A stretch of DNA of 45,032 nucleotides from Candidatus Jordarchaeia archaeon (GCA_029856435.1 JAHQXB010000066.1:1-45032), one strand, 5' to 3'; positions 1 through 45,032 are shown, counted from the stretch's first letter. Program-made: numbers and translations. The notes: a model not told the origin generated them from the sequence alone.

Positions 1-129
1 GGTTAGCTGGTCTTACTCCTTTTTTTAGGCTTACTTGGAAGGAAGCCCTGTAAAGCCTCCTTTTTTGGAGAGGATCAAACGATTACGCATAGAAGAGAAG
101 CTACATACTTAAGACGAGGTCCCCATTTG

Positions 130-237
130 GGTGATGTAGATTAGTCCGATTCTATCCCTCATTTCGAGGCTCTAAATCAGAAAAGAAGCCCTATAAAAGC
201 TTCTATCGAAGGCGAAATCGAATGAATCTGCACCGCG
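130..237 (+). mobile_element. MITE family A, copy 1 (~108 bp)
   Basis: Homologous to 11975-12077 and to the reverse complement of 41757-41863 (shared cores gctctaaatc..aaagaagccctat and ggcgaaa.cgaa). Starts GGTGATGTAGA. Flanks share only catttg, so the target duplication is degenerate. Confidence 0.8.
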
Positions 238-248
238 CGTTCATTTGA

Positions 249-280
249 TTCGAAATATTTATATAGAAGTGCTGGTACAC
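249..280 (+). promoter_or_regulatory. BRE/TATA promoter of hsp20-thermosome operon, extended element shared with 31837-31868
   Basis: ttcgaaatatttatatagaagtgctggtacac: TATA box TTTATATA ~60 bp before hsp20; 27/32 identical to the element before the second thermosome gene. Confidence 0.8.
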
Positions 281-325
281 CCCGACGTGAATCTAACTCA
301 TTTCTCCTAAGTAAATCCAAAAAGG

Positions 326-901
326 GTGACACCAATGAGTTTCTGGGAAAGGAGAAAAAGGTACAGAAACTTTTTCGACGAAATTAGGGAAATGTTCGAA
401 GAGATGCAGAGAGAGTTCCTGTCTGACTTTCCGTTTTCCGGTATAGATCTAAAAGACCTAGAAAAACTCCCTAAAAGAAGGCTCTCTGATGGAACGGAAA
501 TAACAGGGCCCTTTGTCTATGGATGGAGTATGACAATTGGACCAGACGGGAAACCAGAAATCAGAGAATTTGGAAACTTACCAAGGGGAACCGGATTGGG
601 ATCTGAACCAAGCTCTGTGTTGAAGGGTGTATCGGAAGTCAGAGAACCCCTCACAGACGTGATCGAAACGGAGAATGAAATAATAATTGTAGCCGAAACA
701 CCCGGGATAGATAAACAAGACATCCAGCTAAACAGCACAGAAAATGAGGTGGAGATAAAAGCTGGAGACAAATTCTATAAAAAAGTCAAACTTCCAGCTG
801 TAACTATTCCAGAACAAGCTAAAGCAAGCTATAAAAACGGAATATTAGAAATAAAAATTCCCAAAAAGGAGAAAAAAGGAAGAGGAATAAAAATCGAATA
901 A
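326..901 (+). CDS. hsp20: Small heat shock protein (Hsp20/alpha-crystallin family, archaeal long form)
   Basis: GPFVYGWSMTIGPDGKPEIREFGN, EPLTDVIE, AKASYKNGILEIKIPK and C-terminal IKIE (IxI) motif. GTG start; the ATG three codons later is an alternative. Confidence 0.95.
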   Translation: MTPMSFWERRKRYRNFFDEIREMFEEMQREFLSDFPFSGIDLKDLEKLPKRRLSDGTEITGPFVYGWSMTIGPDGKPEIREFGNLPRGTGLGSEPSSVLKGVSEVREPLTDVIETENEIIIVAETPGIDKQDIQLNSTENEVEIKAGDKFYKKVKLPAVTIPEQAKASYKNGILEIKIPKKEKKGRGIKIE

Positions 902-945
902 AAATCATCAAATGCTAAAAACAAAAATATGTGGAGGAAAAGTAA

Positions 946-2622
946 ATGGCACAACTAGGAGGAGTACCCGTACTAATACTTAAAGAAGGCTCAGAAAGAA
1001 CCCGTGGAAAAGATGCACAAAGGTCAAACATAATGGCTGCAAGAGTAATAGCGGAAGCTGTGAGATCTACACTGGGACCAAGAGGTATGGACAAGATGCT
1101 CGTTGACAGCTTGGGAGACGTTACCATAACAAACGACGGTGCAGCGATTCTGGATGAAATAGAGGTTCAACATCCAGCCGCTAAAATGCTGGTCGGAGTG
1201 GCAAAAACCCAGGACGACGAGGTCGGCGACGGAACTACCACCGCAGTCATAATTGCAGGTGAACTTTTGAAGAGAGCAGAGGAGCTCCTTGACCAAAAAA
1301 TTCACCCAACAATTATAGTTAGCGGATACAAGAAAGCTACAGATGAGGCCAAGAGAATACTGGACCAGATAGCTATCGAGGTAGACCCTGAAGACGTGGA
1401 AACTCTCAAAAAAATTGCAATTACCTCTATGAACAGCAAATCAGTGCTAGGAGCAAAAGAACACTTCGCAGACATCGCAGTAAAAGCCATAAAACAAATT
1501 GCAGAAAAGAAGGATGGCAAAATTGAAGCCAACCGAGACATGGTTAATCTGGTTAAAAAGCAGGGAAAAAGTATTCTAGAAACAGAACTGGTACAAGGCA
1601 TGGTGGTAGATAAGGAACTAGTACATCCAGCTATGCCCAAAATAATCAAGAATGCGAAAATAGCACTGGTAGACGCAGCAATAGAAATTGAAAAAACGGA
1701 GTTCGATGCAGAAATTCGAATAAGCGACCCGACGCAGATGCAAGCCTTCTTAGACGAAGAACAAAACCTACTAAAACAAATGGTTGAAACCATAAAGAAT
1801 ACCGGAGCAAACGTCATATTCTCCCAGAAGGGCATAGATGACACTGCACAGCATTATTTGGCAAAGGCAGGCATAGCAGCAGTTCGCAGGGTTAAGAAAT
1901 CAGATATGGAAAAGTTAGCCAAGGCTACTGGCGCTACCATCGTTACAAGTTTGAAGGAACTTAAGCCTGAACACCTAGGCTACGCAGGTCTTGTTGAGGA
2001 ACTTAAGGTCGCAACTGACAAAATGGTTTACGTCCGTGAATGTAAAAACCCCAAAGCTGTAACCATTGTAATTCGAGGCGGCACTGAACATGTTGTAGAT
2101 GAAGGTGAGCGCGCTCTGAACGACGCCCTCAGTGTGGTCAGAGACGTAATCGAAGATCGGAAAATGGTGGCTGGAGGCGGAGCACCAGAAGTAGAACTCG
2201 CAAAACGCTTAAGAGATTACGCCGAGTCCATCGGTGGCCGTGAACAATTAGCTATTGAAGCCTTCGCTGATTCCCTAGAAATTATTCCCAAAACACTGGC
2301 CGAAAATGCAGGTCATGATCAGCTGGACATCATTGTGAAGCTTCGTGCAGCTCACGAGAAGGACGGCCTTTGGATGGGTGTAAACATTAATACAGGTGAA
2401 GTCGCTGACATGCTTAAGGCAGGTGTCCTTGAACCACTACGTGTGAAGAAGCAAGCTATAGTTTCAGCAAGTGAAGCTGCTGAGATGATTCTGAGAATTG
2501 ATGATGTCATAGCTTCCAAGCCTCACAGCGAATCCAAGGGCGGCGAGGGTACTTCTGGAGGAAAACCTGGAATGCCTGGAGGCGGCCCACCCGGTATGGG
2601 CGGGATGCCCGGCATGATGTAG
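946..2622 (+). CDS. ths: Thermosome (group II chaperonin) subunit with Gly/Met-rich tail
   Basis: [30 protein letters not shown] motifs; tail [17 protein letters not shown]. Confidence 0.97.
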
Positions 2623-2627
2623 TTTAG

Positions 2628-2660
2628 CCCCTTTTTTCTCTTTTTATTTATTTTTTGGGC
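2628..2660 (+). terminator. Probable archaeal oligo-T terminator
   Basis: Long T-rich tract (ccccttttttctctttttattttattttttg) directly after the thermosome stop codon. Confidence 0.5.
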
Positions 2661-3038
2661 CTCGTTCGACTCTGGCGCTGATTCTCTGCTGGGATTTAAA
2701 TTGTTTTTCGCCTGCTCCACTATGTGGAGGATGTTGTTTCAGATAATTTTTGGTGGTAAGGGCCTGCCCGGGCTCCATTATTTTCCAAAAGAAGCGTTTT
2801 TGTTCGTCTCTTTTTAAACCCACCCCGCCTAAAACCATTACTAAAAACTTAATCACTACGCAGTGGAAGAGCGGCAAAAATCATACCCTACAATAAAAAG
2901 ATGAAAGCTAAAACAGGCGAAACAAAAAAATGAGTCTCTTTTTCCTCTTATTTTTTTGTTTCGAAAGATTTTTAGAGGTAATGCGCATATTAGTGTACGA
3001 TTTTTAGGTTGGTGGTTTTTGTGGTTGGATCTGTTGCT

Positions 3039-3410
3039 ATGCTTGAACCCCTTGTGATGTACTTGGGTTTAATTGCTATTGTAGGATATGCCATTCTTTG
3101 CGGATGTTCGATAGTTTATTATAGAAAGAAGAGAGGGGCACTCTTTGTTTTTCTCGCATTATCCTTTCTAGTTTTAATGATGGTTGAGATCGGCTCCCTT
3201 TATTTTGAGCCTGTACTTGATGTATCTTATTATTACCTTATAGAGGTTTATGATTGGTTGAAGTTTGGTTTGGATTACATGTTTTACGCCCAGCAGGAAA
3301 TGTGGCTTATTTTTCAGTCTTTCCATTTCATTGCTATAGTGTTTTTCGGCTTGGCTATGATTTTCGCTAGTAGGATTAGAGGTGAGCTAGTTAAGGAGGG
3401 AAGTAAATGA
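3039..3410 (+). CDS. Small 3-TM membrane protein, unknown function
   Basis: Three hydrophobic segments, basic loop RKKRG after TM1. ATG at 3039 preferred over the ORF-track TTG at 3009. Overlaps the next gene by ATGA. Confidence 0.7.
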   Translation: MLEPLVMYLGLIAIVGYAILCGCSIVYYRKKRGALFVFLALSFLVLMMVEIGSLYFEPVLDVSYYYLIEVYDWLKFGLDYMFYAQQEMWLIFQSFHFIAIVFFGLAMIFASRIRGELVKEGSK

Positions 3411-3745
3411 GTTTCTTATTTGATGTAGCTTCTGTTTTGATGGTTGCCATAGGCTGTGGATACTTGCTTTTAGCTGGTCTGGCTTACTACTCATATAAGA
3501 ATTCAGGCTCCAAATTCCTTCTGTTCTTTATGGGCGCTTTTACCATTTTGTTTTTCATGAATTTATATGGAGGTGTAGCTGGAGCCTATCATCCCTACAA
3601 CGGCTTAATTGCGGATTATTTAAATGCTTTTGGATTCACCTACAGTGCTATATTAGTCAACCTAACGGCTAAAAATCTGGTCATATTTGAAGTTATAGGT
3701 TTGCTTGCCCTCCTCTCGTTCATAATTGGTTTATATAAGGCGTAA
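3407..3745 (+). CDS. Small 3-TM membrane protein, probable paralog of the preceding gene
   Basis: Same layout (TM1 ending in aromatic residues, short polar loop, aromatic-rich TM2, loop, TM3); GGAGG SD and 4-nt overlap. Confidence 0.7.
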   Translation: MSFLFDVASVLMVAIGCGYLLLAGLAYYSYKNSGSKFLLFFMGAFTILFFMNLYGGVAGAYHPYNGLIADYLNAFGFTYSAILVNLTAKNLVIFEVIGLLALLSFIIGLYKA

Positions 3746-3799
3746 TATTTTAAAATAAGGTTCTAGCAATTTTTATACAACGCTCCAAATTCTGGAACG

Positions 3800-4354
3800 A
3801 TGCTAAGTGAGAATTATCTCTCCCTCACAAGGAGTTGGAGTGATAAAAGGTTGATAAAGAAGTTTCGCTCCTACATTTGCGTTCCCTCTAAAGGAAATTA
3901 TGCTAGAGGTGAAAACAGGCCAAAAGTGGATTGCATTCTTTGCTCCATAGCGGAGAGAAATCCAGAGGTTCAACAAAAAATTGTTTATGAAAACAAGGAT
4001 TACATGGTGGTTCTAAATATATATCCTTATAATCCCGGTCACCTTTTGATTTTCCCTATTAGGCATGTTGAAGATTTTGAGGAGTTGAGCAGTGAGGAGG
4101 TCAGCGGACTATTTCTGTTAACCCAGAAATCTGTGAGACTGCTTAAGGAAGTTTACCATCCTCATGGCTTCAATATAGGTGTTAATCAGGGTGAAGCTGC
4201 CGGTGCCAGCGTGAAGCATTTTCACATACAAGTTGTTCCCCGATATCATAGTGAAATAGGATTTATGGAGACTATAAATGGAACCAGAGTGGTGGTTGAG
4301 ACTCTGGATGAAACTCTCAGAAAGCTTAGGAGCAAAGCAAGTATTCTGGATTAG
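3800..4354 (+). CDS. HIT-superfamily nucleotide hydrolase/phosphorylase (HxHxQ variant)
   Basis: CILC, LNIYPYNPGHLLIFP, GFNIGVNQGEAAGASVKHFHIQVVPR. Confidence 0.9.
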   Translation: MLSENYLSLTRSWSDKRLIKKFRSYICVPSKGNYARGENRPKVDCILCSIAERNPEVQQKIVYENKDYMVVLNIYPYNPGHLLIFPIRHVEDFEELSSEEVSGLFLLTQKSVRLLKEVYHPHGFNIGVNQGEAAGASVKHFHIQVVPRYHSEIGFMETINGTRVVVETLDETLRKLRSKASILD

Positions 4355-4467
4355 CTTAAATTTTCCGCCCGCAAAAATTGAGAAATGGGAATTACAAACT
4401 AGTTTCCTTATTGTTTTTTATGAGAGGATTTTAAAGGCTTTATTAAAAATAAATTGGAGGATTAGAT

Positions 4468-5010
4468 ATGGTTAAATATTTTGATGATGTGAAGAAGGAA
4501 GGTGTGTTGAGTGTTGCTTTCCAAATGATGATAAGTGCGAAAACTGCACCCAAGGGTTTGGGTCAGGATTCGGTTATTATAGCGCTTGTTTCTGATGAGG
4601 AGAAGAAAAAAATAGCGGAACAAATGCATCAACTGGCTGAAGTTGCGGGGGAAAATTTTCATAGAGACGCTATGGGAGTGGAGCAGGCTATAACGGTTCT
4701 ACTTTTGGGAATTAAAAATACGGATACTCCCCAAGTTAATTGTGGTGCCTGTGGTTTTCTCACTTGTGAGGAATTTTTGAAGCATGAAAAAAGCGGTGTC
4801 CCTTTTCCGGGGCCCTTTTGTTGTCTTAAACTTGTTGACCTAGGTATAGCAATTGGTTCAGCTGTAAAAACAGCGGCTCTGATAAGTGTAGATAACCGGG
4901 TAATGTACCGTATTGGAGTTGCGGCAAAACTCCTGAATCTGATTGACGCCGACTACATTCTCGGTATTCCCTTATCCGCTTCTTCAAAGAACATCTTTTT
5001 TGACCGCTAA
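4468..5010 (+). CDS. DUF2148-type ferredoxin-domain/nitroreductase-like protein
   Basis: SAKTAPKG, NCGACGFLTC...GPFC, VDLGIAIGSAVKTA, VDNRVMYRIG, GIPLSASSKNIFFDR. Confidence 0.85.
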   Translation: MVKYFDDVKKEGVLSVAFQMMISAKTAPKGLGQDSVIIALVSDEEKKKIAEQMHQLAEVAGENFHRDAMGVEQAITVLLLGIKNTDTPQVNCGACGFLTCEEFLKHEKSGVPFPGPFCCLKLVDLGIAIGSAVKTAALISVDNRVMYRIGVAAKLLNLIDADYILGIPLSASSKNIFFDR

Positions 5011-5089
5011 TCATTTATTGGTCATAAGCTGGTGGAACACTGTTTTCAAAGTGGTGTTCCATTTACTTCATAAAATTTAAATATTCAGA

Positions 5090-6265
5090 ATGATGAGTTT
5101 GCCGAGGGTTGCAGTGTTCAAGAAAGAGTTATCCGAAAAAGAAAGGACAGCTGTACTGGCACTTGAAGACGGCTCCTATTTTATAGGCACCGGTTTTGGC
5201 GCCACAGGTAAGGTTTGCGGCGAAGTGGTGTTCAATACTGGAATGGTAGGATACCCTGAAGCACTCACCGACCCCTCTTACGAGGGCCAAATTCTAGTTC
5301 TAACCTACCCTTTAATAGGTAATTACGGAGTTCCTTCTCGGACTGTTTTTGACCGTTGGATGATTCCCAGCTTTTTTGAATCTGATAGTATTAAGGTGGA
5401 GGGGCTAGTAGTTCACGAGTATTGTAGTACACCACACCATTGGCAGTCTCAACAGACTCTTGGTCAATGGCTTGAAGATGAGGGTATACCAGGTGTACAG
5501 AAAATAGATACCCGAATGTTAACAAAAAAGCTTCGGGAACACGGTGTAATGTTAGGCATCTTAGAAGTTTTTAAAGAAAATGTGGAACCCGACTTGGATA
5601 GGCTAATTAATGAGGCCAAGAGAGTACCTGACCCCAATGATTTGGATCTTGTATCTAAAGTTACATGTAAGGAGCCAATAATTTACAATAATTTGGGACG
5701 AAAAAAAGTTATTGTCATAGATTGTGGAGTAAAATATAACATCATACGTGAACTCCTACACCGCGGAGTGGATGTGGTGAGGGTCCCATATAACTTCTCC
5801 GCAGAAGAAATTATGGATTATAAACCCTCTGGAATATTAGTTACTAACGGTCCTGGGGATCCTAAGAAGGTTCAAAACACAATCGCCACTGTCAGCACTC
5901 TAATAGAATACAATATTCCTGTGATGGGCATATGTTTCGGTAATCAAATAGTTTCCCTAGCCTGTGGCGGCGACACGTACAAGTTAAAATACGGGCATCG
6001 TTCTCAGAACCAGCCTTGCGTCGATGTGAGTACTGGTAGGTGTTACATCACCACACAGAATCACGGCTACGCGGTTAGTTTGGAGTCACTCAAAAACACT
6101 GAGCTGGAAGTATGGTTCCTCAACGTAAATGATAAAACCGTTGAGGGTGTCAGACACAAAAAGCGTAGCGTTTTCTCTGTTCAGTTCCATCCAGAGCATT
6201 CAGCGGGGCCATTAGACTCAGAATATCTTTTCGATGTCTTCTTAAACATGTTGGAGAGTGCATAA
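5090..6265 (+). CDS. carA: Carbamoyl-phosphate synthase small subunit
   Basis: GEVVFNTGMVGYPEALTDPSY, NGPGDP, catalytic GICFG, SVQFHPEH. Confidence 0.97.
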   Translation: MMSLPRVAVFKKELSEKERTAVLALEDGSYFIGTGFGATGKVCGEVVFNTGMVGYPEALTDPSYEGQILVLTYPLIGNYGVPSRTVFDRWMIPSFFESDSIKVEGLVVHEYCSTPHHWQSQQTLGQWLEDEGIPGVQKIDTRMLTKKLREHGVMLGILEVFKENVEPDLDRLINEAKRVPDPNDLDLVSKVTCKEPIIYNNLGRKKVIVIDCGVKYNIIRELLHRGVDVVRVPYNFSAEEIMDYKPSGILVTNGPGDPKKVQNTIATVSTLIEYNIPVMGICFGNQIVSLACGGDTYKLKYGHRSQNQPCVDVSTGRCYITTQNHGYAVSLESLKNTELEVWFLNVNDKTVEGVRHKKRSVFSVQFHPEHSAGPLDSEYLFDVFLNMLESA

Positions 6266-6266
6266 A

Positions 6267-9200
6267 ATGCCCAAGCTTGACTGGATTAAAAAAGTCTTAA
6301 TACTGGGAAGTGGAGCTGTAAGAATTGGCCAAGCGGGAGAGTTCGACTATTCTGGAAGTCAAGCTTTGAAGGCAATGAAAGAGGAGGGCATCGAAACTGT
6401 TCTTGTAAATCCAAACATAGCAACTATCCAAACAGACCCCGGATTTGCTGATAGAGTATATTTGTTACCGGTTATTCCCTATTTTGTTGAGGAGATTATT
6501 AGGAGAGAGGAGCCTGACGGAATTCTACTGAGCTTCGGGGGCCAAACTGCACTTAACTGTGGTGTTGAACTAGCTAAGAGCGGTGTTCTTGAAAAATACA
6601 ATGTTGAAGTCTTAGGAACGCCCATTAGAGCCATAGAACTCACTGAGGATAGGGAACTTTTCAGAAGGGCAATGATGGAAGCCGGAGTTAAGGTTCTGGA
6701 TAGTGCCACTGCTTCCTCTGTGGATGAGGCTCTTAAAATAGCTGAGAAAATAGGTTATCCCGTTATGGTTAGAGTGGCGTACACTTTAGGTGGGCAGGGT
6801 TCTGGTGTAGCCCACAATAAGGACGAACTTGAAGATATTGTAGGTAGGGCCTTAGCTCAGAGTATGATTTCCCAAGTTCTTATAGAACGGTATGTCGGTA
6901 AATGGAAGGAGATAGAATACGAAGTGGTTCGTGACTCTAAAGACAACTGTATAACTGTGTGTAACATGGAGAACCTTGATCCTATGGGTATTCACACTGG
7001 AGAATCGATTGTGGTGGCTCCTAGCCAAACTCTCACAAACAAGGAGTACCACACTCTAAGGGAGGCTTCTATTCGGGTTATACGGTATTTAGGAATTGTA
7101 GGAGAGTGTAACATCCAGTACGCATTACATCCGCAGTCGCTTGATTTCTACGCTGTTGAGGTCAATGCTCGGCTATCACGTTCTTCTGCACTTGCATCAA
7201 AAGCCACGGGCTACCCCCTAGCATACATTGCCGCAAAACTGGCTATAGGATACACTTTGCCCGAACTAACCAATAAGGTAACTGGCGTAACCACGGCGTG
7301 TTTTGAGCCCGCTTTAGATTATGTGGTTGTTAAAATACCCCGATGGGATCTTCAAAAGTTTATCAATGTGAATAGACACATTGGCACGCAAATGAAAAGT
7401 GTGGGGGAGGTTATGGCCATCGGTCGGTGCTTTGAGGAGGCTATTCAAAAGGCTATGCGAATGCTGGATATTGGCGCTTTAGGATTAGTGGGGAATGTGG
7501 ATGAGATTAAACCAGAGCCCATAGAGCACATCAAATATCTTTTATCTAATCCTACTGACGAAAGAATATTCAAAATAGTTAAGGCACTGAAGAGGGGGGT
7601 TTCGGTTGATGAAATTTATTCTTTGACTGGCATCGATAAATGGTTTCTATACAAGATACAGAACATAATTAACATGGAGGAGTATTTGAAAAATCTCAGC
7701 CTTGATTCTCAAGAGATTAAGAAGGCTTTGAAGGAGGCTAAAAGACTAGGTTTTTCCGATGAACAAATCGCCAATTGTCTGAACACAAGTGAAAATGAGA
7801 TAAGAAAACTGAGGAAGAAACTAGGTATACTACCTGTGGTAAACCAGATAGATACTCTGGCAGCCGAGTGGCCAGCCAAAACAAATTATCTATACATGAC
7901 CTATGGAGGAGAAGAAGACGACATCGTTTTCGAGAATAAGAATAAAGTTATCGTTCTGGGAGCTGGAACATATAGAATCGGCAGTTCTGTAGAATTCGAT
8001 TGGTGTTGCGTAAATACAACTCTAGCCTTAAAAAATAGCGGCGTGGACGAGGCCATAATGATTAATTACAATCCAGAGACCGTCTCAACCGATTATGATA
8101 TGAGCGACAAATTATACTTTGAAGAATTGAGCTTTGAAAGGGTAATGGACATATACGAAAAAGAAAGTCCTCTTGGGATTATCGTTTCTGTGGGTGGGCA
8201 GATGCCCAACAATATAGCCATAAGGCTAGCGAATAATGGCGTAAAAATTCTGGGAACAAGTGCGGAGGACATTGACAGGGCAGAGGACAGAGCCAAGTTT
8301 AGCGCCCTTCTGGACTCACTGAATATTCCCCAACCCCCATGGCAGAAGCTTTCATCGCTTGAAGAGGCAAAAAACTTCGCCAATAGGGTGGGGTACCCCG
8401 TACTGGTTCGACCAAGCTATGTTCTTTCAGGGGCAGCTATGAGGGTGGCTTACAGTGATGAACATTTAGAAGACTTCTTAGTTCTAGCCGCTAGAGTCTC
8501 AAAAGAGCATCCAGTAGTAATATCCAAGTTCATAGAAGAGGCTAGAGAAGTCGAAGTAGATGGGGTTTGCGATGGAGAAGATGTTCTTATAGGGGCAGTT
8601 ATAGAACATGTGGAAGATGCCGGCGTCCATTCCGGCGACGCAACAATGAGTATACCTCCCCACAGCCTATCAAGGGATACGATAGACAAGGTGGAGCATT
8701 ATAGTCACAAAATTGCCAAGGCTCTTAATATTAAGGGACCCTTTAACATTCAGTATCTAGTTAAAAATGGTGAGGTATATGTCATTGAGTGTAATCTGAG
8801 AGCCTCCAGATCAATGCCTTTTGTAAGTAAAACTAAGGGCATTAATCTTATGGAGAAGGCTGCGGCGGTGATGTTGGGCAAAAAGCTGAGAGAGATAAAT
8901 GCTCTTCGCTCACCAGAAATTCATCATACTGGAATTAAAGTTCCCCAATTTTCATTTATGCGCCTCGAGGGAGCCGACCCCGTACTTGGAGTGGAGATGG
9001 TTTCAACTGGCGAAGTAGCTTGTCTCGGCGAGAGCTTTGATGAAGCCTTCCTAAAGGCTCTTTTAGCCGCGGAGTTCAAGGTGCCCTTAAATGGTGGAAG
9101 CGTGCTAATAAGTGTTGGAGGTAAGGAACTTAAGGACAAACTTTTGCCTCTAGCAAAAGAATTTTCAGAAATGGGCTACAAAATCTACGCAACAGAGCAT

Positions 9201-9548
9201 ACTGCTGAAGCCTTTCTAAGGGAAGGTTTAGATAATGTGGAAACCGTTTACAAGATGAGGGAGACACAAAGAAAGCCAAACATAAGAGACTATCTAGTTA
9301 ACCGCAAAATCGATCTAGTAATAAATATTGTGAGAACTGGCACTCTTGAAAAGTTTGCCGAGATGATGAGCGACGAGTATGTGATAAGGAGGAAGGCTAC
9401 GGAATATAATATTCCCGTGGTAACAAACTTTAAAATGGCTAGTGCTCTAGTTAAAGCCCTAAAGGCTATGAAAAATAAAAAACTGAATGTAAAATCCCTA
9501 AACGAGTACATAGAAATAGTTGAAGGGCCTACAATCATTTCCAAATAA
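6267..9548 (+). CDS. carB: Carbamoyl-phosphate synthase large subunit
   Basis: GQAGEFDYSG, two ATP-grasp domains (EVNARLSRSS; ECNLRASRS), C-terminal MGS domain. ATG at 6267 just after the carA stop. Confidence 0.97.
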   Translation: MPKLDWIKKVLILGSGAVRIGQAGEFDYSGSQALKAMKEEGIETVLVNPNIATIQTDPGFADRVYLLPVIPYFVEEIIRREEPDGILLSFGGQTALNCGVELAKSGVLEKYNVEVLGTPIRAIELTEDRELFRRAMMEAGVKVLDSATASSVDEALKIAEKIGYPVMVRVAYTLGGQGSGVAHNKDELEDIVGRALAQSMISQVLIERYVGKWKEIEYEVVRDSKDNCITVCNMENLDPMGIHTGESIVVAPSQTLTNKEYHTLREASIRVIRYLGIVGECNIQYALHPQSLDFYAVEVNARLSRSSALASKATGYPLAYIAAKLAIGYTLPELTNKVTGVTTACFEPALDYVVVKIPRWDLQKFINVNRHIGTQMKSVGEVMAIGRCFEEAIQKAMRMLDIGALGLVGNVDEIKPEPIEHIKYLLSNPTDERIFKIVKALKRGVSVDEIYSLTGIDKWFLYKIQNIINMEEYLKNLSLDSQEIKKALKEAKRLGFSDEQIANCLNTSENEIRKLRKKLGILPVVNQIDTLAAEWPAKTNYLYMTYGGEEDDIVFENKNKVIVLGAGTYRIGSSVEFDWCCVNTTLALKNSGVDEAIMINYNPETVSTDYDMSDKLYFEELSFERVMDIYEKESPLGIIVSVGGQMPNNIAIRLANNGVKILGTSAEDIDRAEDRAKFSALLDSLNIPQPPWQKLSSLEEAKNFANRVGYPVLVRPSYVLSGAAMRVAYSDEHLEDFLVLAARVSKEHPVVISKFIEEAREVEVDGVCDGEDVLIGAVIEHVEDAGVHSGDATMSIPPHSLSRDTIDKVEHYSHKIAKALNIKGPFNIQYLVKNGEVYVIECNLRASRSMPFVSKTKGINLMEKAAAVMLGKKLREINALRSPEIHHTGIKVPQFSFMRLEGADPVLGVEMVSTGEVACLGESFDEAFLKALLAAEFKVPLNGGSVLISVGGKELKDKLLPLAKEFSEMGYKIYATEHTAEAFLREGLDNVETVYKMRETQRKPNIRDYLVNRKIDLVINIVRTGTLEKFAEMMSDEYVIRRKATEYNIPVVTNFKMASALVKALKAMKNKKLNVKSLNEYIEIVEGPTIISK

Positions 9549-9695
9549 AAGCGTACATACTAATTTTTTTACCCTAAAATTCTAAAAATTAAGTGAAAAT
9601 GTTTGATGATAATATGTTTAATTCCTATTCGTCATCGCCTCTGGAAGAACCAGTTGCTTTGGTGGCATTCAATTCCTGTATGAGGTGTTACTGTC

Positions 9696-11075
9696 TTGGA
9701 AGAAGATCTGATAAAAAGTTTGTGTGGTATTGTTGGAGAGGAAAATGTTAAAAGTGACATTGTTGATAGATACTGTTACTCTATGGATGCTTCCCTATAT
9801 AGTTCAATTCCCGACGTGGTTGTTTTTCCTCAGACCACAGACCATGTCTCTGAGATAATGAAGTTCGCCAATACTAACGGAATACCGGTGACTCCTAGGG
9901 GGGCCGCAACGGGTCTGTGTGGAGGAGCGGTTCCTCTCAAGGGGGGAATAGTTATAGACCTTTCAAAGATGAACAAAATACTAGAAATCGACTTGGATAA
10001 CTTCTGCGTCAGGGTGGAGCCAGGAGTGATTCAGAACGAACTCAACCAAGTGTTAAATAAGCGTGGATTCTTTTTTCCCCCCACTCCTGGTAGCAAGAAA
10101 ATGTGCACTATCGGAGGTATGATTTCTACAAATGCTGGGGGGATGACCGCGGTAAAATATGGGGTCACCAGAAATTTTGTTCTGGGTCTTAAGGTTGTTT
10201 TAGCGTCGGGTGAAGTGCTTGAGCTAGGGGGCAAAACTCTGAAGAGAAGTTTAGGTTTGGATTTATTACAACTGTTTGTGGGAACAGAGGGTACGCTCGG
10301 TATAATTACAGAGGCCTTGCTTAGGATAATACCTCTACCAGAGGAAACCGCGGTAATAGTGGCTCCATTCAAAGATGTCTACGAAGCCACCAAAACAGTT
10401 AACTCTGTTCTTAGTCGCACAGTACCTGCTGCGATTGAGATAATGGATCGTGGAATCATCAAGGCAGTAAACGCCTATATCAAAGAGTTAAAACTACCTG
10501 AGGTTGAGGCTATATTGTACTTTGAAGTTGATGGTACACGTGAGGAGGTTCAGAGACAAATCGAAATCATTGTTGAAACGTGTAAAAAACATAAATCTCT
10601 AAATGTTCAATGGACTGCTGATCCCGAAAAAAAACTAATGCTGTGGCAGGGAAGAGAAGCCGCTGGTGGGGCGATTATGAATCTGGATAGAAGACTGGTA
10701 CGTGTCTACGAGGCGGAAGATGTTTGTGTGCCTATCTCCAAAATTCCGGATATGGTGAAAAGATTTCAAGAAATATCAAAAAAGTATGGAATTCCTGTAG
10801 GCCTCTATGGCCATGCGGGAGACGGCAACATTCATTCTGGAGTACTAATAGATGTAAGGAATCCTGAAGAATGGCGGAAACTAAAAAACTTGACCAGAGA
10901 AGTTTATGAAACCGCCATGTCTCTTGGGGGAAACATTTCTGCTGAGCATGGAATAGGGGCACTAAGAGCAGAATGGATGAGAAGGATACACGGAGAAGGG
11001 CTAAAATACATAAAAAAAATAAAGGAGGCCTTTGACCCTAAAGGCATTCTGAACCCCGGTAAACTGGGCATGTGA
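9696..11075 (+). CDS. FAD-linked oxidoreductase, GlcD/D-lactate dehydrogenase family
   Basis: PRGAATGLCGG, GTEGTLGIIT, GHAGDGNIH, SAEHGIG, FDPKGILNPGK. Confidence 0.92.
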   Translation: MEEDLIKSLCGIVGEENVKSDIVDRYCYSMDASLYSSIPDVVVFPQTTDHVSEIMKFANTNGIPVTPRGAATGLCGGAVPLKGGIVIDLSKMNKILEIDLDNFCVRVEPGVIQNELNQVLNKRGFFFPPTPGSKKMCTIGGMISTNAGGMTAVKYGVTRNFVLGLKVVLASGEVLELGGKTLKRSLGLDLLQLFVGTEGTLGIITEALLRIIPLPEETAVIVAPFKDVYEATKTVNSVLSRTVPAAIEIMDRGIIKAVNAYIKELKLPEVEAILYFEVDGTREEVQRQIEIIVETCKKHKSLNVQWTADPEKKLMLWQGREAAGGAIMNLDRRLVRVYEAEDVCVPISKIPDMVKRFQEISKKYGIPVGLYGHAGDGNIHSGVLIDVRNPEEWRKLKNLTREVYETAMSLGGNISAEHGIGALRAEWMRRIHGEGLKYIKKIKEAFDPKGILNPGKLGM

Positions 11076-11093
11076 AACAGCGTTACCTAGTTT

Positions 11094-11468
11094 TTAAGCG
11101 GCTATCCATGACTTGGCTCCTTCTCTTCTGACTACTTTTTTCTCCTCCAACTTTCTGAGGAGAACTACTACTTCATTCTGATTTAATTTACCCTTCAAAA
11201 TTCTCGTAATGGCTCTCGGTCTCCTCGGCTCCTTTGCTATAATCTTTAAAATCTCATTTTCAATATCCGATAGACCCTCTCTAACTATGGGTTCCCTTTT
11301 TTCCCGACTCTCCTTTTTCCTCTCTTTTTTCACCGCTTCCTTTTCTTCTTCCTCTTTCTTTTTCTTCTTCTCCTCTACCGCTTCTTTTTCCATTTCTTCA
11401 ACGATTTTCTCTATTTCCTCCTCCTCTATTTCCTCCACTCCCTTCTTGGTTTTTGCTTTCTTTGACAT
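11094..11468 (-). CDS. Small protein: Lys/Glu-rich N-terminus plus C-terminal winged-helix domain
   Basis: GGAGG SD before ATG 11468; low-complexity E/K tract, then LSDIENEILKII...EVVVLLRKLEEKKVVRREGAKSW, a wHTH pattern. Confidence 0.7.
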   Translation of the reverse strand: MSKKAKTKKGVEEIEEEEIEKIVEEMEKEAVEEKKKKKEEEEKEAVKKERKKESREKREPIVREGLSDIENEILKIIAKEPRRPRAITRILKGKLNQNEVVVLLRKLEEKKVVRREGAKSWIAA

Positions 11469-11974
11469 ATTTTTTCCTCCAATAACTCTCAATAACGCTT
11501 TTGGTAGAACAAGTTTTTAATGGTATATGCTCGTTTTTGAAACCAAGACCATTTAAACCTTTAAGCTTTTACTATCACTTGGATTCGTTTTTAAAGTTTA
11601 TTTAAAGACGATAAAATAACAAATCACCGACTTCAAGAACCATGTAGAGGAGCAATGTCTTCTTTGTATGCTCACCCTCCATAATTTTAAAGATGCAATT
11701 TTTCTATAAAATTAAATTACCGGAAATTCGTGTTTTTGGGTAAGGGCCGCTTTAAAAATCATTAGTTATATCTATCTCCACATTCTTCACCTCCCCTTTT
11801 TTATACTTTTTTGGGTTTTGAAGGCCAGAGAAGGAATTGTCCGTCCTTTCTTATAATATTTTGCGGGAATATTCAATTTACGCAGGCAAAAAAAGGTAAT
11901 CGAGGTAATCAAAAATATTCGCGGAGAATATGAAAGTACTTTTAGCTTCTTTGTTCTGAAACATAAAACTAGTT

Positions 11975-12077
11975 GGCGATGTAGTCCGATTCTATCCTCA
12001 ATTTTGAGGCTCTAAATCAGAAAAGAAGCCCTATGAAAGCTTTTATCGAAGGCGAAATCGAACAAATATACACCGCG
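11975..12077 (+). mobile_element. MITE family A, copy 2 (103 bp)
   Basis: Homologous to 130-237; flanked by exact 9-bp direct repeat aaactagtt (11966-11974, 12078-12086). Confidence 0.85.
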
Positions 12078-12303
12078 AAACTAGTTTTGAAACAATTTAA
12101 AGCATATTTTTAGTATTTCTTGCCTTAAAGGTTAATGTTTTATACCCGCCTAATCGTTATTCCGAGATGTGAAAGATAATTAATACCCTTTTTGCAAAAA
12201 TGGACGCGAATTTAGAAAATTTTAGAAGGATAGTTATCAGTTATAAATATTTGGAAAGCAGAATTTACCATGTATCCGCACGTTTTTCTATTTACCAACT
12301 GAG

Positions 12304-15033
12304 ATGATTGCATTGGAAAACGAACCTGTATGGCATACGATGAGTATTGAGAGTGTTGAGACTGCTTTAAAAACTGGGCGGTTAGGCATAACCCCTGAAG
12401 AGGCTAAACGCAGATTGGAGGAATTTGGCCCAAATATCTTGAGAGAGAAAAAGGGGCCCTCTGCTTTAACGATTTTCGCGTCGCAATTTAAAAACTACTT
12501 GATCCTAGTTCTTGTTGCTGCCGCGATTATTGCACTCTTCCTAGGAGACTTCACTGATGCTTTAGTGATTATAGTTGTAATCATTTTAAATGCACTCTTG
12601 GGCTTTTTCCAAGAATACAGAGCCGAAAAATCAATAGAAGCTCTCAAAAAACTAACAGCGCCCCACGCAATTGTAATACGTGGAGGGCATCAGGAAGAGA
12701 TATTAGCCAGTGAATTGGTTCCCGGAGACTTAGTATTGATTGAAACTGGAGAACGTGTGCCAGCAGATATTCGCCTTTTAGAATCCACTAGCCTTGAAAT
12801 AGACGAATCCCTACTAACAGGAGAATCAATCCCAGCTAAAAAGAAGGCTGAGCGCTTGGAGGAAAAAAGGCTGCCCATTGCTGATAGAAAAAACATGGCT
12901 TATATGGGCACCATTATAACTAGGGGGAGAGGAATTGGTTATGTAGTGTCCACTGGTATGAGAACAGAAATCGGAAGAATAGCGGAGCTGATTCAAACCG
13001 TAGAAACAGAGGAAACTCCGCTGCAGGTTAAGTTGAGGGATTTGGCTAAAAAATTAACTTATGCTGTTATAGTCATATGTTTGATTGTCTTCCTTATAGG
13101 GACTCTAAGAGAAGGACATGTTTTTGATATGTTTCTGAACGCCGTTGGTCTGGCTGTAGCAGCCATACCTGAAAGCTTGCCTGCTGTGGTTACCATTACT
13201 CTCGCTCTTGGGGTTCAGAGGATGGTGAAGAGGAACGCCGTTATAAGAAAACTCCCTGCTGTGCAAACTCTTGGGAGCGCCACAATCATCTGTTCTGATA
13301 AGACGGGAACTTTTACTCGAAATGAGATGACTGTAATAAAGTTATATGTTAATAATAGTATCTTTGATGTAACCAATGTGGGTTATGAACCTAAAGGCAA
13401 GTTCTATCACAATAATTCTGTAATTGACCCAAAACAAATTCCAAGCCTTAAACTACTGTTGACTATTGGTGCGCTCTGTAACAACGCAAAATTAGAGAAA
13501 AATGGCAACTGGCGCATAATTGGCGATCCCACCGAAGGAGCGCTCATCGTCGCCGCAGAGAAAGCAGGTCTCAAACAAAAAGAACTTAGTGAACAATACC
13601 CAAGGATAGCAGAAATACCCTTCGAATCCGAACGAAAACTCATGTCCACAATTCATGAAACACCCCAAGGAACAAAAATTGCATGCATTAAAGGAGCCAC
13701 AGAAGTAGTGCTAAATTTAAGCAGTAAAATATACACCGATGGGCAAATCAGAGAACTAACCAGCAAAGAGAAAGAAGAACTCCTAAAAATTAACCAAAAC
13801 ATGGCAAGTGATGCCCTACGAGTCCTAGCTCTAGCCTACAGAGAACTACCAACCGAACATCAAGAATACACATCAGAAAACATAGAAAAAGATCTAATTT
13901 TCGTAGGCTTCCAGGGTATGTTGGATCCCCCCAGAGATGAAGCCATTATGGCAGTTCAAACAGCTAAAAAAGCAGGCATCAAAGTAGTTATGATCACTGG
14001 AGACAACGAATTCACGGCTAAATCAATAGCAAGAAAACTAGGACTACTAGAGAGAGATGGAAAAGTATTAACCGGTGCAGATTTAGAAAAAATGAGTGAC
14101 GCGCAACTTGATGAAGCAGTACAGGAAGTCGCCGTCTACGCCCGAGTATCTCCAGAACACAAACTCAGAATAGTAAACTCCCTAAAAAAGAAAAACCAAA
14201 TAGTGGCCATGACAGGTGATGGCGTAAACGATGCTCCTGCTTTGAGGAAGGCTGATATTGGGATTGCCATGGGGATAACTGGTACAGATGTTGCTAAGGA
14301 GGCTTCGGAAATGATTCTCATTGACGACAATTTTGCTTCCATTGTGGCTGCTGTTGAAGAAGGGCGTACAATTTATAACAATATTAAGAAGACTATTTAC
14401 TATCTTCTTTCCACGAATGTTGGTGAAATACTAACTATATTTATAGGATTGATGATTGGCCTGCCCATACCGCTTGTCGCGGTTCAGATTTTGTGGATTA
14501 ACCTTGTTACTGATAGTTTTCCTGCGTTGGCGCTTGCGGCCGATCCTGCTGAGGCGGGTATTATGCTTCATCGTCCGAGGGATCCTCTAGAGCCTGTGAT
14601 AACGAGAAGGATGTTTTTTAATATGATTTTTGTCGCAACGGTTATGTTGGTATCCACTCTGCTTTTGTACAGTTTTGTGTTAGGCGTGTTCTCTCCTTTA
14701 GGGATTTCCTATTCAAATTTGGATACTGCACGAACAGCTGCATTCACGAATATGGTTTTTCTTCAGCTCTTTCACTCTTTTATTGTCCGTTCAGAAAGAG
14801 AATCCGTATTTAAAGTCGGTTTCTTTTCAAACAAGTATCTCGTATTGGGCACTACAATCTCCTTACTTCTACAATTAGCAGTGGTGTATCTTCCTCAACT
14901 TCAAACCCTATTCCACACAACACCACTATCCGTTTTTGAGCTGGTAATTGTAGTTCTAGCTTCAAGTTCGCTCCTATTTAGTACTGAAGTAGTGAAGTTC
15001 TATGATCGGCGGATGGCTCGATACGAAAAATAA
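12304..15033 (+). CDS. P-type ATPase, type IIA (Ca2+-transporting, SERCA-like)
   Basis: TGES, AIPESLP, DKTGT phosphorylation site, GDGVNDAP, M5 STNVGE, M6 WINLVTD. Confidence 0.95.
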   Translation: MIALENEPVWHTMSIESVETALKTGRLGITPEEAKRRLEEFGPNILREKKGPSALTIFASQFKNYLILVLVAAAIIALFLGDFTDALVIIVVIILNALLGFFQEYRAEKSIEALKKLTAPHAIVIRGGHQEEILASELVPGDLVLIETGERVPADIRLLESTSLEIDESLLTGESIPAKKKAERLEEKRLPIADRKNMAYMGTIITRGRGIGYVVSTGMRTEIGRIAELIQTVETEETPLQVKLRDLAKKLTYAVIVICLIVFLIGTLREGHVFDMFLNAVGLAVAAIPESLPAVVTITLALGVQRMVKRNAVIRKLPAVQTLGSATIICSDKTGTFTRNEMTVIKLYVNNSIFDVTNVGYEPKGKFYHNNSVIDPKQIPSLKLLLTIGALCNNAKLEKNGNWRIIGDPTEGALIVAAEKAGLKQKELSEQYPRIAEIPFESERKLMSTIHETPQGTKIACIKGATEVVLNLSSKIYTDGQIRELTSKEKEELLKINQNMASDALRVLALAYRELPTEHQEYTSENIEKDLIFVGFQGMLDPPRDEAIMAVQTAKKAGIKVVMITGDNEFTAKSIARKLGLLERDGKVLTGADLEKMSDAQLDEAVQEVAVYARVSPEHKLRIVNSLKKKNQIVAMTGDGVNDAPALRKADIGIAMGITGTDVAKEASEMILIDDNFASIVAAVEEGRTIYNNIKKTIYYLLSTNVGEILTIFIGLMIGLPIPLVAVQILWINLVTDSFPALALAADPAEAGIMLHRPRDPLEPVITRRMFFNMIFVATVMLVSTLLLYSFVLGVFSPLGISYSNLDTARTAAFTNMVFLQLFHSFIVRSERESVFKVGFFSNKYLVLGTTISLLLQLAVVYLPQLQTLFHTTPLSVFELVIVVLASSSLLFSTEVVKFYDRRMARYEK

Positions 15034-15076
15034 AAAAGTGATTCTTTAAGGATACTGAACTTTTTTGTTTTTTAGT

Positions 15077-16306
15077 TTACACCCTTTTATAAATGTCTTT
15101 GGCTGAGTATTTTGCGCTAGACATTTCTCTATCAATTATACTCAGAAGAAGGATACGCTTGTATGTTGGAGGATGTGTGGAAAACAGGTTGTTCAAACTG
15201 TTCCACTTTGTTCTCTTGGCCTCGGCTTCCATCGCCATTTCGAGCTCCTTCTCATCAAGTGTTCCGTCTTTATCTAGGTCATATTCGTTTGCCCTTTCTA
15301 TGATACGGCGAATTTGGCTTGATGCATTCGCTGGGTCTTCAATGAAGAAGGCTCGTGCACCATGAGTCTCCGCGGGGTTCAAACTGAGTCCATAGGCAAT
15401 TTTTGTGAGGGCGCTTTTTAATGCTCTGGGTTTTTCCGTGACATATGCTGAGTAAGCGTCGGAGTAGAATTCCCTCTGCCTACTTAAAGTCCTGACTATC
15501 AAAAGTGATATAATGTATATTATGAATGCTAAGACTGCTATTATGAGAAGAATTGCCAAACCTTTACTGCCACGTCTTGAGCCCCTTGTGCCGTAGAATG
15601 CAAACATAGCAATCATATAACATATGAGGGGTATAGCACCAAGACATGTCATTATCAGGCAGTCCCTATGTTTCAGGTGCCCTATCTCATGCCCAATTAC
15701 TGCTTCAACTTCCTCTTTATTCAGCGCTTGTAGTAACCCCCTAGAAATCGCTAAAGTAGTGCTTTTCGCAGTTCTTCCAAATACACACGCATTTGGCTGC
15801 TCAGTATCCCATAAGGCTATCTTGGGTGTTGGTATCCTACTTTTTTCGGCCAAATTCTCTACCGTTTTTTCGAGCCAAGGATTTTCACCCCTCTTTAAGT
15901 AGCGTAAGCCTAAAGAATACCTCACTAAGGCGGGGCCTATCGCCCATTGAAATACTATGAAAAACACGGTGAAAATTGATACACCTATAGCCATGGGGGT
16001 AATGCTCTGGGGAAGCACAAACGTGGTAAACAAATAGGATTGAATTTGCATAGCTGCTATGTACTGCCATGCGAAATATCCAATAAAACCTTGCAACAAT
16101 GTTGGATCAATTGATTCCCAATCTATGTAGAAGTAGCTTGAAAGATCCTCCAAATACCCTGAAGGTGAGCCCGCTAAAAACGTCGGAACTTCACTGAACA
16201 AATATGTCACTAGAACACTTAAGGCGAAAATGAAGACAAAGAGAATCACAAACATCAGTACGATTGAAATCGACATTCTGGCTTTCAGCATAAATAGGCG
16301 TCCCAA
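15077..16306 (-). CDS. htpX: Zinc metalloprotease HtpX (M48) with an EF-hand insertion
   Basis: PNACVFG, HEIGH zinc motif, SRQREFYSD, FSTHPP; canonical EF-hand loop DLDKDGTLDEKE near the C-terminus. Confidence 0.92.
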   Translation of the reverse strand: MGRLFMLKARMSISIVLMFVILFVFIFALSVLVTYLFSEVPTFLAGSPSGYLEDLSSYFYIDWESIDPTLLQGFIGYFAWQYIAAMQIQSYLFTTFVLPQSITPMAIGVSIFTVFFIVFQWAIGPALVRYSLGLRYLKRGENPWLEKTVENLAEKSRIPTPKIALWDTEQPNACVFGRTAKSTTLAISRGLLQALNKEEVEAVIGHEIGHLKHRDCLIMTCLGAIPLICYMIAMFAFYGTRGSRRGSKGLAILLIIAVLAFIIYIISLLIVRTLSRQREFYSDAYSAYVTEKPRALKSALTKIAYGLSLNPAETHGARAFFIEDPANASSQIRRIIERANEYDLDKDGTLDEKELEMAMEAEAKRTKWNSLNNLFSTHPPTYKRILLLSIIDREMSSAKYSAKDIYKRV

Positions 16307-16559
16307 GAAGAGTCACCTCACTTGCTATCTGAGGAATTTCGTTGGTAATATATAGTACACTGATTAAAATTAACTTTACCCTAAATTACAACTAATTTTG
16401 TATAATATAAAAAATTTTTTATTATTTACTTTTTTGTTAATTAAAAATGAATAAAAGCAGTATACCTTTTCCCTTAAGGAAAGAAACTCCATCAAAACCG
16501 GACATTAGTAACTTTCTAAACATGCTCGTAATTGTTTTGCGATAGGTATAAAGTCCTAA

Positions 16560-17675
16560 ATGGACTTGAATTTTGAAAATAGGCTTGTCGTTGGGGATTT
16601 AATTTTGGCTGAGTTTCGATTCCCTGAGGGTAAAGAAATTCTTCATATAGCAACTTATAGCAACTGGTAAGTTCTTTAACCTTATCCATAAATTTGGTGG
16701 CGATTCGTTAAAGATGCTTTTCCATAGAGTTTTTCCGATTATGGTTACAGATAGAAATTGTAGGTTTTTCTTTCTTATGAATCCTAAGCAGATATTTGTT
16801 GCTGAACCCAAACTACTGATAAATAAGGGGGAGGTCGATCCCAAAGACTTTGCTATACATTCTATTGAGTCGGGATTGCTTTTGAGTTTAGAGTCGGAAT
16901 GCACCGAAGGGAAAGTTAATGGGCGCAGTGAATAAGTTTACTCCTTCGGGCAGACGTATTTTTAATAATTACCTTGCGGTTATCAAAAGTATTGCACAAG
17001 GATTATCCAAAATTTATGGGCAAGAATTAACAATTTATCAAGCTTCTGATAGAGTGGCAGAAGTAGCAGAAAAAATTGAAGAAGAGGTCTTCAAGCAGGT
17101 ATAGTATGGAGTGTTCTGTACAGATTGCGGAATTTATACTGTAGGTCTAAATAATCCCGTTATACCAAATTCTTGTTTGGTGAAAAATCATTGTCTTATC
17201 AAAACGACAGTTTATAAACTGAACGAGGTTTTCCTAATTGCTTGGGAGGAGGGAATGATTTTAGAGGGCTACGTTGCCCAAGTCCTTCTTGATAATGGTT
17301 GGAATACGCTCTTTAGTGTTGAGGTTCATGGCCTGGAGGGAGGTAGACACGAAGTTGATGTCATAGCGGAGAAAGATAATAACTATCTACTCATTGAATG
17401 TAAACATGTAGCTCCCTACAATTGGGTTTTATATGATGATGCGATAAAGAGCATAGGCAAAATGACGTTAATAGAAGGAGCCATATTGAAGGCTTATCGG
17501 AAGAGAAAAGAGCAGCCTAGTATGATGATTAAAGCAATAATTACGACAGGCGAAGCTACAAAGAGAAACAAATGTAATGATCTCAAACATAGAAAATTTC
17601 CTAATCGCGTCCAGAGAAGACACACTGAACGGACTCTCAGAATTTAAAAAGAACTTGGCGTTCCTCCTAGACTAA
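16560..17675 (+). pseudogene. Disrupted gene (~365 codons) with C-terminal PD-(D/E)XK (Mrr/restriction-endonuclease-like) domain
   Basis: Continuous protein-like frame recovered by repairing a 10-bp tandem duplication (16646-16665), a frameshift near 16910, an in-frame TAG (17102-17104) and a frameshift near 17555; nuclease motif HEVDVIAEK...LLIECK. Confidence 0.75.
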
Positions 17676-18037
17676 ATCTTTAGTAGACAACCCTCTTTTG
17701 TGGATTTCCTCCTTACTTTCAATGTTCTTATCTGCCACAATCGGAACCTATTTCTGTAACTCGCTTCAAATTGAACGCAAGATGACTATAATCCCAGTGA
17801 GACTAGTACGATTTGTATTCCAAATCCTAGTAGGAAGGCTAGCAAAAGAATTGCTAGGACTATTTGAAATTTTGAGTATTTCGGGTTATACTCTACGGTT
17901 AGTATCAACCAGATTAAGGCAATAATTCCCAGTAGGATGAGTAAATATCCTAGAGCAGGCTGCAGTGTCCACGGTTCTATAAACGTGAGTTTTCACCTCT
18001 TGCTAGTTTTCTCGCTTTATCCTAGCAGAGTATTCTT

Positions 18038-18739
18038 TCAGATGGAGCGAATTAAACCTTTTCTCGCCATTAATCCTTCAATAAGCATAGCTCCTCCCAG
18101 AAAGGCTACGGGTAAAAGAGAATATATTGTAGCTAGGGTTACGTATCCGCCAATAGTTAGTAGTGCCCCGCCTATTGTGGGAGTTATTTGGGCCCCTTTA
18201 ACCTTTTTGCCCTCTTTTTCCTCTGTTAATTTGAGGGTTAAAGCTTGAAGTTCAATATCTTTGAGATCCATTTTGTTGGAAAGGGTTTTCACTATTTTTT
18301 CCTTTTTCCATTTCATGGAAACGGGGTATATTTCGCTTTGCTTGGCTAATTTATACAATTGGAATCTTGTAAACTGGTATAACAATTGCTCTTTTGGGTT
18401 ATAAGTGGTGGTTACTGGTTTTCCTTCAAATTTTGAGGATATGGAAATGTAACAAGCCATTGCAGCCACGCTGAAGCTCGGAATAGCAAGGGTCAAATTC
18501 CACCACTCGATGGCTGTGGCAATTGCTATTACTAATATTATTAGACCATATATTAATAAATCAATAAATGTGTAAAAACTTGATTTTTTAAATGTGTAGC
18601 TCAGGCCTATTATGGACAGCACAGCCCCAACAACAGGTACATAGGGGTTCCCGCCAGCCAAAAATACTCCAAAGAACTGTATTACTAGGCCTGTTATCAG
18701 AAAAATCCACATTTGTTTTAGAGGTGACATTCCTGCCAT
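18038..18739 (-). CDS. Multi-pass membrane protein with internal HeH/Rho-N-like helical motif
   Basis: About 4 N-terminal and 2 C-terminal hydrophobic segments around a basic soluble loop FTRFQLYKLAKQSEIYPVSMKWKKEKIVKTL. Confidence 0.75.
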   Translation of the reverse strand: MAGMSPLKQMWIFLITGLVIQFFGVFLAGGNPYVPVVGAVLSIIGLSYTFKKSSFYTFIDLLIYGLIILVIAIATAIEWWNLTLAIPSFSVAAMACYISISSKFEGKPVTTTYNPKEQLLYQFTRFQLYKLAKQSEIYPVSMKWKKEKIVKTLSNKMDLKDIELQALTLKLTEEKEGKKVKGAQITPTIGGALLTIGGYVTLATIYSLLPVAFLGGAMLIEGLMARKGLIRSI

Positions 18740-19071
18740 CTCGAATTCACCTCACTCCTCTTGAGTTATGTCCCTCAATTAATCTATCGGAAATATTCTC
18801 TTACCTATTTTTAAAGCTTTTCGTTTAATTTATAAGTGCAGAAAAATAAAATTTATAATAATTATTCAACATCTTATTTAATTAATAACTTAATATATAT
18901 AATTTTTTTTAAAAGTAAAAAATAATCTTTAATACAAACTTGCTATAATATATACTAAATTACACTATTAAATAAATTTTTTTGATTAAATTAAATATTT
19001 ATGTATGAAACTTTAGAAAAAATTATAAATTAATTATCATAAATACAATTAGACACAATACAAACTTATTT

Positions 19072-19656
19072 TTACCTACTTTCCTTTTCCCAGTCTGAAA
19101 AAGGCTCCTTTTGCAGCTCCCACACAACATAAACCACTGTTACAATGATGAGGATAGTCAAAACGAAAAGGTAGCCCCCTTGGAAAAACCACACTGCAAC
19201 CAGGCCCACTCGTGGAATTGTAAATATCACCTTTCCATAAACTTGCCAGTCAGCTGTCCAACCAGGATCCGGAGTGGGATTTGTTAGTCGGTTGTCACCC
19301 CACGTTTTGTAGTAGAAGTGGCCATTTTCAAATTTCACATCAACTACCCTATGCATCACTGGAGCCGGAGGAATGGTGTAACCGTAAAAGTACCAGTGAC
19401 TAGCATCAAATACTATTACGTCCCCAATGCTAATTTCGTAACCCGGCACATGTTTAATTACGCCTACATCACCAAAATACATTGTTGGCTCCATACTAGA
19501 AGGCTGATTACTGATTATTCTAAAGGGAGCGTCAGTGTTAAGGTATATTCTAAGTAATTGAAAACCGCCCAGGATTATTCCTACAGTTACAGTGATCATT
19601 ATTATTGTAATAATCGCTTCTTTCTTCCAATCTTTGCTCAAAAATTTATCCTCCAA
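19072..19656 (-). CDS. sec11: Signal peptidase I, archaeal/ER Sec11 type (S26B)
   Basis: SSMEPT (catalytic Ser), GD, HRV (catalytic His), TWGDN, flanking TM segments. Confidence 0.9.
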   Translation of the reverse strand: MEDKFLSKDWKKEAIITIIMITVTVGIILGGFQLLRIYLNTDAPFRIISNQPSSMEPTMYFGDVGVIKHVPGYEISIGDVIVFDASHWYFYGYTIPPAPVMHRVVDVKFENGHFYYKTWGDNRLTNPTPDPGWTADWQVYGKVIFTIPRVGLVAVWFFQGGYLFVLTILIIVTVVYVVWELQKEPFSDWEKESR

Positions 19657-19852
19657 AAGTTCGTCTACTGTAAGGAACTGTTCTTTTTGCTTTTTAATAT
19701 GTTTGAATTTATATATTAGCCCAATGAATCCTTGAATACTTTCTGTGCTTATAAGTCTTCTAATTTTTTAACTTGCTGGAAACAGTATGAAAATATTAAA
19801 TAGTTTCATTTCTTTTTCTTTAAACTATAAACTAGATTAGGGAGTTGCTAAT

Positions 19853-20494
19853 TTGCATTGGGAAGAACAAAAAAAGAAGTATGCAAAACTGGCTTGTGAG
19901 TTCATTAAACAGGCGGAAGCTTTGAAATTCGGTGAATTTACGTTAACCTCTGGAAAAAAATCCCCATTTTACATTGATATGCGACTTTTCATATCGTATC
20001 CCGATATTTTCAATAAACTGTGCGACATCTATGTAGAAGTAATTAAGAACGAGATTTTAGAAGTAGACTGCATCGCGGGAATACCAACAGCAGGGCTACC
20101 TATAGCTACCCTTATTAGTTACAAAATGCGTTTACCATTAATCTATGTAAGAAAAGAGCCCAAAGCACATGGGAAAGCCAAGATGATCGAAGGCCTGCTT
20201 ACTCCTAACGATAGTGTGGTGTTGGTAGATGATCTAGTTACCTCTGGAAGCAGCTTACTAAACGCTGCAAGGACAATTCGGGAAAGCGGAGGGATAATAA
20301 ATCATGCAGTAGTATTGCTAGACAGAGAACAGGGGGGCAGAGAAAACTTACAAAGGGAGAAAATCGAACTACACACAGTAATCTCAATGAGCCAACTACT
20401 AGACATGTTTCGAGATTTAGGATACATAACCCATTCAAATTACAATTTGGCAAAAGAGTATCTCAAAAGAGAAAAAAATTCACAGTTCAACTAA
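19853..20494 (+). CDS. pyrE: Orotate phosphoribosyltransferase
   Basis: FGEFTLTSGKKSPFYID, RKEPKAHG, PRPP motif VVLVDDLVTSG. Confidence 0.95.
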   Translation: MHWEEQKKKYAKLACEFIKQAEALKFGEFTLTSGKKSPFYIDMRLFISYPDIFNKLCDIYVEVIKNEILEVDCIAGIPTAGLPIATLISYKMRLPLIYVRKEPKAHGKAKMIEGLLTPNDSVVLVDDLVTSGSSLLNAARTIRESGGIINHAVVLLDREQGGRENLQREKIELHTVISMSQLLDMFRDLGYITHSNYNLAKEYLKREKNSQFN

Positions 20495-20569
20495 ATATTT
20501 TTTTAAAAACCAACTTTCCTCTCGTCTTCAAAAAATTTTTAGCAAATATACATTAAGCTGCACTTATCG

Positions 20570-20790
20570 TAAAAGAATTAATTTTTCATACCTAACCCAT
20601 ATCTCCCTTGTGTGTTTTAGATAAACATCTATATGCTTGCGCGTCACAGACAATATAAAAATTAGTTTTTCGTAGCAACACTCAATTGCTGGCAACGTTT
20701 CAGAAAGTATGAAAAATTTTTATGGTGATAGAAGAGTGTTATAGACTTTCCATTTAATTTTTTCCTTTTCGCTTCCAGAAAGTATGGTTT
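20570..20790 (-). repeat. Degenerate tandem 50-60-bp repeat family, copy 1
   Basis: Reverse complement contains acgaaaaact..ttttatattgtct..gcgcaagc and ttttcatactttctg, matching 41588-41690 and 35147-35283. Confidence 0.6.
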
Positions 20791-21107
20791 TTTCCGCCTT
20801 TTTTGGGAAAAGAAGCCTTAAATAACCCCGGTCAAGGATAGGTTCAGGAAAAAATTAATGAGAAACTCTATATTGTGTTATTTTTATTGCTTTTTGATTT
20901 TTTTATTAAAAAATGGTTATACAAAGCATGAAAAAGTTCTTATACATTCACGAGAACTAAAATTAATAGATGACAAGAGTGTACCTCTGAGATTAACTCC
21001 TTTGGGAAAGCAAGCCGTAAAAAACCGAAAATATCATTAAAGTGTTTAAACATATAAAATTAACAATGAACAGATTATCGTAACAAACTTTTTATAGGTG
21101 TTAAACT

Positions 21108-22184
21108 ATGCCTTTCGGAATAATTGTAGTAAAGTGGGATAACCGTTTAGGAGCAGTTCTAGAAGCAAAATATCCTGAACATATTAGGACTACAGATGAC
21201 CAAATAATGAAAATATATACGGCTCACGCCATGGGTGAAGCTGCCGCAGGATTTATGTCGATGAGGCTGGGTAATCTCAATGTCGCTTCGTATTATAGTG
21301 GCTTTGATATCAATTATTATGTTGCGTTACTTTTGACGCTGGAAGAGAATGCGGAAGACTATGAGGATGGTTTGGCTGAGGTTGCTGCTAAAATTTTCTC
21401 AAAGATTGAGAATGAAGAGTACAAGGCTGAATTAGAAGACTTATATAATAAGCTCACCAGATTTCCAACTTTAAATGAGGAGCAAAAGATGGCTGTGATT
21501 CTTTCAGACCCGGTTAGGTTGAACATTATTGAGCGGTTGATTGAGGAAGGTAATACGACTCTGGCAGATTTGGAAACTTGGTTGAAACATAAGTTGGAAG
21601 TTAAGGCAATCGACATTTACTCGTACTTGTCACCCCTTATCAAGAATGGCCTTGTTACTACTCAGTGGGTTGAAGGACTCCCAAGTCAGTGTGTCTTTCT
21701 AATTAGGGATGTTTTTATAGCAAGGGTTCCTGCTAGAGTTATTGTGAAGAAGGCAAAATCGGGTGAGATGAGTCCAGAGGTAGCTTCGGAATATCTAGAT
21801 GAGGTTAAGAACTTCTTTAGAGACTACGTTATTTCACCTGAGGATACAGAGCTAATAACCAAAATTCTTTCAGATCCAGATGCTTACGATGTCTTAGTTG
21901 CCCTAAGAGAGAATATTCTCCCTAAGGGTGAAATTCACAGGATACTTGACAAAAAGAAGTCAGTAGTAGACAGTATTCTCAGCGCCTTTGATAAGGCTGG
22001 CTTCACTATGGATCTAAAAATTAATAAGAAAACATATTCCGCACTAAAAACTGATGTTAAAATAATGACATTCTTCCCAGAGTATCTTGTTGAGCAGATA
22101 GGCCAACAATATAATGACCAAATCAAACCCCCAAGGATGCTATTGTGGCATTTGAAGGCGCTTAGAGATAGTTATCCTATGTAG
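21108..22184 (+). CDS. Asgard-type protein: N-terminal longin/uDENN-like domain plus winged-helix region
   Basis: N-terminus MPFGIIVVKWDNRLGAVLEAKYP (beta-hairpin start of uDENN/longin folds); SDPVRLNIIERL...LADLETWL...LSPLIKNGLV resembles an ArsR-like wHTH. Fold calls are from recall. Confidence 0.7.
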   Translation: MPFGIIVVKWDNRLGAVLEAKYPEHIRTTDDQIMKIYTAHAMGEAAAGFMSMRLGNLNVASYYSGFDINYYVALLLTLEENAEDYEDGLAEVAAKIFSKIENEEYKAELEDLYNKLTRFPTLNEEQKMAVILSDPVRLNIIERLIEEGNTTLADLETWLKHKLEVKAIDIYSYLSPLIKNGLVTTQWVEGLPSQCVFLIRDVFIARVPARVIVKKAKSGEMSPEVASEYLDEVKNFFRDYVISPEDTELITKILSDPDAYDVLVALRENILPKGEIHRILDKKKSVVDSILSAFDKAGFTMDLKINKKTYSALKTDVKIMTFFPEYLVEQIGQQYNDQIKPPRMLLWHLKALRDSYPM

Positions 22185-22196
22185 AGGATAAACAAT

Positions 22197-23039
22197 ATGA
22201 TCAGAGAAGTGTCTATTCTAGATTCCAATGGTAAAACCCTTTTCAGTAAAAGGTATGGTCAAAGTAGCGTGTCAGCTGAGGATTTCAGTGATTTTGTAAG
22301 TCATCTAGCTCTCCTTGTGCCCAAACTCCAACTTAATGGAGACATAGAATTTATGAATCTGAAGCGAACAAGGCTGTATTACTCTAATTCAGACAGCATA
22401 GTGTTTACTTTAGAGGCTGACAAGCGTGACGCAATCACGGAAATAAAACAAAAGCTACAGACATTGAAAAATACTTTCTTAAAAAATTTCCAAAACGATT
22501 TGAACGAGTGGAAGGAAGAAAACTCTGCGAAACTTGAGCCTTTAGTTGACGAAATAACTATGACTTACCTTAAGATATCACTTATAGGTTATAGCGGTGT
22601 AGGAAAAACAACTATCTTAAAACTTCTAAGAGAAGAAGAGCTACCCAAAGAGCACATTCCCACAATCGGCGTAGGAATAAAGGGTGTTAAAGGCGCAAAA
22701 ATTGGAAACACCTCATTAATATGTTGGGATCTTGCGGGGCAGGAGCGATTTGAATTAACTTGGGACAAATTCATTCGTGATTCTTCTCTGATCATTATTG
22801 TCACCGATTCCACTCTGGAGAATGTAGTTAAATCCAGATACTTCGTTCGCTTGATTAAAGACGTTGAACCGGAGGCTAATGTTTTCTGTATTTCCAATAA
22901 GCAAGATTTACCTAATGCTCTTCCTCCCGAGAAGGTGGAGCAAATTATGGAAATTGATACTCACGGCCTTGTAGCCATTGACCCTATGAATCGTGTCAAA
23001 CTTTATGAATTAATTAGAAAATATGTTATGGGTATGTAA
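22197..23039 (+). CDS. Longin-like domain fused to an Arf/Rab-like small GTPase
   Basis: N-terminus MIREVSILDSNGKTLFSKRYG (longin/sigma-adaptin-like); G1 GYSGVGKT, G2 IPTIG, G3 WDLAGQ, G4 NKQD. Confidence 0.88.
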   Translation: MIREVSILDSNGKTLFSKRYGQSSVSAEDFSDFVSHLALLVPKLQLNGDIEFMNLKRTRLYYSNSDSIVFTLEADKRDAITEIKQKLQTLKNTFLKNFQNDLNEWKEENSAKLEPLVDEITMTYLKISLIGYSGVGKTTILKLLREEELPKEHIPTIGVGIKGVKGAKIGNTSLICWDLAGQERFELTWDKFIRDSSLIIIVTDSTLENVVKSRYFVRLIKDVEPEANVFCISNKQDLPNALPPEKVEQIMEIDTHGLVAIDPMNRVKLYELIRKYVMGM

Positions 23040-23060
23040 AATAACTGGAGGTTGTATGGA

Positions 23061-23384
23061 ATGAGTATAGTTGAGAAAGTAAAATCTTTTTTCAGAACCC
23101 TCATAGGTGGTGCGCCGAGTATCCAACCAGTGAAAGTTACATCCAAAGAAATGAAGGAGATAAACATACTGAAAACTGAAATCGACCAGTTGAAGAGTGA
23201 GAAGGATAAGATACAGGAGGAACTACAACGAATCGACCTAGAATTCCTAATGGGAAAAATTTCTGAAGAAGATCGAGAGAAAAACTATGTCCGGTTAATG
23301 GTTAAAGCAATGGATTTGAATCGAAAAATAACGAGCAAGAAGCAAAGAATTTTTGCTCTCGGCGGCGTTATCTCTGAAATCTAA
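23061..23384 (+). CDS. Small coiled-coil protein with N-terminal amphipathic helix
   Basis: GGAGGT SD 8 nt before ATG 23061; MSIVEKVKSFFRTLIGG followed by heptad helices; third gene of the operon. Confidence 0.8.
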   Translation: MSIVEKVKSFFRTLIGGAPSIQPVKVTSKEMKEINILKTEIDQLKSEKDKIQEELQRIDLEFLMGKISEEDREKNYVRLMVKAMDLNRKITSKKQRIFALGGVISEI

Positions 23385-23956
23385 TCCTCCCCTCATTTTT
23401 AAGAACCACGCCACATGAAACTAGGGCAAACACTTTGAAGGCGGCTCAGTCTGTATCTCTCAATTCCAAAATAAATGACAAAATTAATTTCGAATTGTGA
23501 TGAACCTTTTTTCTAAGATACGGAGCTTATGTATATTTGAACAAGGTTAAATAGCTTTAGTTCCGCTCCGATTTTTCTAAAAACAAAAACTAATTTTCCC
23601 GACTAAAAAGGAGGAATCTGGGAAAAAATAAATGAGTGTAGAACAAATTTGTCCTCCTAAAGTTACTTTTTTAGAAAAATTTAAAATTTGAGAATTTTTT
23701 CTTTTAATAAAGAATGAATCCGGTTTTTAGCGAAACTTCTCTTAAGGGTCTGTTTAATATTCTTCTTTTCACGCTACTAATTCTGCCCGCCACTTATTGG
23801 AAGTTCTTTTCTATCCCCCTTTGTGACTGAAAATAGGTATTACTAAAAAGGCGCCCCACTATATGATATTAAAACTCTGAATAACTTTAATTGGTTTCTA
23901 ATATCTGTAATCTTAATTCTCATAAAAATCCTATTAATTAATTGAAGGTGCTATGA

Positions 23957-25207
23957 TTGAAGGAAATTCTTCTAAGCTACGGAACTAAGAAGATAGTTGC
24001 GGAAATACCGGAAAAAAATTACTTTGGTACGCTAGAGGTAAGTGAACCGAATGGGGTTAAGGATCCAGAAGCACATATATTGCAATGTTTAAGGGCGCCA
24101 ATAAACTGTCAACCGCTTAAAAGTATGGCGAATCCCGGAGCTCGTGTTGCAATAGTTGTCAGCGACCATACCAGACCAGTTCCGACCAGAGTTATGCTTC
24201 CCCCAATTCTAAGCGAGTTAAAAAATGCAGGTGTCACTAAAGATAAAATACATATTGTTTTCGGATGTGGTACACACAGAAAGGTAAAGGAAGAAGAGGC
24301 AAAAACTATTTTGGGGGAGGAAATAGCCGAAGAAATAGAGTGGTCAAGTCATGACTGCGAGGCTGAAGACTTGGTATATTTGGGTACGACATCTCGTGGA
24401 ACCAAGGTTGCAATAAATCCAGTAGTAGCTAAATCTGATTTAAAGATATTGACTGGAGACATAAGCTATCACTTTTTTGCGGGATATGGTGGAGGCAGAA
24501 AAAGCATTCTTCCCGCAGTAGCGTCCAAAGAAGCTATCAATAAAAACCATAGTATGCTTACAAATCCTAAGTCGGAAATTGGGGTTTTGGAGGGAAATCC
24601 TGTTCACGAGGACATGGTTGAGGGCGCCAGACTCGCCAATCCTAACATTATAGTTAATGTGGTTCAGAACACAAGAAAAGAAGTGATAAAGGCATTCTGT
24701 GGAGAGCTAGAATCCGCCTTTTATGAAGGAGTAAAATTTCTGGACAAAATATACAGGGTTAAAAGTGAGAGGGCAGATATTGTCATAGTAAGTGCTGGGG
24801 GCTATCCCAAGGACATAGACTTATACCAAGCCTATAAGGCAATTCATAACTCTCTACCTATAGTTAATAACAATGGCGCCATAGTATTGGTAGCTGAGTG
24901 CAGGGAAGGTGTGGGAAATAAAGTGTTCCAAGAATGGATGAAAAAGTATGCCACAGCAGAACAAATGAGAGAACAACTCGAGAAAAACTTCGTGATAGGG
25001 GCGCATAAAGCCTACTACCTTGCCAGAGCCCTTCAAAAAACAAAAATTTACATGATTACTGAAATACCTCCAAATGAATTGGAAAAAATTTACAAAATCA
25101 TTCCAGTAAAATCAGTAGAAGAAGCCCTCGAAGAAATATTCAATACCATGAAAAAAGAAGCCAAAATTAAGGTCATACCCTACGGCTCTTCTATTCTGGC
25201 ATGCTAA
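23957..25207 (+). CDS. larA: Nickel-pincer-dependent lactate racemase family protein
   Basis: DHTRP, GTHR, HFFAGYGGGRKSILP, GGYPKDIDLYQ, GAHKA. Substrate within the LarA superfamily is not determinable. Confidence 0.9.
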   Translation: MKEILLSYGTKKIVAEIPEKNYFGTLEVSEPNGVKDPEAHILQCLRAPINCQPLKSMANPGARVAIVVSDHTRPVPTRVMLPPILSELKNAGVTKDKIHIVFGCGTHRKVKEEEAKTILGEEIAEEIEWSSHDCEAEDLVYLGTTSRGTKVAINPVVAKSDLKILTGDISYHFFAGYGGGRKSILPAVASKEAINKNHSMLTNPKSEIGVLEGNPVHEDMVEGARLANPNIIVNVVQNTRKEVIKAFCGELESAFYEGVKFLDKIYRVKSERADIVIVSAGGYPKDIDLYQAYKAIHNSLPIVNNNGAIVLVAECREGVGNKVFQEWMKKYATAEQMREQLEKNFVIGAHKAYYLARALQKTKIYMITEIPPNELEKIYKIIPVKSVEEALEEIFNTMKKEAKIKVIPYGSSILAC

Positions 25208-25306
25208 AACATTATGTACCGCTTATTCACCTGTTTCCACTCGGAAAGGGTTTAATTGGTAGACTAAGAAGTTCAAAATCAAATTAAAATTTTTTATTTT
25301 GGGATT

Positions 25307-26593
25307 CTATATCAGTAATTTCCATCCTAAGGGGGGAATAGTAATTATGAGTACGAACATCATAACTATGAACAAAATTTTTCTAGAAGTTGTTAGCGGA
25401 GAAACATCGTCTAAAGCCCCAGGGTGCCCACCCTTTCTAATAGATAATAGAGCTACCAAAGCCATAACGATATATATGTAACTTATTGCAGTCAGTATAA
25501 TCGCAACTATTATGGAAGCAAAATAGTGTGTGCGTTTGTCAAGGATTGCTCTGAACATATGTCCACCATCAAGCATGCCAATTGGGAATAAATTGAGAGC
25601 GGTAATCAGAAAACCTACCCAGGCACTCCAATACAGAGGGTTAACAAAAAAGGAGCCCAACTCAACTTCAGGTCTAAGCAGGGGAACGAGGGTCGAAAAG
25701 AGTAAAGGCTCACTAAAAGGGCTTGGCCCAATAATTTCAAAAGGCCAGTATCCACTGTTATGCAAAGACTGGGCAACTGTGAGTGCCATTGCAGGCGGAT
25801 AATTATTGTATACGTTTATGATGAAATCATTTATGAGTAGGTTAATCTGGTACTCAAAGTGGTATATATCATAAAGAACATTGGAGTAAATAAGGGGGGA
25901 TAACTTTATGGATATGATTGCTACTAGGAGGGCAATTATAAAACCCGTTATTGGTCCCATTAGACCTATGTCAAATAATTTATCTCTGTTTGTAACTGGG
26001 CTCCTCTGAAATATTACTGCCCCAAAAGTGCCAATTGGAGGTGGGCCGGGTATGAAGAAGGGTAGAGAGGCTTCTACGTTGTTTTTCTTTGAAATGAAGT
26101 AGTGGCCAAATTCATGCGTTGTGGTTATTGAGAGCAGAGCCACAACATATCCTAGGGTTAATACGGATATGGGAGTGTACCATCCGTACCAGGGAGCTGA
26201 TATAAACCCTACGAGTATACCGAATTCATAATACGGCTTCGCCCAGAAATAGTATCCAGTTAGGGTCACTGTACAGATTGTAGCGATAAAAAGAACCAGA
26301 TTCCATAATGGGCTCCGTCTTTTACTTTCCCTCCCTCTAGGGAAGACTTCCAGAACAAGTGTTTGTTCTTCACCTTTACCTCTGTAGATATGTGTTTTCT
26401 TATCGTTTTTGGAGGGAGGTTCTTTCCGTAAAATCGCAATTAAGTTCTCTTTTTCCAGCTTTTCTATTAACCTCTGGAATGGAATCTTTGTTTCTTGTTT
26501 GGAGGGTAGAATAAATGTTGGTGTACCGTCATCGTCGGTGTAGTAATCTGAGACGGTAAATTCTGTTTGAATTATTCTTTTTAAATCTTCCAA
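25307..26593 (-). CDS. Site-2 protease (M50) family intramembrane metalloprotease, copy 1
   Basis: HEFGH, PFFIPGPPPIGTFGA, GPITG, NLFPIGMLDGGH. Confidence 0.92.
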   Translation of the reverse strand: MEDLKRIIQTEFTVSDYYTDDDGTPTFILPSKQETKIPFQRLIEKLEKENLIAILRKEPPSKNDKKTHIYRGKGEEQTLVLEVFPRGRESKRRSPLWNLVLFIATICTVTLTGYYFWAKPYYEFGILVGFISAPWYGWYTPISVLTLGYVVALLSITTTHEFGHYFISKKNNVEASLPFFIPGPPPIGTFGAVIFQRSPVTNRDKLFDIGLMGPITGFIIALLVAIISIKLSPLIYSNVLYDIYHFEYQINLLINDFIINVYNNYPPAMALTVAQSLHNSGYWPFEIIGPSPFSEPLLFSTLVPLLRPEVELGSFFVNPLYWSAWVGFLITALNLFPIGMLDGGHMFRAILDKRTHYFASIIVAIILTAISYIYIVMALVALLSIRKGGHPGALDDVSPLTTSRKILFIVMMFVLIITIPPLGWKLLI

Positions 26594-26949
26594 GCTTAAG
26601 GGTGTACCTCCACTGTTAGTCGTCTTTACCCCTTCCTAAACGATTTGTTTGTTCATAAGTTAAATTTACTTTAAAAACTTTCCAAAAATTCCTATTGAGT
26701 GTATAAACTAAAGTTTGCAAACTTGCCAAGAAACGCTTGTTAGCAACAAAATCCTAATCCGCATAATAAATATTTTGGGCAGCCTGTTTTTGAAAACCGG
26801 CTCAGAATGGGGAAAGTTTGGAAAAGTCCTAGAGGATGCTACAACACCTATGGGGATACCTCCATCGAACAATAGTGAAATTTGTCTACTTCTTCCTATT
26901 CTGTAGCGATCATCCTTTGAAACTTAAGATTAATGCTGGGTCATTACAG

Positions 26950-28263
26950 CTAGAAGAAGTAGCCGAAGCCCAGCGGAGGGATTGTAATTACGGCGATTAC
27001 CATCATAATTGCGAATACGATTATCTTCCATTTGGCAATGGTTGAAACGTCGTCAAGCGGTCCTGGATGGCCACCTCTAGACATTGTAAATAATGCGAAA
27101 AATGCCATCAAAAGATAGGCGTCACTGATGAGTACCATAGACACCGCAGCTACCATAGACACTATTAGTTGCTGTTTCTGACTAAGGAATGATCGAGCCA
27201 TGTGGCCTGCGTCCAACATTCCAATGGGGAAGAGGTTTAATCCTGTGACCAGCATACCTATCCACGCCGCCCAACTCATCGGATGTATAGCCATTAGGGT
27301 GAAAATAGGAGTTGGCCTGAGGAGAGAAACTATAGTTTCATAGAGTAAAGGGAATTTGTAAGGGTTACTGTAGGGCAGTAGAAATATGCTTGGGAAGCCA
27401 GCATTCAGAAGAGAATAGTAGATGTCGGAGCCATATTTGGATAAAATCTGTAATTCAAATACCGCTTGGTAATATACTATTGGGGGATACACAAATGGAG
27501 TTAAATAAAGGGATATGACTAGAATGATTAGCGTTATTATGAAACCTGTGAGGGGCCCCATTAATCCTAACTCAAAGAGTCTGTCGCGGTTAAGGGTAGG
27601 AGTTCTCTGAAAGATCACCGCACCGAATGTCCCTATGGGTGGAAATCCTGGAATGAAGAAGGGTAGCGACGCCTTTTGCCCCCTCACTCTAGAAATAGTG
27701 TAGTGTCCCATTTCGTGCAGTCCAATGATTGCTAAAAGGCTTATGGTAAATACAGTTATCGTGAAAGCCGGGTCACCATACCAACCCCACAAATCACCAA
27801 TAAAGCTACTTATTAGCACAAGGGGATCACCATACGTGTTCCAAACATATAATGTGAAGTTTTTATACAAGAAGCCAGATAGATTGTAACTCTGCACCTT
27901 TTGAAGACCGGTATATGATATGGTGCAAATTGTGGCAATTAATAGAAGAATATTCATTATTGGGTGCCTAGTCTTTTTTGGCTCCGGATTTGGGAATATT
28001 TTTATAACAAGCTCAGGCTCCTCCTTCTCCAGAGGGGCGTAATCTGTGAATATTCGATACCTTTGTGGAAGGCCTTCAGATTTTCTAAGCAGTGCAATCA
28101 AATCATATTTGCTAAGATCCTCCATAAGATTTTGAAATGGAATCTTGGTTTCTTGAGAAGATGGCAGAATAAATGTTGGTGTACCATCTAGCTCCATATA
28201 TGCTTCAAAGACTATGAAGTGCCTTTCAACAATTCTGCGTAGTTCCTCAAAGCTTAGAGGCAA
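26950..28263 (-). CDS. Site-2 protease (M50) family intramembrane metalloprotease, copy 2 (tandem paralog)
   Basis: HEMGH, PFFIPGFPPIGTFGA, GPLTG, NLFPIGMLDAGH; collinear with 25307-26593. Confidence 0.92.
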   Translation of the reverse strand: MPLSFEELRRIVERHFIVFEAYMELDGTPTFILPSSQETKIPFQNLMEDLSKYDLIALLRKSEGLPQRYRIFTDYAPLEKEEPELVIKIFPNPEPKKTRHPIMNILLLIATICTISYTGLQKVQSYNLSGFLYKNFTLYVWNTYGDPLVLISSFIGDLWGWYGDPAFTITVFTISLLAIIGLHEMGHYTISRVRGQKASLPFFIPGFPPIGTFGAVIFQRTPTLNRDRLFELGLMGPLTGFIITLIILVISLYLTPFVYPPIVYYQAVFELQILSKYGSDIYYSLLNAGFPSIFLLPYSNPYKFPLLYETIVSLLRPTPIFTLMAIHPMSWAAWIGMLVTGLNLFPIGMLDAGHMARSFLSQKQQLIVSMVAAVSMVLISDAYLLMAFFALFTMSRGGHPGPLDDVSTIAKWKIIVFAIMMVIAVITIPPLGFGYFF

Positions 28264-28674
28264 ATGTTCTCCAGTGTCCGTTTTACTCCCTTCCTGTAAG
28301 ACTACTGCTTTTCCCTAAAGGGAAAGGAGTTAAAAACCTTTCCGAATAGGTAAGAGCGTTATTATACCCTCTGTTTTGAGAATCCTTTTCACACCGACTT
28401 TGAAGGTAGCATTCAGTAAACCTTTTTTCCATTCCAACTGTAGTGAAAGCATGAAGAAACAAAATATAAAACAGCCAAATTATAATCCCACGTTCCTTTA
28501 AATCATCTTCCTTGATGTACTTTTTGATTTTTCACTTTTCGGAGTCTCCCTTTCATGGTTAATTTTCATGGAGAGAAAATTATATTATTTATCATTACGT
28601 AAAGATTAAATCTGAAATTTGCAGAGGAATATATCGTCCAACAGTTTTTAATTAAAATTATAAACGGTGATTCT

Positions 28675-29175
28675 TTGGCGAACGAAGATTATATCATAAG
28701 GCCCGCTGAGATAGAAGACCTTCACCAAGTAATGAGAATTAATCAGAGAACCCTTCCGGAGAATTATCCCTACTCCTTCTTCGTTGAGATTCTTAAAAAA
28801 TTTCCCAAATCGTTCTTGGTCGCTGAAAGAAATGGAGAGGTGCTGGGCTACATGATGAATAGAATAGAAAAGGGATTGCCCGGCGTTTTCACTAGCCACC
28901 TTCGAGCCAATAAGGGTCACGTTGTCTCTATAGCAGTTTTGCCTGAGCACCGCAGGAAAGGTATAGGTAAAAGACTTATGATTGAAGGAATGAAGGCAAT
29001 GAAAGAATATGGAGCTGAAGAATTTGTTTTAGAAGTAAGAATCACCAATGAACCTGCTTTAGCCATGTATAAGAGTTTAGGGTTCGAAGTGGTGAGGGAG
29101 ATAAGGGGATACTACCACGATGGAGAGAGCGCATACCTTATGTCTAGAAAGGCCGAAAACATACAAATTTCTTGA
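28675..29175 (+). CDS. rimI: N-alpha-acetyltransferase, archaeal Ard1/RimI type
   Basis: TLPENYP, GHVVSIAVLPEHRRKGIG, LEVRITN, YYHDGESAYLM. Confidence 0.92.
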   Translation: MANEDYIIRPAEIEDLHQVMRINQRTLPENYPYSFFVEILKKFPKSFLVAERNGEVLGYMMNRIEKGLPGVFTSHLRANKGHVVSIAVLPEHRRKGIGKRLMIEGMKAMKEYGAEEFVLEVRITNEPALAMYKSLGFEVVREIRGYYHDGESAYLMSRKAENIQIS

Positions 29176-29272
29176 TACTATCGTCCTCACAAAAAGTGCG
29201 CCCCTGGAGCATTACTTATTAACTGCTTATACCTATTATTTAATCAGTAGGTATGAGAGGGCACATTAATTT

Positions 29273-30427
29273 ATGAACTACAGGATATTTGAAACTTCTA
29301 AAACATCTCCATCAACATGTAGGGTCTGCGGCAAACAAAGTCCATTAGTATCGGGGAATCTGGGCGTGTGTGGAAGATGCATAGTGGACAACCCAGATGA
29401 GGCGCTCCCCCACGCCCTTAAAGCTCACAAGTTAAGTCGAGCTAAATTCAATCTACCAGAATCTCCTCCCAAAGATAAAAATGGGATACTCTGCGGAAAT
29501 TGTGTAAACAACTGCAAAATACCCCCCGGAGAAAGAGGTTACTGTGGACTCGTAGAAAACAAGGAGGGAAAACTATTTCGATACGCGGGAACTCCGGGAA
29601 GAGGCCTACTAGACTGGTACTATGACCCCCTACCCACCAATTGTGTTGCCTCTTGGGTATGTCCAGGATGCACCAGTTCCGGCTTCCCAAAATACACTAA
29701 CAAACGAGGACCAGAATACGGACAGGTAAATCTAGCCGTCTTCTATGGAGCTTGCTCCTTTGACTGTCTGTTCTGTCAAAACTGGCATTACAGAGAAAAC
29801 ACAAGCAAACTCGAACCAATACTAAGCGCAAAAAACCTAGCAGAGAAATGCACAAAAAGAGTCTCCTGCATATGTTATTTCGGGGGCGACCCCGCAGTGC
29901 AAATGCCTCACAGTATAAAAACAGCAGAAATCGCTATAGAAAAAGCAAAGACGGAATGGAACGGACTAATGCGAATATGCTGGGAAACAAACGGATCCAT
30001 GAACTGGGTCATCCTAGAAAAAGCCGCACAGTTAGCACTAAACTCAGGAGGAAACATAAAATTCGACCTCAAAACTTGGAGCGAACCCCTAAATATCGCC
30101 CTATGCGGAGTAACCAATCAGAGAACCCTGAAAAACTTCAAAAAAATGGGGAAGTACTTCGAACAAAGACCTGAAACCCCCCTACTAGTAGCAAGCACCC
30201 TCCTAATACCGGGATACGTAGAAGTAGAAGAAGTGCAAAAAATAGCGGCTTTCATAGCAGACATAAACCCCGAAATACCCTACTCCCTACTTGCCTTCTA
30301 TCCAAAATACATAATGAACGACCTTCCAACAACCAGTAAAAAACTGGCACTCGAAAGCGCAGAAGCCGCCAAAAAAGCTGGATTAAAAAACGTCAAAATT
30401 GGAAACATCCACCTACTTTCAGATTAA
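29273..30427 (+). CDS. Radical SAM protein (PflA/AmmeMemoRadiSam-like) with Cys-rich N-terminus
   Basis: CSFDCLFCQN (CxxxCxxC), GGDP, WETNG, extra CxxC clusters, GNIHLL end. Confidence 0.9.
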   Translation: MNYRIFETSKTSPSTCRVCGKQSPLVSGNLGVCGRCIVDNPDEALPHALKAHKLSRAKFNLPESPPKDKNGILCGNCVNNCKIPPGERGYCGLVENKEGKLFRYAGTPGRGLLDWYYDPLPTNCVASWVCPGCTSSGFPKYTNKRGPEYGQVNLAVFYGACSFDCLFCQNWHYRENTSKLEPILSAKNLAEKCTKRVSCICYFGGDPAVQMPHSIKTAEIAIEKAKTEWNGLMRICWETNGSMNWVILEKAAQLALNSGGNIKFDLKTWSEPLNIALCGVTNQRTLKNFKKMGKYFEQRPETPLLVASTLLIPGYVEVEEVQKIAAFIADINPEIPYSLLAFYPKYIMNDLPTTSKKLALESAEAAKKAGLKNVKIGNIHLLSD

Positions 30428-30727
30428 CAACATGAAAATAGAAAAATAAACTGCAAAACCTAATTTTCCTAATCACCAAATTCTGAAAAACCCTCCTCCA
30501 AACTGCTCCATTTACCCAAACAAGTATAGTACAACAAGCACATATTCTTGTTATTTGGTACATAAAAACGTACTAATCCCATACACTTTGGTAGGTTTGA
30601 GAATCGGGAGGGAAAGATTATACCCCCTCCTTCAAACAAGCTAAGAACATAAACATATATTGTCCTCACAAAAAATCATATCTGTTACATTGTGCCACTA
30701 GAAAAGGCACATTTAACCTAGCGTTAC

Positions 30728-31830
30728 CTATTGTGAGACTATGTTTGAGTAGCTCATCCCATACCTCGTAGTAGTAAGTTTCTTTACACCACCAGCTTCA
30801 GATGGGGTGCAGCCCAGTGTTCGATGCACTTTTAGGAGGTTGTAGCCTATGGAGAGAAGCTTGAAGGTGTTTTTAAGTCCGTTCAAGATGCGGAAGTTCC
30901 TATCAAACCAGCACAAGCCTCTTCTTCAGGTACTTGAAGCGGCACTCAATATAAGCTTTGAAATAGTCCTTACCACACTCAATATGGTAGATCTCGTCAC
31001 CTCCCACTGGGGGTTTGAAAGACTCCACCAACTGGTCGAAGGGCAATGATGCGAAAGCCTATTGTAGACGCAGACCAACGGGCTGGCAGCATACCGGTGT
31101 ATGAGGTGGGCTGGTTCTTCAGCCGTGATGACACCCACCTCCTCCACTAGGACTGTTTCCTCCAGGCCGCGGTATACGTAGGCTCCCTCTCCCTCATGAG
31201 ATATGATTACTGCGTTCTTTACAGCCTCTTGGGGGATGTTTGTTCCCCTGGGCTTCCTGGTGTAATATATTTTTGTCACATTTTTTTCCTGTGTGTTGGA
31301 GGGCTGCGTCGTATTGGCCATGCATTACCCACAATTATTGTGGGTAATTTTTTTCTCTCCATTTTTTACCATATACGTGTATTTTTTGTAAACGGAAACA
31401 GGAAAATATGCGTATTTTGCATAAAATTAGAGGAAAATAATTACCCATAGCACTTATGGGTAATGCATAGGTCGTATTGGGGACTGTCGCTTGCCACGAT
31501 CTTGATTTGGGGGTTTCTGGCTTGTGCATCTTCAACTAGATTCTTGGCTGTCAGGTAGTTTCTAACCCAGCTCAAAGGTCCAGTTCACTTCTATGCGGGT
31601 CTCTGGGTTCTGGGTGCTCCAGTAGTGCCCCCAAACTCCATTTGAGTTTGTGTTCGTAAACTATTAGGATTGGTGATAGGCGGGGTGGAAGAATGTGAAT
31701 GGGTCCGAGGTTCTCTGGGCAGGCTTCTGGAGTATTTTCCAGAGTCCCGGAGCAGTTAATGCCCAAGGTTGCATGTCAGGTCCTGGTAGGAGACGCCTCT
31801 GAGGGTGTATTCTTTGAGGGCTTTGCCAGA
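30728..31830 (-). pseudogene. Degraded DDE transposase (IS6/IS240-like), interrupted by a MITE
   Basis: Fragments across frames: ALKEYTLRGVSYQDL, YWSTQNPETRIEVNWTF, RNYLTAKNLVEDAQARNPQIKIVASDSPQYD|AALQ, YIECRFKYLKKRL, YNLLKVHRTLGCTPSEAGG; many stops and frameshifts. Confidence 0.7.
31318..31470. mobile_element. MITE family B (153 bp) with 32-bp TIRs and 10-bp target duplication
   Basis: TIR ccatgcattacccacaattattgtgggtaatt vs ctatgcattacccataagtgctatgggtaatt (26/32); exact direct repeat gtcgtattgg at 31308-31317 and 31471-31480. Confidence 0.9.
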
Positions 31831-31836
31831 AAAAAA

Positions 31837-31868
31837 TTCGTAAAATTTATATAGAAGTGCTATAACAC
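31837..31868 (+). promoter_or_regulatory. BRE/TATA promoter of second thermosome gene, shared extended element
   Basis: ttcgtaaaatttatatagaagtgctataacac; 27/32 identical to 249-280. Confidence 0.8.
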
Positions 31869-31931
31869 TGTCCCGCAACGAAAATGAGAAAATTCTAATG
31901 CAAAAAGCAAAATCTCAGAGGAGGAAATAAC

Positions 31932-33587
31932 ATGTCAGCACAATTAGGCGGAACTCCTGTACTAATATTAAAGGAAGGTTCAGAAAGAACCGTCGGAAGA
32001 GACGCGCAAAGGACTAATATAATGGCCGCGAAAGTAATTGCGGAAGCGGTCAGGACATCACTAGGGCCACTAGGAATGGACAAAATGCTCGTGGACAGCT
32101 TCGGCGATGTGGTTATAACAAATGATGGCGCCACGATACTGAAGGAAATAGATGTACAGCATCCTGCAGCTAAGATGATGGTAAACGTGGCAAAAACCCA
32201 GGACGATGAGGTCGGAGACGGTACCACCACAGCTGTCGTACTTGCTGGTGAACTTCTCAAAAATGCGGAAATATTATTAGATCAAGAGATTCATCCCACA
32301 GTGATTATTGAGGGTTACCGCAAGGCTACTGAAAAGGCTTTAGAAATTATTGAAGAGATTTCCACAAAAACATCAATCAAAGACGAGAAAATGCTAAAAA
32401 ATGTTGCAACAGTATCAATGAGCAGTAAGGTGGTTGCTGGATCCCGCGAGTATCTAGCCGACATTGCCGTTAAAGCGGTGAAAATGGTTGCTGAAGAGGT
32501 AAACGGTAAGTGGACTGCGGACATTGATAATGTGAAGGTGGACAAGAAAGAAGGAGAAAGTCTAGAGAACACCATTTTGGTTAACGGAATAATTCTAGAT
32601 AAAGAGATAGTTCATCCAGGTATGCCCAAGAGGGTGGAAAAAGCGAAGATTGCGTTACTGGCTGCTCCCTTGGAAATCGAGAAGACAGAATTTGACGCAA
32701 AGATAAACATCACAAACCCTGAACAAATGAAGGCTTTCCTTGACCAAGAGGAACGAATGCTTAAAAACATGACAGACAGAGTCATCAAATCAGGCGCTAA
32801 CGTAGTACTTCTACAGAAAGGCATTGACGATGTTGCCCAGCACTATCTTGCCAAGGCAGGTATTCTCGCAGTTAGACGCATCAAGAAGTCAGATATGGAG
32901 AAGCTTGCCCGAGCCACTGGCGGCGAAATAATCACCAACATCGAAGACTTAACTCCAGAGGATCTAGGCGAAGCACAAGTGGTTTACGGAAAGAAGATTG
33001 GCGATGACGACATGGTATTCATTGAGGGATGTAAAAACCCCAAGTCGGTTAACATACTAATCCGGGGAGGTACTGAACTCATAGTTGACGAGGCAGAGCG
33101 AGCAATTCATGACGCTTTGTGTGTAGTTCGCGATGTAATAGAAGACGGCAAAGTCGTTCCCGGTGGCGGGGCTACTGAGATTGAGGTTTCCAAGAGGTTG
33201 AAGGAGTATGCAGACACTCTAGGTGGACGTGAACAATTGGCTGTGAAACAGTTTGCCGAGGCCCTAGAAGTGGTTCCAAGAACTCTTGCTGAGAATGCAG
33301 GTTTAGATCAATTGGACATCTTGGTTGAGTTGAGAGCGAAACATGTTAAGCCCACAGACTACGTCTACGGTGTTGACGTTTATTCTGGTAAGATTCAGGA
33401 CATGACAAAGATAAATATCTGGGAGCCAGCAGCGGTTAAGAGGCAAATTATTAAATCTGCCAGTGAAGCAGCCCAAATGATTCTCAAAATAGACGATGTT
33501 ATCGCAGCATCCACCAAGAGCTTGGGCAGCAGTCCAGGCGCTCCTCCATCAGGCGGTGAAGAAGGCGAGTCCGTAGGCGAAGATTAA
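31932..33587 (+). CDS. ths: Thermosome (group II chaperonin) subunit with acidic tail
   Basis: [30 protein letters not shown]; tail [11 protein letters not shown]. Confidence 0.97.
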
Positions 33588-33680
33588 GAGTTTTTGCCCC
33601 TAGAACACGGAAAAGACTTAAAAGGGTAAATGGTAATTCAGTGTACACTGTATTCCACTTTCTTTTATTTCACTAAACAC

Positions 33681-33950
33681 TTGGGGGCTAACAGAATAGA
33701 ACAAATAGAAATCAAAATCGGACCGCCAAGGCTCACCAAGTATGAAAAGTCTAGAATAATAAGTACCCGGGCTTTGCAAATTATTATGGCAGCACCAATA
33801 CTGATTGATTTACCTGAAAAGGTAACTGATCCCATAATTATAGCTACCATCGAGCTGGAGTCGGGTGTTTTACCGTTAGTTATTCGTCGCACTCTACCTA
33901 ATGGTCAGTTTCAGGATATCCCCATTAAATATCTCCTTCAGGGAGAATGA
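33681..33950 (+). CDS. rpo6: DNA-directed RNA polymerase subunit K/Rpo6 (Rpb6/omega homolog)
   Basis: GPPRLTKYEKSRIISTRALQI.MAAP...LPLVIRRTLP. Start uncertain; TTG 33681 chosen, ORF open from 33630. Confidence 0.9.
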   Translation: MGANRIEQIEIKIGPPRLTKYEKSRIISTRALQIIMAAPILIDLPEKVTDPIIIATIELESGVLPLVIRRTLPNGQFQDIPIKYLLQGE

Positions 33951-33980
33951 CTTTTTAACCCTTTTTTATTTTAATGGCGG

Positions 33981-34526
33981 GTGCATGGAACGGCGAAGGT
34001 TTACTCTCTTAAGGATGGTTCAACCGTCACAATTCGCGATGCTAACATAAAGGATTTGGCGGGCATCTGGAAAGTTTTTAGTTCGGTAGTTGAGGAGAAA
34101 AAGTGGATTCCCGTGCTTTCTGCGGAAGAGAATGATTTTGAACGCTTATCTTGGTTCTCACACCATAAGAATGCGGGTAGCATTATTTTAGTTGCTGAGC
34201 TTGAAGGACTGGTGGTGGGACATTGCCTTGTTGAACGTGATGATTGGGACGCCGCGGCGCATGTGGGTAACCTAGGAATAATGATAATCGCTGAGCACAG
34301 GGGAAAGGGTGTGGGAGATGCTTTGATGTCAGAAGCAATAATTAGAGCGCGGGATGAGGGGTTTGAAAAAATCTGTTTGAGCACCTTTAATACCAACCTA
34401 GTTGCGATAAAACTTTACAAAAAGCACAATTTTCAGATGGTTGGTGTCAGGAAGCGCCAGTTTAAAATGGAGGGAGAGTATAAAGACGAAGTATTAATGG
34501 ATCTCATGCTTAACTCTTCAAAATAA
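33981..34526 (+). CDS. GNAT family acetyltransferase
   Basis: HVGNLGIMIIAEHRGKGVG acetyl-CoA motif, N..AIKLYKKHNF. Confidence 0.88.
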   Translation: MHGTAKVYSLKDGSTVTIRDANIKDLAGIWKVFSSVVEEKKWIPVLSAEENDFERLSWFSHHKNAGSIILVAELEGLVVGHCLVERDDWDAAAHVGNLGIMIIAEHRGKGVGDALMSEAIIRARDEGFEKICLSTFNTNLVAIKLYKKHNFQMVGVRKRQFKMEGEYKDEVLMDLMLNSSK

Positions 34527-34531
34527 TCTAA

Positions 34532-34867
34532 CTATACTTTTTTCAGGGCGCCCCGGTAAAGATTTACCACTTCTTCCTGTAGTTTGCCCGCAAGTTTTTT
34601 CCAAAGCTCTTCAGCTTCCTCTCTTCTTCCCGAGGCAAGTGCTTTGGCCACCTTTGCAAGCCGCAAGTGGTCATCCTCTAAATTTCCCGTCTTGCAAGCG
34701 TCAAGCGCCTCCTCGGCGAAGTATTTTGCTTGAGGTATGTCGTCGGCTATTATTGAGGTGAAGGAAGCTAGGGAGTAATAGTCAGATGCAGAAGCGTAAT
34801 CTTCAATTTTTAATGCGTCTTCTGCATGCTCTCTATAATATCGCATCCACTGATCCAATTTTGACAT
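34532..34867 (-). CDS. Hypothetical all-helical (TPR-like) protein
   Basis: GGAGA SD; Ala-rich helical repeats (AEDALKIEDYASASDYYSLA; AKYFAEEALDAC). Confidence 0.7.
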   Translation of the reverse strand: MSKLDQWMRYYREHAEDALKIEDYASASDYYSLASFTSIIADDIPQAKYFAEEALDACKTGNLEDDHLRLAKVAKALASGRREEAEELWKKLAGKLQEEVVNLYRGALKKV

Positions 34868-35146
34868 TTAACCATCTCCTATCTTTATGTAGCATACCTT
34901 TTATTTATGCCTTTGATTTTTGATGGAAACCCATATTTCACAGATCCTTTGGGGCTATTTGGATTACTGTACTTTTCATTTATTAAAAGCGATACTTTCG
35001 CGATTTCACCGAGCCGATATGGAAACCCTTTTTCAAAGAAACGAAGTGTAGCGATAGGAAGCTATGTAGCCCCTACAAATGATTCCCAAATCTGCGGAAG
35101 ATGGGTTGAAACGACGATATATTTTAAATAATGGATAATTAAAATT

Positions 35147-35283
35147 GTATGAGGGTTTGTTATGAAAAACTCTAGGTTTTCATTCTTTATCTAAAACGCG
35201 TAAGCGTATTTACGTTTACCATGAAAAAAGCTTTAGATTTTCATCCTTTGTCTAAAGCGCTTTAGTGTATGGGTGTTTGGCTG
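35147..35283 (+). repeat. Degenerate tandem ~60-bp repeat (about 2.3 units), copy 2
   Basis: Units gtat....gttt...atgaaaa...tag.ttttcat.cttt.tctaaa.cgc; internal palindrome ATGAAAA...TTTTCAT. Confidence 0.7.
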
Positions 35284-35529
35284 TCGTGTTTGAATAACGG
35301 ATACTGAGGGCTCTAAAATCCGAAGGAAGGCTTATTTGGACTTTAGCGAATATTTCCCACCATGGAAAAGAAAATAAGGCAGCCCTCCTTTTAAGGGAAG
35401 GAAGCATATAAAACCAAGTCGGCTCCCAAGAGCTAAATACATACTTAAAATTTAGCTTTTATAGCGCTTGAGGTAAAAATTTTTCTTGAATGTTTAAAGG
35501 ATGAGTTCCTTAAAATGGCTTGATAGGTT

Positions 35530-36306
35530 GTGTGTACTATGGGTAAGTGGCAAGATCTGGATGAAAAATTAAATAGGTATCTTAGGCTAGCCACGTTTCC
35601 AATAGGAGTAAAGCTACTTGAAAATAAGGAAGAGCTAAAAAGGATAAGCAAAATAAAAAGGCCAGAAAAGAAAATAGCCCTCTGCCAAATGTTCACCTAT
35701 TCCCGGTATTATGGGTGGACAATGGGACTAACAGAAGAAGATAATGTTTGCCCATTAGCTGAGATTGCTATGGGCTTCGTTGAGCCTTACGACATTTTTT
35801 TGGAGGGATACTTTTTCGTCGGAAGATACCACGAAACGCAAGAAGCAGCCAAGAAAACTTCAGAGATGATACCTAAAATGCCCCATAGAAAAATTTCCGC
35901 TATAGTTTCGGGTGCTCTGGAACGGATTGATTATGACCCTGATTTGATAATTATCTATGGTAACTCAGCTCAAATGTTGAGGATAATTCAGGGCGCCCTA
36001 TGGAAGGAGGGTGGCAGGCTAACTATTTCCACATTTGGAGATGCTGTCTGTGCAGACACCATCACGAATGCGTACCTTACTGGGAAGCTTCAAGTTGCTT
36101 TGCCATGCCTTGGCGATCGCCGCTTCGGACTAGCAATGGATGGTGATTTGGTGGCTTCTATACCTTTGGGGATTATTAACTCAGTAATAGAAGGCTTGGA
36201 GGGAACACATAAGGCAGGGTCACGCTATCCAATACCGTATGAGATTTGTACGCCGGAGTTCTTTGTCAAGATGAGGCCTCAAATAGAAGAGGCTAGAAAA
36301 AAGTGA
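35530..36306 (+). CDS. DUF169 family protein
   Basis: FPIGVKL, ALCQ, CPLAEIAMG, PDLIIIYGNSAQ, DAVCAD, LPCLGDRRFG. Confidence 0.85.
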   Translation: MCTMGKWQDLDEKLNRYLRLATFPIGVKLLENKEELKRISKIKRPEKKIALCQMFTYSRYYGWTMGLTEEDNVCPLAEIAMGFVEPYDIFLEGYFFVGRYHETQEAAKKTSEMIPKMPHRKISAIVSGALERIDYDPDLIIIYGNSAQMLRIIQGALWKEGGRLTISTFGDAVCADTITNAYLTGKLQVALPCLGDRRFGLAMDGDLVASIPLGIINSVIEGLEGTHKAGSRYPIPYEICTPEFFVKMRPQIEEARKK

Positions 36307-36313
36307 ACTTTCA

Positions 36314-37036
36314 TTATTCTTCTTGCTGTATACTTAGTAGAATTTCTCCAAGTCTTTTGGTCATCAAATTAAATATTTTTTCTCCCTTCTCTGCAGAAGC
36401 TTTTCGGGGATCACCCATAACACCAGTTTTTAACCATTCCCTTCCCGAGGGTCTCACGAGAAAGGGTGTGCCAGAGGAATGTTCCTCTATAGCCTTTTCC
36501 ATTTGAACACTATCAGGTTTAAGGAACAGCATAAGAGAAGTCTCTAACTCACATGCATGCTGGGGTGCGGTTTCCAATATTTTAAATAAATCTTCCACTG
36601 CTAAATCCATACTTGAAACTAGATATACTTTTACGTTTTTGTTTTCCAGTGAAAATTCGAAAGCCGCTTCTTTTAATGTGACGAGGTGTGTGGAGCCAGC
36701 ATGGAAACTGAAGAGTACAATCTTTTTGAATCCCTGGCTGGCCAATTCAAACAGGATATCCTTAGCCAGTTGTTTAAGGGTATCAAATCGAAGGGAAACT
36801 GTTCCTGGAAATTCTCGAGTAGTGCGGCACAAACCATAATTCACGATGGGGGCTACAAGGAAACCTGAGTTTTCTGCCCCTTTTTTCACAATGGCGTAAC
36901 AGAGGTCGCTGTCGGTTGATATGGGTAAGTGTGGACCGTGTTCTTCAACTGAGCCGAATGGCACTAGGATAGGTTTTTGTTCCTTTAACGCCTTTTCGAT
37001 TTCAACCCAAGTCATTTCCTCAAGCATATATTTCAA
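36314..37036 (-). CDS. Creatininase/creatinine amidohydrolase family protein
   Basis: PFGSVEEHGPHLPISTD, HACELETS, GVMGDP. Confidence 0.9.
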   Translation of the reverse strand: MKYMLEEMTWVEIEKALKEQKPILVPFGSVEEHGPHLPISTDSDLCYAIVKKGAENSGFLVAPIVNYGLCRTTREFPGTVSLRFDTLKQLAKDILFELASQGFKKIVLFSFHAGSTHLVTLKEAAFEFSLENKNVKVYLVSSMDLAVEDLFKILETAPQHACELETSLMLFLKPDSVQMEKAIEEHSSGTPFLVRPSGREWLKTGVMGDPRKASAEKGEKIFNLMTKRLGEILLSIQQEE

Positions 37037-37177
37037 GTGTACTCCTCCTTGTTAACCTTTTTTGAAGAGTTCGGTGTTCTAGGTGGGGAATAGGAGGCGG
37101 CTTATAATTTCTGGTTTTGGAATTTTTAGTCTTGTGGTGGGGGTAAATTTATTATCCGATTTCCATAGAAATAATGT

Positions 37178-38275
37178 TTACAGCTTATTGTAGATTCCTT
37201 TCCAATCAACTTCTTTTTCCACTATTTCTTTTAGTTTTTTAATTCTTTGAGTGCTGGTTGGTTTCAGTTTTCCAGTGAGTCCCTCTAGTTTACATATTGT
37301 GGTGTAGGTATCATATGGTACTAGAATTACTGGAACGTTTTTTTCTTTGGCTACTGATAAAACTCTTACGGTAGGATAAAGGTTGCCCGTGAGAATTAAA
37401 ACCGAGGTGTTCGTTTCAAGAGCAGCTAAAGCTACATCTTCCCTGTCTCCACCCATTACCACGGCTTTGTTTATTCCCCGTCTAAAATATTTTATAGCGC
37501 TTTCAGCAGTCATGGAACCTACTAAAATGTCCTCTACTAGTATGTCGTCTAGGTTTTCGGGGCCTTCGATTAGTTCTCCCTCAACAAGGTCTTGAATGTC
37601 GGCAACGGAAGGGGCTGTGAGTTCTCTGTTTTCCTCTATTATTCCCCATACCTTTATGTCGTTTTCTTCGAGTATTGATTTGACTATGCCTTTTGTTCTC
37701 TCCAAATAAATCCTTGGGATATTGTTTAAAACTGCACCTATAAAGTTTATGTTGAACGTGTGAAGTATAGTTTTTCTGAAAATTAAGTCGTCGACGGCAA
37801 GGTCGCTTCTAATTTGGCTGGTTATGAGGTAAGGGGTATTGAATTTTTTGGCTAGGTGAAAGTTTGATAATTTTCTGCTGTAGAGAAGTTGCATTATGTG
37901 TCCTCCCTCAATGATTAGCACGTCAACTCCTTCTGAAACATTTTTGTAGGCTTCCTCAATTTTTCTTTCAAGGTCTTCGCTACTTTCCCTAGCCATCGAA
38001 GTCAAGTAATCAAAAGTGGCTAATACTGGAACAATATAGTCTAAGGGGTGTTTAAGCTTTAGCACCTCTTTCATCAAGACAGCATCTGCATCGTTGAAGT
38101 ATCCTAGTTTTTTTCCTGAAGGTGCACGCTCCTTTATAAAAGACTGCCATCCAATTGGTTTAAAGTAACCTACCTCCAGACCCTGTTCTCGCAATATGAG
38201 GGCTAGGGCTAAGCAGAGCGCTGTTTTACCGCTGTTTCGAACACCTGAAACCAGCAATTTTTTTGGTTCTCTCAT
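37178..38275 (-). CDS. Phosphotransacetylase N-terminal-like protein (BioD-like P-loop + DRTGG), no Pta catalytic domain
   Basis: RNSGKT, GYFKPIG, LIIEG, MGGDREDV, LILTGNLYP. Confidence 0.85.
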   Translation of the reverse strand: MREPKKLLVSGVRNSGKTALCLALALILREQGLEVGYFKPIGWQSFIKERAPSGKKLGYFNDADAVLMKEVLKLKHPLDYIVPVLATFDYLTSMARESSEDLERKIEEAYKNVSEGVDVLIIEGGHIMQLLYSRKLSNFHLAKKFNTPYLITSQIRSDLAVDDLIFRKTILHTFNINFIGAVLNNIPRIYLERTKGIVKSILEENDIKVWGIIEENRELTAPSVADIQDLVEGELIEGPENLDDILVEDILVGSMTAESAIKYFRRGINKAVVMGGDREDVALAALETNTSVLILTGNLYPTVRVLSVAKEKNVPVILVPYDTYTTICKLEGLTGKLKPTSTQRIKKLKEIVEKEVDWKGIYNKL

Positions 38276-38303
38276 TTCTTAAAACCTTACCCATTTTTTA
38301 GTT

Positions 38304-40427
38304 TTATTTTCCTTTTTCGAGTGTAATTTTTACATCTAGTGCGGAGCATCCTTTTTCATAGGCGAATAAAGGATTTATGTCCATTTCATTTATTATCTTG
38401 AAGTCTTGTGAGAGTTGTGAAACACGCAAAATCACATCTATTACTGAGTCTATATCAGAGGGTTTTTCACCACGCATACCCTTCAATAATCTATAAGCTT
38501 TAGTTTTGGACAGCATATCGAATGCTTCTTTCCTAGAAAAGGGAGATATCTTGAAAGAAACATCATCAAATAGGTTTACATAAATTCCACCAAGTCCTAC
38601 CCCAACCATCGGCCCCCAAGTCAAATCTCGGGTCATTCCTATAATTATTTCTTTTCCTTGGGGAACCATTTGCTGCACTAAAATTCCATAAACCTGTGAA
38701 CTTGGAAAGTATCTTAAGACGTTTGAGAGAATTGTATAGTAAGCATCAGATACCTCCTCCCTGTTTTCCAAGTTTATAATAACGCCGCCTATGTCTGTTT
38801 TGTGAATTATATGTGGGCTTGCCACCTTCATAACCACCGGGTATCCTATATTTTCAGCTATTTCTACGGCCTCATCCAAACTTCTGGCAAGTTTAACTTC
38901 GGGAGTAGGTATCCCATAAGCCCTCGCGACCGCAGCTGCCTCATCCCCTAGTAAAACCACTCTGTTATCTTTATAAACGTTTGTGAAAATCTCATTAACT
39001 TTTTTCTTATCCACCTGAAATACAGGTACCTCCTGATCTGGCTCTTTTTTCATAAATTCTGCAAATTTAACTAAACCTGCAATAGCTTTCACTCCCCGCT
39101 CCGGAAAGTCGAAGCAAGGAAGATTATTGCTCATCAAAGTTTTGGATGCCTCCCGAACACTTTCACCACCTATAAAAGAGGCTACCACCGCTTTTTCTCT
39201 GTGTCTTCTTGAAACTTCAACTATGGTCTCAGCAATTTTTTGGGGTCTAGTCATAGCTTGCGGAGTTAGTATAATCAAAACGTAGCCAACATTGGAATCT
39301 GATAAAACGGTTTCCAAAGCGAATCTATAGCGGTCTTCCTGAGCATCACCCAAAATATCCACCGGGTTATATATTGAAGCCTCCTTAGGAAGATTGGATC
39401 TGAGTTTTCCTATAGTTTCTGGCTCGAATCTAGCTAGCGTTAGACCTTCCTCCTCACATTTATCTGTGGCAATAATACCTGGCCCGCCGGCATTAGTTAT
39501 AATTGCCACCGCATTAATTTTAGGGACATTTTGAAGGGAAAACGTTATTCCATAATCAAAGAGTTCCTCTATATTGTGAGCTCTGAGTATCCCTATCTGG
39601 CTGAACGCAGTTGAATACGCTTTATCGCTACCCGCTAATGCACCCGTGTGAGACGAAGCAGCTCTTGCCCCCGCTGAACTAACTCCTGATTTTAGAACAA
39701 CAATGGGTTTTATACGCGAAGCCTTCTTAGCAACCTCAAAAAATCTCACGCCGTCTTCTACACCTTCAAGGTAGAGCAATATCACCTTTGTATGAGAATC
39801 GCTGGCTAATGCTTCAATAGTATCAGCCTCATTCAAGTCGCTTTTATTCCCCAAACTTATGAATTTACTGAAACCAATACCCTCCTCCAATGACCAGTCA
39901 AGGACACCTGTCAATATAGCACCGCTCTGAGAAGCAAAACCAATATTACCCTTAAGGGGCGACCTAGAGGCGAAAGAGGCATTAATAGGAGTGAATGTAT
40001 CAACAAAACCTAGACAATTGGGTCCCAATATGCGAAAATTATATCTTCTAGATTTTTCCACCAAGGCCCGCTCTAACTCAGCCCCTTTACGTCCAGATTC
40101 TTTAAATCCCGCGCTAATCACAACCATTCCTTTAACCTTTTTTTGGGCACATTCCTCCGCCACTTGGAGCACTAACTCAGCGGGCACGGTTACTATTGCT
40201 AAATCAACATTATCGTTAACATCCAGTATGCTTTTATACGCTTTATGACCCAGAATCTCATCCGCCGAGGGATTAACAGGATATACTTTTCCCGGGAAAT
40301 TGCTGGATACAATATTCTTAAAAACACTGTAACCAACCTTCCCCTCATGCCTTGAGGCACCAATCACGGCAACAGATGAGGGAGCGAAGAGGAAATCAAG
40401 CCCAGCCATTTCTGTCTTCCCATTCAT
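38304..40427 (-). CDS. acdAB: Acyl/acetate-CoA ligase (ADP-forming), fused alpha-beta chain
   Basis: GASRHEGKVG, LGPNCLG, SQSGA, SHTGALAG (phospho-His), NAGGPG, HKTDIGGV, EMDINPL. Confidence 0.92.
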   Translation of the reverse strand: MNGKTEMAGLDFLFAPSSVAVIGASRHEGKVGYSVFKNIVSSNFPGKVYPVNPSADEILGHKAYKSILDVNDNVDLAIVTVPAELVLQVAEECAQKKVKGMVVISAGFKESGRKGAELERALVEKSRRYNFRILGPNCLGFVDTFTPINASFASRSPLKGNIGFASQSGAILTGVLDWSLEEGIGFSKFISLGNKSDLNEADTIEALASDSHTKVILLYLEGVEDGVRFFEVAKKASRIKPIVVLKSGVSSAGARAASSHTGALAGSDKAYSTAFSQIGILRAHNIEELFDYGITFSLQNVPKINAVAIITNAGGPGIIATDKCEEEGLTLARFEPETIGKLRSNLPKEASIYNPVDILGDAQEDRYRFALETVLSDSNVGYVLIILTPQAMTRPQKIAETIVEVSRRHREKAVVASFIGGESVREASKTLMSNNLPCFDFPERGVKAIAGLVKFAEFMKKEPDQEVPVFQVDKKKVNEIFTNVYKDNRVVLLGDEAAAVARAYGIPTPEVKLARSLDEAVEIAENIGYPVVMKVASPHIIHKTDIGGVIINLENREEVSDAYYTILSNVLRYFPSSQVYGILVQQMVPQGKEIIIGMTRDLTWGPMVGVGLGGIYVNLFDDVSFKISPFSRKEAFDMLSKTKAYRLLKGMRGEKPSDIDSVIDVILRVSQLSQDFKIINEMDINPLFAYEKGCSALDVKITLEKGK

Positions 40428-40614
40428 TCATTTCCTAAACATAATTCTTCCCAAAATTTAAATTAACCGCACCTCTTCAGGAACATACCTCAAAAAGGGA
40501 GAAAAATGAAACCCATACTTGCGACGCTTAGTCGAAACTAATTTTATTCTTAAAAAGTTGTTTTTACGTCTAAAATTTTGGAAGTCCTTGACTCAGGGGG
40601 AATATCACTATTTT

Positions 40615-41355
40615 TTAAAACAATTTTGTGGGAAGGTCTCCTTTAATCACTTCTCCTCTGGAGCCATCTAGTAGTACTTGGTAGTTTTTGCCCTTGTAGT
40701 TATAGTTTATTATCCAGATTGGGGCGTGAAGGTAATAAGGTTTACCTGTTTTAAACTCTGTTTCTATTTCAATGAGTCTGTCCGCCTCCTGTTTTGCTAG
40801 AAACTCGTGGTCATGCCTTATTTGCTGTTTAGCTATCTCAATAACCTCGTCTTCTCCAATTTCGCTATTCAACACTTTAGCTCCTTCAGGAATTTTTCGA
40901 AAATCATAAGGCATTTTTCCCTCCAGAGGAATATCAAATTCACGGGTTGGAAACTCTGTCTTTCGTTGCGCGAATATTACCCAATTATAACGTTTATTTA
41001 TTGTGCCCTTTTTCTCTATACGGGGACCCATACGTTCAAATAGTCCCCTATAGGTAGAGGTCGCGGTTACCGGCACAACCCAAAATGGTAAAAAGTACAA
41101 CTGAACATCAGTGAACTTCGCCCGCCAAGATAAATCTCCAGGTGCTATAAAGCTGGCTTTCATCCAATTTTTGACAATGTTTACCGCCTTTTTACTATCA
41201 AAATTGCTAGGAAGCAGTGCATGTTCTAGTGTAAAAGGTTTACCCACATCTATAACAACCGTGTATCCACAATAAGGGCATGTAACAACAATTTCACCCG
41301 AAGAATATTTAAGCGGTCCACCACAGTGCCCGCATGATACCTTTTCTGTAGCCAT
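40615..41355 (-). CDS. Zinc-ribbon-containing hypothetical protein
   Basis: N-terminal CGHCGG...CPYCG; LYFLPFWV and APIWIINYNYKGKNYQVLLDGSRGEV segments. Confidence 0.8.
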   Translation of the reverse strand: MATEKVSCGHCGGPLKYSSGEIVVTCPYCGYTVVIDVGKPFTLEHALLPSNFDSKKAVNIVKNWMKASFIAPGDLSWRAKFTDVQLYFLPFWVVPVTATSTYRGLFERMGPRIEKKGTINKRYNWVIFAQRKTEFPTREFDIPLEGKMPYDFRKIPEGAKVLNSEIGEDEVIEIAKQQIRHDHEFLAKQEADRLIEIETEFKTGKPYYLHAPIWIINYNYKGKNYQVLLDGSRGEVIKGDLPTKLF

Positions 41356-41587
41356 TTAAATCCTCCACATGCTAAAAAACCTAGCTAGATATTATATTAT
41401 TTCTAAATTAAGATATAATTTATGGTTTATGAAAGAGGAAACCTCACCGATTAATGTTTTGGGCATACTGTCTTCGGAGGAGGAGACAAACATAATAAAA
41501 AGGAAGTTCCTTAAAAAAGTCAGCCTACTTTGAAGCTTGCGATACCTTTGGTGGAGTAGGGGGTGAAAAGACTTTTTGGTTCCTTTT

Positions 41588-41690
41588 CACGAAAAACTTT
41601 TTCATATTTCTGTCTAAAGCGTTTAAGCGTATGAGCGTTTGCTATGAGGAACATTTTCATACTTTCTGGAATGCGAAGTGTATGTTAGCT
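41588..41690 (+). repeat. Degenerate tandem ~52-bp repeat, copy 3
   Basis: acgaaaaactttttcatatttctgtctaaagcgtttaagcgtatg followed by atgaggaacattttcatactttctggaatgcgaagtgtatg. Confidence 0.65.
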
Positions 41691-41756
41691 TGTTAAAAAA
41701 AGGCATATGCCCTTTTTTCAACGTCTTTTTTTATATAATTATCGTCTGTGAATTTG

Positions 41757-41863
41757 GGTGATGTAGAATTGTTCGGTTTCGCCTCAAAAAGGGGTGTTTA
41801 TAGGGCTTCTTTCACGATTTGGAGCATTATTAGGGAGATGGAACCGAATAAATCTGCATCACC
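41757..41863 (-). mobile_element. MITE family A, copy 3 (107 bp, best-preserved ends)
   Basis: TIR ggtgatgtaga / tctgcatcacc; exact 9-bp direct repeat gtgaatttg (41748-41756, 41864-41872); reverse complement aligns to copies 1 and 2. Confidence 0.9.
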
Positions 41864-42010
41864 GTGAATTTGAGCCTTTTTGTTTTGTAGCATTAACACG
41901 AAATCCTTTAATACTAATATTTCTCCTTATTATTAAGAAGAGACCTAAACACTTTTTCGTGAAGCCCCTAAATAAGGTTCATTTTTACCCAGCCTTGGGG
42001 GTGTAAAAAT

Positions 42011-43243
42011 TTGCATTGGTTCCGCAGGGCAAAAGATGATAAGTCAACAGTTATGGAGGAATTCGAACTTGCCTACAAAAATTTGGGTGAGCGGGCAAAA
42101 AATGTGCCTGAAGATAAACCAGCGGAGTTATCAAAAATTTTCAATTGTCCCATTAGTTTCTGCAAGGTTGCTTACCAACTGGAACTCGATGGTGTCATGA
42201 AAGCTGAGAAGGCGCTAGAGCTCATTTTGTGGGAATATGATAGAAGAAGACAGATAGGAAGCCCCGTGGTGCCCGTACTCTCCTACGAGTTTGATTTTGC
42301 GGTTCAGGAGGGGAGATGGATAGAGTACCTCTATGGGGATCTGTTTAGGAAAGTACAAAACACTAGGGAGCTTTACAATCTGGAAAAAATTATTGAGGGG
42401 GAGCAAAGTGTTCCTGTCGAAAAGGCGATGCACATTCTGCATGAGAGAATCAAGCTGGCTGACAGCTACATTGTTCCAGTTATAAACAAGTGGAAAAAAA
42501 CCCATGAGTCCTCAACTAATAACGATGCCGCCATCACTTTCTGCGCGGCGGTTCTTAAATCCACTCACTCAGAGGCCGTTCTTGCTCTACAACAGGCAAA
42601 AAGAAGATTGATAAGAGTACTCAGGAAATTCTCAGAAGCTTTTGAACACTCATCAGACAAAAGCCTTTTTGAGGCTGATACTAAAGTTGGTCAATTGTCT
42701 GAAGGTAGCACCACTCCCTTAGATAAAGTTTATGAACTAATAGACGATTTAGAAAAATCTTTGCAAGCAATGTCTATACATGCCATAGCTCAGATAATCT
42801 TGGAAGTGACCCCTAAACCTATTGCCTTGGAACCAACAGTCGGAGTTTCAGATTACCTAATTGTAACCCCACCAATAATGCGCAACGGAATGGTGGGGCC
42901 GGACCTTAAGGAGCCCTGCGATTTTCTTGAAAGAGATCTCGTCTTTGCCAAGAGGAGAGTAATAGCAGTCAGAGATAACTTTTTGCTGGAGAGGGTAAGA
43001 AAAGTGCACAAAGCCTTGTTAAGTAAGGGTCAGGGAATAGAAGAGAGCGGTGCTTGGATAATATACAAAATATCCCAAGATTTCAACCTCCCCCCCATAA
43101 CAACCCAAGAAGCCCTACAATACTTGAAGAAAAACTTGGAGGGCAAAGAGGGTGATTCCTCAGAATTGGTGGAAAAAATAGTCACAGACTATCTTTGGGA
43201 GCGAATAGTTTTACCTATAAAAATAGAGGAGAAGGAATCCTAA
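42011..43243 (+). CDS. Hypothetical helical protein (410 aa)
   Basis: Long ORF with normal codon pattern; no motif recognised; TTG start uncertain. Confidence 0.75.
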   Translation: MHWFRRAKDDKSTVMEEFELAYKNLGERAKNVPEDKPAELSKIFNCPISFCKVAYQLELDGVMKAEKALELILWEYDRRRQIGSPVVPVLSYEFDFAVQEGRWIEYLYGDLFRKVQNTRELYNLEKIIEGEQSVPVEKAMHILHERIKLADSYIVPVINKWKKTHESSTNNDAAITFCAAVLKSTHSEAVLALQQAKRRLIRVLRKFSEAFEHSSDKSLFEADTKVGQLSEGSTTPLDKVYELIDDLEKSLQAMSIHAIAQIILEVTPKPIALEPTVGVSDYLIVTPPIMRNGMVGPDLKEPCDFLERDLVFAKRRVIAVRDNFLLERVRKVHKALLSKGQGIEESGAWIIYKISQDFNLPPITTQEALQYLKKNLEGKEGDSSELVEKIVTDYLWERIVLPIKIEEKES

Positions 43244-44011
43244 TTGGAAGAGCGGGTACTATTCTGGCTCATGGACGCACAGATCCCCGGATTAAACTTC
43301 GAATTTGGGAAAGCCGACTTTAACGGCAACATCCTGATAACTTCAAGACAGCTTTGGTCACTAATAAGGGGTTCTATAGTAAGGTCTTGCCTTATAGGTC
43401 CAGGAATTGTTCTAGGTAAAGCAGAAGTTTTAGGAAAACCCGTATTTGTAGAGGAGCGAATAGGGATTCTCATATTTGACCCCACCGAAATGAGACTAGA
43501 TGATCCAACCCCCCTGGTTAACATAATTAGTCCAGAGGTTTTTGATCCTCTAGAATCTTCAACCATCAAAGAAATAGAGAAAATAATTGAAACTATATCC
43601 ACCCAAAAAGGTAAAGTACTCATTCCTGAAGAATTAGCTAGAATTAAACACCGCGCCGCCCTTCCCATCACTATGGGACGCGAATCAACTCTTGTTAAAG
43701 CCCAAGTACGCCTAGTTTCAGGCTTAGATAGAGCACGTTTTGTCCTAGGAGGAAAACACCGAACCATTTATGGACCTCTCGCAAAGGGACTAAAAGAAGG
43801 CAAATACGGCGAGTCTGCACTCACAAAAATCCTAAAGGCGGACACCAAAAAACTTGAGAGATTCACAAAGAACAACGTAGAAAGTGACTGGAACATAATT
43901 GAACAATACCCAAAAATCACATCAAAAAATGACGCTTATGACCAATTCTTAAAGGAATACCAAAAAGTGCTCGACATGATACACAAAAATGAGAAATACT
44001 TCATATATTAA
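43244..44011 (+). CDS. Hypothetical protein (255 aa), translationally coupled to the previous gene
   Basis: TTG immediately follows the upstream TAA; GGAGAAGGA SD-like run just upstream. Confidence 0.75.
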   Translation: MEERVLFWLMDAQIPGLNFEFGKADFNGNILITSRQLWSLIRGSIVRSCLIGPGIVLGKAEVLGKPVFVEERIGILIFDPTEMRLDDPTPLVNIISPEVFDPLESSTIKEIEKIIETISTQKGKVLIPEELARIKHRAALPITMGRESTLVKAQVRLVSGLDRARFVLGGKHRTIYGPLAKGLKEGKYGESALTKILKADTKKLERFTKNNVESDWNIIEQYPKITSKNDAYDQFLKEYQKVLDMIHKNEKYFIY

Positions 44012-44207
44012 CCTCCCCAAAAAGGATAATAACATGTTTTTAGACAGCCAAAAGCTTATTTCACCTTCAAATACGGCCAGAAACCCTGCCCTTATCTCAA
44101 TATCACAAGAAGATCCCCTCCACAAATGTGGGAATGCATTGCGATAAATATTTTTAGGCATCCTCCCAAAAACAATTAATCAAAACAAAATCATTGAGGA
44201 ATATTGA

Positions 44208-44867
44208 ATGAGGGTGGTAGTACATCCCTCCGCATTGTCAAAAATCATTGATTTTACAGGAATAGACCTAAGAAAAGAATCCGCTGGATTCCTTATAGGA
44301 AAAATTGTTGGAGATAAACTGGTAATAACAGATAGCACCATGACAAAACATGCAAGCACAGCAGCATACGTTGTTGTTGACGATACAGAAATGGCCGAAG
44401 TAGCAGAAGAATTAGACGCGAGGGGAGAAGGCGAAACGATAATCGGATGGTGGCATAGTCACCCCGGAATGGGGGCAGGATTCATGTCCGCAACAGACCT
44501 AGCCACCCAACAAAAGTATCAGAAAATGTTTCCCCAAGCACTAGCCCTCGTAATAGACCCCACTAAATTTTTAAAAACCGGAAAAATTGAAGATTTAGAT
44601 TACAAACTATACACAATAAACTCCAAAGGTTACAAACCAGTAGAAACAGAAATTGCACAAAACAGCGACGAAATCCTGATAACAACCTTCAAATCCATAA
44701 AAAACCTAAGAAAAGACCTTCAAAGAATAATCCAAAAAAGCGAGAAAAACATAACTGCAGAAACTACTCAAAAAATCAGAAACACCACAGAAGCCCACAT
44801 AATAATACTAACCCTCTGGACAATAACACTAGTAATAACACTCACCCTAATTTACCTAAGCCTATAA
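44208..44867 (+). CDS. JAB1/MPN+ (JAMM) metalloisopeptidase with C-terminal coiled coil and TM anchor
   Basis: KESAGFLIG (catalytic Glu), GWWHSHPGMGAGFMSATD (HxH...S..D), ALVIDP; terminal IIILTLWTITLVITLTLIYLSL. Confidence 0.9.
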   Translation: MRVVVHPSALSKIIDFTGIDLRKESAGFLIGKIVGDKLVITDSTMTKHASTAAYVVVDDTEMAEVAEELDARGEGETIIGWWHSHPGMGAGFMSATDLATQQKYQKMFPQALALVIDPTKFLKTGKIEDLDYKLYTINSKGYKPVETEIAQNSDEILITTFKSIKNLRKDLQRIIQKSEKNITAETTQKIRNTTEAHIIILTLWTITLVITLTLIYLSL

Positions 44868-45032
44868 AAACAAGATCCACAATGAAGCACTCTGCATCAG
44901 CAAAAAATTTGAAATTTTCAAACACAAAACAATACTCCAACCATTCTGACCCAGCATTAACCTAAGTAACTTTTGGTCTTCCCCCTCAAGTTTCATGGGT
45001 GCTTTCTCCCGGCGATGGATTCGCAAAATCTC

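Follow-up and report, generated by a model that had tools for sequence, protein, structure and literature searches.

The three co-oriented genes described here are best explained as a single operon of Freyarchaeum, an Asgard archaeon genus, encoding a cytoplasmic small-GTPase module that is specific to Asgard archaea and assembled as proposed below, a reading to which we assign a probability of roughly 0.55. The first gene would supply a regulator-like protein of longin and winged-helix domains, the second a longin fused to an Arf-like GTPase, and the third a small protein with an amphipathic helix.

In the window (the whole 45,032-nt stretch of DNA that was analysed) the ORF listing places three ORFs on the + strand, at 21108-22184, 22197-23039 and 23052-23384, and thus confirms the orientation and the gaps of 12 nt (22185-22196) and 21 nt (23040-23060) given in the initial annotation. 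Genes 1 and 2 start with ATG and encode 358 and 280 residues. The third ORF opens with a TTG at 23052, yet the in-frame ATG at 23061, which yields 107 residues, is the likelier start of gene 3, because GGAGGT lies 8 nt upstream (23047-23052) and the homologues begin at the equivalent Met. All three proteins have conserved homologues, which argues for real genes and against chance ORFs. Non-coding DNA of 613 bp and 572 bp borders the trio, and an Rfam scan of 20300-24100 returned no match. The sequence was also read for flanking signals, and the TATA-like box upstream of gene 1 is a plausible candidate for the operon promoter; a second TATA-like run, TTTTTATA at 21089-21096, was rejected for this role as too near the ATG, the upstream box fitting better. 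The genes and their flanking signals are as follows.

21052..21059, + strand: TATA-like box ATATAAAA in an AT-rich region about 50 nt upstream of gene 1, candidate operon promoter, read from the sequence
21096-21100, upstream of gene 1: AGGTG, Shine-Dalgarno-like element, read from the sequence
21108..22184, + strand: gene 1, NPRL2/NPRL3-like protein of 358 aa (ORF, AF2 model, structure matches)
22197..23039, + strand: gene 2, longin plus Arf-like small GTPase, 280 aa (ORF, AF2 pLDDT 85.9, Pfam Arf)
23061..23384, + strand: gene 3, basic protein of 107 aa, pI 9.4, with an amphipathic helix and then a helical/coiled-coil region (ORF, GGAGGT, family alignment)
23396..23400, + strand: run of five T, 12 nt past the gene 3 stop, candidate archaeal terminator, read from the sequence

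The N-termini of genes 1 and 2 had both been taken for longins, and the topology of the AF2 models bears this out, together with structural matches at Z 10-11 for gene 1 and a profile match to AP-2 sigma (E 2e-7) for gene 2. Three domains are distinguished in gene 1.

21108..21473, + strand: longin domain of gene 1, aa 1-122 (AF2 topology, matches to solved longins)
21477..21731, + strand: first winged helix-turn-helix (wHTH) of gene 1, aa 124-208 (model secondary structure, sub-cut-off match to HTH_metalloreg)
21828..22073, + strand: second wHTH of gene 1, aa 241-322 (Pfam TrmB, ArsR-type structure matches)

The model of gene 1 has a pLDDT of 91.8 and a pTM of 0.83, with blocks of the longin at 88-94 and one at 78. 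DSSP assigns to the longin the elements E4-11, E15-22, H30-43, E48-54, E57-63, E70-76, H82-98 and H105-121, which is the beta-beta-alpha-beta-beta-beta-alpha-alpha order of a longin, with a five-stranded antiparallel sheet. Solved longins align to it over 105-125 residues with Z 9.5-11.3 and an rmsd of about 3 A, among them a Loki longin (8yqg_B; Z 11.3, 122 residues, rmsd 3.7), VAMP7 (4afi_B, Z 10.8), FNIP2/FLCN (6ulg_N and 6nzd_H, Z 10) and Lst4 (4zy8_C, Z 10). DENND1A (Z 9.5) and DENND10 (Z 8.5) are matched as well; the rest of gene 1 nevertheless consists of two winged helices, with neither a core nor a downstream DENN, so that of the initial label "longin/uDENN-wHTH" the longin and the wHTH (as a pair) were retained, and uDENN gave way to an NPRL2/NPRL3-like description.

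NPRL2 and NPRL3, subunits of eukaryotic GATOR1, combine a longin with two or more wHTH domains (PMC3747258), and gene 1 likewise has a longin followed by tandem winged helices. They also provide its best whole-protein structure matches: Foldseek places chains of NPRL size from GATOR1/SEA complexes in its first seven ranks (E 1.2e-4 to 2e-3), and in VIA-align against structure representatives the top match is 8fw5_B (Z 12.6, with 177 aligned residues spread over model 1-303), while 8adl_S comes third (Z 11.0) and numerous longins follow at Z 9.5-11.3. We take these chains to be NPRL2 and NPRL3 from their lengths of 362-370 and 400-461 residues, an assignment that is not tool output. Gene 1 differs from them in having no sequence-family match. 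Pfam at E up to 5 gave no longin, NPR2, NPR3, Folliculin or uDENN in the N-domains of 16 members, NPR2/NPR3 were absent at E up to 1 from 25 full-length members (the best 25 of 70 families), and the longin profile had zero matches among PDB sequences. The full-length profile matched only wHTH regulators and helical artefacts there, and these were set aside. The likeness to NPRL2/3, as seen in the model, is structural and architectural and undetectable by sequence.

The winged helices allow another reading, in which gene 1 is a transcription factor whose ArsR/TrmB-like wHTH domains bind DNA and whose longin senses the GTPase or a ligand, the target being the operon itself and, elsewhere, an adjacent giant gene. 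The first of them matches NCBIfam HTH_metalloreg (E 1.8e-5; 24.5 against a cut-off of 55), and the second matches Pfam TrmB (E 3.4e-4; 20.8 against 25.6) and ArsR-type structures (Z 8.5-9.4), while homologues reach 3e-9 for TrmB and 1.2e-7 for HTH_20, all of these being DNA-binding families. The tandem (120-321) can be superposed on bacterial ArsR/SmtB proteins that have two wHTH domains (TM 0.55-0.65 by match), and CodY, which joins a sensor domain to a wHTH, is among the Foldseek matches. The protein of the window, however, stays under every curated cut-off, and it is acidic (pI 5.1), its winged helices carrying net charges of -3 and 0. Its top structural matches over the whole protein are NPRL2/3, whose winged helices are protein scaffolds, and the stop-start overlap that gene 1 shows, in different lineages, with genes of type-I membrane proteins is more easily understood for a stoichiometric partner than for a regulator. 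A role in transcription is on balance unlikely, and the reading of gene 1 as a component of a GTPase module is preferred.

Gene 2 divides into two domains.

22197..22556, + strand: longin of gene 2, aa 1-120, of adaptor sigma / Fuzzy-Mon1 type (profile against PDB, Pfam in homologues, AF2 topology)
22563..23036, + strand: G domain of gene 2, aa 123-280, with G1-G5 and catalytic Gln182 (alignment columns, Foldseek)

The longin again has the order beta-beta-alpha-beta-beta-beta-alpha-alpha in the AF2 model, and its profile finds AP-2 sigma (E 2.1e-7 over residues 1-102) and AP-3 sigma (3e-4) in the PDB. Clat_adaptor_s is matched in 11 of 24 family members and Fuz_longin_1 in 5 of 24 (best E 4.3e-9), the copy in the window staying under the Pfam cut-off (16.4 vs 22.5 bits). 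The idea that the longins of genes 1 and 2 are paralogues was rejected, a profile-profile comparison giving a probability of 0.2% and no similarity. The G1-G4 motifs, described as intact at the outset, are so in an alignment of 32 sequences, as is G5: G1 is G131-x4-G136-K137-T138, G2 T156, G3 D178-x2-G181-Q182, G4 N234-K235-Q236-D237 and G5 A260-I261, all invariant or nearly so, and the invariant columns comprise K126, G131, G136-K137-T138, T156, G181-Q182, W189, N234-D237 and A260. These motifs, the W-D-x-x-G-Q switch II and the curated score (Pfam Arf 77.9 bits, cut-off 22.3; Gtr1_RagA 29.9 bits) place the G domain in the Arf family. Its Foldseek list is led by the Asgard ArfR proteins HodArfR1 (8ouk) and GerdArfR1 (8oum) at E 1.4e-11, in a near-tie with Arl8b, Arf1, Rab6 and Ran. 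The N-terminal amphipathic helix by which Arf proteins insert into the membrane when they bind GTP is absent from the model of gene 2, where the 120-aa longin takes the N-terminus.

Homologues of gene 2 are spread over several Asgard groups, Thor, Loki, Odin and Hel among them. Longin-fused Arf-like or Rag-like GTPases have been reported in Lokiarchaeia (Klinger et al. 2016, cited in PMC4917890; Tran et al. 2024, PMC10933270); gene 2 has exactly that architecture, and the homologues belong to the same family. The GTPase genes of MK-D1 do not, as a rule, share operons with longin or roadblock genes (PMC10933270), and these papers give no operon partner for the fused GTPases, whereas gene 2 has an adjacent and conserved partner gene.

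An NPRL-like protein beside an Arf-like GTPase raises the alternative of a strict GAP of the GATOR1 or C9orf72-SMCR8 type, whereby the longin heterodimer would put a catalytic Arg or Lys into the fused G domain. The NPRL2/NPRL3 heterodimer (Npr2/Npr3 in yeast) acts together with DEPDC5 as a GAP for RagA/Gtr1, and Arg78 of NPRL2 is the catalytic arginine finger. The present genes resemble this system in that the partner of gene 1 would be a second longin protein and its client a small GTPase encoded next door. They depart from it in that gene 1 has no evident arginine finger, the operon includes no DEPDC5-like gene, the partner longin and the GTPase form one chain, and this GTPase is Arf-like and lacks the Rag-type C-terminal roadblock. 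A further analogy may be drawn with C9orf72-SMCR8 (CSW) and FLCN-FNIP, longin heterodimers on Arf or Rag GTPases, of which C9orf72-SMCR8 is a reported GAP for Arf proteins (PMC12290439). The W10-D11-x3-G15 motif in the beta1-beta2 hairpin of gene 1, with D11 and G15 invariant in 25 homologues, has the spacing of W33-D34...G38-P39 of C9orf72, beside the catalytic pocket (PMC12290439), and a basic residue is conserved in the same loop at position 13 (R13; R or K in homologues). Position 16, however, is A, T, V or M, so that the Pro of the GP motif is missing, as is the C-terminal part of DENN, and neither longin has, in its family alignment, an Arg that is conserved in the beta4-beta5 or the beta5-alpha2 loop, which leaves a GATOR1-type GAP mechanism unsupported. 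Most longin platforms, moreover, are GEFs or scaffolds, and a strict GAP is accordingly rated as improbable. By its sequence, the W-D-x3-G hairpin is closer to C9orf72, the non-catalytic partner, than to the catalytic subunits, and gene 1 may serve as a GAP, a GEF or a non-catalytic adaptor or scaffold.

The third protein had been called amphipathic, a description upheld by the conservation of its N-terminal helix in the family.

23061..23114, + strand: N-terminal amphipathic helix of gene 3, aa 1-18 (hydrophobic moment about 0.5, mean hydrophobicity 0.2)

The family is small (37 representative clusters in 1.84 billion proteins), and most representatives keep the opening M-G-[ILF]-x-x-[KR]-[IL]-K-x-x-[FW]; the copy in the window starts with MS where the family has MG. 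The N-myristoylation consensus, a Met-Gly start with a small residue at position 6, does not fit, this position being K, R or F in the family and the window's copy opening with MS. Of the traits of Arf-type or LAMTOR1-type anchors, gene 3 displays amphipathicity only. From the N-terminal helix we infer a putative membrane anchor. Pfam gave no family above its cut-off for gene 3; matches to TBK1_CCD1, GvpG and others lay far under theirs, reflecting coiled-coil composition, and were discarded. A C-terminal extension of about 220 aa on the Helarchaeial gene 1 was considered as a fused gene 3 and rejected (BLASTP E 2.7, no similarity).

The module had been envisaged as self-contained, which the genomic contexts of gene 1 contradict. 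In other Asgard lineages gene 1 is translationally coupled, by stop-start overlap, to genes for giant type-I surface proteins, and in Atabeyarchaeum, where the trio is also kept, the order giant-gene1-gene2-gene3 makes up one operon of four genes. The giant neighbours have a signal peptide and a single TM helix, and share the juxtamembrane motif [RK]-I-P-x-x-[IV]-K-[KQD]-[IV] on the cytoplasmic side, after this helix. One such protein is encoded in the genome of the window, on contig C87, unlinked to the trio.

This link to giant secreted type-I proteins is real, and it lends some interest to an SRP-receptor-like targeting role, in which gene 2 would mimic SRX-SRbeta and, with gene 1, deliver or insert the giant surface proteins. 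SRbeta is an Arf-like GTPase, and the structural search with the gene 1 longin also retrieved SRX domains of SRalpha (6frk_y, Z 9.3; 5ck3_A, Z 9.0). These matches are no better than those of dozens of other longins, however, the operon has no SRP54/FtsY-type NG domain, and the position of the giant-protein motif speaks for a partner that binds the mature protein and not a signal sequence; such a role is considered very improbable. As structures, SRX-SRbeta and MglB-MglA, both among the matches, do share with the trio a longin or roadblock platform joined with an Arf- or Ras-like GTPase, but they are separate chains with no wHTH and with other roles, and score no better than other longins.

A synteny survey across Asgard genomes, as the initial annotation had proposed, found the genes syntenic well beyond the genome of the window. 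The sample comprised one genome per family with 1.5-kb flanks. The full trio was kept in all ten loci of the window's taxonomic order. Genes 1 and 2 adjoin in at least eight of about 24 Asgard families sampled; outside the loci with the whole trio, Baldrarchaeia, G006, G310, Helarchaeota-type G100 and Thor-type G312 show this adjacency. One Lokiarchaeial genome has, after gene 1, a stand-alone gene-2-type longin of 135 aa (hhalign 88%, Pfam Fuz_longin_1 28.9 bits), and contig C2 of the window's own genome carries a second pair of gene-1-type and gene-2-type longins. A 139-aa ORF after gene 1 in Odin was tried as a longin of this type and rejected (hhalign probability 0.3%, no Pfam match). Many Asgard lineages have gene 1 beside a longin of the gene-2 type, be it joined to a G domain or not. 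At the majority of Loki- and Thor-type loci a full-length gene 1 stands with no adjoining longin-GTPase, which is therefore not an obligate neighbour. The gene 1 family as a whole was found in 310 of 400 Asgard genomes.

The expected pairing of the two longins agrees with this recurrent linkage, including the stand-alone Lokiarchaeial longin, and receives weak support from modelling. Co-folded with GTP and Mg, genes 1 and 2 scored 0.48, against 0.01 for the best of three controls. In this test 58 of 80 solved complexes attained the mark, as did 2 of 110 mismatched pairs; only 7 of the 80 solved complexes, and both of these mismatches, attained it with a score of 0.60 or under. The runs agreed in 100% of contacts, with a partner pLDDT of 86, and no interface was returned. 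That the three genes are mere neighbours with no common function is scarcely credible: adjacency is lost in many lineages, but the gaps measure 12 and 21 nt, the gene order is kept across distant classes, the pairing of gene-1-type and gene-2-type longins recurs in paralogues, and the co-fold score is well above its controls.

In the proposed assembly, the two longins would form a heterodimeric platform, as in NPRL2-NPRL3, FLCN-FNIP, C9orf72-SMCR8 and Mon1-Ccz1, which would lie against the fused G domain and set or read its GTP/GDP state, while the N-terminal helix of gene 3 would keep the assembly at the membrane. Gene 1 may in addition dock on the juxtamembrane motif of the giant type-I surface proteins (here the one on contig C87), whereby the module would couple the cytoplasmic tail of a surface protein to a GTPase switch. 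A wider and distinctly tentative proposal is that the operon encodes the soluble core of a receptor-coupled GTPase switch, running from the motif of the giant protein through gene 1 to the longin-GTPase of gene 2, with gene 3 on the membrane. Such a device would signal or sort from outside to inside, and two systems would be its heirs in logic and perhaps also by descent, namely the longin-heterodimer regulators of Rag/Arf GTPases and the Arf-adaptor link in the coats of eukaryotes.

The component architectures have already been published, in keeping with the initial view that Asgard longins and GTPases were known separately. Liu et al. 2021 (bioRxiv 10.1101/2020.10.19.343400) report NPRL2-like longin proteins in most Thor and a few Loki genomes, and an operon uniting a Rab-like GTPase with a DENN protein and a separate roadblock protein. 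NPRL2-like longins and a conserved GTPase-regulator operon in Asgard are common to that account and the present one; the operon described there has other components than the longin-GTPase trio, though gene 1 may belong to one of the protein families (asCOGs) of that work. A search of the literature for Asgard with NPRL2, GATOR1 or winged helix, subscription papers and figures lying outside its coverage, found no description of the operon. The parts are published, and it is their linkage as an operon that was not found described.

Small GTPases and proteins of the longin or roadblock type number in the dozens in Asgard genomes. Their genes are rarely in operons, and for this reason the matching of GTPases with regulators has been guesswork (PMC10933270). 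The operon offers a matched candidate set, in which an NPRL2/3-like protein is joined by a longin-fused Arf-like GTPase and a putative membrane anchor; in its relatives a giant surface protein, whose cytoplasmic motif is conserved, comes in as a candidate for the upstream partner. Its significance is tempered by the near-absence of the gene 1 family from Heimdallarchaeaceae (1 of 31 genomes sampled) and from 'Hodarchaeota'-named genomes (1 of 22), which weakens the initial reading of the trio as a prokaryotic precursor. In this respect the gene 1 family also differs from the Asgard longins with a GP motif, which are annotated as FLCN/SMCR8-type and reported notably in Heimdallarchaeia (PMC12290439). 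The operon raises the question of whether control of Arf/Rag-type GTPases by longin heterodimers may be older than eukaryotes, and makes further questions, on the type of regulator (GAP, GEF or scaffold), the attachment of the switch and its membrane binding, approachable with recombinant proteins.

The genome is an Asgard assembly of 3.54 Mb in 181 contigs, of which the window represents contig C55, and the window's proteins share 96-97% identity with entries of 'Candidatus Freyarchaeota' and 79-89% with those of 'Ca. Freyarchaeum deiterrae'. The trio and its plausible signals are arranged as follows.

21052-21059, + strand: TATA-like ATATAAAA, candidate only
21108-22184, + strand: gene 1, 358 aa
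22197-23039, + strand: gene 2, 280 aa
23052/23061-23384, + strand: gene 3, 107 aa from the ATG at 23061
23396-23400, + strand: T5 run, candidate only

Gene 3 more likely begins with the ATG at 23061, since GGAGGT lies 8 nt upstream and homologs begin at the equivalent Met; with this start, the gaps of 12 and 21 nt described in the initial annotation are borne out. A GAGGA element overlaps with the stop codon of gene 1 and lies 9 nt ahead of the gene 2 ATG. Non-coding DNA of 613 and 572 bp flanks the trio, and an Rfam scan of this DNA yielded no match. Upstream, a 213-aa gene (19853-20494, +) carries the PRPP-binding motif VVLVDDLVTSG and thus codes for a phosphoribosyltransferase; in the sister family f2 the equivalent place is taken by a gene of 213-222 aa, and the neighborhood of the trio is therefore conserved within the order.

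The AlphaFold2 model of gene 1 (25-sequence alignment; pLDDT 91.8, pTM 0.83) exhibits the longin order beta-beta-alpha-beta-beta-beta-alpha-alpha in residues 1-122, and winged helix-turn-helix (wHTH) domains in residues 124-208 and 241-322. Foldseek ranks chains of the GATOR1/SEA complex at the top of the PDB (9o5a_C, 9o5d_C, 7t3b_C, 8adl_S, 8fw5_C, 9h4q_T and 9v0j_B; E 1.2e-4 to 2e-3), the low TM-scores reflecting differences in domain orientation. A structural search independent of Foldseek has 8fw5_B as its top match (Z 12.6 over 177 residues, spanning model residues 1-303), with 8adl_S in third place (Z 11.0); it also matches the Lokiarchaeial longin 8yqg_B (Z 11.3), as well as VAMP7, FNIP2/FLCN, Lst4, adaptor sigma/mu, Mon1-Ccz1, DENND1A and SRX (Z 9-11, 105-125 residues). 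We infer that the matching GATOR1 chains are NPRL2 and NPRL3; this assignment is ours and not an output of the searches, and the chain lengths of 362-370 and 400-461 residues allow only these two. NPRL2/3 consist of an N-terminal longin and two or more wHTH repeats (PMC3747258), and since gene 1 combines the same elements, the likeness is architectural and structural. By sequence, the gene 1 longin matched no Pfam family and no PDB sequence.

The gene 2 model (pLDDT 85.9) joins a longin (residues 1-120) to a G domain (123-280), and both N-termini that had been claimed as longins are thus modeled with that fold. The gene 2 N-domain profile retrieves AP-2 sigma from the PDB (E 2.1e-7, from residue 1), together with AP-3 sigma and delta-COP, and among 24 family members Clat_adaptor_s was matched in 11 and Fuz_longin_1 in 5 (best E 4.3e-9); it is a longin by sequence as well as by model. 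The G motifs are all present, of which the initial annotation had named G1-G4, and so is the catalytic Gln182. In Pfam scoring, Arf exceeds Roc, Ras and Gtr1_RagA, while the best structural matches are the Asgard HodArfR1 and GerdArfR1, with Arl8b, Arf1 and Rab6 almost tied. This architecture is known from earlier work: Lokiarchaeum is reported to have five longin fusions to Arf-like GTPases (Klinger et al. 2016, as cited in PMC4917890), and MK-D1 to have longin-GTPase forms (PMC10933270). Two more such paralogs lie 3 kb apart on contig C107 of the same genome (3626-4537 and 7523-8623, both -; E 1e-91 and 3e-88 against the gene 2 profile), with no gene-1-like neighbor.

Gene 3 codes for a basic protein to which a Pfam search assigned no family. 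Its relatives form 37 representative clusters among 1.84 billion proteins, mostly of 100-190 aa, and the closest Atlas cluster is Thorarchaeota-derived. The opening M-G-[ILF]-x-x-[KR]-[IL]-K-x-x-[FW] is kept across the family, the window copy beginning with MS; it is amphipathic (hydrophobic moment ~0.5) and departs from the eukaryotic myristoylation consensus.

Of 400 Asgard genomes, 310 contain the gene 1 family, as do 68 of 85 genera. It is nearly missing from families f8 (1/31 genomes; Heimdallarchaeaceae by names) and f11 (1/22; named 'Hodarchaeota'), whose few matches are on short contigs. Synteny also extends beyond the window, and the trio or gene 1-gene 2 pairs recur in other Asgard lineages.

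Gene arrangements in Asgard genomes
Window's order: gene 1 - gene 2 - gene 3 (10/10 loci)
'Ca. Atabeyarchaeum deiterrae' (G002): 1604-aa protein - gene 1 - gene 2 - gene 3 - 239-aa wHTH protein
Baldrarchaeia (G005), G006, G310: gene 1 adjoins gene 2
Helarchaeota-type G100: gene 2 - gene 1, the latter long
Thor-type G312: divergent gene 1 paralog next to gene 2
G001, G297-299: gene 1 - gene 3, no GTPase in between
'Ca. Harpocratesius' (Lokiarchaeia): giant FG-GAP protein - gene 1 - 135-aa stand-alone gene-2-type longin

In G002 the gene 1 start overlaps the stop of the 1604-aa protein gene, and the Harpocratesius longin is assigned to the gene 2 type by hhalign (88%), with Fuz_longin_1 above cut-off. 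Helarchaeial gene 1 homologs (P0152-P0155) are found downstream of the longin-GTPase, not upstream, and bear a helical C-terminal extension of ~220 aa (aa 360-583) with TPR-like and MIT-like matches; considered as a counterpart of gene 3, this extension showed no similarity to it. In Atabeyarchaeum the wHTH protein after gene 3 (238-239 aa) lies at L080:15399-16112 (+), and in G312 the longin-GTPase is followed by a protein of 239 aa whose winged helix is Ribosomal_S25/DDRGK-like (E 1e-12 and 2e-5; L082:5359-6075, -). The module may thus include further winged-helix partners in some lineages. In the Odin-type G300, the gene immediately upstream of the gene 1 homolog codes for a JAB/MPN protease (Pfam JAB, E 5e-16; L034:8446-9105); its link with a 219-aa ORF of the window (44208-44867), named a JAMM protein initially and 21 kb from the trio, may be due to chance.

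The genome codes for a second, divergently transcribed pair on contig C2, consisting of a 210-aa gene-2-type longin protein (4577-5206, -; E 1e-8) and a longin-only protein of the gene 1 type with 133 aa (5602-6000, +; E 2e-19), so that longin pairing recurs independently of the G domain. Such recurrence is the strongest comparative argument for a putative physical partnership. A gene-1-type longin is also present in a 475-aa protein on C142 (1103-2527). Genes 1 and 2 were co-folded at full length together with GTP and Mg, and no interface was returned; contacts agreed 100% between runs (partner pLDDT 86), and the score of 0.48, against 0.01 for the best of 3 controls, lies in the range <=0.60, where the mark, reached overall by 58/80 solved complexes and 2/110 mismatched pairs, is reached by only 7/80 solved complexes and by both passing mismatches. 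This lends weak support to a predicted interaction.

Direct neighbors of gene 1 in genomes of the Loki, Thor, Odin and Atabey types code for proteins of 1350-2600 aa, and the stop of one gene often overlaps the start of the next. These proteins contain DUF2341, LamG/pentaxin, PA14, FG-GAP, Ig-like and macroglobulin-like domains. All of them possess a signal peptide, a single TM helix close to the C-terminus and, beyond that helix, a cytoplasmic tail of ~90-270 aa, and the motif [RK]-I-P-x-x-[IV]-K-[KQD]-[IV] is common to them immediately past the helix. The present genome codes for one such type-I surface protein (C87:26-4213, -; ~1396 aa), in which the TM helix is followed by the juxtamembrane motif RIPAIIKRIDEL; the gene runs to the contig edge, its downstream neighbor being beyond the assembled contig. 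The surface protein gene, linked to gene 1 elsewhere, lies on C87 here, and the trio would be the soluble portion of a system to which, in other lineages, a surface protein belongs.

In the proposed mechanism, the two longins would form a heterodimeric platform that would either control or sense the nucleotide state of the gene 2 G domain, while gene 3 would bind the membrane and gene 1 may dock on the receptor tail. The main rival explanation casts gene 1 as a DNA-binding regulator whose longin would act as sensor domain. Its C-terminal half gives sub-threshold to significant ArsR/TrmB/MarR family matches (E down to 3e-9 in homologs) and can be superposed on ArsR proteins of bacteria that have two wHTH domains. 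Against this reading stands the acidic character of the protein (pI 5.1), with wHTH net charges of -3 and 0. As for the longin platform, the invariant residues of gene 1 are concentrated in the longin (P2, G4, D11, G15, P23, H40, S61, Y62, G65 and E86 in the 25-sequence alignment), whose beta1-beta2 hairpin reads W-D-N-R-L-G-A, with D11 and G15 invariant and R or K at position 13. In C9orf72, W33-D34 and G38-P39 border the catalytic pocket of the Arf GAP C9orf72-SMCR8 and are described as essential (PMC12290439); their spacing equals the W-D-x3-G of gene 1, yet the Pro is missing from the latter. No conserved Arg was found in the other loops on the hairpin face. Given this C9orf72-like hairpin and no evident arginine finger, a non-catalytic or GEF/adaptor role is at least as likely as that of a GAP.

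The longin-Arf-like fusion and 'NPRL2-like' Asgard proteins already appear in the literature (PMC4917890, PMC10933270, bioRxiv 10.1101/2020.10.19.343400 and PMC12290439). The operon of Liu et al. (roadblock, Rab-like GTPase and DENN protein) differs in composition from the trio, and such operons are generally lacking in MK-D1 (PMC10933270). Literature searches found no description linking an NPRL-like protein with a longin-GTPase, gene 3 and surface proteins. The components being published, and GTPase regulation by longin platforms itself known, what appears to be new is their linkage.
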